A DNA stretch of 63,070 nucleotides, filler included, from Catajapyx aquilonaris (lineage: Eukaryota): the NCBI GenBank assembly GCA_000934665.2. It is 3 parts of 3 records of this genome, joined end to end, with 100 filler letters (N's around TTAATTAATTAA, not from the genome) between each part and the next. Parts side by side here need not be neighbours in the genome. Positions count along the whole stretch, not along the records: positions 1 to 20,898 come from JYFJ02006169.1; 2 more parts are not named here. The stretch is one strand, 5' to 3'. This document shows, one piece after another, positions 1 to 63,070 of the stretch; the stretch's first letter is position 1, and each line of letters starts with the position of its first letter. The notes under the pieces are model-generated. The model saw only the letters and a list, made by a program, of their open reading frames with translations. It had not been told where the DNA came from and did not search any database. Both the position numbers and the translations under genes were made by a program.

Positions 1-347
1 CTGAAAAAAATTAATTAAAATTATAATATTATAAAATGTGCATAAAATATACTCTAATTAAATTAAGTTTTAATTAAGAGCTAGTCCGGTGCGATGATTG
101 GTTGAGATCTGGTTGAGATGTCAAATTGAGCCAATCAGAAACTACAGCAATATTGTGACGTCACAATTCTTTTTTGCGGCAGTTAAAATTCGAATGTCGA
201 ACCGGACCAATCGTAATTAATTACTATTCAAGAACCGGTTATTATTTAAATGTGTTTCCGGTATTAATAATATGCAAAAAAAAGGTAGCATTTAACTCGT
301 TCAAATTACCTTTTGGCACATCTCTGACTAATTAACAAATAACTGGA

Positions 348-380
348 TGATGATGATGATGATTATTATTATTATTATTG

Positions 381-449
<69 letters not shown>
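348..449. repeat. (TGA)n/(TTA)n microsatellite abutting a Helitron 3' end
   Basis: Visible trinucleotide run ending directly at the CTAG at 450-453. Confidence 0.95.
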
Positions 450-450
<1 letters not shown>

Positions 451-632
451 TAGTGGACCCGTAGCCAAAATTTGGCAAAACATAATACTATCAGGATGAC
501 AATGGGAATGAAAACATGCGGCAAATACTCATTTTATTTCAAACAACAATGCAAGCAACAATGTTAAAACAATTGGGATATTGCGGGATATAGGGAAACG
601 GGAAGTTGGGGGCAGTAACATGTCAGGAGTAA

Positions 633-1552
633 TTACATACGGGAATTGTACCTGAAATTTGTGGCAAAACCAATACCACCTCTAATTTCAAAATTCATGT
701 CAAATTTTTGTAATGCATTTATCAAATCATCACGTTCATTATTTCTTGTCATAAATTGCTTGTTGCTTTTCAAAGACACAAACTGTAAATACTTACTACT
801 TGACCCCAAAATAACAGGAATTACAGCTTTTGTTAAGTTGTTGTCAGTTAGCATTAGTGTGTGCAGATTGTCAAATTTCATGTATTTTAAAATTTGGGTG
901 CAAAAAAAGGAAAAAAAAAAACAGAAAATAGGTTCATTTCGACTATCTCCCAGGCTATATGTTGAAATGCAGAGGGACTTAGAGACAAATTGTATCCTAT
1001 GCACTGATTTGAAGCGATATCTAGTGACTTTAGATTTGGCATAATCTTCTCTATAGCTGGCAAGTTCAACCCCATGCATAGAGATATTCAGATGCTCCAG
1101 GAGTGGAGAATGTTGAATTTGGGTTCAAGATGTCTTGGGCAATGAAAGGGGATCTTAGCTTTCCAAGTGGTGGGATAGAATAGGGACTTATGAGACTCCT
1201 TTCTGTGTGACTCTGTCGCTGATATCTTCAAGAACTTCCAAGTCCCTCATGACGTTTAGACTGTATATCAATTGACTGTACCAGTTAGCTGAGAGATGAA
1301 TATATCCTTTTCTCACAATCTCAGTGCAATTGGGATGTAATGCATGGCTTATGTTGAAACATTCCTCCAACCGTGCACACAGTATCCCCCAAATCTCTGC
1401 CACATATTCATTTGCTATTGTAATTGGGATCCTAGCGACGTACTGGGATATCTCTCTTTCTCTCTGCTTCTTTCGCATGCTTCTACTGCATTTGCAGCCA
1501 GGGTTCGCAGGCTCAAAATCTCCAGACTTACAGGCTGCTTAATTCTTGGCAT
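633..1552 (-). pseudogene. Frameshifted BC-box/LRR (ZYG11/PRAME-like architecture) gene inside Helitron copy 1
   Basis: An ATG at 1552 follows a 53-nt GT-AG intron (1608-1556) and reads MPRIKQPVSLEILSLRTLAANA. Downstream frames give YVARIPITIANEYVAEI and the LRR units SPLLEHLNIS, MPNLKSLDIASN, FDNLHTLMLTDNNL and YLQFVSLKSN. Several frameshifts and stops interrupt it. Confidence 0.65.
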
Positions 1553-2039
1553 GATCTGTGGAATGATTTAAATTCCAATATGTTTGTAGATGTAGAAAGA
1601 ATACTCACATAAATGTTTATTGTATTTGATGAGGGATTGATGTGTCAGGATTTCTGATGATGTGAAGGAGGAAGTCTAGTTTTCTAGGTGTGCAAAAAAC
1701 GTCAAACAATGTAAATCCTCAGTGTTGTCACGTTTACAAAGATTCGACTTTGTCCATGCACACAGCATACGTGGTGTTTTGGATTCTCATGTGATAGGCT
1801 ATTTATTGTATATAGATAGAATATTTTATTTACATGAGTGAAAATTTTATATATTAGAAAGGCGGAAGGAATACTCACATAAATTTTCTTGATTTTGATG
1901 AAAAGTTGAGGTGTTAAAAAGATTAATGATGAGGTGGAGGGAGTGTAGTTCTTTTTGTTTGCAAAGAATTTCAAACAATATAAATACACAGTGTTATGAC
2001 ATATCCAAGGTTTCCACTTGGACGATGATGTACATGTAC

Positions 2040-2222
2040 TCAGCATGAATGGTGTTTTGGGTTTTTTGATCTGGATAGTGAAACATGCAGCTGTCCATGT
2101 GAGAACACAGGTTCTTGCAGGTAAATGCCCACGTGCTCAAATGTCTGGCCCTGTGATTTGTTAATTGTCATGACATATGCTGGTATGATGGGGAACTGGA
2201 GGCGTTTCAGGCATGTTGTTGG
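2040..2222 (-). pseudogene. Helitron RepHel PIF1-like helicase C-terminal fragment
   Basis: [45 protein letters not shown] contains PIF1/Helitron helicase motifs V-VI. Confidence 0.92.
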
Positions 2223-2557
2223 TAAGGGCGATGTGAGCGAAGACTTTCCAGAGTGGGCTGGATTTGATGCAATTTTCGATGACATCCGCTCGACTACCTC
2301 TAGGAATGACTGGTAGTGTCTGTCTGAAATCGCCTCCAATTACAATAGCACAGGGTTATCACGTATCCACGGATACACGTAAATAATGAGAGTAAAATAA
2401 TGAGAGACATTACTGGCCTACTCCCTATGTTGATTTGGGTTTCTCCTAGCAATGGCCTACTTCCTGTGCGTTCCAGAGGGACAAGGCTATTATTATATGT
2501 AGAATTATTCTTATTCTTATTATTATTATTATTATTATTTATTATTATTGTTACTAA

Positions 2558-4090
2558 CTAGCGCACCCGTAGCCAAAATTTGGCAAAACCTGCAATGAGG
2601 AAGACAATGGTAATGGAAAAATTGAATGAGAGGGCTCGCGGAGTGACAACTAAGAAATAGAGTATAGCTGGTCGTAAGACGGGGGTTGAGAAATTGAGTG
2701 GCATTGACTCAATGGACATACTGTACACGTCCTGAATCGGTCGTGAGAGAAGTTTTCATAAAACCTCCCGATATACAACATTGTGTGCAAACACTCTGTT
2801 GTTGGAGAGCAATGTTCCGTGTTGAGCAGTAGGAGTAGTGAACACTTTGACCTGACTTGGGTTGCGAGACCGGGACAGTGCCACATGCAGCTGGCCATGA
2901 TTGGGAGAAGACAGGTTCATCCAGGGAAATGATAACGTGCTCATCTGGCCGGGCGAGTTATTGTTGATCGCCATGGCATAGGCTGGGATGACATTATGTA
3001 AATGAACATATATAAGACTTTTGGATCCGGATCCAGCAGTGCCAGCAGGCTATGATTAAGGCTAATAATAATAGCTGATAATAGCTGATACGGGCATATT
3101 TGAGTGACGGGGCAACATGAGGGATGGAGCGAGTTGCCCTTTGTGTAGGTAATAATGCTGTATGGCTTTATGATACTGTCATCTGTTATTGGGCGACACG
3201 GTGGCGGAGGGGTTAGCGCCTCAGCCTTTCACCTCTAAGGTCCCGAGTTCGATCCCCGGATCGGACAGAGTATATGCTTATGTGGATATAGTTTCGATGG
3301 GTTCTCTCCGTGTTCGCGTGGGTTCTCCCGTTTCCTCTCACAATCAAAATCCATCACAGCAAAGGAAATGATTGAAGTCGGTCAATTAAAAGATTATCCC
3401 CTAAAAAGCTGAAGGAGGCTTATCACGGGGTTATATCCATTATCTCCCCTGTCATCTGTTGTGGCCCCGCCAGGCAGGGTTCGTCGCCCTGCAGGATATT
3501 TTTAGGTAATGCGGAGAGGAAGCGGAGCTGGGCGATTATTGTGGGTTTCGTATCCGCAACATTTACAGTACTGTCCGTCTTGTGGCGGCGGAGGCCAACG
3601 GACGTTATTGTGGCTTTACCAACCTCCAATCCCCTGCTGATCCCACCGCTGATATCTTGTTTGCTTGCTCCGGGAGGTTCGTGCTACGCCGCCAAATAAG
3701 TCGCAATGGTTTACTCTAAGCTAAGCTATATCCGCTGAAAATCATAAAAGATGTTAGATCCGGATCCAAGATGGCGGCATAGTTACAAAGTGGGGCTGAA
3801 AGAAGCAGCGTATATGACAGCTTTCTGAATATTCTGAGGCTCAGATTGAATCAGTTGGCAGACCTGTATTGCCGGGAAAGGAAATAGGTGGCGGTTAGGA
3901 CTTTTGGCGGGAAGGCACGGGAAGGGAAAGCGGCGGCCTGAAGAATTAGTACCGTACTGACCAAAAGGTGGCAGCAGCACTCCCTTGGCCGCCGCGGGAG
4001 TGCTGCCACCTTTTCCGTCACGGCACTACTTCTTCGGGCAGCAACATCTGGAGCGTTCCCGTCGAGTCTTCCAGACAAGGCTATTATTAT
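2558..4090 (-). mobile_element. Non-autonomous Helitron, copy 2
   Basis: 3' hairpin GCCAAATTTTGGC plus CTAG (2558-2561). Helicase tail HGQLHVALSRSRNPSQVKV...HNVVYREVL (2756-2974). 3863-3917 matches 32072-32126 of copy 3. The 5' end is ATAATAATAGCCTTGTCTGGAA at 4090-4069. Confidence 0.85.
3191..3460 (+). mobile_element. tRNA-derived SINE (family D) nested in Helitron copy 2
   Basis: A box TGGCGGAGGGG and B box GTTCGATCC, followed by a GGGTTCTC..GTTTCCTC core-like motif and a CCCCTAAAAAGC tail motif. The 3' boundary is approximate. Confidence 0.75.
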
Positions 4091-4580
4091 GGGGAATTAC
4101 TATCTCTGGCCAAGTCATCTCACTTAGCTTATAGCCTCGAAGAAAGGCTTGGCGCACCTTCCACCTATCATTGCCATTGCAGCAGACTTTACGGAAAATG
4201 CCAAAACCTGATGAAGCTCTCTGTGACAATGCGGAACTCTACATTCTGGTATGGGGCACTGCTACCAAGAGCAAGGTTATATGGGAGCATTTAGTTGACG
4301 TCAATAACGTCCATTCAGCTCTCCGAGTTCTACAACAGATTAACCATCTATATGCGAATATCCAGCTACCATCACGTTCAGAAGAACTGCTCGCCAATAT
4401 TTCTCCAGATTTACAACATGAAGTGGAACAGACACTAGAGATGGAGCCAGCACTCTTAACTCAGTTACCTCTGACCTAGAGAATCAATATGAACATTTCA
4501 CCATCTATCCACTTCATGAGAAAAAGGTCAATGAGACAGCATCAGCATTGTATCAAATGGTCAAGGTGAATGCATACAGG
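4091..4580 (+). pseudogene. Helitron/Helentron-type DUF6570-like fragment
   Basis: HLSLPLQQTL...LVDVNNVHSALRVLQQINHLYANIQL resembles the V..AL.WL...N.LY..I motif found upstream of Helitron-like Rep domains. It has an in-frame stop at 4479. Confidence 0.6.
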
Positions 4581-4964
4581 AATTTGTACCTGCACAACAC
4601 AAGTATCAGCATGTGGTGCCTTCTGTGCATGGGTCTTGACTTAACTGACACGACAGATGGGCGATCGCACGCCTGGTTGTCAGGCCAGTACAGATAGCGA
4701 TAGTTTCGGGGTCATTTGCGTCATGTTCCGCGCTGCATTTGCTAAAACTAATGCCGCAGTTGCTAAATTGGGATGAAGAGCTTCCGAAATACCGAAAGGT
4801 TTTTAATATATGAGTCATTCGCCAAAATGGGTTAAGTTCCGCTAGATTCCTGAAATCCCACACTGTGACTGGGTTGGATTCATGGGGTTGGTTGCTGGAG
4901 TCCTGGGGTTCCGGGATTTGCAGGAAGGGTGGAACACCACTATTTTTCCATGACTATTTTCTGA

Positions 4965-5198
4965 ATTTTTCTTAGAACACCTTGCAAGGGAGAAAGGGAG
5001 ATGGGGAAGGGAACGGGGATTTTTTGGGAGGGGCATGGGTGCACGTGCAATGTCTCAAACTGGGCCACGTGCAGTCCCCCAGGGCGCAGGTCAGAGACCC
5101 TCCTGACGCAGGCAAAGGGAAATCCCGGGCGGGGATCGAACCCAGGATCTTTCGATCAGCAAGCCAAATCGTTACCGGCTCGGCCACCGCACATCCCA
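4965..5198 (-). mobile_element. tRNA-derived SINE (family B)
   Basis: The minus-strand head is GGTGGCCGAGCCGG...GGTTCGATCCC. The body is shared with 32924-33271. Confidence 0.8.
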
Positions 5199-6125
5199 AC
5201 TCAAACACTTAATTCCTGAACATGACACCATTCCAATCAACAGGAGTCTGTGACACAACATTTACAAGGTGATTAAATGTTGAAGTTAAATCTGCTGGGT
5301 TTCTTCTCTGGTACTTGTAAAAAAATTGCTCAATTACATATTAGTGCACCATCCACTTGGCTACCTCACCTTGCCTGAGAGTTGGGCTGGTGCGAGCTTA
5401 GCCTGCAAGCTGTCAGGAGTTTTTGGCTCCAACTTGTCTTTGCTCATACTTAAAAACGCCTGCATACGACACCAATGAGTTTTCTACCTACAATGCACCC
5501 CTAACGTGATTTTCAGATAAGTTAAAAATCATCCTTTTTTGTCACTTGTAAGATCTACAACTCACGTGGGGTGGGAAAAGGCTGGCAAGCGACCAGATGG
5601 CATAAGAGACGTGATAAGTGGCAATAAGACGACAAGAGAGTAGACAATAACAGCACCCCAGCCGCACCGGCACGCCTTCCTTCTTCTGGTCAATGGACAG
5701 TTGAGCAGTGGACACTGGACCGGACCAGACTGGACAGCCAGCTAACTGTTATAGTAAGCAGCTATTATGCTGCCTAACAAACTACTACGCTTCATCATCC
5801 GTGCTTATTAATAGTTACTGGCAATAGATATAAAATGTTAACAAATAATTAAAATGGCTGATGACATGCTTTTAAAATGTAATAAGGTCCATGTGCAGAC
5901 TAAGGATTAGCTACTCCATCTGTAACCATGGAGACGAAGATGGCGATGCCAGGGGAGATTATTTCGATCCAGAGCAGCCAAAAATACGTGTCCAGTCGCA
6001 GGTTTGGATAAACAGCCTTGACATATTGGTGACGTATGGTTGGGTGACTGTGTGTGCTTCCAGGTTCTAATGTGGAAGGCGTGGAGCAGTTGGGCTGAGC
6101 AAGGCGAACCACCTTATGGAGTGAG

Positions 6126-6578
6126 ATGGCAGGTGCGGAGAAAGAGTTCCGCACGTCCGAGTTGGATTCTATTGTCAACGTTATAGGTCTCACACCGAGT
6201 GATCCTCTCAATACGTTTGCTGGTATGTTGTGTGATGGATGTCAACAGCTGTTTGCTTAATGATATGTGCTTTCAGAGATGTGGTACCAGGTGTTCCTGT
6301 GGAACCTGTTTTCATCGCTGTTCGTCCACCTCATTGCTGCCACAATTGCCTTTGCCACGTTGCGGAAGCACAAATTTGGACGGTACTTTCCCGTCACAAT
6401 CCTGATTGTTGGTGTGGTGAACCCGCTTACGACCGGAGTGGTGACCAGTGCAACGGTGGCCTTTGTGTATCGTGCTTCTAGCTTCCACATGCTTCCTTTT
6501 TACGCCTTGGTCTGGGGCGTCAGCCAAACAGTCATGTCTGCCTGTTTTGGCTTCACCCGCATCTTGGCCACTTTGTGA
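6126..6578 (+). CDS. TMEM170: Transmembrane protein 170 (exons 6126-6222 and 6277-6578)
   Basis: EMWYQVFLWNLFSSLFVHLIAA...TLRKHKFGR...FTRILATL matches TMEM170A/B. A 54-nt GT-AG phase-1 intron restores the frame. Confidence 0.93.
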
Positions 6579-8536
6579 TGGGATAACCAGACCAGTGCCT
6601 CTGGAACAGAGCAAGTGTTACATATCTGTAACTGCAATAACCAGCACGTCTATGGCACAGCCAAATTGACATTGCCAGATTGTTGTGGGCAAGTCAGCGA
6701 GTGGAGGCAATGGATGGCTAGTCACTTAGATGCATTGATAGGTTGCATTCTCCCTACATAAGTGCTTTTGTCCACACTTGGTCAAAGCAGAGGGACCCTG
6801 ACCAATGCCTTTTGCATTAGCTGGTTGTGTAGTCAACCGTTCTTCCCTATCTTTCACTTTATATAGTTGTGTGACCACCAGGTGGCACGCCAAATTTTCA
6901 TTCCCTTTTGTCAACGTACGATGTTGGTGTCATGGGAGCTGTTTAGAGCTGATCTCCCTGCCTTGGCGTGCCGGTGTAACAATAATGTAATTATTGAGTG
7001 TCGTCTGGAGTGTTCTGGTACCAGGACAGTTAGCAATACTTGTAAATATGTCCAATTTCTTGTGGGATACACAGGTGTATGGAATCCATGTCAACCATTG
7101 CAGATCCAATGTGCGTGCTATACAAAGTACATTTTGTTATGTACTACAGAGAGAGATATATATACACACATAAAGAGTTATATTCACCATGTGGAGTGCA
7201 TTTGTTCATTGTTTCCCAAAGAATCTGTGCAGAAGTGTTATATTGGCAGGAAGTCATCAGGGTGAAGACCCATGCTGCACTATGGGAAGGTCCTGTAAGC
7301 TAGGTGTCCAGTGTTAGTGAGAAACCACCCATGACTCACAAATATGTTAGCATATTTTTTATTTAGTATAAAATTCATAGATGTTCATTTCCTCATTTGG
7401 AAAGGAGTTTCTTCTGTCTATGTCTGGAATAGGTGTCCAAGATTTACCAAAATGCATCCAGAGTGCAGCAACCTTGGGAGGTAGTACTGTACAAGCCCAA
7501 CGCCATAATACAGTGAAACCTGTGTATTTAAATAATACATCATAGGGGAATCGCATGGGACCCTAAAAATTTTCTGTAATGGACAGGTTTCCACAATACT
7601 TGACATGGTATTTATCGCAAATTCATCTCATTTATCCCACCCGTTCTCAAAAATTCTCCAATGGACAGCTTTCCATTATATTCTGGGTCCACTATGGACA
7701 GGTTTCACTATAGTACGTTTACCAAAGAATCTCTGCCTAGGTGATACTGGGAACAAATCTCTCCCAGTCGGAGAGACATGTGGTGGTAGTATGTAGCATT
7801 GTACAGAGGTGCCTTGCTGATTGCCAGTGACCCAATTATTTTGTGGCACATGCACTGTGAACAAATATTTCCATGGCTGGTCATGCATTTTCAGGTACAT
7901 GTCTTATTAACAGTTTTATCCTCGAGGCATAATTTTAATATTCAGTGCCAGTACTAGACATGTCCGTACAGTGCTAAATACGACATCCTACCACATGTCA
8001 TTCCAACGGTGGGATGTTTGTTCCCAGTTTCACCCAGGCAGATTCTCGGATGTATGAACTATACAGGGTTGAGATTGTACAATGCTATAAAGATACTCAT
8101 TCTTAATTCAGGCCTGGCCCACATGGGACCAATGGAACATTTACAGCTGACCATGGCTCTTGAGCCCTTTCGGTACAAACACTTGTTAAATTAGGGCCAG
8201 ATTTGCATTCCACTATTAGCCTGCTATCAGTGGGGTTCTCCAATGTACATGCATTTAGGATAAAGAAGCCTATTACTGCTTGACAACCTTGCAGTGATGT
8301 CTGGTGGGAGGAGCACTGGTGCTCAGGAATCATGCCACAAGCTATAGCCACAGTTTTGCAATTTACCTGTCTCCTCACTATCAAACTTGCCCTGCCATAG
8401 TCTTTCTTGACTTGCAAGTACAATCACATGAGTAAGTATAGCATTCCTTCTACCAGGCGCACAACAAATTTTCAAGCAATAAAAGCAAAAGTCTACTTGC
8501 AGCAGGCCAATAATGGGGCATGGGAAATCCCTTATA

Positions 8537-9229
8537 CAGGGTGTCCCACAAATTACGCTACCCAGAATTACATTAATAACTGTAACACAAATGAAGATAT
8601 AGCAACGGAATTTGAACTCAAGCAACCTCAACACGTGAGAAAGGAATTGGAATGGGTCTGGCAAATGTGGGTGCTGTAATACTGACGCTGGAGCGACGAA
8701 TCGGCCAGACGACACCTGAGCAGTGGCGCGCTGGGGATGTCCTTGCTTTCTGATCCAAACGATGTGGAACTTTTGACTGGATATTTTCAACAGGATGGGG
8801 GGAATGCCATACATCACATGTCAGCATGGCCGAAATAAAGTCCTTCTTCTGCGACCGAGTCATTTCAAAGGGACTGTGGCCACGGCTGTCGCCCGATCTT
8901 ACGCCACCTGATTACTTCTTATGGAGCTTTCTGAAAGGAAGAGTGTACCGCAACAATCCACGGTCCATCCAGCCCTTGAAGGACAACATCGTCCAGGAAA
9001 TTCAGGCAGTCGGCCTACCGCAGGATATGCTGGCCAGAACATTCCAAAATATGTCGCGCCGTGTTGAGACCTGCCTGGCCGCTAATGGTGGCCATTTCCA
9101 ACACATGTTGTGATGCCATTTCAAATCACACATGACAAGATTAGTTCAGTTCAAATTTCGTTGCAATATCTTCATTTGTGTTGATGTTATGGAAGTAATT
9201 CTGGGTAGCGTAATTTGTGGGACACCCTG
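8537..9229 (+). mobile_element. Internally deleted Tc1/mariner-superfamily DNA transposon
   Basis: TIRs of about 80 bp start CAGGGTGTCCCACAAATTACGCTACCCAGAATTAC, with TA target duplications. The transposase C-terminus WPRLSPDLTPPDYFLWSFLKG...NGGHFQHML lies at 8826-9113. Confidence 0.93.
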
Positions 9230-12200
9230 TACCTGTTTTTTTAGCCCTTACGAAATATTTACAGGATCAACTGTTATCATGTACAAGTAATCATATTACA
9301 AGTAACAAGTACAACTTGTAAGTTGTCATTACACTACTCAAATAATGCCTTACTTGGAAGCAGCACAGCAGGGTTTGCATAGCAAGTAACACTATGTCCA
9401 TTTCATTCTCCTCAAGATTACCATGCACAAACATGGCAAGTTATTTTTAACATATCCCTTCATCAGTTGCACTCCTACTTTTGGTCCTGTCACTTTTTGC
9501 GAAAACAATGGTCAGGAGAGCAGTGAGCATGAGGGAGTCCTTTAGTTTTAAGCACAGTAGAATTTAACTAGAACTTGAACCTCCAAGGGGCCAAAAAAAT
9601 TGAGTTATGGAAAATATGAGTTCGAGAAGTTTGAAAAAAATTGCAGTACGGTACTGTATAGTGCAAGAACATTTACATAATTTTAATAATATTTCATGAT
9701 AAATAAAACAAAGTGGGCCACCATAATGGCAGGGTACATCCCTTCATTTTTGGGGGAAAAAGCTGCCACAGCCCTCCAGAGACATGTATGATGATGTGCT
9801 CCTAAGAAATTATTTCAAGTCACTAGCAATTTAAAAATTCCACTTTGATCCCCCTTGCAAATTCAGTCCACAAGTAATAATGTGTTTCATAATTAACCTT
9901 ACATCCATATTGTTACAAAATTTTATTAATTTAATTTGCCCCTGAGGGCTGTTTTTGCCTAGGGAGGGAGGTGTATTGGCAGAAATGTCGCCGACTCTCC
10001 TCTGTCAAGTTGGTATTCCTGAGCCTGCCAAATTTTAGTTGGCCAGAAAAACCGAATGTAATAATTTTCTTTGACTTAAGGATGTTCAAGTTAAAGTTTA
10101 AGCTCCTTTGCATAGTCATGTGAATGAGTAACTCGTACAACTCATATGAATCAGTACCAAGTGCCAAAACAGGCTTACTGATAATTAAGAAGTTGCATTT
10201 TTAGAGGCCTAAGTCGTTGTTTTTTCACACAGTTCCCTGTGGAATCTTCTGGGCTCAACTAAGCCAGCTTTTACATGGGTCACATACTGGCACTACGTGG
10301 GGTGCAGTCACCACGAATGAGTTTCTGTCCTATGCAATGCCACGTTGTGCCCAGGGTTTGGCACACCTGCAAAACAAACATGAGAAAGTAAGTTGGCACT
10401 CACTTCGGCAGGGAGAAAAAGAGAGAGTGAGAGTGAGATAGAGAGAGAAAGAGAGAGAGAGATGACAGAACATTGTCGTAACACAAGTTTATTCAACAGG
10501 TCAATGAATCTGTAGTTTCATCTTTGGGGTGGGGGGGACAAGCTACTCCAGGTTATTCAAACCCATTCGTAACATAGGAATAGTCCTGCATGTCACATGC
10601 AAAATTGATCCAATGACCTCTGCGATGTTTCGTGGATGTTTGAACATTTTCAATTGATAAAAATAGCAATGCGACAAGCTGGAAAAGTCACTTTTCCTAT
10701 TCTTTTCCACTTTCCCCTTGCCATCTTATGTACATAATTTACATAACTGCTACAATACCCTCAGCCCTGAGCAAGATGGTGTCTCTTTGGCTCTAAACAT
10801 CCCTTTACAGGTGGAATCAACTGTTTCGACTCCATGTGCTGTTTGCATGGTGGCGGTGCATGTGCACGAGATTGGCAGTCGAAGGTGAGATTCACTGAAC
10901 TTCCTGAAGTGTTGCAGTCACATAACCAACCCCTGAAAAAACTCTCACATACCACAAACACATCTCCAAATCTCACCCAATAAGTTGCCATTGTTGGTAG
11001 ATCGGAAGAAACTAGTTCAAGGGGTGGGATGGTTTACACACACTTTGTCTCAACGTGTACTATTGTCTTGCCTGAATTATCGCTAATGAGCAATGCCTTG
11101 TACTTCTCATGCACTCACTCAGACTTGCTCTTTCTTGCTCTCTCTCGCATTTACACCCAATAAACAATGTAGACTGCTTTTTGGAATCACTGTTATGCTC
11201 GCTTGGAAACAAAGCACTCTGCGGTCCATCATACATAAGCAGACTTGGCCGTTGGTAGCAAACTCGGCAAATGTGTGCTACCTCCCTGCACACAGAAAAT
11301 GGGGAAGGCCAAGTGAAACACTAATGCACTGCACGTAGTTTGCTACACAACGGCTGCGTCACCATTGTAACGTTCCTAAAACTGCTTTTAACACATGGAA
11401 GAGCCTAGAAGTAGACTTTAGGTGCTGCACAGTGTTCTAGAAATAATTTCCACTAAACAAGGGGGGAAAAAAAACCTAGGCAATAACACATGCTCAGACG
11501 CATACCAGTAGATTCCATTGGTTCTCTACATGCACACGTAACAATGTTGTATCATGAGTATGGACATTGCAAGCTGTAACTGACTTGTACTGATTAGTTT
11601 ATTGGTGACTGTTCAACAAGGTGCTGCTGTGTTGCACACCCAAACACACAAGAGTACAAGACAACATTGCAAAAACTGCCACGACGACAGAATTAACATA
11701 TTCCTAGATGTCCAGCATCATCTGTTTGATATCATGCATCGAAACGTAAATGCATCTATACTGCATCGCTAGCTGTCAGTGATGAAGTAACATTGCAGTC
11801 AATCCAAGACTCACTACATGCAGAGTCCTACTGTACACAGGGTTCAGGAAATGATTGCTACAGGACTTTGGACCCTTTCCACTATTGCAACTAGTGTCAC
11901 CTACGAAAGAGTCACTGTGGAGGAGGGCATACTATGTGAAGTTAACACAAGCACTGAGATCAACTCAAAAGCCCTAACACTGACCAAGGTGGCCAAGGAC
12001 AGGATTTGACAGTGCAATAATTTTGGGATACTGAGGCTGGAGGGGAAAAGGAGAAGGTGTATACTCTTAGATGCATCTGGCATAGCCTGGTTGCTCCTTT
12101 ATCCCTCGACATTGGAGCAGTAACAGGGAGGTCTATGAACCCCTGAAGGCATCCCCGCCACTAGCTACCTGAACAATTCAAATTGGTTGAAGCCGACTGT

Positions 12201-13608
12201 GATGCCACACACTCCATGAGTTGAGGGACCTCTCTTGTACAAGGGTTTGTCAAACTCTATTCTGACTGCTTCTCAGATCTTATAAGGTGTGGTCTCTGTT
12301 GCACCCTGGAACCACTTTGAGAAAAGGTGTTGGGGTCTCACGCAAGTGACAGTACCATATGGACCAGGGGCGCAACCAGAGAGGAATTTTGGGGGAGGAA
12401 CTATTCTGTATTAATGTTGCCCCCCCCCCCCCCACTCCACCCCATCGTTTTCAAAGCCACGCGTGCAAGCAGATTTTTTNGGGGGGGGGGTTCAAGGTCA
12501 CATGAGCTTAGGTGAATGTGAGAGGTGTGAGTTTAGTATGCAACAAGGCCGCGCGGCCGTTCGAAAAAATCGCGGTCCAAATGAAATCTGACGTATGCTG
12601 CATGACTATAATTATACTGCCTGATGCCCTTTTTGCAGATTGGTTGTTGTTGTCATTCACAAAGGAGACCATGTTTGACTTACGTCTTTTGAAAACTGTA
12701 TGCAGTGTACCTGAATTAACTGGAATCAAGTTGTTCTGGTATTTATGAGGCGCAGGTATTTGGGTAACATGTTTCCAGTCTCAAGCAATGGTGAAAGCCA
12801 CAAACTACCACCAACTCACAGTTACACTCTTCAGTACTCTCCAGTTGGGAGTCAAGTGGAAGGTTCTCTTCCAGGATAATTTTTTCCCTGACTGTCACAA
12901 CTTTTAGTGGAAGTTGTTTCCCGAAATGCAAGATGAAAAAGTGCAGCTCAGTTTTGTTCTTACCTATTCTGGTATTGCAGAAATTCACAATTTGTATTTT
13001 TTTTCATATTTAAAATCATCACAGGATATGCCAGGAACCGAAGACACCTTCTCTATTAATTATTACAGCAATGATAAATGATGGCTGATTTGTTGATTGG
13101 CAATAATATTGTTCATTAAAACTAGAAGTAATGAAATTAATGTCTAAAAGAGTGGTTCTCCATTGCAATACCCCATTTGAATGGACTTTATCCTGTGCAA
13201 CCAGTGTCGCAAAAAAATTTATCAAACTCAGTAAGTCCCCAAATGAGTGAGGGAATGAGTATCAACAGGCAGGTTTGAGTTGCCACAAGCCAAACGCATT
13301 TTCTTGCAATGATTTCACTTTACATGAGTTTGTTCCTTACATTTTTTTGTGAATGTCATTTTTTTTTTCCTTGTTGGAAATGTTTCATTAAGTCTGAATC
13401 TACATATGTCGGAGCTGTGTACAGTAAGTCGGGGACTGGATGAATCACATTTAGAAAAATGGCATAAAAATTATCTAAGGTTTGTGGTATCTCCTGTGGT
13501 AACTTTAAATATTTAAAAAAGCAGTTGAGAACTTCAGATGCAGATTTCTGCAATACCAGAATAGACAAGGCAAAACAAAGTTTTACTTTTTCATCTTACA
13601 TGGTAGGA

Positions 13609-13819
13609 GGGCAATTCCATGGCGCAGCCGTCCGTACGTAACGCAAGTGTTGCCTACGTGCACAAGAGTATTTTATTATAATAATGCCAGGATGCATGCA
13701 CTGCATGCTTAATCCATTTCATGTAATGTGTGGGTATTGTTACAATAAAATACGCTAGTACATGTCTGCAAAACCTGCGTTACGTACGGACAATATGGCC
13801 GCCTTTCGTGGAATTGCCC
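13609..13819. mobile_element. MITE with 4-bp TSD (Sola2-like)
   Basis: TIR GGGCAATTCCA/TGGAATTGCCC with extended imperfect internal symmetry. AGGA flanks both sides. Confidence 0.75.
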
Positions 13820-14005
13820 AGGAACAACTTCCAGCATATATTGTAGCTGTACAAGGAAGAAACAATCCTGGCAGTGATCGTTGACAATCCCACAGCTTAT
13901 CTAGAGATCTCGAGTGGTTAATATTCGGTTCAGTCTCCTGTGTGCATCACGTCTTTCACTGCATAATAGTGATATGCAACATACAATCATTAAATAAGGA
14001 GTAGA

Positions 14006-14198
14006 ATCTGGAGACATATACTCGACGCGGCTGTCTCGAGTTGACCTCGAGGATGCGTAACTGCGTGACGTCAAAATGACGTATGCTGGGTGTTGCCTGG
14101 AGGCCAATCAACATCCAGCATACGTCATTTTGACGTCACGCAGTTACGCATCCTTGAGTTCAACTCGAGACAGCCGCGTCGAGTATACGTCTCCTGAT
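14006..14198. repeat. Near-perfect foldback palindrome of about 190 bp (MITE-like)
   Basis: Arms of about 90 bp (GGAGAC.TATACTCGACGCGGCTGTCTCGAGTTGA...) are reverse complements with few mismatches. Confidence 0.9.
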
Positions 14199-15520
14199 GC
14201 TGAGAAATATCTCTAACATTTACAAGGTTTCTCTAATAAAAAGCATGCTCTGCCATACATCTGTTCACTAGATGTCATATCATCAGAAAGTATCCCAAAT
14301 GAAGAATTTGAGGACTTCATGTACAAGGTCTGTAAGCACCTGAGTCACCACATATTTTCCCACACATGCTTAGATTTATTTTTCTTGATCCTTGTATCTC
14401 CCTTCTCTTTTTCCCTACCATGAGCTCCACATCAATATTCCCTTCTTCCCCAACTGACACAAGAAGTAGCCCCAGACATAGAAGTGGTGTACTCCTACAT
14501 CCTTTCACAAAGTTGCTACAGAAATTGCCAAAGGGATGGCAACAACTACAACAGTGGGTAGTTATTTACATCTGAAGAAAGGCAGCATGCCAGGCTAGAA
14601 AACAACTGAGCACTCTGGCCTCTGATGGCAGATGCATGATTTTATTTGAGAACCAGGCACCTCTGTGCAACAATTAAATAATTCTTCCCCTATCAACATA
14701 TCCACAACTGTTTGTCATCATTAAACTGCAACAAATACAAAAAGATGAGAAACCTAGCTGGCAATTTTGCTCACCCTCGTCATGGTACGTGACATTTTAT
14801 TACAACATTTAATTTATGAATATTGGTGACTTTTCCTATGCTCCTTATAACTTCTGAGAAGCAATCCAGATTACTTTTGACCAACTGGCTTTCGATGAAC
14901 AAGGCTAGTGAGACTTGAGAGCTAGCAGATGTACTAATGCTATAGAGACCAAACTGTTTCAGAAAGTGACATTACATGACAAGTGGCGCAAAAAAAAAGC
15001 ACACCCATGTGTCACAAAGCATGGGCTACAATAAGTTACACAGGAACTACAGGCGAAAATAAAAGACCTAGGGAATCCGTAGCCCTTGCGTTCTTAAGGG
15101 TATGCCGATTCCAATATTAATTTTAAATGTTCTTTCAGTCCAGGTGTTCCCAAATGCCCAGTTTCACTATGACACACAAGGAACATGGAAGTCAATCAAA
15201 CAAGTGCTACAGATTCCAAGTCGGTCCCACTGAAATGTCACAGCCGCACATGAGAGTATCGACGCGTAAAAAATGACTCGGCCCAGATGCTTCTGGAACG
15301 TACTAGGTCGGCTCCATTATAAAAAGCTCCAGCTCCATGTTAGTGAAACACTCTTGAAAAAGACAGAGTGCTTGTGGGAAGAGATGGAATGCTCCCTGGG
15401 CCTTCACTGTGCACTCATTGGTGCTTGGTGCATCTGTGCATCCTCATGGGCAGGCATGACCTGAGATCAACTTGTTGGAAGCAGTGACTCAACCTACCCA
15501 CAAGGACTCATCTAATGCCT

Positions 15521-18500
15521 CTAGCATAAGCTACACCGCTTGGACATGCTATTATGAATTGCCGCCTGGCCCTTGGCCTGCCCATTTCCAATTGTATGCT
15601 GCCCATTGGCCTGCCCATTTGCCTGTGGTGGCTGTGCTAGCTGAGTCCGGATGCCATTGGCGGTGGGACCAGCCACCGCATCAACGCTCTTGGATGACCC
15701 CCGGTCACCCTGATTCTGGTTTATGTCAGTGCCTTTCTCCCACTCGCTGATGTGGCATTGGAACGCCTCACACAAAGGTTGGTCCTTCAGGGAGCCACAG
15801 GAATGGGCCTTGTAAAGCCGCAGGCTTGGCAGACTAAACCGCCCCTTTCGAATATCCAGGTACTTGGACAGCTTGTGCTTCTTACCATCCTTGGGGGTGT
15901 TTTTGGGTGGTTTGCCACTGGTGGTGGCATCGACCAGTTTTGTATCCAGCTTGATGGAATTAACATTTATGGTGATGCTTGCTGTGACGGTAGGACCCTC
16001 GGTGGGTAACCCTGCCTCATTTTCCTTCTCCTCTTCACCACCACTACAATCGCTCTGAGACACAATTCGTGAAAGCTGGCCCCGAACAAATGTCTTGGCA
16101 GCTGGAAGGGTGGATTTACTCTCATACAAGAGGTTGGCAACTGTAGTTTCCCCCTCCCTTGGTTCTAGATTATCAATCTCACTGATGCGGTTTAGGGACT
16201 GACTCTCCCGCAGCCGTGTCTCAGTGACTTTCTCTCTGCCAAATGGGCAGGCGCTATGCCTGCGTCCACCCACTCCTGTTGGCTTGTTATCCTCGTCTTG
16301 TCGACCAGAGTTATTCCGTGATGGCCACTCTCCTTGACTAAACCCGCCAGGTCCATGGCCGCTCCTATTGCCACCTCCATCACCTCCTCCACCACTACCT
16401 CCACCACCACCCCCTCCTCCATCTCCTCCGCCACCCCCACCTCCGCCCCCACCCCCTCCGCCACCACCACCAGGATCTTGCGAATCACTCGAATCATCAT
16501 GTGAGTCTCGCTTTGGTAAATTTTTCAGCTTGCCCTGACGCTTCTTACGTGAGTCTGTGTCATCATCACTTGCATCAGAACTGCTGCAGCTGGCAGTGCG
16601 GTGTTTGGCAAACTTCTGCCTCTGCTCATACCTGCGAAGCAGTGCAGGGGATGTCATTGCGTGCTGGTGGTGATGGTGGTGATGGTGGTGACGTCGGGTA
16701 GGAAAAGCAGTTGAAGGCCCTGTTCCAACTGCTGCAAATGTTTCTGACTCACCCTCACCCTCTTCAAAAATCTCATTTAGGGTCAGCTGGGGTGAACTGT
16801 GAACTACATGCAAACGGCGATTAGGCCCTGGCAAAGTCTTAAACTTTCCCGGAAGTGGCGAGGAAGGCGAAGATGGTGGAGGAGATGGGCTGGATGGCGA
16901 GGAGATCCTTGGAGAGAAGCTGGACGCTGACACAGGTGAGGAGGGGCTGAGAGGCGCACGATTCCCAACTGGACTGGTTGGCCCTCTTGCAGCCACCACA
17001 CCACTCTCTGGAGTAGACGGTGATGTGTGTGATGATGATCCTGATTTTGATCCCCTCCTCTGACTGCTCCTCAGTCCAATCTTGGATGTGGTTGGAAATG
17101 GGGCAGGTGGACGGAACTCGTCCTCAGCCTCCTGGCTGAGCTGTTCCTTGGAGCCCAGCTTCAGAAAGCCCTTATCCAGAGGCTTTAAGTCAAGGACCAT
17201 GTTCCCCTGCTGACTGCGTAAACCATACATGTGCCGGCATGGAGATGTGGTGGTAGTCAGCAATGGCAAGCCCAAGCGAGGCCTGTCTGGCAAGCACTCC
17301 TCGAGGTCCTCCTCCTCCTCCTTGACTATGCTGCACTTTCGAGGGCGAGGACTGTCCTTCTGAAAATTATTCACTTGTTACACCTCCATGGTGATATCCA
17401 ATCAACCACAAGCACAGTCAGCATGCAGCTCTGTTCAAGTACGTCACAAAAGCATGCAGTTCCAAGCAACACAACCACTGAAAAGCAACCTCCACCTTTC
17501 CATCCATAATGTGATAAGTTGGCACCACAATATCAACACACAGTGCTGCCATCAAATTGTAACCTTAAGCACGTAACCTTAGTGCACAAGTCACTCTAGT
17601 TGTAACCACCATCTAAGTGCACAAGGCAGGTGAAAAGAAGCAAGCCCATGGAATTCATACCTGGCATGGTATCAGCAGGTGTGTCTCGGACCCAAGCAAG
17701 GATTTCTCTGACAAGGGAACCATTGGATTGTCTATAAGTGCCGCAACAGTGTTCGTTGATGATGATTGTCCATCAAACGTGAAATCGTCCTTCCTCATAT
17801 CGGACCGTTGCTCTGGCATGCTGCATATATTGATGTATGTCAGGACAGCTATTAACTTCAAGAACCTTGTACAACTGGACAATTGATCTGCAACATTGCA
17901 TATTACAGTGCTGACCCAATAAAAGGTTTCAGTCTAGTTTTTTAAATATGGACGTTTTGAACTCCACAAAACTAACTCAGAATGTGCACAAATATGCAAT
18001 AAAATATTAGTTGACCATGAAAAATTGAAACTCAACTGTTCATAACTCATCCATCCCACATTATCAGAGCATCTAGGAGATTACCCACTTACCAAGGAGA
18101 CATTGGAGACAGGTCTGGTCGGAATTGACCCGCATTAATTAATTGCGCTTGCTGTTGTCGTTGCGCTCGCAACTTCCGTTCAGCCAGTAGGAAGTACGTT
18201 GCTGTGATGTGATTGTAATCGTTGCGGTCTAATGCACTGTTGATTTAAATTAATACATTGAAGATTTATTGGCATACAAGCAACACAAAGTTAATGCACT
18301 GACTTCATTACATACTGATTTTAAGAACATGACACCTTAAAAATTGACCTTCATCTACCCCTGCTACAAAAATTATGATAAAAATTCCTGCACATTCCAT
18401 CTAACTCTTGCAGGCCTTTTAAGTGAGTTGCAAATGGGCAATATTTCAACCCCTGTATCTCAGTTGATTGCCAATATTTTGCAATTTTAGATTTCATTTT

Positions 18501-20230
18501 TTCACCCATACTTTTATGGACCTCTTTCACAAAAAAACTTCATACCAGAAGCTAAATAGGTGTCCTAAAGGGGAGGCATGATGGTTACGCCACTGGCCAG
18601 CAAAGCGGGAGGCCGGGATTCAAATCCCGTCCCCATCACCTCTGCTTGGCCGGGTCTTTTCCCGCTTTTCACCTGACATGCCGGGGCAGAATTGCACTCC
18701 CTACTCTGCTCAGGGCCAGGAGAAAAGGCCTGGTGTTTAAAGATTGTCAGAAATGACTACCGCACAGCGCCCTCCCTTGGGAACCTGCCCTTCCCCCATA
18801 AAATGGCTCCACCCTATCACAGGGTAAATATTCAAATATTCAAATAGGTGTCCTAAATGTGTCTTATTTGTTAGCATATTTCAGCCACATTTAAAAATTA
18901 TTTCATCCACACATGTACCAAAAATTTGTTCAAATACAAAAACTGCACTATTTTTTTGAAATGGCTTCCAGGGTGCAATGTTAGGGGAAAATCACAAAAT
19001 AATTTCAGCAGGAAATTTTGGCCTTATTAAAAAGATTTGTCAGCATTATTATGATAAAGCCCAAGTTCCTACCAACACAATTTGATACTACAGGCACTTA
19101 CTTCAAGATCTCTTCTTTGGAAGCTATGGAACCATTCACCATCTTCTGGATGATGTGTGCATGGTCTTCCTCGCTTAGGTGCTCCCTGGACACCAATGGC
19201 AGGTAGTCAGCAGGCTGAATAAGAACACCTTCTGATAGCCACACATCATTAGCAAGTTCTTCTATAGTTGCACGTTTCTCAGGGTCACGAATGAGCATCC
19301 TTTCAATTAATCTGAAATGAATGGGATGTTACCTGTGGCACACACAAGGTCAAATGTGCTGGTGTAGTTACCTGCGGCATGCATTTGATACGTAAGGAGG
19401 AATGGAGTATTTACAGTCCATTATCATGGTCAATGTCTCACTGTCATTGGCCTCTTGAAAGGGTGCCCGTCCACAAACCAGCATGAACAGGATAACACCC
19501 AGTGACCAAACATCTGAAAAATAACGTGAAAGATGTAGCATTTGTAAGATATTCAAAATTGCTGGTGACTCACCAACAGCAGGAGCATCATAAGAGTCAC
19601 CCAGAAGAATCTCTGGGGCAGAATAAGCGAGGGATCCACAGGAAGTCTCTAACTTCTGTCCCGGACAGTAGCGATTGCTAAACCCAAAATCAGTCAGTTT
19701 CACCATGCCTAGTTTCTCAAAGAAAACAACATTTTCAGGTTTGAGATCACGATGCACCACGTGGAGCTTGTGACAGTAGGAGATGGCATTAACTATCTGA
19801 CGAAAGTATTTTCGGGCCATCTCTTCATCCAGCCCCTTTTCGTGCTTCATGATGTAATCATACAAGTCACCACCATCACCCAGTTCTAGGATCAGGTACA
19901 GCTTCGTCTGTGTGTCAATCACTTCATAGAGCCGCACCACATTTGGGTGCTGCACCAGTTTCATACAACGAACTTCTTGGACCAAATGCTCATCATCCAA
20001 CTTTGTCTTGTCAATCACCTAAAATCAATGCATCATTTCAGCAAGCCACTGTTACCTGGTATTTCTTGTGAAGCTAATAACAAACCTACCTTGACGGCCA
20101 CCTTCTCTCCTGTAAAGACATGTCGTGCCAGCTTGACAACGGCAAAGTGGCCTCGTCCCAGTGTCTCCTCCAAGTCATACAGACCAGCAATTTTCCCATC
20201 GTATGTAGTGGGTTTCAGCGATTTACTCAT
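15521..20230 (-). CDS. SNRK: SNF-related serine/threonine kinase (exons 20230-20090, 20018-19574, 19513-19372, 19311-19102, 18236-18093, 17820-17661, 17359-15521)
   Basis: [64 protein letters not shown] and the UBA segment [18 protein letters not shown] are all present. All introns are GT-AG and phase-compatible. Confidence 0.95.
18570..18841 (+). mobile_element. tRNA-derived SINE (family E) in an SNRK intron
   Basis: B-box-like GATTCAAATCCC. 16-bp TSD AAATAGGTGTCCTAAA at 18554-18569 and 18842-18857. Confidence 0.85.
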
Positions 20231-20898
20231 GCTTCGAGGTGCAGCTTGCACCCACTCCGTAATCACCTGGAGAGAAAAAGAAACATGGGTTAGCAAGACA
20301 TACTACATGATGTTTGCTTATTGAAGCCATTATTAGCTTTCAAACGACAAAATTCAAACTGAAAGCAGTGGCTGTAATACACAATAGCAGTGTATGAAAC
20401 ACAGAAGAATGCCACCCTGTTATAATCTCATACTATACAGTACTCCACCTTTATGCATAGTCGATATTATCTTATTACAGATATTAATATCATTTCCTCA
20501 TATGAAATAGAGCCGACTTTGGTGCACATCATTACATATACTCTTCGGTATTCAAGCACCTCCAGCAGCGTGACCTTGGACCGCTGACTGGACACATGGA
20601 TCGAAAGGGATTTCCGTATTCCCGACATGCTACAGCTCCCAAACTTTTCCATACCATGTCCCCGCGACAGAACCCAGGGAAAGGTGGGCGAAAATCCCAA
20701 ACTTTCCTCGCAAGTGCAAAGTGGTAGTAGTTTCAAAGGCCTACAGTATAACGCAAGTTTTACTGTACGCCCTGTAGCAATAAAAAAAAAACGACATTAC
20801 GTCATATCTAACTGAGCCGCCACTAACTGTAAGAACTGGAAGTCCGGAGTTGACGAAAACAAATCAGTTCCCGCTGATTGGACGACGAAATCTGAATG

Positions 20899-20998
20899 NN
20901 NNNNNNNNNNNNNNNNNNNNNNNNNNNNNNNNNNNNNNNNNNTTAATTAATTAANNNNNNNNNNNNNNNNNNNNNNNNNNNNNNNNNNNNNNNNNNNN
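20899..20998. other. Artificial contig linker
   Basis: 44 N + TTAATTAATTAA (stops in all six frames) + 44 N = 100 bp. Confidence 0.97.
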
Positions 20999-21135
20999 CC
21001 CCCCCCCCCCCGCCCCCAATTGAAAATTCTGCTTGCACCACTGTCTATCAAACGTAGTAAATAAGTCATCTTGCATCGAAATATTGTCCGTATTGGGCTC
21101 AAATGACTAAATATGGCATGTGCGCTTCCAACAAT

Positions 21136-21339
21136 GAGTACGTTTACATGGGACTAAAAATCGGCCAGGTTTCCTAAGCCTTAGGTAGACCACCTGATCC
21201 AAAAGGCTTGGGCCGCGCCCGACAACGGCTCAGATAAGGCCGGTCTATCGTAGGCCCAGCGGCTACATGGGAGTAAACCGGTTCGCCTAGCATAAGTGGC
21301 CGTAGCTAGGCCGATTTTTAGTCCCATGTAAATGCACTC
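21136..21339. mobile_element. PIF/Harbinger-like MITE
   Basis: TIR of about 30 bp (GAGT.C.TTTACATGGGACTAAAAATCGGCC) with a 3-bp AAT TSD. Confidence 0.8.
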
Positions 21340-22444
21340 AATGTAAACCTACCAAGTTTCACGATGATCGAATGAGATTCAGACTTATGACCATAAAAAC
21401 GGGGTCAGGGCACCACCATGCACCTTACGCATTAACTATGCAAAGGCCCCCAAAACTGATTGCACATCCATATATTAGTTTTACGAGTACAATCAGTCTA
21501 CCTGGCGATTGTCCACGAGTTTCCCTTCACCCTGTATTGGTCCAGGGGTGATTTTACCATCTGTCACTTATCTAAGCTTCCTATTCGCAACTTTTGCACA
21601 TCAAGATTGAGCCACGCACGTGCTCTGTTCAATGCATCAGGAAGTCTTAATTGTTTGTCTTAATATTGCTTGTCCTGCATAATTTTCGGGTGAGCTAATT
21701 ATCCATTTTTGTGGATAGTTTCATGAATCAATAGCATCCGAATATTTCGACCCCTGCGATTATTTACCTGTTGGGAGTAAGGTGTCCCGGCGCAGAGGGG
21801 CCCTTTTGGGCCCGTGACATCTAAAAAAATTTACAAACTTCGTTTGTTATGAAATTAATGCGCGTTTTCTATATTTTACCTAAAAAAATTATAAGTTCAT
21901 GACTGCTAAAGCAGTGCGGGGGCCCCATACGTTCAATTGTAAAAGGAGCAGCCCTGGCCCCTACTGCCCCCTGTTGGAGGGGCCCAGCGACCCGTACACA
22001 CCCGCTCTGTGTATCGATGCATAGGCCGACACTAGATTGGGCCCCTCCATACATATGCCCTTTTTTCTGCACAGCTCGCAAGAGACAGGGTAATCTCCCA
22101 AAGGTAAAATGATTGTAAGAGCGTGAGTTCTCCTTGAAAGGGCCACAAGCCCACAGGGAAACAACTTTTTATAAAAAGATTGGGCCTCGGCGGGGCCCCT
22201 AAATTTCGTTGGGCCCAGGGCACGTGCCCGTTCGGCCCCTTCGATAATACAGGCTGCCCATCACATGGGAGGCGTTACATGGATAATATGCAAAGGATGA
22301 AATGCACACCATGATACTTTCTCTTCCCCAAGACATAGGTGCACATCTTTTAGCATGGCAACTGTGCAGACGGTATGACTGGTTAAAGAATCCTACAATC
22401 CAGAGAATTCTATGATTTGACCTATCATCTATCACTATACTCAC

Positions 22445-25400
22445 CAGGTTTCTCGACATTTTTCACCTTCTCTTTGGCTGCAAGAGATGCCCTTCTCTTA
22501 GCTAAGAGCACGCTATGCGCATCAAGAAGCCTATAAAAAAATCATGCCATAACTCTGAGATAAGACGCATGAAGATGTGAAACTTACTCTTGGCGAGCTT
22601 CCGCGTTGGGGGCAATTATCAAGCCTGCAAAGTGGCCGTAGAATTCGCTATTGGATATCAAACTTGGTAGCCCCTCCACCTGCCTTTTTTTTTTGCACTG
22701 GTCAATAACTCTCTCATGGTAGTTGAAAGAGATGGGCAGCAGGCTTTTGGCTTCCACACACTCATATAACCACTCACTAGTAACCACCTTCTTCTCATAA
22801 GTCTTGGCAAATTCAACGTCTGCAGGTGCCAGGCTTGCACACCCCTAGAAATAAAGTCACATTAAAATAAAGCAATCTTGATCATGTCATTACGAGAGGC
22901 AAGGGGTCACGTCTTTGTCTTCCTACTAAGTAACAGCTAGTAGCAAGGTTGATCTTCCCTTAAGGTTGCTCATGGCTATCATGGTTGCTATCTGCTGTTA
23001 CAAAACTTACAAAAATCTTTCCATAGATTTCCACATAATAGCCTTTTTGTTATAGCCGAGGCTGTTATATCCAGATTCAACTGTAATAATCACAGAATAT
23101 AAACAATTTCTGTTTTATAACCAAAAAAACCTTAGCTTGGGGTTTTAGGGTTTATTTCATCTATGTAGTACTTTAGGACTTTCGATGACCTTTTCTCGAC
23201 CTTTCTTTAGCTTTTTGGACCACATAAACATTACCTTGACCTTTTTAGAGCATCTAAGGAAAGTTGGAGAGTATATTATGAGCATGATACTTGGCATGAT
23301 AATCCTTACTGTATATAAGGAGACCTCTCAAAATCCCACCAGTAATGATTATCATGCTCCTCTCCTTCTTCCAAGTCAACCACAGTAGCTACAGTACATG
23401 GGCGCATTTTCCAGGCAATCTCCTTGCAAGAAAGTGTCATGTGTTGCTGCATGTGTCTAAGAACAATTCAATATGCCTGGTCATCTACCTCGTTACTGGT
23501 TGATCCCTCTCCCTACAATCTTGACTTGTTTTGGGCCAACGAGTATGGATGATATCAGTGGCGGATTTAGGGGGGGGCACGGGGGCACGTGCCCCCCCCC
23601 CAAGAGCTCCCCCAGAGGGGAAAAAACGGGAAAAAACAAAAAAAAACGGGGGGGAAACGCGCAAAAACCCTCTAGAACAGTGCAAAATTGCACTGTTCTA
23701 TGGGTAATTATTTTCCGTTTTGCCCCAAATTTGGGCTCGAGAGTAAGGGTTGTGACCTTGAAGCGAAACAAATTTCGCCTGCGGCGGGCNCCCCACCCAT
23801 ACCCTTGTGCCCCCCCCAGAAAAAAATCCTGGATCCACCACTGGATGATATACTGTACTTGTAAGAAACACCTTGCATATGACTGTCCATTGTCCAATAT
23901 TCAATACATGTACAGTAGACTCTGGATATAACAGACTTCAAGGGAGCACGGAAATCAGTCTGCAATAACCAAGGCCTGCTATAGCCACCTATATATGGAA
24001 GTATGCCAGGACCAGCCTTTCAAGTCTGCTATAACCAAGAATCTGTTACAGCCGAGGCTGTTATATCCCAGAGTGAACTGCATGTGCATGTACAATGTTC
24101 TAAGTATGTATCAAGGTAGCTTTTAGTTATCACTAATATCACCCAAAGTACAAGCTACAAAAAAAAACAAAATTTCCTATAACTAAAGTGACCCACACAC
24201 TTGGTATAGGAATATATTTTCTTTTTTAAAGGGACACTCCACTCAAAATACAAGTTGTGTTCTAAAAATCGGGCAAGAAATCCTGATTCCGAGGGTATAA
24301 GCAATTTTTCTGAGAGACCAGAGAGTAAGGCCAGGGCAAGAGGTCAGATTCGTAAAATAATAGTCTCCCGCCAGCGAGTGGAGACGCCTGGCAGGCAAGC
24401 AATCCCCTCGTGGCGGCCAGAAGGCGAACCACACATAGGTAGCTATTTTCTAGCACTACTAGCAGCTACAAGTAACTGCTAATGACAAGTCTCTCGCCTA
24501 GGCCAGTGCATGCTACACCTAATTGTCTAACAACAAAATGACTAATGTTGTAGCCTGGCAGACACCAATAGTGCTTCATAAGGGAATTAGTCATTGAAAT
24601 AGAGCCATCTTCTGGACCCTAACACATATTAGCTGCTATTCTGAAACGCGTCGCGGTTATTCTAAGATGGCGCAGCCCAGTGATTCTGTTCCGGGCCGGA
24701 ATGTCATGGAAAAGACTGCGGCTCTTGGCTCTGCTGCTGCGATGGAGGGTGCCCAGGATGGACATGGCCAGGAGGGACCAGGCGGCCCCCAATCCACTGC
24801 TCATGGCCTACCCTATCAGTTGGAGACACTGCTGGTGCTGGTCCACTGCTGGAGCGGATGATCAACTGATGTCGCCGATGGTGAGTTCGTTGGGCGGCAC
24901 CCGTACATGCCGTACTTCGAACGATGATTATGACGAGGACAATGAGAGCAATGAGGATGATGAGGACAGAATGATGCGTCATGTTCTGTGGCCTGTCAGG
25001 CAGGCTCATTGTTATTTGGATATGCGGACTATAAACAGATGTTGGTATCCCATCTGGTTTCACTTTGCACTCCTCAACCACTCGCATGGGCCAAAGTCAC
25101 ACTTCCGTGCGAAGATGACATCACCACTAATCTTCTGTGTCGGTGGAAAGGTAGAGCACGGTCCGTTTCAAATCCGCGCCTACCGGTCTCTAGTTCTGCC
25201 CTCACCTACCCTCAGAGGGCGTCGCCACCTGCGCCGAGCTCATTTGAGCGCGGTTTTCGAATGACTAACTTCCAGCTTTCGCCCTGGCCTTACCGTTCGT
25301 CTCTCAGAAAAACAGCTTATACCCTCGGAGTCAGGATTTTTTGCCCGATTTTTAGAGCCCAACTTGTATTTTGAGTGGAGTGTCCCTTTAAGTGCAGGGA

Positions 25401-28400
25401 AAAGGATACCCTTCTTCATGTACTGAACCACCATTATTGTAGCTATAGCCACTGTCAGCATTACTAGTTTCATACCAATATTACAATGAGATTTTGAGTC
25501 TTATTTTTCCTGTTAGCCTGTCTCCCCTCCCAAAAGGTGCGTATGGGCTACTGTGGTACTAAATATCAATATAAATAAATGGCTTGCTGAAAAGTGCAAG
25601 TTGTTTATATCATGATATGACGATAAAATTAGTGCTTCCACTACGGTGACAATGTGCCCAAACTTGGAAAGCGCAGCCTTGAAGACATTAGGTAATGCAC
25701 TACTACAAATGGAATGGGGGAAGCAGAGTGGCGCTGTTGTAATGTATGCACCCATGGATGGAAGGGTCCCGGGTTCTATCTCAAGCACGTCATTCACTCC
25801 TTCCTCTCATGCAGAGTTGGGTCATCTCTGGCTTCGTCTCAGGTGGAATCTCCGGTAGACTAATCCACTCAGGGGAACTCACAAAACGACCATAGCTAGG
25901 ACATTGCACATCACCTCCCAGTCACCCTGCCCGTGGGCCCAGGTGCTTCGTAAAATGTTCCAGTATGTATCGTACTACAACGGTATGATAAAGGTCCGTG
26001 CTATACACCTCGTAAGGAGGTCAAGCACTACCCAGATTATTTTTACTATATAATTGTTATTACTACATATTGAGTAAGGAGGATATATTCACATTATCCA
26101 AGGGAAATGAAGGCCTACAAATCCTAAAAGAATTATATCTAGAAGAAATCTTACTCTCATAGGACAATTTTGACTGAAGTTGCTAACATTTTGCTCCTAG
26201 TATTAGGGCTTTAGTAAGAGATTCTACTGCCATAAAATCCAGATGAATTAAATTCATTACTAGGTATATTTCGTTTTTATGGAACAGTTTTTTAAAGCAA
26301 TGAAATTTGCTCAGTTGTTACATGCTGGCTGGACACATTTATGAATAAAAACCCTGAGACGTCCACGTAAGCAATAGTGCAGTTTGATAGCCCATTTCAT
26401 AATACTATTTTGGGACTTTTCTATGATTATTTCCGACCTAAAAATCCACTCTCGAGTGATTACCAAGTACTCACCTCATGCACGACATGAGTAACAAGGT
26501 CCTTGTATTTACGCCTCACATACGAGCCTCCATGCATGGTTACCAAATTGTGCAGTTCATCCCTTTGGTTAGCCAGTGCCTTACTGACAAAGATGACAAG
26601 TCCAGAGAAGATAGTTGCTGAGGCATCCTGAAAAGGGGTGGTGAAATTGTAATTAAGGACATGTATGTGTATCCCACCATACCCATTGTGCAGATATTGG
26701 TGCCACTGTCGTATTCTATTGAGGCCATAGCTAGAGGTAAGGGATTCCCTGCTAGACCCAGAAGCAGGTAGCAAATGCCTGCCTGTCATGTGTAAAGTGA
26801 GTAAGGAAATAAGTCTTGGTGGGCAGGGGTGAGTTACTATGCCCTGAAATTTAACAAGTTTTCTCGCAATTGCCAGAATTTTATGCTACCAGTCTGTCAT
26901 GTAGAGCTTTTGCACACTCAGATTTTTTTTTTTTTTGTATGTGTATAAGTCCAACTCTACCTATGTTGGAGCTAAATAAGCTGGGGACTGTCTTAATTAA
27001 TTAACTAATTAAAATAGCAAAACTACATTTGTAGTTTTGCTATTTTAACTAAAAATACGTGTTATGCTGTCACAATAAATAAATCAATGGATCTGGATTA
27101 TTTGATTTTTTTTTTAATTGCGAAATGGCAGCAGTAGCCATTTAAATCATGTGAGCTGGGCAGCTCACTTGTCATCCTTAGATTCCATACAAATCAATCA
27201 CATTCAGGTGTGTCAACTTACATGAAAATATGTACAATGGGGGTCCCAGCCTTGGCCTGGGATTTGGATAATTTGTATATGAATAGCTCAACCATACATA
27301 CAAACCTACATTCCACCACTTTTTTGGGGGTGAATGGGAAAGTCAATTACAGTGAAACTTCTATAAGTCGAATCTCCATGGGACCAGAAAAAAACTTCGA
27401 GTTATAGAATATTCGAGTTATAGAAAATTCGAGTTATAGAAGATTCGAGTTATAGAAGATTCGAATGAGAGAAGTTGGGAATTTTTTAAGCACATAACTC
27501 TATAAGATAGCCTACCTTTATATCCTGTGACAAAAGGTGTTCAAAACTTAAAAATAACTGTCACTATCACACTTACAGTGTTCCTCGTTTTGTTGTAAAA
27601 AAAATCTCCGTGATGGACATTTGCCTACTTTTAGATTCAAGGATTCAATTGTCATAATAGAGTCAAACCCTTCTTTAGGTACGTCTGGTAGACGGAGATC
27701 AGGAAATTGACCCTTCTGCTGGGAAATGAGACAATTTTCTGTACTCGCCAACATGAACTTCGACTTAGGGAGACTGAAAATGCATTGATATCCCATCGTA
27801 AGGCCCTGCCTCCACTTCGAGTTATGGAGAACTTTGACTTTTGAGTTATAGAAATTCAAGTCAGGGAAGTTTATTTCCTATTATTTTACATTGTGACCAA
27901 CCAAGCTCATCATTTTCTTTGACTTATAGAGAACTTTGACTTAGGGAAGTTCGACTTACTGTATGTGATCCTTAATCATTAACCTTTAATGTCTGCAGGA
28001 AGCATTAAATCCATTTCATTATTGCCATGTTTCCGGAAAAAGATGTGGTAAACATGGCTAAAAAGTTGGCTACAACCATCTTACCTCAACTTCTTCCCCA
28101 GTAGTTTTCTTTTGTCCGATATGAGATGCCTCTTTTTCGCTACTTCCTTGATCTGGGGAGACAATGGCGAGGGTCTCCTCCACTATTTTCTGCCTTTTTC
28201 GACTTTCATCATCACCCTCCTCTTGGTCTCTTTGGGTGCTCATGACCCTTTTCTTCTGGGAAAGACCCGTCACCAAGTGAACTCTTCCAGTAGGAGGGGA
28301 GGTGTTGGTTGATACTGCAAGCAAAGAATAAGTGCACAAGGTAGAAGCACTAGTGATGCATTCTCATATGCCCTTCTACAAATTATATTGTGGAAAGCAT

Positions 28401-31400
28401 AAAAGAACAAATTGATTCTATAAAAAGATTGACAGTATTAAATGAAAACCAGTTAGAGATGTGTGATGGTCACTAGAGTAGTGCTCCTGTACTTTCTGTT
28501 TCCAAGCATGCACCACGATGTATATCTGCACATTCACTTCTGTAAATTGTCTCAAGAGACTCCTGCAGTCAACTGAGCAAACTTTTTATTTCTTCCACAT
28601 GAATAACAACATGCCAGCAGTTTTTTGTTAACCCTAATCCTGAAAAATCAAATGAGAGAAACAGATCCTGTCCTAGTGAGGTGGTCAGGTATTTCCAACT
28701 TATTTGAGAACCCTTATGCAATTGCATTACAGATGGAATTTTGAAAACCCCCATAAAAATCATCTGTTCCCTATTTAAAAATGATCACCCAGAAAGAAAG
28801 CCTACATGCAACCTGGACAAAAAAGTTCCATTTTTTTGCTCAAGTAAAATAGCATTTTAATTAGCTTATAATAAAGTCAGCCCTGCCTAATGACCACATA
28901 TACAGTATGGCATGCTCATGTAATCCTCATTCTTGCCTGATCAAGGATGTCCTTCTCTGTATTCTAATAAGCACTGTCAATAGTCAGAGTAACACAGATA
29001 TACTTACAGGTGGCTCTGCTGTGACTGTTACTCACTTATCAGACCAAGCAATAGATTCAATTATTGCATCAGAAAGAGGCCCAGTCCTATGCTGGATATG
29101 AAAGAAAACTTGCAGTGTGTCCAAAAATGGTTTAACCCTTAACTACGTAGGTGGAGCCTGAGAGGCTCCAAGCACTATTTAAACGCATGTAACTCTTTCA
29201 TTGAATTTTATTTTCCACTCTCCTTCCGTGACTTTGTCAGAAAAACCTTCCTTAGCATGAAAATGAAAGAAAAAAATTTTAAGTCCCTATTCTTTGGTTT
29301 TAAAAAATTCGTAACGAGGAACAGGTCCCTCTAACCACTCAGGCTATCCCTATGCAGGTGAAGCCAGAGCGGCTCAAAGTTGTTGATGTAACCTTTTAAT
29401 TAAAAATTTTTCCCTGTCAGAATATGCTGTCTCAGCGTGTGATTTTTATGTTTTCGGAAGCCTAATGATCTGAACTGCACTTTCTGTATGTGAAAAGTCC
29501 AATATAACAATTTAGTTGATAAGCATAAATTTAAATATACCGTTGGAGCCTCTCAGGCTCCACCTACGTAGTTAAAGGTGTTTCACCCACCTACGTAGTT
29601 AAGGGTTAAAACTATTCATGTCCATAAGAGAAATTAAACACTGCAATTAATCTATACACTATTTTGATATATTGCACATCAATAGCTTCTTCATGTGACA
29701 TTGTCAATAAACAATAGAGATAGAAACCGATAAGTTGCATGTGATTTTTTATTTCAATTGCAACATGCAATAGTCGAATCCCTCTATAATGAATCAGGAT
29801 ATAACAAAAATCCGCTTATAACGAAAGAAAATTTGTGACCATCAGAGGCCCCATATAAACCCATGTTAAAAATATCCGCTTTTAAGGAAAGGATTTTCGG
29901 TTTCAGTTCGCATATAATGAAAAAAATTCGCTCCTCCAGTCCCACCTCTCGGCCGAAAAAGGGCGGAAGTTGGCAAATTGGGCCATAAATCACCATCTGT
30001 GTGTTAGGGATTCAACCTTTTTTCACACATTCAGTCCAAAAGTTGATAACTTGGGGTCCTAATGGAAGGGAAAGGATTCTCTGGGAGGGGGGGAGGGCTG
30101 TTCCACAGTGACACAGAGCTGCCCACTGGATTTATTGCTAGCACATGCCCCCCCCCCCCAGGGAAGGAGGCAGATGGTTAAAACCTGTGAAAATTCACCG
30201 GAAATTTGAGCAGCAAAACGAATCACATCTGGAACGGAATTCCCAGACACGGACTTATCATAATTATGTGCCGAAAAGGTGGGATGAGGCCATGAGGGCT
30301 CCAGCGGAAAAGGAGAAGGGCTTTGGCATGCAACTGGTACAGTCCTGTGGTGTTTGTTCAGTCACAGTCACTGTCCGACTCCTGCACACTTCACTCAGAA
30401 GCAGTTTTCGGCATGGCACCAAAGAGGAAGAGCCTGACCTTTCCTTATCATCTTTGCCCCCCATTTCCTCTTTCCCCCCTTGGGTTTACTACTTGTGGGA
30501 GCTTATGGTGGGCATATTATGCTGGCGCGGCGGGTTATCTGATCGGCCGAATTGCTGTAGCTTATTGTTGTTGCCTTTGCCGTGCTTCGTGAGATAATCT
30601 AATTTAGCATGTAAGAATTTTTTAACTATTTTTCCCGCTACCAGGGCTTAATATAACGCCTAAATATCGAAAAAAGTGAGGTTTAAACGCGTTTTTTAAT
30701 ATAACGAATTTCGTATATAATGAAAGAAAATTTGGTTCCCTTCAATTTTGTTATCGAGGGATTCGACTGTATTCAATATTTGCAATGTTTACTTTTTGAT
30801 GTCTTCGATATGTGAAATGCCGTAAGAGCCCTTTGCGAGCTGAGGTAATTTTATCTTCATGTACCCTGTACTCCTGATTATCCAGATGCGGATTATCCAT
30901 GAATAGCCGAAAAAAAAAGTTAGAAATACAGGGTGGGCGGAAAGTAACTCCCTAGCTATTAGAAACATGTCATAACTTAGTCAAATATTGCTCAATTTTC
31001 ACGAAACAAGTTTTATTTTGTAACTTGCAATGGGAGAATTAAAATGGCTGCCCACCAGATGGAGTCATGCAAGCCTCGTGACCCTTTATGCCCAGAGGTT
31101 GGCCAACTTGGAGGACGTTTCCTATTGGCTATGGCTGTCACATGATTTATGGACGTCATGTTTTGTCCTCTGCTCGGCAAGTCGGCAAAAGCAAGCCATA
31201 ATAAGCACGTGATGGGGACAGCTCTGCACGTCCCTACCTGCTGTTTTCTGGTTGAACTACACTGTACTCCAGATTATTCATAATAATTACTCTGTGGGTG
31301 TACCCCACAAACCAGAAAACACGAATAATGTGAAAATTCAAAGATTTAACTCTATAAAATGGGTGACATTTTAAAACATATGGTTGGCATTATTATTAGG

Positions 31401-31680
31401 GGCCCTAAAATTTTCTGTAATGGACAAGTTTCTGCTATATTACACATGTAGACTGTAGTGAAACATGTCCATAACAGACTCTTTGTATAATGGAAACCTG
31501 TCTATTGCAGGATTTTTTTATGGGAATGAGCGTTATGTATGCATAGGACATGAATTCCGTGTCTAATACAGTGAAACCTGTGTATAGCGGAATAGCACGA
31601 GATCCTAAACTTATCCATAATGAACACGTTTCCACTATATTCGACACAGAATATATGTCCTATGCATACACCTGTTCCCG

Positions 31681-31750
<70 letters not shown>

Positions 31751-32866
31751 CGCCTTGTCTGGAACGATTGACGTCACTCTCACGTCACTCACGTAATGGC
31801 CCGTAGTGACGTCTACCACCTACGCCACCTACCGGTCTTGGCGGAAAGCGCTTAGGAACTGTCGTGACTGTGACTGCTGCCATCTTCCGCCACCTTCCGC
31901 ACTAAATAATTTTACCGTCCGCCCAACGAGATAGAATCAGGTAGAGGCCGTAAAGGTCACGTGATCTTTGGCGTCCATGCCACTTCACGGATCCGACACT
32001 AATCACGGCACTAAGTCACGACTAAGTCACGGCACTAAATCACGGCACTAATTCATCGGGCCATATTTTTCCCTTCCCGCCAAAAGTCCTAACTGCCACC
32101 TATTTTGTTTCCCGCCAATACAGGCCCCGGGTGAGTGCTGCCACCTTCTCATCACGACACCAGGCCGGGGGTAGGGGGCGGCGGGTTGTGGGTTGGGCGG
32201 GGTGGGTCAGTGGCTCACTTCTCACTGCGCAGTGGAGAGTATGGTCGCTTTATTTCTGTCGGTGGTCAGTACCTTACGTCCTCACGACCTGCTCAGTGCC
32301 TCATATCCTCACAACCCGCACAATGGACGAGGAGGAGGATCCCATTGCTAGAAAGCGTCGGATGGCTAAGGCACGCAAGGCTAGATGGCTAGCAAAGCTA
32401 AGTCAGGAGTCCCTGGACAGAATTCGTCAGGCAGACGCTGCAGCTCATCGCTTAGCACGCCATCCTCTAACCCAATCCATTCCCGACGAAGCTATTCTTT
32501 TTCTGGAGGCCCGAGTCACATGGCCAGCTGTATGTGGCACTGTCCCGGTCTCGCAACCCAAGTCAGGTCAAAGTATTCACTACTCCTACTGCTCAACAAG
32601 GAACATTGCTTTCCAACAACAGAGCAGTCTTTACACAGAATGTTGTATATCGCGAGGTTTTATGAAAAAGGCTTTTCTCATGTCCGACTCAAGAAGTATA
32701 GCCTACAGTATGTCCACTGATTCAATGCCACTAAAATTTTCAACCCCGTCTTACGACCAGATATACGCTATTTCTTAGTTGTCACTCCGAGAGGCCTCTC
32801 ATCCCATTTTTTCATTCCCATTGTCCTCATTGCAGATTTTGCCAAATTTTGGCTACGGGTCCGCTA

Positions 32867-32923
<57 letters not shown>

Positions 32924-35900
32924 TTTTTTTTTTTTTTACGTTACCCTGTGCTAGGGCCATGGGCTCTTTTAGGGGGGTGGGATACCACCATTTGCTTCAA
33001 TTTTCTATTTTTTCTTCTAACACCGGTGCAAGGATGAAAGGACAAGATGTAAGGATAGGGAATTTTTGGGGAGGGAACATGGGTGCAAGTGCACGTCTGC
33101 AAACGGGTCATGTGCTGTTCCCCAGGAGGTTAGGTTGCCAGACACCTCCTTGGTGCAGGTCAGAGACCCTCCTGACGCAGGTGAAAGGAAAGTTCCCCAG
33201 GCGGGGGTCGAACCTGGGGCCTTTCACACAGCAAGCCGTGACGTTACCATCACGGCCACCACACCTCCCCCAATAATAATAATAATAATAATAATAATGG
33301 ATACTTCGCGATAGGCCTCCTTGGGGATCATCTTTTAAGTTTCGGCGAACNAGGGTATTACAAACAAACAAGACTTCTTCATCTTCTTTCTTTCAGCAAA
33401 ATATCCTTGTTTTCAATAGCTATGTTTTGACTAATCGAGTTTACCATACTCACCAGTGATCTCAGTGCTTGCAAGAGATGCTACACCATCCATCGCTCTG
33501 CTATTCCTATAGCAAAGAATCCCATGACTCAGAGATGAGACATATGAAGTAATACATTTGCTGTGTAACCTACCCTTGACAAGCTGTGGAGGTGGGGGCA
33601 GCTGTTATTCCAGCATTTTGAATAGCAACCTCCTTACTAGACAACATCTGTTGGCGCTGCTTTGCCTGGCACACTATTTTCGGCTTCGCCTCCCCAGTCA
33701 GTCGCATGTGGTAATCCAGAGGGACAGGTAGCAGCCTTTTGGCTTTGACACAATCATACAACCACTCACTATTAACCACATGCTTCTTGTATGTCTTGGC
33801 AAATTCAATATCGGCAGATGCCAGGCTCTCACATCCCTGAAATTAAGTCAGGTTAAAAGAAAACATTCTTATTACTTATTCTTATTACTCGAGACCAGGG
33901 GTGATTTCTTCCTCCTCCTAATGAGTTACAGCTAGTAGCAAGGTTGATTTTCCCTTTAGGTTTCTCATATGCTATCATGGTTCCTACATGCATTAAATGT
34001 TTCAAATATGCAGCATAAAAAACATGGAAAAATGTGGGAAATTTCAGAACCTATCCCATTCAATTAATAATAATAATAATAATAATAATATAATAATAAT
34101 CCGGGGTAGTGCTTGACCTCATCTGAGGTATGGTGCAGCACGGACCTTTATTTATTATGTCAAGTACATTGGAGCCTTTATACGTAACGCCCGGGCCCAC
34201 GGGCAGGATGACAGGAGGGGATGTGCAAGGTGCAGTGCAATGTCTTAAACGTGGCCATTTTTAGTGAACTCCCCCGGGTGGTTTAGTCTGTGGAAATACC
34301 ACCCGAGACGAAGCCAGAGGTGACCCTGAACTCTGCACGAGATGAAGGGGGTGTCCCCGGGTTGGGATCGAACCCGGGACCTTAACATCCGTGGGCGCAT
34401 ACGTTACCATAGCACCACTCCGCCTCCCCCTATCCCATTCAATTACATTATAATTTGGCCTCATTTTATGACTTTACACTTTAACCCTAATAAGACGGGC
34501 GTCACATATGCTGTGACAGTGGCTTTTAAAAATTCTGCTGCTGAAACTATAGCATTTTCCCACTATGTAATGTGGTTTCTGTGTGGCTTTTTAAATTTTT
34601 TCTCGCGTAAAAAATCGCGAGTTTTGAACTACAAAATCGTGCATAAATAAACTGGATTAACCAGATTAACCTGATTGGAATCATCATTTTGCGGCCGCTG
34701 AAAAAAAAAACTTCAAAAAAGAAAAAAAAATCCGACCTTGACCGGCAAATTTTTGGCATACATAGTTGCCCCAAAACATCCTCAAGAGATTCCACCCTAA
34801 AATTAGTGCAAAAGATAATTCAATAGATTTAAAATAAATGATGTTCGTATATGCCAATTAGCTGCTGGCAGGCGTCTGCGCACTTCAACGCCGGCTTCCA
34901 TGTGGATGTAGGGGCGCATGCTCCGCGGGAGTTTCGAATAGCTGTGGAGTGAGTGAGGGTGGGGGTTGTATATTTGTCAATTTGGCTGGCATGCCTGTCC
35001 CATGAGGTATTATTCATGCATACTGGTCTGTGCAGTAGCGCCAGCATGACACATCGATACACTTCTTGTCAGCCCAGGAGTTACAATTACGCAGGCCGAA
35101 ACGCACCCCTACGGCATCTGTTGAGATGTTCAGGAATTTAAATCTCCGCATGGCATGCCAAGAAGGTCCCATAAATGGTCTCAGGATCAAGCCTAGACAC
35201 TACACGATGTTACTCACTAGATTAGTTATGTGTGGTCCCTCAAATGACAACGCAAGCAATATTTTTGTAGATTCTTGAAAAAACGCAAAAAAACCACCCG
35301 TCTTATGAGGGTTAAGACCCCGTTTTTCCCGTACCTGATCTCATCATAAAACAGGGGCTACCTGTACAACAAATTTAATAAAGGACATATTCAGATTTTC
35401 GAAGACTATGAAGGAAAGGGCAAAAAAGCCTAAAAGATGTAGTAGGCATATATCAAGCAAAAACCCACCACAGAGACAATATTATGACTGTTGCCAACAT
35501 TTTCTTCGAGGAACTCAATGCTTTAGTGTGAGATTCAGTTGCCATAAAATTCTCGTGCATTAAACTCATCATTAGGTATATTTTGTGTCGTGCAACAGCT
35601 TCATAAAACTAATTTGGGACATTTAGAACCTTTTCCATGATTATTTACAACTTTAAAATCCATTCTCTAGTCATCGCCCACCACTCACCTTATTCACAAT
35701 GTGAGTAACGATATCTTTGTTTTTCCGCCTCATGTAAGATCCTCCATGGACAGTAATGAGATTGTGAAGATCATCACATTGGTTCGTCAAAGATTTGGTC
35801 ACGAAGATGACAATATTGTTAAAAATTGTCAGTGGCTCAGCCTGAAAAGGGATGGTGAAGTTGCCATCAATGACATACATGTGTCTCCAACTGTACATAC

Positions 35901-38482
35901 CTCTTGCTCCCTAGCAAGTGCAGCAGCACCACGAAGTCGCACAATACCAGGAGAAAAGTCTGGTATTCGTGACATTACTGCCGCTATTTTCCTGCCCTTC
36001 GCTTGGTTAAGTGCTGGTGCTTTGGTCGAGGTTCCCACTGCTGATAATGAAGGTTACATTCAATCATCATGTATGCATGCAAACAAAGCATGCATAATAA
36101 AACAACATTACCTGACACATCTTCTTCATCTACAGAATAACCAATAGCAGGCAGCTTCTTGCCTTCTGCAGCACAAGCAATTAACCAATCCACGGTAAGG
36201 GTGGGAATACGCCACTTCTTTGCTGCATCATACTTAGGGCCCCAGGGTGTCTGGCAAATTAGATGTGTGCACTTTTTTATGTTTTTTGTCGGCTTGTCAT
36301 TCTTTGAAAAAGAATCCTGAAACCTGCAGAGGAGTCTGTCATGGATAAGTGACATCTTGACATATTAAGGCCCGTTTCCAAAGAAGCTTCAGCTTGAAAA
36401 AGTGAGCTCTGGAGCTCATCTTAGCCGGTGCTTCACAGCTAGCGCCCTCAGACCGGTTTCCAAAGAAGCTTTGGCTTCACAACGGAGCGGAGGAGATTGT
36501 TCTTCAGGCTCAAGGTCACTCTTTGTCTCTCCTCGCTGCCTCCCCCTGCATGCCCGAGCAGCTCCTTCCGTGACCTTCGACAGGTCATCTTTTTTTTTTT
36601 CTCCTCTCTCCTTCCCTGGCCTCCCCACCCTGCGTCATCACCCCACCCCTAGCCACCTCCCCACCGAGATTGTCCCACGTGACCCCAGGAGCCGCGTCGG
36701 ATTGGTCAGAAAGACGCTCTAGCCCCAGATGGAATATCGCCTCATGCTCGATGTTATAATAATTCATAATTCATACCCCGTTATCAGCCGGCGGCTCTTT
36801 AGGGGGGAATTTTTGTTTTGTCAGGAACTCTTTGCTTGCATTTTTACTTATTATTGCTTTTTGGGAGAGGATAGGAAAAAAAGGGGGCGGCTGTGGCCTG
36901 TTTATTAGGAAACAATTCCGGAATTCTCCTGGAGAAACCGTGGGAAACCACAGAAAACCACGGTTAGAGTTTCCGGCACCGGGATTCGAACCCAGGACCT
37001 CCCGATTAGCAGTCGGATGCCTTATCCACTATGCCAACCTGCTTCGGTTCCTCGTGCTCGATGTTCAAAGCAAGCTGAATTGGAGAGCTAAAATATCGAC
37101 CCAGCGCTAGAAACGCGTTGCGGCTGGAGCTAGAGCGAGCGCCAGAGCGCACTTTTTCAAGCTGAAGCTTCTTTTGAAACGGGCCTTTACTCTTGGATAA
37201 AGGCAAGTTCATTACCATCAAGAGGGGAGACATAATTTGTCATTTGAAGATTACACTGTCAAAGCTAATATTATTATGTCAGTTTTCCTCCATGTTCACT
37301 AATTAAAAATCTAGGTGTTACTATGCATTTCACTTAAAATGCAATCTCAAGAGTTGCAAGCAGTTGCAAAAGTGAACATGTCAGACTTCATCTGCGACAG
37401 AGGGAATGGCATAATGCACTCTTTGATCAATGTTAATTATTTCAGTAACAAGCCTGTGTAGGCCAAGTGACATCTCTATAGTGATCCCCTATAGTCACCA
37501 GGGGATCACTATAGAGATGTCACTTGGCCTGGAGGTTTGCTTGAAACATTATGAAACACGCTGTACATTGCACAACTGCAGCAAAAAACTTTATGCACCT
37601 TTAGTACTGAACTTACACTGCTCCCATCACGTAAGTGATCCACACCACAAAATTTCGCTCCTTGTAAAAGAAATTAGTGCAAGTGATTACACATCCCTCC
37701 AAGGGAGAGAACTTCTTTTTCAGCTTAATAGGATTGTGGTAATACTGCTTCGGAAGTAGTTTCCCTTGGTCAAAAATATCATCCTGAGGGAAAAAATACA
37801 CTTTTGAATCATGTACCCTGTCTTAGTTACCTGGAAACTTACAATGTAAAGATGAGTAACCACTTGGTCTGTAATAGGTTCCATACTGGGGAACGCTATC
37901 TTAGGAACAACCAGATAGTCCCTGTCACTTTCGTCATCCGTTATAATGCCACCTGCCTTGGTTACCTGGTATGTCACCTCTTGTATGCGCTGTTTCTTTA
38001 GATTCTTTAGGAAGAATTTCAAACCTGTAAAGTACAGGGTAAGATATAATTATTGAGACTCGTGCTTCAGCAGGATCTTACCTCCGAGAAATGGTTCGGG
38101 TCCTTCCTCTTCTTGCTCACTCATAGAATCTACGATAGAATGACCCCCACTCTGATGCCGAGGTCCATGGTCACAGTAACTAACACTGACAGTTTCTGGG
38201 TAAAGGGTGTCACATGCCCTGCTATGCCCTGAAACAGTGGCATTATTATTGCTTCTAAGCTTACGGCCAGCACGCTGGCCCTTTTCAGTGCTAGCAGCAG
38301 CCCCAGCCTCCAAGGATTTTTTCGATACATTGGATGAGTCTTCTGGGGTCAGGTTCGATTGACCACAGAACACGTATCGAAATGCTGAGAGACCTGCTTC
38401 AGGAAACTCATAGTCTTCACTGCTGACTTTCATGGCACTGGCAGCACATGCTAAAAGCCAATGTTCCTTGACTGCAACAGAT
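22445..38482 (-). CDS. TOPBP1: TopBP1-like multi-BRCT protein, partial (exons 38482-38082, 38024-37843, 37783-37617, 36323-36112, 36040-35901, 35841-35689, 33836-33574, 33506-33454, 28314-28085, 26627-26475, 22844-22588, 22530-22445)
   Basis: SPLEGCVITCT...MGA|VFQDSFSK...THLICQTPWGPKYDAAKKWRIPTLTVDWLIAC resembles TopBP1 BRCT5. It is preceded by BRCT4-like AGGII..DYLVVP and followed by BRCT6-like IFVTKSL..DLHNLITVHGG..VTH|..VVNSEWLYDC. Exon phases are compatible. The 5' and 3' ends were not found on this contig, and orthologue versus paralogue status is unresolved. Confidence 0.75.
23556..23843. mobile_element. hAT-like MITE
   Basis: TIR CAGTGG(C/T)GGAT with an 8-bp TSD GATGATAT (23548-23555 and 23844-23851). 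Confidence 0.88.
24230..25387. mobile_element. Kolobok-like non-autonomous DNA transposon
   Basis: TTAA TSDs (24226-24229 and 25388-25391). Imperfect TIRs of about 90 bp start AGGGACACTCCACTCAAAATACAAGTTG; purine-purine termini with TTAA targets fit Kolobok. Confidence 0.8.
25717..26040 (+). mobile_element. tRNA-derived SINE (family C), degenerate
   Basis: Homologous along its length to 34067-34428. Confidence 0.75.
27350..27961. mobile_element. pogo/Tigger-like MITE, copy 1
   Basis: TA|CAGTGAAACTTCTATAAGTCGAA...TTCGACTTACTG|TA with subterminal TTCGAGTTATAGAA repeats. Homologous to 38658-39544. Confidence 0.85.
29136..29605. mobile_element. piggyBac-like MITE
   Basis: TTAA|CCCTTAACTACGTAGGTGG...CCACCTACGTAGTTAAGGG|TTAA, with an internal duplicate of the right TIR. 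Confidence 0.9.
29771..30769. mobile_element. pogo/Tigger-like MITE of about 1 kb
   Basis: Ends AGTCGAATCCCTC.ATAA and TTATCGAGGGATTCGACTG|TA, with a repeated TATAACGAA subterminal motif. Confidence 0.75.
31749..32867 (+). mobile_element. Non-autonomous Helitron, copy 3, flanked by (AAT)n
   Basis: 5' GCCTTGTCTGGAA (31752). A RepHel N-terminal-like segment MDEEEDPIARKRRMAKARKARW is joined to the helicase tail SHGQLYVALSRSRNPSQVKV. The 3' hairpin and CTAG are at 32864-32867. (AAT)n tracts lie at 31682-31748 and 32868-32922. Confidence 0.9.
32924..33271 (-). mobile_element. tRNA-derived SINE (family B) inserted in (AAT)n
   Basis: Head GGTGGCCGTGATGG...GGTTCGACCCC, an A-rich tail, and (AAT)n on both sides. 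Confidence 0.85.
34067..34428 (-). mobile_element. tRNA-derived SINE (family C) with (TTA)n tail
   Basis: A and B boxes (TGGTGCTATGG; GGTTCGATCCC). 17-bp TSD CCTATCCCATTCAATTA at 34050-34066 and 34429-34445. Confidence 0.9.
34485..35311. mobile_element. piggyBac-like MITE
   Basis: TTAA|CCCT(A/C)ATAAGACGGG...CCCGTCTTATGAGGG|TTAA. Confidence 0.85.
36368..37186. mobile_element. PIF/Harbinger-like MITE with a nested SINE
   Basis: TIR AGGCCCGTTTC.AAAGAAGCTTCAGCTTGAAAAAGTG with a TTA TSD. Confidence 0.85.
36756..37049 (-). mobile_element. tRNA-derived SINE (family A)
   Basis: Head CCGAAGCAGGTTGGCATAGTGG...GGTTCGAATCCC. TSD CCTC(A/G)TGCTCGATGTT at 36740-36755 and 37050-37065. Confidence 0.9.
37460..37530. 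repeat. Perfect hairpin with a 31-bp stem and 9-nt loop
   Basis: AGGCCAAGTGACATCTCTATAGTGATCCCCT-atagtcacc-AGGGGATCACTATAGAGATGTCACTTGGCCT. Confidence 0.97.
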
Positions 38483-38565
38483 CTACAAGAAAAGAAATAG
38501 TTCTAGCATCAAAGTTTGATTATCTCAATTGTGTAAAACTTACATACAACACACTCAAATATTAA

Positions 38566-38615
38566 CCTATTTGCCTATTTTCCAGCCTATTTGCCTATTT
38601 TCCAGCCTATTTGCC
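38566..38615. repeat. 20-bp tandem repeat (2.5 copies)
   Basis: CCTATTTGCCTATTTTCCAG repeated. Confidence 0.9.
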
Positions 38616-38657
38616 AGCGACAATAATTTTCCTTAAGTTTCTTCTTCAATCAAAATA

Positions 38658-39544
38658 CAGTAAAACTTCTATAAGTCGAATCTCCATGGGACAGGAAAAA
38701 AACTTCGAGTTATGGAAGATTCGAGTTAGAGTAGTTCGGCTTTTTTAGAGCACATCACTCTATATAAGTAAGCCTACCTTCATATCCAGTGACGAAAGGT
38801 GTTCAAAACTTAAAAATAACTAGGTCACTATCACACTTACAATGTTCCTCGGTGGTTTGGTGTAAAAAAAAACTATGTTATGGACATTTGCCTACTCTTA
38901 GATTCAAGGATTCAATTGTCACAATCGAGACAAACACTTCTTTCGGTACATCTGGTAGACAGAGATCAGGAAATTGAGCCTTTCAGTACATGTGGCCTAC
39001 TCTAGACCCTTCGGCTGGGAAATGAGAAAATTTTCCGTACTTGCCAACATGAACTTCGACTTAGGGAGACTGAAAATGCATTGATATCCCATCGTAAGGC
39101 CCTGCCTGCACTTCGAGTTATCGAGAACTTTGAGTTAGAAATTCGAGTTAGGGAAGTTTATTTCCTATTATTTTACATTGTGACCAACCACCGAAGCAGG
39201 TTGGTGTAGGGGATAAGGAGCCCGCCTGCTAATCGGGAGGTCCTGGGTTCGAATACGGGGGCCGGCGACCCTGACCATGGTTTTCTGTGGTTTTCCATGG
39301 TCCCCTCCAGGACAATAATTCCGGGGTCGTTTCCGTAAAAATAGGCCACAGCCGCTTCCTTCCTTCCCTATCCCTGGCCTCATCCAATGGTGGTAATCCA
39401 CCCCCCTAAGGGAGCCAAAGGCTCTCGCATGGGGTATGAAATAAATTAAATAAAATAAAACATTGTGACCAACCAAGCTCATTATTTTCTTCGACTTATA
39501 GAGAACTTTGACTTAGGGAAGTTCGACTTATAGAAGTTTTACTG
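38658..39544. mobile_element. pogo/Tigger-like MITE, copy 2, with a nested SINE
   Basis: TA|CAGTAAAACTTCTATAAGTCGAA...TTCGACTTATAGAAGTTTTACTG|TA, a perfect 23-bp TIR. Confidence 0.9.
39191..39459 (+). mobile_element. tRNA-derived SINE (family A)
   Basis: 16-bp TSD ACATTGTGACCAACCA (39175-39190 and 39460-39475). The empty site is visible at 27889-27904. Confidence 0.92.
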
Positions 39545-39601
39545 TAGCTCTTCACAACAAAAGTCCTCCTTTAAAGTGTCTACTCTAAGCTTGCAGTGGT
39601 A

Positions 39602-40649
39602 CGAGGGCTGTACGAAAATGATCTACAATTTATTTTTTTGCCACAAATAAATTGCCTGTACAGGTTGGATGATAGTCACACATTATCAAGCAAATCCTCC
39701 TGGAGCTGAATGAACAGGAGTCATGGGTGTGGCTACCTTTCCAGTCCCTCCAGGAACCATGTTGTGAAAGTTCGGCGCACCCCCTCCCAGACAACTGCTT
39801 ACAGTCAACAATGTCCTCGAAATTGCATTAGCAAAGGAGTTTTTTTCATGGATCTTTATTTATTTATTTATTTATTTATTTGGGATCCCCCTTGAGACCA
39901 ATTGGTCAATGCAGGGGGAGGAGATCTCCTCCATTTTTCTAGCTTTACAATCTCACCGGTGCAGGGACAGGGACAGGGAAGGGACAGGGAGGGAGGAACA
40001 AAGGTTCAGTGCATTGTCCTGTGGTGGGGGCCGTGTGCAGTCCCTCAGGGGGCCAAGCTTAGACACCCCCCTAGGCGCGGCCGGAAGCCCCCCACCGACA
40101 CCGCGCCTCCTCCAGGGAAAGGAAGGAAGCGGCTGTGGCCTATATAACGGTACGATCCCGGGATTTCCCTGGAGTGACCTTGGAAAACCACAGAAAACCA
40201 AGGTCAGGACCCCCGGCCTCCGGGACTCAAACCCAGGACCTCCCGATTAGCAGTCGGACACCATATCCCACTACACCACTACTGCTTCGTTTTTTTTTTT
40301 TTTCATGGATCTAAACAGGTGAAAGTCACTGGGGGTCAAGCCGGGTGAGTCCAACGAGTGTGGAAGCACCAAACCCAGATCCATGAAAAAAAAACCTTCA
40401 CCAATGCCATTTCAAGGACACTGTTGACAGTTGTTTACATTGTTGATTGTGCACAGTTGTCCGGTAGTGGGAGGATCACACCTCCAAAAAGTAGTTCCTG
40501 GAGGGCCTGGAGAGGTTGACACACACGTGGTGATAGTGAATTCAGCTCCAGGAGGATTCTATCTATAATGTGTGACTATCTGCCGACCTGTATGGGCACT
40601 GCATTTGTGGCAAAAAAATTAATTGTAAATAATTTTAGTAAGGTCCTCG
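39602..40649. mobile_element. mariner-like MITE with long imperfect TIRs
   Basis: TA|CGAGG...CCTCG|TA with long inverted arms (GCCACAAAT..ATAGTCACACATTAT..TCCTCCTGGAGCTGAAT). Confidence 0.75.
39856..40296 (-). mobile_element. Chimeric tRNA-derived SINE (family A head) with (TAAA)n tail
   Basis: Head CGAAGCAGTAGTGGTGTAGTGG...GGTTTGAGTCCC. TSD TTTTTTCATGGATCT on both sides. Confidence 0.8.
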
Positions 40650-41561
40650 TAGTATGGGTGAAATAACCACAAAAATCAATTACAGAGGGAAACACTTGGC
40701 ATAATTATGTTTTATATGATTGGTTAAAATTGCAACCTTGAAATAGACTTCCTACAGCACATCGTATCATGCAATGGCACATGCCCCATTACTGTGGTTG
40801 GCTTGGTTTGGTTTATTGGAGGAATCAAAACTACTTTGGCTGTCTGGCATAGAGGAGGATGAGAGGGAACAAGAGGTTTTGGAATGTGACAGGCAGTAAC
40901 AGGAAACAGGAGAACCCTGAGAAAACCCACAGGAACCTGGACAGACCCTATCGAAACAGCCTACAAAGCTAAGTTTTAAAAATGAAAATGGCCCAGTGAA
41001 CTATACTATGGACAGCAAAAACATTGTCGCACTGTCATCAGTTTGGTGTCCACAACTTCTTCCTGCAAGGGGCACTGCCAAGCATCACCACATCATGTGA
41101 CCTAGACGAGTGCCCAGGTGGGGATGATTGGGGGAGGTGGGAGGGGAGGGGGAGGTGGTGAAAAGAGCCTACTCTGACAATTACAGCTCTGCCCCAGACG
41201 ACCTGGACAAGATGTTGGGGGGAGGGAGAATTTGGGAGGTGATAAATGGGGGAGCGATGTGTGAATGCATCTGTGCAAGTGCTGCAAGGACATCATACTG
41301 CTACTTCTTTTAGGGGTGGGCTAGTACCAGCCCATGTGTCGTGTTGTAATAAAATTCCAGGATGCCTTACATGGCCCTGGGAGGCCTCTTCCAACGAATT
41401 TCGAGTCCCTTGATTATATGCCACCTTTATAGTCCTAGCGGTTCACGACATATTTGCAAAGAAAACTGCATTTTATGATAGAAGCAAGCCGCTTGGCACA
41501 GCGATACTTTAGACAATTTAGAAAATATTTGCCCGTAGCAGTCACATTTACATCCCTTAGG

Positions 41562-41840
41562 AACCGAAGCAGGTTGGCATAGTGGATAAGGCGTCCGACT
41601 GCGAATCGGGAGGTCCTGGGTTCGAGTCCCGGGGCCGGCAACTCTGACCGTGGTTTTCTGTGGTTTCCCACGGTCCTTCCAGGAAAATTCTGGAGTTGCT
41701 TCCGTAATTAATAGGCCACAGCCGCTTCCTTCCGTCCCTATCCTATCCCAATGAGCACAGTAAAATGAAAGCAAAGAGTTCCAGGCAAAACAAACTTCCC
41801 CCCTAAAGAGCCAATGGCTGATAACGGGGTATGAATTATT
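41562..41840 (+). mobile_element. tRNA-derived SINE (family A)
   Basis: 16-bp TSD ATTTACATCCCTTAGG (41546-41561 and 41841-41856), with A and B boxes. Confidence 0.92.
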
Positions 41841-41915
41841 ATTTACATCCCTTAGGGGGGGCAGGGGGGGGGCCGGTTCCCAAAAGGGGGGGCCATTTTT
41901 TTAAAAAGTAAACAT

Positions 41916-42015
41916 NNNNNNNNNNNNNNNNNNNNNNNNNNNNNNNNNNNNNNNNNNNNTTAATTAATTAANNNNNNNNNNNNNNNNNNNNNNNNNNNNN
42001 NNNNNNNNNNNNNNN
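41916..42015. other. Artificial contig linker
   Basis: 44 N + TTAATTAATTAA + 44 N, identical to 20899-20998. Confidence 0.97.
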
Positions 42016-42510
42016 ATCTCTTTTACGTAGAGAGAGAGAGAGAGACTTAGTATTGGCTCCTTCCCAAATCTTCTGCATTGTGATCTAATCAATGTCATGT
42101 CTAATTTTTTTTTTAATGCCCCATGTGTCATAAAGGAAAGGCAAAGTGGGTTTTTTGGCCTGTGCCACAAACGCATTTGAAGCTTGCTCTGTGCATGCAA
42201 AAAGAGAGATGTTGGCATGAGAAAGTGCCAGTGCTTTTTTGAAAAAAAAATCCTCCTTGGCGTAACAAATGGTTACAGGAGGCGCTGCCTGCCCTTTTTC
42301 AAGTCTCGTTGGGTTAAGCAGATGTTACATGTCCCAAGAGAGATGGCAATATTCAGTAAGCGTAACATGCATTCACAGTGAATTAGGCAGAATGAAAATA
42401 ATTTGCACTGACCTCTTCATAACACGCTTGGGCAATTCACACTGACTGGAATCCCAAGTTTGCCACCTCATGTACACTACAAGTATAAATGTCCTTCTTC
42501 TGTGGAGCAG

Positions 42511-45500
42511 CTCGAACCCCCGACCCCAACCCCATCTTTAGTCAGTCCCAAATCAGTCAGAAGTGACGACCTGGATGAGACCCTGGAACCCTTAGTGATA
42601 GACTCGGGTCTGGTCACAAGTGCATCTGACGGCTCCATGTGCGAGGATGAACCCAAGTCAATTGTTGAGGAGCAGCCGAACTCTCTGGAGGAGAGACCTG
42701 CATCTGCGACAGAAGACCAGCCCAAGTCGTTGAATGATGAGCAATCCAAATCTAACGATGATCAGAAACTTGCTGCTGACCAAGCGGATGATAATGAAGC
42801 TGTACCATTGACTGATGAACCTGTGTGTTCGACTGATCAATCCACACCTCTTCTTGAAGAACCGAAGTCCTTGCCTGTGCAAGAATCTTCGCCAAGCCGA
42901 CCTGCGTCCACCGTTGCCCCTCCTTCGGAAGAGCTGCAGGTTCTGGAGGTACCGAAGGATGAGCAGCCAAAATCACTGCCAGAAAACTTGAAGCTTGCAT
43001 CCGAGAGTGGTCCTACATCCCTAGTCGATGAGGAGAGCTGCGACTCCGACCCGGGTTTGACCCCCGACCCTAAAGGTGCTCATCGCAAGCGTGCATTGAC
43101 CTGGAAGGGCCTTAAGCTGAAGCAGAAGTTGGACAAGGTGGACAGGAGACTGCGACACACATTTTCAGCACCGCATGTCAAAGAGACCTGCGTGTTCTAT
43201 GACGACTCGGCTGTGTCCATGGAGGATGACACCCCTGTTGAAGAGGCTGTCGAAGCTGTTGAGGAACCAGACATCAAACCAGAGCGGCCCAGAGACCTGC
43301 CTCTGTTTGATGAGGAGGGAAGACCCATAAGGCCTCCCAGAGGAGTGAAGAAGTCTCATCAGATATTGCACAGGTTGTCTTCACGGACAACCAAGAAGGT
43401 GAAGTGCACACCCTTAGTGGACCTGAGAGGCGGAGGCGAAGAGTACGGACAAGGCCATCAGCACAGTGGACCTGGGATGCTTGGCAGTTTGGTGCGGAAG
43501 CTTAGTAAGTGATAGGGTGGATCATCTGAAGTGAGAGGGTTCTGGAGCCACAGGAAATTAAGAAAAAGAGAGGAATAGTTCCTTTTGTGATAGAGAGCAC
43601 AAGTAGTTCCCAAGTGTACATGATATTACAGATGTAGACAGTTGTAGCTGGCACAGCGTAATTAATTTCCCGTGTGAGACTCCACTGGTAGAGTAATGAG
43701 TATGTGTGTGTGAGTGAGTGTGGAAAGTGAACAAGTTTCCCTTCCCTTTTTCCACCTGTTAGCAAAACGAGTCCTTCCCAATTTCCTGCTGCCTTGTATA
43801 CTACTGCACAGCACCGACTGCTTCTCACGACTCTCTGGCTTGTGACACTAATCACCTGTGGATGTACTTCACTGTGTGTGAACAAGGAGCCAATACTAAC
43901 GTTAACAGCACCAGTCGCAATTACTTCTTGAGGTATGATGCATGCTAGAATAGAGCGATAGAGCAGACGCCATGTAACAAAAGGAGCATTGTAAATATTT
44001 CTTCGCACTCTAGCTGTGTCATAGGCAGTAATGAAGTATAACGCCCACTAACATGTTTTCCTGCCTATGGCACAAATTATGATGATGTGTGTGTGTGTAA
44101 CTAACTTAGCTAACAGCAGTCATCATTTCACTTCTGAAGGACTCAGATGGGGACACCACCAGCTGCCTTAAGTACATTTTCAGTACTCGTGTGCTTGGTA
44201 AATAACATTTTATGCTTCTGTAACCCACATTTTTTCCTCCACCCATGAACCCAATTAACAAAAGTGACGGTTTTGGTTGTGTTACGTCATGATAACAGAG
44301 CTTCCGTAGCGCACTAGGTAGAATGCGCCTGGCACCGCTGCCGTAGTAATGTGGGGAGGATGTGCATTTAGCTGGGTTAGATGTCATAGTAGAAGGTTGT
44401 GGTTATTTCCGTGGTGCTGCAACATAGTCAGTTTTTAGTAGAGAGCCAGTGGTTTCCCTATGGCTGAAGCACACAAATCTCCCTACTGGGTGTGATGAGA
44501 TGGCCACCAATATTCTTGGTAGGTGTGCACAGGACCGTGTTCTACCAGTGCCTCCGGGGGGGAAACACATGCCAGGAAGGACATCTACAGACTGCTTCAG
44601 CCTGAGATATTTATTTTACGGGACACTAAACACATGTGTACGTATGCAAGTCTTGCGGATAAAAGTCTTTGTATGTAAAAGGATATTGCACATTTAGTGT
44701 ACATACAAAGTGGGCGATTTGTCGGATGTGTCCTTCCTGGCAGCATGAGTAGATAGCGGCATTACCTAGTGGCAGTGGGAAACTAACAGACTGCCTTCTG
44801 TCTCTCTCTTTTTTTCCCCACCTACTCTCCACATGTTTGACTCCCCTCTGCCCACCCCTTGACCCGCCCGCCATATATTGGCTGCCGGTTCTCTGTAGAT
44901 GAACGGTGTCTGTCTGTCACCGACCTTGGGCAAACAGACAGACTCTGGGGGGTCTCCCTTACCACCACCTAGTGGAGGTGGCTGCGGTGGTAGTAGCGGA
45001 GGATCTAGCAGTGGTGTGGGGACCATGGCATCCGGTGGCGGTGGCTCCACACCTGGAGGATCGGGAAGCTCTCCTAGGAAGTCCTCAGAGACGCCCGTGA
45101 GGCGCTCCAAGTCACAAGGTATCCGAAACAAGCTGCAAAAGTGCCAGAGCACGGCCTCTGCAGACTACGAGGGGTCGGTAGGTTCGGGGCCGTCGTCCAG
45201 CTGCCACTTCTTCGGCCCCGGCTCACTGCCCCCTACTGTCACAACCACTCCTGCAGCCACACTCAGTGGCAATGCTGGTGGCGGTGGTGGTACAGCAGCA
45301 CCTCATCCTACCATTTGCAGATCCGCCGCTGGCGAATCACGATCTGTCATGTTCCACCTTTCCCGACAGTATTTCAGTTTTGGTAGTAGACACGTCACCT
45401 ATTCTCTCTCGTCACTTCTATCTCAGCTCCCTCACTATTATCTACTTGCAAATCTTCCAGTTTCTCACTGTAGAGGTTCTCTGCATCAGGGAGTGATGCC

Positions 45501-48500
45501 TGGCTCTGCGGCACTAAGGCGGAATCAGGAACTGCACATGTACCATGTTCATGTTACATTCTTGCCGTACTGCAGAGCAGCCACTTCCGTGTTGCCGAAA
45601 ACATTTGGCTCTCGTCTCCCTAGATTGCTGTAACTCTCCGCACAACATGTTCACCATGTTGTCTCTTTCACTCATTGAACTACACTCAGCAGAATGGAAC
45701 GCATATTTTGCTGACGTATTTATCTGAAAATTCATACCTATTATTTTATGAACAATAAAGTGAATATGCTTTCCATTCGTGCCTATCAGTAGTTCTTCAT
45801 GCACTTCTAACCATGTAAAATAGTGCATTTAGTGTGAATTTGTTATTGTTGGTGCAGCTAGAAAACCATGTACTGTCCTGTGTTTTGTACGAGTAGCACC
45901 ATAGAATGAACTTTTCACTAGTCGGACAAGCACTAAGCAGGTGTCATGGACATACAGACACTTTTACCGGCAGAGACTTGCTTAGCTGTTTATTGAATGC
46001 ATAGTGATTTTTTTATTTTCTTTACGATTAGCTTTTGGCTAGTGACCGGAAAATCATGCGGAGAGATGTAGTTTTTAGCTTAGCTTTAGGGAAAAAGTGA
46101 TTTACGGACTATCACTTACAGCTGGGATATTTGAGACCTGTCCCCTGCAAAGTACTGTACCTCTCAAATTCAATATGTGTAGTGCAGATGAAATCGTGAT
46201 GAATTCTACTTGGTGGCGATACTTTGGGCAATACATAGCTTCTGACGATGTTGCCAGTGCCGCTTGGTTGATTTTTCTCAATCAAGATTTTATCTGTACC
46301 GATGTATTCCAATGCAACTTACACACTGTCCAATCCCTATCTCACTGACTTTGTGAGACAGTTAGCACCACAGAAACCAGCATGACAATAGGTGACGTAA
46401 CTACCCCCAAACACTCATCCTGGTCTCGTCAGGTGCTACCGAGTGGAATACATGTTTGTTTTGTGTTTACAAAATACTCACTTTTTCTGGTGTGGGCAGC
46501 AAATTTCACAATCGTAACCCCTTCAATTGGATAACTGCTACGTGGTGTGTCCTACAATCTTGTGACGTCAACTCTTTTCTGAAAAAAAAGTGGATTGTTC
46601 AATATATTTCCTTGCCCTCCCCTCTGCAAACTGTTACTTGTGTGTCAAAAGTCGCTTAATGACGAATTTTCTCTGGACAACCCCCGAACTTTTCTGACTT
46701 TTCCTCTTCTCTGCTTTTGATCATTGTTACTGTATCGCATATGATATCCGAATTTTTATTCCACTTTTTTGCATGTTTTTTTTTTTCGCTACCACATCAG
46801 CAACATTTTCAATTTTTGACTGTTTGCATGGTGCTGGGGATTTGTCGGATCTCAAATGAAAAAGATCATATCGACGACATTCAATGCTTGTGAGACTCGT
46901 ACTGCTTTTATTACCCAAGTTATTTAAATTTCAGAGTGTCCATGTAATTTGACATTGCGACTTTTTCATTTGAGGATTTCGATGCATAACTCATGCTCTC
47001 AGATCTCATCAACACCTGTGTACTTTTTTTGGGAAGCGAAACAATTTTTAAAAATAAACCTGCACTACTCTTTTTATTAAGCACACATTGTTTCTCTATC
47101 TACAAAACGAATGTTGGGTTGGCTTAACTGGGAACGGACGAGCCTTTTTCAATGTGCACGAGTCTTATGCAAGACTTAAACAGAGTTGGCCTTTTCCCCT
47201 CTTTTGCCCAGCAGTGTGTTTGCCACACTTTCCATATCCCTGCATAAAATCAAACCCAACTGTAAGGGACCAGAAATAAGGTCAAAGGTCAGGGTGGGTT
47301 GGGTGGGACTAATGGCCTGTTTGCCCATGGTCTGCACTTGCTTGCACAAACAGCCTTTATATGAATGTGGTTATGTGTGGCTGGATCAGAAAGAATGATT
47401 GCGTCAAGTTGCGTGCCTGGAATTCGTTCTCTAGTCATTGTTCGCTTTGTCGTTTTTGGCTTCAATGTATTGAGCAGCAGTAGGATTGAGCCACTCTGTC
47501 GGAATGCCAGAATATTGTGTGCCACTGGTTTGCCGACCTTACTGCCAACCAAAATTGCCGTGAAAGTTTGCCCATTACCATCGTAACGTATCGGATTAAT
47601 GCAAGATGAAATGCAATAAGCTCGAGATGTTGCTGTAGCATGCAGCGTAAATGTCACGTACACTTTGTCACATAAATTCACATGACTTTTGCTGCATAGT
47701 TGCCGACATCAGTGGCGCACTTGAAAACTGGTTGTAAATCAAAAAGTGGCTGGCAGCATGGCTTTTGAATAGTTAGTCGAATCAGTTTTTTTCTCTGACG
47801 TGGTTTACTAACTGGCTCTCTTTTTTTTTTGTTTTCTCTCTCTCCTGCGCTCCAGACAAACTTGACAGTTCATTTTCAAGGTCTAGAAGCTCTAGTATGT
47901 CTAGCCTAGAGAATATCAGCTCGGAAGCAATACAGTGCCTGGTCTTCACTGACTCTTTTACTAAAAAGAATGGTAGGTTGCCATGAATTAATTCCGTAAT
48001 GCGAATGACACTTCTGACTTTGCGTTTAATGTGTTGTTTCGGCAGACTCAGTTATTTCCCCAACTCTGTGGGTTGGAACCAGCCTCGGTTCGGTCATCAC
48101 AATTGCTGTGAATGTTGCTGCTGGCGATGTGCGTCAGACTCAACCTGCCAATGTGGCTCCAAGTGGTACGTATGTAATTTAGCTGCAAATATAGCCTGAT
48201 GCGCTAGTGTCAGAATGTTGACAGCAATTAACTGGATTCACCTCTTTACTTAGGAACCATATTCAGGTTGAAGGGTCCGACTTTGTGCCTGGCTTTCCTC
48301 GACTGCAATGGTGGTCTGGTGAGCAATCTTTTTGAGGCGTGGAGGGATGAAAGCAGGGAGCCCAAGGAGCGATCACGTAAGTCACGTATCATTCAATATC
48401 AGGCCTGATTTTTAATTGTCATCTCTTGTGAGCCAGGCACGCCAACCAAGACGACGTCAAGCTCTTCAAACAGCAGCCCCGGCTCTTTGGAGCAGGCGGC

Positions 48501-51500
48501 CTGCGACCCACAGTCGCTGATCATTGTGTCTGAAAAGCAGGCTCGCGTCGTGGCCTTACCTTCCCAGACCTGCATCTTCAAGCAGCAACTCTGCGACACT
48601 GCCTTCGTCATCAAGGCTGAGGTGATCAGCTTCAAAGGTAAAGTTTGCATACGATTTATAGGCCTAATAATGGTTGAACCCACTTTACCATGAAGTTGCC
48701 TCTCCCAATTTTTCGCAGATACCGTGTGTTTAGCATGCTACATTTCCAACGGCCACCTGAGCGCTTACAGCTTACCAAGCCTGAGACCAGTTCTTGACAT
48801 GGATTTCTTACCTCTCGCTGACCTAAGGTATGCTTGCTTTCCCCTCCCCCCCAAGCTCACTTCTTATATTTCAAAAAATCTGCTTTTCTGTGCCTAGCAT
48901 TTTACATATTTATAAATAGTAAAACATCGAGTAAAACATAGTTGGGCCAAGGAAGAGGTGGTGAATGTAAGTTGTTAGATTCAATATTTTGTGGTTTTCC
49001 TATCATAGACCGCTTCTTGCCACCAGTTTTGGGCCCTTGATTTAAGCCGTCATTCTTGATCTTTGCATTTACGTTAAGGTAGCTTTAAAATTGTTTCACC
49101 TCATGGACATATGGTGAGTTTTATTGCATTCACAAAATTAATCCCATTTAATTGGCAAATTCATTAGTCAAAATGCAATCAGTATTTCAATGTTTAATTA
49201 TGATCACCACCCCAGCTTTTTTCCTACTTTTTTTGACCTCTGCCTGCTGTCGAAGTCAGGAACTGTTTCCAATTAAATAATTAAACATACGTTTTGCATA
49301 AGTTGCTGTAATTAAAGTTCCTTCCTTGGACTCGAGGCATTGCTCACGAAGAAGGGGAAAAACGTTGGCGTGTGACTGTTGAGACAAGTTTTGTCGTAGT
49401 CTTTGTTTGTGTGTGTGTCTCTCACAGTGTCCGTGAAACTTGTGAAACAACACAATAACAACTAACATGAATACAGTTGCAGTTTTAAATATAAAGCAGT
49501 TATATAACAAGTAATATTCCTTGGTAAGGAAATCAAAAGAGAAGATGGGAGATTTCAGTTTAATTCGGTGACGAAATCAAATTTTTTTGCACTTTTACCA
49601 TCAACTGCGTAAGAATTAAAATATATAAGTTTATGCCGTGAATTTTATTAACCATGTAGGTACTACTACAAAGATTTGCCAACTAATATTTTAATGTAGT
49701 TTCACTTCCACCTTCTCATTTAATGAAGTAAGCACGTCATTCGAAGTACGTACCAAGGAGTAGTACGTAGTTGTGTGTACGTGGGAGTGTGTGTATGTGT
49801 GTGCAGCCACACTTTCAGGTGCTACACTATTGTTGTGTTATACTGCCTGCCAAGGACTAACAAATAATATTATTAACCAAAAAAAAAAAAAAAAATGTTT
49901 GAGAAACTATCCAAATAACTACATAGTGGACATCCCAACTCTATCTTTCCTCCCTGACAGTTTCCAGACTGCGAAACAGGGCATTGTAGACCCCATGTTA
50001 GCCATTTGGGGCCAGCAGATGTTTGTAAATGAGGACACAGATCAGTAAGTTCAACACATGCAGACAGAACATGAACGATATCTATGACCTGATTGGAACA
50101 TGTAGAATCACAAAGAGAGCGGGAGGGCAGCACAGAGAAGGCCTCCAAATAAAACGCTCCCAAAAAAAAAATAATACATTTAACGAGTGGCCTTGTGTTG
50201 TAATTAAATGGCAAGTGGCAGGCCAAAAACGGTTTATTCAATGTTTGTTGTGATATGTGCGTCAGTGTGGATGTATTTTTTATTTTTTTTGAAGTGGTTT
50301 CCTAGCCCCCTCTTGTTTCTAGTGTGTTGTGTGTGTACGTCCTTGTGTGTCTTTTTTACGATACATCACCTTGGTTTTTGGCCTGATCACCACTTTTTTA
50401 TTATATATATATATGCTATCACACAGCCATGGCTGCCGTCTCTTTTCTCACTCCTTTACTTCCAATTGGTTATGTGCCTGAAAATGAAAGGTACGGTTAC
50501 TGACCAAAACTTGAAAAACAGGACATCTGAGCTGCCCTCAGACTGGTCTCCGACCCAAAAAAAAAAAAAAAAAGCACACAATAAGATGCACGTACTTAAA
50601 TAGCACAAAACTGCCCAAGTTCGTGACATTGCTATGGTGGAAAGAAAAGTCTTGTTTGATTGTTCTGTGACTTGCGACATGTGCCTGCTTGCCTGTCACG
50701 TTGTGTGAGCAAGTGCTTGTGGGATGCTACAACATTGCACTGCATCGTGTCGGAGCATTTTTGATTGCATGTGCCTCTTTTTTCGTGGTGAACGGACTTT
50801 TTTTTTTTTCAGTTGTGTTTCCCCTTTTAGGTTTGTTACTCAAGTACTTCCGATCTGGATTACATAATCTCTCTGATAGAGTGCACATGAGATTAATTAC
50901 TCCGTAGTTTGGAATGTGATTTTAGGATATATCTCTTCTTTTGGACTGTTTCCATATCTTCAAAACGTGTTCTCTTCTCTAGGGAACCTCTCGAATGCAG
51001 CTAGTCCTTTTGTAGTGACCGGAGTAGTCACTGATAGAATACTTTCAATAGACACTTTCTCTTTCATCTTCTCTCCAACTAATAATAAGGATGTCAATGA
51101 TTTGGGACATATATTTCAATCAGCATGAATACATTGGACAAATCGTTTTTTGCACACATTTTATTATTTTACAAGTTAATGGCTAATGGCCAACTAATTT
51201 ATACGTACCCTAAAGGCAACAATTGCTAACTATTATTATCATCCAAAGAACCCTTTTATGTCAAAATTTTAGAAACATTACTGTATGTTGTGTGACAAAA
51301 GTAATTATTAGCTCGTTAGTTGCTTCCAAGTAATCTATGCTGATCAACGCATTTTATGACCAATTGACATCCCTAATTACTCCTCAAGTGTTAACCTCTG
51401 AATTGATAAAACTATTATTTCCTTGCCGTTGAAGCCAGCTTGCGCATTGGTAACAAAACTTGCATCTACTTTCAAACCGAACTGATTCAACGATATGGCA

Positions 51501-53449
51501 TGTTCACTCGACTGAAACTCGGGATCCATTTTAATTTTTTTCATCCTTTTAAAAACTTTTCTGTCTGATATTTAACTTTGTGTTTCTGTTATCTCTCTGA
51601 TTTGATGGTTTTTGTTTCTTCATCTTTTTTTTTTTACGGTGATTATCTTACTCTTGGAGGCATTTGCATGATGCTATGCTGTATCCCACCTGTTGAACAC
51701 CCCACTGAAACAAAAAATGCACTGAGCTATATCTCTCTTTTTTCAATATACCAACCAAGCATTGAAACTCTCCTGAACGAACATTCTTGCACCACCTGTA
51801 AATAAAAACGGTGATGAAAACAGAATGACACCTGCACAAATAAGAGCCCCAGGTTTTATTCTACTCTCCCCTTTTTTATATCTCGCCTGGAATATGTTTT
51901 TCAATATTATATTGAATCATATGGACCTTTTTTCTCTCCTACATTTGGAAAAAAAAAAATCATCCTGTGAATCCCCAACGTTTATATGTGCGTGTGTGCC
52001 ATTTTCGGCGTAAGTTTATTTAACTTGTTAATCCCTTAATGTTTTTTTTTATCCCATACCTGAGGGACTCTGCATGACCATTATTACTGTACCCATGATA
52101 TGTGTCCCAGCAAGAGTTGGTCACCTTGCTGTAGCCTCTTTAAATGATGTAAGGTCCTGTTGGTTTTATTTACAAAATGAAACCCTCACAGAAGAGGGCT
52201 GTACGTACGTGTATACCAGCCAGAGAGAAGTTTCTTATTGGTACCTATCTTTGTCAATGTTGGGTGGCATTTGTTGCCGCTGCTCTTGTGTCATGTTGAT
52301 GTACCCACGATAATAATCTAGGAAAGTATGATAGATTTGGTAACTCAGTTCAGTGTTAGATCATTTAATGCCATCCGTAAAATAACTAGTTATTAAGGAT
52401 CGTAACTGAATTTAGGACGCAGTGTTGTAGTAACAGTTTGAGATTATTTATTCGAGCTAGATGGCAATCTGTAATAACTACGTACGTTTTATGATTAGTT
52501 TATGCAAAAAAAAATTAAGGCAGTACTTTATTTTATGGATGGCTTTTCTCAGAAGAACAGGAAGATTGGCCATGTATTTAATTACTAATGTTTAAAAAAT
52601 AATAATTTGTTGATCACTGCTGGGAATATGTTGGCATCTCTTGATCCACAGTTCAAGTCTCTTTTTATAGTGTCATTGTTTAGTCATGGTAGAAGAGGTG
52701 TTATTAGTACAGAGAAAAATAGCTGAGAAGCCAAAGAGAAGTCAACCAACAAGCTCGTCCCCACCAAAAATGTTGGCTTTTTTTCCGCCGATCAAGTAAA
52801 CGAATGACAAGCCCTCTGCTCTGCTTCTGGTTTCAGGATAGCAAGGACATTCTGCTTTAGTAACTATGGGCATGGGATTTTCCTCTGCTCTCCAAGTGAA
52901 ATTCAGAAATTCTCCCTCTCTGCTGACTTCTGGTGAGTATTCACGCGGTACGGAGACGGAATGTATGATTCACACTGGTTTTATTGTCACGCAGCAACAA
53001 CCTGAACGAAATGATTGGAGAACTGTTCTTGCCTTGTGACATGCCTGAGCCACCGAAAGAGAGCTTCTTCAAGGGGCTTTTTGGTGGTGGAGTTCGCTCT
53101 CTGGATAGGGAAGAGCTCTGTGAGTACAACTTGCGTTAGATCCATCATAAACGCGAACTGAATATTAACTGCATTTGTGATTCAAGTTGGAGAGTCGAGT
53201 GGACGAGCTTCCCGAACAGTGGCCAAGCACATCCCGGGTCCTTCGGCCAATGTGGAGCACCTGAACATGCGGGCCAACACGCTGAGTGGCGAGATGGCTC
53301 GGGTTCGGATGGCCGCCGTCGAACGAGGGGAGAAGCTGCAGAAGGTGGAAGAATCATCGGAAAGGATGATGAGGGATTCGGAAAACTTCAAGGATACTGC
53401 CCATCAGCTGATGCTGAAATACAAGGACAAGAAGTGGTACCAGCTCTGA
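42511..53449 (+). CDS. STXBP5: Tomosyn / syntaxin-binding protein 5, 3' half (alternative exons 42511-43504 or 44899-45118; then 47856-47972, 48046-48165, 48254-48376, 48437-48637, 48719-48827, cassette 49961-50044, 52837-52932, 52995-53119, 53187-53449)
   Basis: KLDSSFSRSRSSSMSSLEN, PTLWVGTSLG, SEKQARVVALPSQ, IARTFCFSN, MPEPPKESFFKGLFGGG and the R-SNARE end ERGEKL...LKYKDKKWYQL. The N-terminal WD40 exons are not on this contig, and the boundaries of the two upstream exons are less certain. Confidence 0.92.
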
Positions 53450-56400
53450 AGAGGAGGACACATCCGGCTGAGGAGAGAAGGGCCTCAAAAAGTTCTTTAT
53501 GAGTTCTTAACATCAGCACCGCAATGGTCTCTTGGCTGAGGATGAGGGTTATTTGGTCGCCTCCCCCCTCCCCCCCCCTCCACAACACAGATCTATGGAA
53601 AGAGTCACAACACCACCACACGAAGCACAAGCACACACAAAAGGTCGTGTGTTTTTAATCCCTTTCTTCTTCAAATATCATAGGTCTGGATATAGGCAAA
53701 TGGACCAGTGAGGTGAGAGGTCAGGGGTCCTCACAAGATTGGGGCAGAGAGAGAGAGAGAGAGAGAGAAACTTGGCCGCATATACATAAATAAACGGGCG
53801 CGGTTTTTTCCAATAATGGGGATGAGATGATGACGTATTTTCTCTCTTTTTTATCGTTTATTTGTTCCTGCCCCAATAGTTTAAACCCTGACTGGTGCCA
53901 TTTCTGTTGGTATACAGGGATAGGTGTTGTACATATACAGAATTGTTGGTTGTTTTCTTGTTTTTTTTTTTTCTTTTTCGGGAGAGTTGCTGATTCCATC
54001 GTTGAAAAAAAAATAAATCTTAAAAATCGCTGTATGAAACGTAGTTGTAACTAGGCAATATATTTAACTGGTCATTTTCCTAACCGGGGATTGTTCGATA
54101 CTGAAGTCTTTTTTGTAGCTCAACTTTGTACGCACGAAAAAGAGGTAAATTTTATTCTGCGGGTGTTTTGTACAGTTAAGTTTTTTCCCTTGTGAAGAGT
54201 GATTAAATGAAAGGTCCTTGTGCATCGTGGTTGTGGATAACAGTGAATATTGCAATAGGTTTGTCACTTTACCTGTGGTTTTGCTTTAAAATCAATTCAT
54301 GTCAATGTACGACTGTACTTGAAGCAATTTGTTCGCATCTCGTTAGTAATAATGTCGACACGGTGAAGCTGCAAAAGATAACTGGTATTGTTAATGTGAC
54401 ATTTTTGGAAGAAGCAATACATGAAAATTGTTTCCCAGCTCTTGTCAAAAACCATTTTAAAATGTGCAAGTTGAAAAAATATTTTTGAGAACATATTATG
54501 GAGTTGGTGGAAATGTTAAAATAATCTGGTAAAGTGAGCTCTAATGCAAAGTACTGTTACTCATGATCGCAATGGTGTAAAGGTTTCTTCCATTTACTCA
54601 CCCTTCCGAACCCGTTCTACTGCACAATTATCATCCGTGACATGATGATTCAACTGTACACAATTTGAGCTGAGAAAAGACTTGGGCATCATTTGGAGAA
54701 GACTGATAAGGATTCGAGTCATTCCAATAATAAATGACGTGAGTTCAGGGAGGATTTTGAAGAAGAAAAAAATTTAAGTCAACTGCTGGTACTTAACATG
54801 TTATTATTGTGGGTTTGTTATATATATATTTTTTAGTTTATAGTTGCCCATTTCTCATACTTCATGTGACATGTTTCAAACTTCTGGAGGCAAGGGAGAA
54901 AGACGGAAGCGGAAAAAAATATAATAATAAGGTCGCTCTCTTTTTGACTGTGATGATTGTTGCTGTAGTTATTTTTGTTGTTCCATGCAGTTTTCTTCGT
55001 GTCTTGATTAGTTATAACGGTAGCAACAATTGGTAAAAATATAAATTATGCCCAGCAATGTGTAATGTACAGAGTGTATACCACGTGTAGAAATGAGCAT
55101 ATAAATATATACATGAATATATATGAGTATATATATATATATAAAAAAGTTGAACCATGATGTAAAGATACCAAAGATTCTTTAGACCTGTACGTATTCT
55201 ATTAACTTGTTATATGTAAGACGGAGAAAAAGGCGGACGGCAAAAAAAAAAAAAACTACTGAGCATTATGGTACTTCCACAATGAGGAAAGTATGGACCC
55301 AAAAAAAAAAATATAATATGCATTGTTGATGGTTTCAAAAGCTCTATTGAGTCTGTACCTGGTTGTAATATTATTTTTAAACGCAGTTTAAGTCACTTGT
55401 TACCATTAGTTTCCTCTTGTAAATGAGTTTTTCCGTGGGAGAAAAAAAAAAAGACATGTGTGTTCAAGTGTTATCAAAAAACATCCGTTTAACATTTCCA
55501 CGCAAAAAGTAACAATAATAATTTTTCCCACACATTTCTACTTCAGAAGGTGCTAACGAGAGTATGTTGTTACAAGTCACATGGGGATCTTAAGTCATTG
55601 TAACGGACCAGTTTTGATCAACTTTTCTCAGTGATTATTAATACCTAAAATACCTATTACTAATAGTCGGAGGTGTCATAGCCTGGCGAGTTTTAAAAGC
55701 AACAACTCACAGTGCAGTAGAGGGTTAGTGTAATCAACGTTAATCCCCCCNNNNCCCCCAATACCCTCAAAACTACAATTTTTTTTTCCTCCTTCCTAAT
55801 CCGCAAGAGACTTTTGTCCCTACCCAACCCTTACCCCAAAGGACATATAACTATCACCATGTGCAGTAGAATATGTACGTATCCAGTTGTTTTGTACAGG
55901 TGCACAACAACCTCTTTCAAGTGTCAAATGGTGCAGATAATATACAGTACTTTATTGTTCTTGGATGCTAGAAGGAACATGTGATAGAGAGAAAAAAATA
56001 AAAAAAGCCCCATGGTTTTAAAAATGTAATGAAATATAGGGCAATCAGCACAGTTTTACGGGAGAGGAGTTTGGAACTGGAGCCTTTTTTAGGGAAGTTG
56101 TGTAAAAACTCCATCTCTTCAAATTGTGCCACTGTGCGTTAAAAAAAAGAATAATGGCCATGCTAATTTTTTGTGCCCACAGGAAATGGGTAATTAACGT
56201 TACATCAAGCGTAGAAGCACTAATGTAATACCCCCCTGCCTCCCCCCAAGTCGAAACTAGTTTTCAAATTGCAGAAAAAATAATGAGAAAAAAAAAAATT
56301 ATACCAGTGTGAGAGTTTCATCCGGTCCAGTGTTCTTCCAGATGTGACGCAAGAGAAGCAGAAAAAAAAAATTATAATGTAATAGTCATTATAGCACTTG

Positions 56401-57716
56401 CGTTAGTTTCTAGGTCCAGCTCTTTATACTGCTGTTGTGTCCTTTTCTCTTGTGCACTTGCGGTTGGTTTCAATGCTCTAAGGAACTTTCCCTGTGCTTT
56501 TCTTTTTTTTTTGTCTAGAGGGAGAGAAAGGGATATATATATATTTGCAATTTTCTTTTTGGGGTTGTTCATATGGAATGGTTAAATTTGTTACAGCAGG
56601 CGACTGAGCGTTTGCGGTAACAAATCTTGCTGCTTCATTTGAACAGTGTAATACTACAGACGTCCCGTTTTGCTCAAAATCAGACGCCATCGGCTGGAGC
56701 CAGGAATGAGGCAAAAAATTTGTCAGAGTGAAGAATTTATGCTTCGGTTATTTCCAAAGGGGTTGTGGGCGATTTTTTATTTATTTTTTGCTCATATTCC
56801 CCACCAATTTTTGCACATTTCATTTTAGCAATCCCGTCTCCTCATTAGTGTTTCGCCGAGCTGGAATACTTGTACAGGCTTCCCTCTTTTTTCCTTTCAA
56901 AGTGGGCCACCCCGCTACCATCCCCCCTCTTCCTCCGCTCTACTCCCATCCAACTTCCACCCGAACTCAAGGACTTTTTTGGTTGCACCTGTAGATGAAA
57001 AGGCTCGTCTAAAGCAACAACAATGAGAAGAGAAGAAGCATACATCCCAGCCCCACCAATCCCGATAACTTAATCCCTCCTCCTTTTTAAACAGAGAAAA
57101 ACTAGGCTTCTCCATGCCGTTTAGGTGGCCGTAGTTGACTATGGCTTATGTACTAAAGTATGTTCTGTATTATCGGTGAAACTCAAATACAGAAAACTGT
57201 GTACATTATTGTGGATTAGCAGCTTTCATTCATTCACCTTCCACATGCAGCGCATTTTTTGGTGTAAAGCAAGCGGGTTATTCTCCACATGGAGCAGTGA
57301 CGTTGGACGCAGTCCTATCTGTAATGAAATCCCAAGTTGGTAAGTCTCTGGATTACTCACCATCGGATTGCAACTCACTAGACAATAATTATTTTATTGC
57401 ACTTTATCATTTAACGGATTTGCTATAGTCATAGTTGTCTTGGTACAATACATCGTGCATGACATGTATTTTTGTGAGCCTGTAACTTATTGTGTGTCCA
57501 TAACTTAATGGGTGACATTCAAGAAAAAGGGTGTCAATCTTAATGTATAATGCACAACTTACACCATTCATTTCTTAAGGAGGTGTGACTGATGCGCAGG
57601 CAATGACAAAACATCAACCTTGAGGTGGAGAGAAAAATGACTTATTACTGTCGGATGTGGGCACAAATGATTTATTATGATGGCAAGAAAGAAGAAGGAA
57701 GGCAGTGTGCAGGAAA

Positions 57717-59176
57717 ATGTTTCCTGTTCAGGACGTGTTTTGGGCCTTCTCGCCCTTGGCCGGATATTCGGCCATCTTCGGATTGTGGACATGTCCACTG
57801 AGTCCCAGAAGAGAGTCGTTACGTCACATGTGGCCATTCGCTGTCAATGTGGTCATTTTTGTGGTCGGGTATTTCATAACCACTTGGATGAGACTGTCCG
57901 GACAAAAGGATAAGACCAGATCAAGTACCAACGAGATGGCAAGTTTTTACTTGTACAGAGCCGTTAATCTGATGCCTCTGATCAGTCTGCTGCTTCTCGC
58001 AAAGCAACGAGATAAAATCAGGCGGACATTTAAGAAACTGCACACTTTGGATGGGATTTGTGGAGATTTGGAGGTGAACCACTCTCTTCGGAAATTGTCG
58101 TGGAAAATTGTGCTAGTCTCTCTGGTAGACACATTGGCATTGACAGTGGGAAGTGGATATTATTTTTGCAAAGACTTTCAAATTACAGGGCTGATCCTTA
58201 CATTTGCCTTTTTTCACTTTATGTCTATCCGTGACCTGGCTGCAGGTCAACTTCTCTTTTTTGTGTCTGCTATCGGACGACGGTTTCAGCATGCTAGCGA
58301 AGAACTCGCGACGACATGCGCCTCGCTCCAAAAAGTGTTTCACTCTTCCCGAAATGAAGAAATGGCCAGGCCTGCAGATATTTGCAAGGCCACATTTGCC
58401 AAACCTGGCAAAGTTTTCTTGGATCTTTATGAGCTGAGTGCAGATGTCAACAAGACGTTTGGAATATCGACATGCATCACGTATTTGGGCATCTGCCTGG
58501 AGATTTTGTCAGCATTGTTTTTCACGATTGACAGTTGGGGAAAGGCTCCGCTCACACCCATAATGATCTTTTGTGTGAATGTAACTCTAAACATATTGAC
58601 TGTGGTCACTTACACCACTGCAATATACAATCAGAGCGAAACAGTAAGTAGTCTTTATAGTTTCCATTTTTTCCAGACTGCAAGCCACAGTCATCAGGAT
58701 ATGATCGTATGCACTGCTGTTTTACACCAAAAGCAAACAATAATTGTTCCCAAAATTCTTTGCAGACCACTCAAGCTCTGGATTGCCTGATGAAAATTCG
58801 CAAATGGAATTTGAGTCCAGAGTCTCAAGAGCAGGTCAGAAATTTCCATTCAATGCCTTTCCATTTGCATCAATACTCTTTATGCTCATAACAGGTCCAG
58901 ACCTTGGTCGAAAGGATGCTGGGCCCTCCAGTCCAGTTCACCGCAGCCAACTTCTTCACCATCAACAGAGGGCTACTCACCTCTGTAAGTGCACTTGCAA
59001 CACTTGCGCATTCTTGAGGCACAATTGGCCTGAGGGTGCATTGATCTTTTTTGCAGATCGCAGCATTTGTCACTACTTATCTGGTCATCCTGATTCAGTT
59101 CAGATCTGCTGAGAACACTACAACCTACAACAATTCCACGTTAACCTCTGTGGGAATTGGGGGCAGTAATGAATAA
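57717..59176 (+). CDS. Gustatory receptor (7tm_7 family), copy 1 (exons 57717-58643, 58766-58834, 58895-58984, 59057-59176)
   Basis: A long hydrophobic first exon, three phase-0 C-terminal introns, FTAANFFTINRGLL and the GR signature TYLVILIQF. Confidence 0.92.
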
Positions 59177-60446
59177 TTTGCTAATACCAGGTAATAATTG
59201 TTGGAGGGGGTCACCAGGATATGTGCTGAATGAAAAATCATTGAGGCTAGAGCATTCCACGTCAACTGACCCCCCTCGCCGACAAATCTTTTCCGATTTA
59301 GACCAAAACCGAGCATGTTGTACTACTCATGAACCTGACAAGGGACATTTACCGGCTGATAATGACAGATATTGATGCTAAGAGATGCTAATATATGATA
59401 ACCAAAAATGAAATATTTCGGGCTGAGGCCCATATTTGCAAAAATTATGAGGTCTTACATTGCCAAAAATAATAGTACATTTTCATACGCAGAACTACAC
59501 ATGTCACTCAACAACACACAAATGTTTCAGAGTTATTCAGGGAAATGTCATGGACAAAGTTCGTCAAGAATTCTGTTGTGTCATCAGTGCTGTAGCGCAA
59601 GACTTATTTAATTTCTGGGAAAAGGAAGAGGGTAATAAGACATCAACATTGTCACGTGGTGGCATGATTAGCACGGTTCTGACTAGTATTGTAATTTGGT
59701 TTTAAAAAATTGTTTTTTCCGAGGAAAATTGGTTTTTGTTTAGTTTTTTCCAAGACCCAGAATATTTGATGAAAAATCTACATATATTATTTACTTTCCA
59801 AATATTTTACATAGAAAATAATGAGATGAAACCTGTCGCATGAAATATTGCAATTTTTCTCATGTAAGCTCTGCCAACTTGTACACAAATGAAAAAGAAA
59901 AAAAAACTAATCATAAATTCTGGACATCACGATCGCTACTGCTTGTGCCACCATTTTTCGCTTTCCTTCCATGGAGCAGTGACGTTGTTGGATGCAGTCC
60001 TATCTGTGATAAAATCCCAAGTTGGTAAGTCTCTGGATTACTCGTCACCGGCGGATTGCAACTCACTAGACAGTAATATTATTCGATTGCACTTTATCAT
60101 TTAAGGGCTTGGCTATAGTCATAGTTGTTGTGGTACAATACATCATGCATTGGTACAATACATCATGCATGACATGTGACACCGCCTTGTTTTTGTGAGC
60201 CTGTTACTGGGTCCATAACTTAATGGGTGACATTCAGGAACATGTGTGTGACCTTCTGGCAAATGTCAATCTTAATGTATAATGCACAACTTACACCATC
60301 ATTTGCTAAGGAGGTGTCAGTGATGTGTATGCAATGACAAAACATAACGTGGAGGTGGAGAGAAAAATGCTTTATTACTGTCCGATGTGGACACAAATGA
60401 TTTATTATGGTGGCAAGAAAGAATAAGGAAGGCAGTGTGCAGGAAA

Positions 60447-61832
60447 ATGTTTCGCGTTCAGGACGCGCTTTGGTCCTTCTCTCCCTTGGCCAGATGTTCG
60501 GCCATCTTCGGGTTGTGGACATGTCCACTGCATCCCAGAAGAGAGTCATTGCTTCACCAGTGGCCACTGGCTGTCAATGTGGTCATTTTTGTGGTCGGGT
60601 ATTTTATATCCACTTGGACGCAGTTATACGCATCATTGACAATGGAAAAGTCAAATACCAGCATAGCTTCAGATTTTTATGTGCACAGGGCCATCCATCT
60701 GATTCCGTTCCTGAGCCTGCTGTTTCTCTCGAAACAACGAGGTAAAATCAGATACATACTGAGGAAACTGCAATCTTTGGACTGGACATGCGGAGACCTG
60801 GAGGTGAACCGCTCTCTTCGGAAATTGTCATGGAAAATTGTGCCGTTCTCTCTGGCACACACATTGGCGATTACGATGGTACAAGGCTATTATTTTTGGG
60901 TAAAATATCAAACTGCAGGGCTCATCCCAACACTTGCTGTCTTTCAATTTATGTCAATCCGTAACCTGGCTGCAGGTCAACTTCTCTTTTTCGCGTGTGC
61001 CATTGGCAGGAGGTTTCGGTTCATTTGTGAAGATATTGCGACAACATGCGCTTCGCTTCAAGAACTTTTTCCCTCTTACCGAGATGAAGAAACGGCCAGA
61101 CCTAAGTATGTTCGCAAGGCCACCTTTGCCAAACCTGGCAAAGTTTTCTTGGATCTTTATGAGTTGAGTGCAGATTTGAACAAGGTGTTTGGAATTTCAA
61201 CATGCGTCACGTACTTGGGTATCTGCCTGGAAATTGTATCAGCATTGTTTTTCGTGATTGACAATTGGGCAAGTGCTGGGCCCACACCCATAATTATATT
61301 TTCTTCGATTGTAACTCTAAACATATTGACTGTGACCATTTACACCTCTGCAATATACAGTCAGAGGGAAACAGTAAGTTGTTTCATCTCTTTTCGAACC
61401 GTAAGCCACATTGAGATATGATTTTATGCTGCACTGCTGTTTTACGCCATAAGCAAACAAAGATTGTTCCCAAAATTCATTGCAGCCTACTCAAACTCTG
61501 GATGCCCTGGTGAAAATTCGCAAATTGGACATGAGTCTGGACTCTCAGGAGCAGGTCAGGAATCGCCATTCACTGTCATTCCATTTGCATCAATTTATGC
61601 CCATAACAGGTCCGGACCCTGATCCAAAGGATGCTGGGTCCTCCAGTCCAGTTCACCGCAGCCAGCTTCTTCACCATCAACCGAGGGCTTCTCACCTCGG
61701 TAAGATTAGCACACTTGCATTACTTGGGCACTTTTGAGATGCACAGTAATTGGCCTCTCTTTGCAGATTGCGGGGACTGTCACTACTTATCTGATCATCC
61801 TGATTCAATTTAGGTCTGCCGAGAACACGTAG
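60447..61832 (+). CDS. Gustatory receptor (7tm_7 family), copy 2 (exons 60447-61373, 61486-61554, 61610-61699, 61767-61832)
   Basis: Tandem paralogue of copy 1 with the same intron positions and the signature TYLIILIQF. Confidence 0.92.
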
Positions 61833-62238
61833 AACAATTCCACCTTAACCTTTGCAGAAATTGCGGCCAGTAATGAATAATTTGGTAACACGTTATTTGA
61901 GGGGGTCACCGGGATACAAACATGTCATCTCAAATACATCACAGGTATGCCCTATGGCCTACGACATAAGTGTCATATCATATAATATGGTTTGCAAATT
62001 TGTCATTTGACACCAATTTCGGTATACAGTATTACCTCGCATGTTTTTGTGTGTCGCCTGATATGACTGTACAGTCCTGATTCGAAAGTGTGTTACCGTT
62101 TTGTGTGTATAATCAGTGGTAACAATTCTACTCTACATGTACGATAGATCTGTTAAACACTAATAATGATTTTAGACTAATTACGTCCTATAGTTCTCGG
62201 ATTGTGAAGTTTTGTGTAGGACATCTTGTACTGTACTA

Positions 62239-62389
62239 CCCAAGGGGGTAATCACGTCGGTACTCCGGTGTACACCTGGGAGTGGTACTCCCTGGTACTC
62301 CTCAGGCACCTCACTCTTTATTACTCCGTGGTACTCCTTGAATTTGGTACTCCAGTGTACACTTTTCAGTCGAGTGATTATCCCCTTGG
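62239..62389. mobile_element. Small MITE with internal GGTACTCC repeats
   Basis: Ends CCAAGGGGGTAATCAC and GTGATTATCCCCTTGG are inverted. TACTAC flanks both sides. There are five GGTACTCC units inside. Confidence 0.6.
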
Positions 62390-62559
62390 TACTACCTGTC
62401 ACTATGAGTTTTTATGTAGCATGTGAGTAGTAATGTCTGACTACGGAAATAATAATGCAATATCTCTCTTCACATAGCCTCTTATAGATTGTAATTAGCA
62501 TCCTTCATTCATTTACCTTCCACAGTGCATTTTGCTTAATCAAGTGCAGGGAACAGCAA

Positions 62560-62893
62560 CTGAGGATGCAGGCCTGCATATCTATCTGAGGCAAAATCCC
62601 AGGTTGGCAAGTCTCTTATAATCCCTTCTACTCTTCTAGTGTGACTCACCAGTGGGTTGCAATCTGTACTAGATAATAATAATTATTTGATTTCATTGCA
62701 CTTTTGGCATTTAATGTCTCAGCTGCATGCAGAGTTGTCATGCCTTGAGTGTGATAATTGTCTTGGTATTACAATACCTTGTGTCACGTGCATGACATGT
62801 GATGGAAACTAGTTTTTGTGAGCCTCTAACTTATTGCTTCTGTTTGTTCATAATTAGCTTTCTGGCAAAAAATAATGTCAACCTTAATGTATA
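62560..62893 (+). repeat. Third copy of the non-coding upstream segment of the GR tandem unit
   Basis: AAATCCCA(A/G)GTTGG.AAGTCTCT, GCATGACATGT, TTTTTGTGAGCCT and TGTCAA.CTTAATGTATAA match 57290-57550 and 59970-60280. Confidence 0.75.
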
Positions 62894-63070
62894 ACGGACC
62901 ACTTGCCATTCTATCCCAAGCCCGGGCATTCCGCCCTTCATCTCGTGCCGAGTTGGGTGCAAAAGTGGTAAAGTTTAAATCTCAAATGGATTTCTTATCC
63001 AATTGATTGACATGCCCAATGAATAGTCCGCATCTCGGGAAAATTATATCTGTCGTGAGCCAATTGTACG

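Follow-up and report, generated by a model that had tools for sequence, protein, structure and literature searches.

The locus analysed here raises the question of whether a Helitron of Catajapyx aquilonaris enclosed and carried an additional gene, and what the product of that gene may have been. The window, i.e., the whole analysed stretch of 63,070 nt, contains three Helitron copies, and the question concerns the first of them. The sequence-only reading had placed a co-oriented gene of about 920 bp between the helicase remnant and the 3′ CTAG of this copy, an arrangement that was borne out by the helicase homology, by the 3′ terminus shared with the other copies and by a 917-nt stretch that could be read through at a cost of three lesions. 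Positions 450 to ~2487 (minus strand) are best taken, with some reserve, as one dead, internally deleted Helitron of canonical type that holds an orphan gene, either accessory or captured.

Extent and termini of the Helitron copy

The limits of copy 1, its helicase remains, its setting and the two other copies are as follows.

355..449, no strand assigned: (TAA)n/(ATT)n microsatellite abutting the 3′ end of copy 1
450..520, minus: Helitron 3′ terminus of copy 1, the final ~70 nt being common to copies 2 and 3
453-450, minus: CTAG, with T at 449 next to it (sequence reading)
476-464, minus: palindrome GCCAAATTTTGGC (sequence reading)
2064..2346, minus: PIF1/Helitron helicase remains in two fragments (2346-2212 and 2210-2064), placed by Pfam, relatives and tblastn mapping
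2469..2487, minus: candidate 5′ terminus GCCTTGTC..GGAACG, right after (AAT)n
2558..2992, minus: Helitron copy 2, with a helicase C-terminus ending in ..HNVVYREVL*, then ~190 nt, the palindrome and CTAG (2561-2558)
31750..32867, plus: Helitron copy 3, short and derived by deletion, with CTAG at 32864-32867

The sequence CTAG-T was found at the 3′ end of all three Helitron copies of the window, with an invariant 13-nt palindrome, and the (TAA)n/(ATT)n repeat also lies 3′ of copies 2 and 3. The 3′ hairpin of copy 1 has a 5-bp stem and a value of −4 kcal/mol (z −0.87), a stability not above that of shuffled sequences. At the opposite limit, (AAT)n followed by GCCTTGTC..GGAACG stands ahead of both copy 1 and copy 3 (31750-31766), and no clear A|TC junction, that is, the canonical 5′ TC after a host A, was seen at the candidate 5′ ends of these two copies. 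The short 5′-end match at 2469-2487 suggests that a single internally deleted element of ~2 kb encloses the gene. Copy 1 would then sit within an (AAT)n microsatellite, immediately downstream of the 3′ end of another Helitron copy, and its probable order along the minus strand would be the helicase remains, the co-oriented second gene and the 3′ end. Matching the terminus pattern to metagenome and viral contigs gave 0 matches; the public read runs that contained the sequence were four DNA runs of one sample (shares 0.39-0.44), with no RNA run among them.

The helicase remnant gave a Pfam UvrD_C_2 match (3.2e-5), and 63 of 118 candidate relatives were retained at E ≤ 1e-3, with a top identity of 84%; many of these relatives carry Helitron_like_N (PF14214) together with PIF1 (PF05970). 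Since the two fragments map to residues 1160-1204 and ~1404-1445 of a 1480-aa relative, the helicase of copy 1 has suffered an internal deletion. No Rep (HUH) nuclease domain was found in copy 1 by tblastn with four full-length relatives, and the copy is therefore unable to move by itself. Deletion derivatives are usual among non-autonomous or dead Helitron copies. Copy 3 has the first ~46 residues of RepHel fused to the last ~48.

The extra gene is absent from copies 2 and 3, the two other Helitron copies of the window, and no second copy of the ORF was found within the window; the earlier proposal that this Helitron family mobilises the gene thus gained no support from the copies at hand. 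Since one gene copy was examined and copies 2 and 3 are without it, its mobilisation together with the element is inferred rather than observed.

The decayed reading frame and its leader

The reading frame, its lesions and the region upstream of it comprise the features listed below; the frame segments, lesions and stop were placed by sequence reading.

533..538, minus: AATAAA of presumed function, 95 nt past the ORF stop and ~80 nt before the element end
633..1552, minus: decayed ORF of ~300 codons, from frame reading and read-through scoring
635-633, minus: stop TAA of the ORF
896-636, minus: ORF segment in frame f0
895..937, minus: T-rich tract with a shift from f1 to f0
1153-890, minus: ORF segment in frame f1
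1088..1090, minus: in-frame TGA within the f1 segment
1188..1190, minus: in-frame TAA closing the f0 segment
~1451 to 1191, minus: ORF segment in frame f0
1445..1470, minus: purine-rich run with the first frameshift, from f1 to f0
1552 to ~1451, minus: ORF segment in frame f1
1552-1550, minus: ATG in the context ATCATGC
1609|1555, minus: predicted splice junction, from the bounds of the candidate intron
1556..1608, minus: candidate 53-nt intron GTGAGT...CCACAG, a consensus match that ends 3 nt ahead of the ATG
1595..1785, minus: unit B, a tandem duplicate of unit A in which the helicase tail (degraded), the leader and the splice donor recur
1865..2063, minus: unit A, with a helicase tail (..HNTVYLYCL..), leader and donor ATTTATGTGAGTATTC, from sequence comparison

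The 917-nt stretch 636-1552 could be read through at a minimum cost of three lesions (3-4 counted), whereas dinucleotide shuffles (n = 1000) required 9.9 on average (sd 1.7, minimum 5) and never three or fewer (0/1000); this stretch was therefore once coding. The read-through cost of its opposite strand was 6. Segments of equal length elsewhere in the window reached a cost of ≤ 3 in 68 of 1130 cases, and the best 40 of these 68 coincided either with Helitron copy 3 or with the long ORFs of the window, which are large host exons. The gene in copy 1 is a pseudogene with three to four frame-breaking lesions, in line with the frameshifted state that had been noted before. Its N-terminal peptide MPRIKQPVSLEILSLRTLAA... 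is indeed read from the ATG at 1552; the continuation YVARIPITIANEYVAEI is also present, but in the other frame, past the frameshift in the purine run 1470-1445. A 43-nt GT..AG interval (1196-1154) that bridges the TAA in phase was considered as a second intron and rejected for its poor donor and acceptor and its very short length, and it is taken to be a lesion. The check for an independent insertion with its own target-site duplication or poly(A) revealed neither around the ORF: it had no poly(A) tail and was not bracketed by direct repeats, further termini or target marks were not found from one part to the next, and a retrocopy was ruled out by the missing tail and target duplication.

Upstream of the ATG, units A and B share 71% DNA identity. 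In their alignment, 169 of 251 positions agree, and the longest uninterrupted match is the donor block. The leader and the putative donor are conserved across these two diverged units. The GTGAGT...CCACAG interval of 53 nt that had been described as an intron preceding the ATG at 1552 is present, but as a consensus match, with 3 of the 47 GTGAGT sites in the window having the same layout of donor, acceptor and nearby ATG; on this match, its use in splicing is presumed here. The second gene would thus be laid out as a short leader from the helicase-tail region, a probable 53-nt intron, ~300 codons and AATAAA. The similarity of units A and B stops 13 nt inside the candidate intron, so that the junction with the ORF-bearing DNA falls inside the putative intron.

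The position of this junction favours a different origin, in which the ORF is a pseudogene of the host or of another repeat, lying between two independent Helitron fragments, one a truncated piece of helicase and the other a 3′ end by itself; the similarity of copy 1 to copies 2 and 3 is limited to the final ~70 nt and the helicase, and both of those copies lack the gene. However, all the parts are co-oriented, 5′ and 3′ end motifs typical of the family bracket the whole 2 kb, each beside (AAT)n, and the donor is located in the Helitron-derived leader with the acceptor 3 nt before the ATG, while the stretches between the parts carry no additional terminus or target marks. Such an assembly of independent fragments is considered unlikely, and a single element enclosing the gene is preferred.

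It is also conceivable, though quite improbable, that the LRR-like part of the ORF was a C-terminal extension of RepHel, joined to it via splicing of the 53-nt intron. The tail of unit A has no stop at the point where copies 2 and 3 and relatives such as P0001, P0007, P0024 and P0042 end; its frame remains open as far as the donor, for 34 further codons and in phase 0, the exon past the acceptor opens with ATC ATG, in phase 0 relative to the ORF, and in the multiple alignment the A/B donor lines up with the stop codon at which copies 2 and 3 end. At the same time, 34 open codons would arise by chance in about 1 of 8 cases at this composition (an estimate), the corresponding frame of unit B is interrupted by a stop and a 1-nt indel, and the ~40% protein identity of the A and B extensions, as read from the alignment, at 71% DNA identity is the expectation for neutral drift. 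Moreover, an LRR tail was present in 0 of the 63 relatives, and the context of the ATG is good for independent initiation. A separate gene downstream of the helicase within one element thus stays the preferred arrangement.

Identity of the encoded protein

The encoded protein is, as translated from the decayed frames, one with no relatives detectable in protein searches. The first search yielded 36 candidates, none of which passed, and a further one yielded 341, none at E ≤ 1; the N-terminal 90-aa piece had 0 matches among 1.84 billion representatives. In the PDB, the matches were at chance level only, the best LRR match having an E of 0.67, and no CRL2 receptor was found among them. Kinship with ZYG11, ZER1 and PRAME, as put forward in the sequence-only reading, thus found no homology behind it. 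A protein-based locus search of viral contigs gave no locus. Several other candidates were set aside: a pepsin inhibitor matched by the N-terminal piece in the PDB (E 0.041) was judged a chance match, three metagenome loci shared the seed octapeptide only (a 22-residue match, with the other pieces unmatched) and were likewise attributed to chance, and an F-box was rejected, since no Pfam family was reported for the N-terminal pieces at E ≤ 1 or E ≤ 10 (two runs).

The C-terminal two thirds of the protein are weakly LRR-like. Pfam LRR_4 scored 16.0 and 12.1 bits, and 15.2 and 13.1 bits in a second run, against a gathering cutoff of 27, and LRR_6 scored 13.5 and 12.9 bits against 23.4; no Pfam LRR match exceeded its gathering cutoff, and LRR_4 came first or second among the Pfam families in each of two separate pieces (E 0.015-0.12). 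The ESM feature search was the one method that assigned a piece to LRR: the last 87 aa fell with LRR (LRR_6) clusters (0.92-0.95), and all ten of the best named matches were LRR, a family agreement also reached by a third of shuffled proteins, while the N-terminal piece had no usable match. The AlphaFold single-sequence model of the same last 87 residues had a mean pLDDT of 49.7, i.e., low confidence. The strict LRR core occurred once, against a shuffle mean of 0.94 (reached in 3116/5000 shuffles), and hydrophobic autocorrelation revealed no period of 20-30 residues, so that neither exceeded shuffles. By eye, LKSLDI, IVEMNL, LHTLML and LQFVSL can be recognized as cores, with spacings of 29 and 26. 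The count of at least four LRR units given earlier was not confirmed in that form, with Pfam matches below cutoff, a single strict core and no measurable periodicity. The protein may nevertheless have had an LRR fold, and the most natural role of an LRR protein, that of a protein-binding adaptor, is for this putative product a guess.

Two short motifs in the N-terminal part bear on the possible kind of adaptor.

1499..1528, minus: SLEILSLRTL, BC-box-like, found by regex at residues 9-18 (motif level)
1404..1430, minus: IPITIANEY, Cul2-box-like, not in frame with the BC-box-like motif (motif level)

Both fit the published consensus forms, (S,T,P)LXXX(C,S,A)XXX-phi for the BC-box and phi-PXX-phi-XXX-phi for the Cul2-box (PMC4878042). 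The Ser reported in place of the BC-box Cys is present, but it is not a departure, as that consensus allows Ser at the position (PMC4878042). The pair may be read as the VHL box (BC-box plus Cul2-box) of an LRR substrate receptor, with an active family plugged into the host Elongin BC-Cul2, for example for the removal of a host defence factor. PRAME has an N-terminal VHL box followed by LRRs (PMC4878042), and Helitron-like elements carry the ubiquitin-pathway domains OTU, FBA_3, UCH and Peptidase_C48 (PMC11417382). Motif pairs ≤ 40 residues apart numbered 0 in 56,401 six-frame residues and 1 in 40,720 residues of helicase proteins. However, the motifs were picked after the sequence had been viewed and each is common, with base rates in six-frame ORFs of 1.37 per 1000 residues for the BC-box pattern and 1.99 for the Cul2-box pattern, for which a range of 2-4 per 1000 is also given; their true spacing (~22 residues) is uncertain because they lie in different frames here; the N-terminal piece was recognized by neither ESM features nor Pfam; and homology to PRAME, ZYG11, LRR-1 or other proteins was not detected. 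Of the proposed BC-box, cullin-box and LRR architecture, the fit of the motifs to the consensus stood, but the motifs are loose, a frameshift separates them and the LRR part is below threshold. A VHL-box LRR receptor is accordingly doubted strongly, and the E3-adaptor role, which derives from two short, loose motifs only, is speculation.

That the ORF was never a gene is close to negligible as an explanation: homologues were not found, and the segment 619-1124 can be read without a stop in two frames and also, over 141 codons, on the opposite strand, which hints at a compositional effect, but no shuffle came below five lesions.

Relation to known Helitrons and ubiquitin-ligase receptors

The uptake and carriage of additional genes is a known property of Helitrons, and one more dead Helitron copy with an orphan passenger would be ordinary. 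A survey of Helitron-like elements describes 20 additional domains that are stably carried by them and RPA as enriched downstream of RepHel in HLE1 (PMC11417382). Copy 1 resembles HLE1 in its PIF1-type helicase, its CTAG 3′ end, which fits the CTRR of canonical Helitrons, the short palindrome ~10 nt upstream (10-12 nt in that type) and the insertion before T, as well as in the location of a co-oriented extra gene between RepHel and the 3′ terminus, comparable with the RPA-like gene (PMC11417382). It differs in that its extra gene has neither RPA nor any other recognised domain, and in its lack of Rep, internal helicase deletion and lack of a canonical 5′ TC. By analogy with RPA downstream of RepHel in other Helitrons, the gene may have been carried along by the element, whether accessory or captured.

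The elements with OTU, FBA_3, UCH and Peptidase_C48 offer a precedent for a stably carried protein-turnover module, and these ubiquitin-pathway domains were detected there with Pfam at E ≤ 1e-3 in the majority of a family's copies (PMC11417382), whereas the gene of copy 1, seen once, has no Pfam domain above threshold. The words “LRR” and “leucine” have 0 occurrences in the text of PMC11417382 and its Supplementary Table S11, and no description of a Helitron-borne LRR or BC-box gene was found in the literature search. Among cellular proteins, PRAME and LRR-1 are VHL-box LRR receptors of Cul2 ligases, with the VHL box also present in ZYG11/ZER1. The likeness to PRAME and LRR-1, at motif level, consists of an N-terminal pair of BC-box and Cul2-box motifs followed by LRR-like sequence; unlike in PRAME, LRR-1, ZYG11 and ZER1, a frameshift lies between the motifs here, and sequence similarity to these proteins was not detectable. 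The adenovirus E4orf6 and BIV Vif proteins, which hijack Cul2/Cul5, are examples of a parasite-supplied substrate receptor for a host ECS ligase and serve as a conceptual analogy only (PMC4878042).

By that analogy, an arthropod Helitron lineage might have encoded a VHL-box LRR protein that recruited the host Elongin BC-Cul2 to a host target, whether encoded by its own gene downstream or joined to RepHel by splicing, in the manner of lentiviral Vif and adenoviral E4orf6; we regard this as very improbable. It would matter only if intact copies exist, if they always lie between these termini and if the product binds Elongin C/Cul2. If true, a Cullin-RING substrate receptor of the VHL-box LRR type would for the first time be known from a transposon, and a DNA transposon would supply a ubiquitin-ligase adaptor of its own, which as a strategy of counter-defence has so far been documented for viruses.

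Layout and termini of Helitron copy 1

The first of the three Helitron copies in the window is a decayed element that probably carries an extra gene. Its features, as read in the sequence, all lie on the minus strand and are listed from high to low coordinates.

Features of Helitron copy 1
2557-2488: (AAT)n microsatellite
2487-2469, minus: short motif GCCTTGTC..GGAACG
about 120 nt, minus: stretch without assignment between this motif and the helicase fragments
2346-2212 and 2210-2064, minus: two helicase fragments
2063-1865, minus: unit A, degraded helicase tail and leader, ending in ATTTAT/GTGAGTATTC
about 80 nt, minus: spacer between units A and B
1785-1595, minus: unit B, second tail and leader with a copy of the donor
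1608-1556, minus: GTGAGT...CCACAG interval, 53 nt
1555-1550, minus: ATC ATG
open-frame set of the extra gene, minus, ending with TAA at 635-633
538-533, minus: AATAAA
about 70 nt, minus: 3' end, with palindrome GCCAAATTTTGGC at 476-464, then CTAG at 453-450
directly past CTAG: T, then (TAA)n

The helicase frame identified the element. Pfam UvrD_C_2 matched the 99-codon frame 2043-2339 at 3.2e-5, and a search of 5.8 billion protein clusters gave 118 candidates, 63 of them at E<=1e-3, the best one 84% identical across roughly half the query. Helitron_like_N (PF14214) and PIF1 (PF05970) were present in many of these relatives. Mapping by tblastn with four full-length relatives placed 2346-2212 at residues 1160-1204 of the relative P0007 (1480 aa) and, in the best single-frame alignment, 2210-2064 at residues 1122-1170 of P0003, while a longer alignment assigned 2309-2064 to residues 1356-1445 of P0007; the helicase of copy 1 is therefore internally deleted, and the Rep domain is absent.

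Other Helitron copies and flanking features in the window
2558-2992, minus: copy 2, helicase C-terminus with the end ..HNVVYREVL and a stop
about 31750-32867, plus: copy 3, first ~46 RepHel residues fused to the last ~48
355-449; 2488-2557; 31683-31749; 32868-32922: (AAT)n/(TAA)n microsatellites flanking Helitron ends

The last ~70 nt were common to all three copies, with an invariant palindrome and CTAG followed by T; the 3' hairpin has a stem of only 5 bp, and its stability was not above that of shuffles (z -0.25 to -0.87). Copies 1 and 3 are both preceded by the same short motif, directly after (AAT)n, and we read it as the putative 5' end of the family, the canonical A/TC junction not being visible there. 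On this reading, copy 1 would be a single element of ~2.0 kb enclosing the extra gene. Each of the three 3' ends is adjoined by (TAA)n. A microsatellite was found at every Helitron end in the window (3/3 3' ends and both recognisable 5' ends); either such repeats are targeted by this family, or they are seeded at its ends.

Copy 3, with both termini, is a deletion derivative of ~1.1 kb; a host gene on the minus strand has BRCT-domain exons on either side of it, at 26.5 kb and 36 kb. Just upstream of copy 2, at ~3190-3300 on the minus strand, a look-alike of a tRNA-derived SINE (GGGGATCGAACTCGGGACC-type box) was noted by reading, and a similar-looking stretch seems to be present again near 39.8-41.9 kb. 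Elsewhere in the window lie two 7tm_7 ORFs for chemosensory receptors of the gustatory type, each a single exon and arranged in tandem, at 57681-58790 and 60348-61421 (plus; Pfam 9.8e-16 and 6.7e-9), which agree with an arthropod host, and a protein-kinase gene at 15521-20018 (minus; Pkinase 5.7e-51), whose long 3' exon of 618 codons contains poly-His and a long poly-Gly run.

Coding history and protein identity of the extra gene

Read-through of the extra gene was scored by dynamic programming, with a charge of 1 per stop or frame change.

Read-through costs
636-1552, minus: 3
opposite strand of 636-1552: 6
1000 dinucleotide shuffles: mean 9.9, sd 1.7, minimum 5

No shuffle came down to <=3. 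Among equal-length segments of the window, 68 of 1130 score <=3, and the best 40 of these 68 fall either on Helitron copy 3 or at the long ORFs of the window, which are large host exons. Accordingly, 636-1552 is decayed coding sequence. In biological terms, the most sensible path crosses four lesions.

Lesions on the most sensible read-through path
1470-1445, minus: frameshift in a purine run
1190-1188, minus: TAA, or else a frameshift at this place
1090-1088, minus: TGA, or else a compensated shift pair
937-895, minus: frameshift in a T-rich tract

Copy 1 is dead. Long open frames overlap threefold at 619-1124, where the minus strand has two and the plus strand one of 141 codons, an arrangement unusual in AT-rich DNA.

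The encoded protein is likely, although unproven, to be of the LRR type, a plausible assignment that lies below every formal threshold. By eye, LRR-like cores are seen in LKSLDI, IVEMNL, LHTLML and LQFVSL, with spacings of 29 and 26 residues. Sub-threshold Pfam matches were obtained for LRR_4 in two separate pieces (E 0.015-0.25; 12.1-16.0 bits, cutoff 27) and for LRR_6 (12.9-13.5 bits, cutoff 23.4), and phmmer against PDB gave the LRRs of NLRP1 and TLR9 at E 0.67-1.1, with no match for the last piece; a pepsin inhibitor, the sole PDB match of the N-terminal piece (E 0.041), was judged a chance hit. For the last 87 residues, ESM-Atlas features fell into LRR_6/LRR_1 clusters (0.92-0.95), and LRR accounted for 10/10 best named matches, an agreement that, by the tool's own warning, a third of shuffled proteins reach as well; the N-terminal piece gave no usable match. 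The strict LRR core occurs once, as it does at least once in 3116/5000 shuffles, hydrophobic autocorrelation favoured no lag in the range 18-35, and the single-sequence AlphaFold model (mean pLDDT 49.7) was too low in confidence for a fold search.

In phmmer, the 90-aa in-frame N-terminal piece had no match at E<=1e-3 among 1.84 billion representatives. Among proteins of 204-2000 aa, a 116-aa piece drew 36 candidates, of which none passed, and none of 341 reached E<=1 when the 301-residue single-frame read-through, its stops written as X, was compared with proteins of 165-527 aa, so that the C-terminal part was compared only with proteins up to 527 aa. An E-value cutoff in libraries this large misses weak relatives, and these libraries may lack the host proteome.

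The sequence-only reading had proposed a Cullin-RING adaptor, from an N-terminal BC-box, a cullin box and LRRs, as in ZYG11/ZER1/PRAME-type receptors. In the retrieved part of a CRL2 review (PMC4878042), the consensus sequences are (S,T,P)LXXX(C,S,A)XXX-phi and phi-PXX-phi-XXX-phi, respectively; SLEILSLRTL (residues 9-18) agrees with the first and IPITIANEY with the second, and the earlier concern over Ser in place of the BC-box Cys falls away, as the consensus permits Ser. Either motif alone is common, six-frame ORFs of the window containing 1.37 BC-boxes and 1.99 Cul2 boxes per 1000 residues. The pair within 40 residues is rare, with 0 cases in 56,401 six-frame residues and a single one in helicase proteins totalling 40,720 residues, the pair itself being a post-hoc observation. 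The two motifs lie in different frames in copy 1, and the sequence searches gave no homology to PRAME, LRR-1 or ZYG11. A role as E3 receptor, conceived at the level of motifs, would be unlikely.

Relation of the gene to the element

Several observations argue for the gene as a putative part of the element. The donor lies within Helitron-derived sequence present twice (units A and B; 71% identity by blastn, 169/251 aligned positions identical), and the longest identical run between the units is the donor block. The acceptor is 3 nt upstream of the ATG, all parts of copy 1 are co-oriented, and the whole is bracketed by family-typical end motifs. Against carriage by the element, the gene is absent from copies 2 and 3, which resemble copy 1 solely in the helicase and in the final 70 nt. 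Searches of metagenome and viral contigs with the terminus pattern and protein pieces yielded no further copies; three metagenome loci were rejected, having nothing but the seed octapeptide in common with the protein. The 53-nt intron described earlier is present as an interval exactly as quoted, but as an intron it is a consensus match only, and 3/47 GTGAGT sites of the window have the same layout. The divergence of the tandem units (1595-1785 and 1865-2063, minus; 71% identity) seems above that expected from the decay of the neighbouring ORF.

Alternatively, the LRR-like part could be a C-terminal extension of RepHel joined by splicing, which we consider unlikely. Such an extension is conceivable because the helicase-tail frame of unit A (..HNTVYLYCL..) passes without a stop the point at which copies 2 and 3, and relatives including P0001, P0007, P0024 and P0042, end, runs through 34 further open codons to the donor in phase 0, and meets an exon that starts past the acceptor in ORF phase 0. 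However, 34 open codons in a row can easily arise by chance, the corresponding frame of unit B contains a stop and an indel, the extensions of the two units appear neutrally diverged, and the tail was found in 0/63 helicase relatives. An independent retrocopy with its own insertion marks was rejected, because neither a poly(A) tail nor bracketing direct repeats occur at the gene.

A Helitron with a passenger gene is a reasonable reading of copy 1, and probably the correct one; the original observation was largely right, its coordinates and peptides being present on the minus strand as quoted.

Comparison with known Helitrons

According to the retrieved portions of the HELIANO survey (PMC11417382), Helitron-like elements stably carry 20 additional domains, with RPA enriched downstream of RepHel in HLE1 and four domains of the protein-degradation pathway (OTU, FBA_3, UCH and Peptidase_C48); neither "LRR" nor "leucine" occurs in its text or in the supplements examined, including Supplementary Table S11. 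No description of a Helitron-borne LRR or BC-box gene was found in the literature searched, and in the retrieved part of a paper on F-box genes and transposable elements (PMC12062965), Helitrons are regulatory elements beside F-box genes, not carriers. From this comparison, the locus combines a new passenger with an element of well-known type, and is of low to moderate importance unless intact copies are found.
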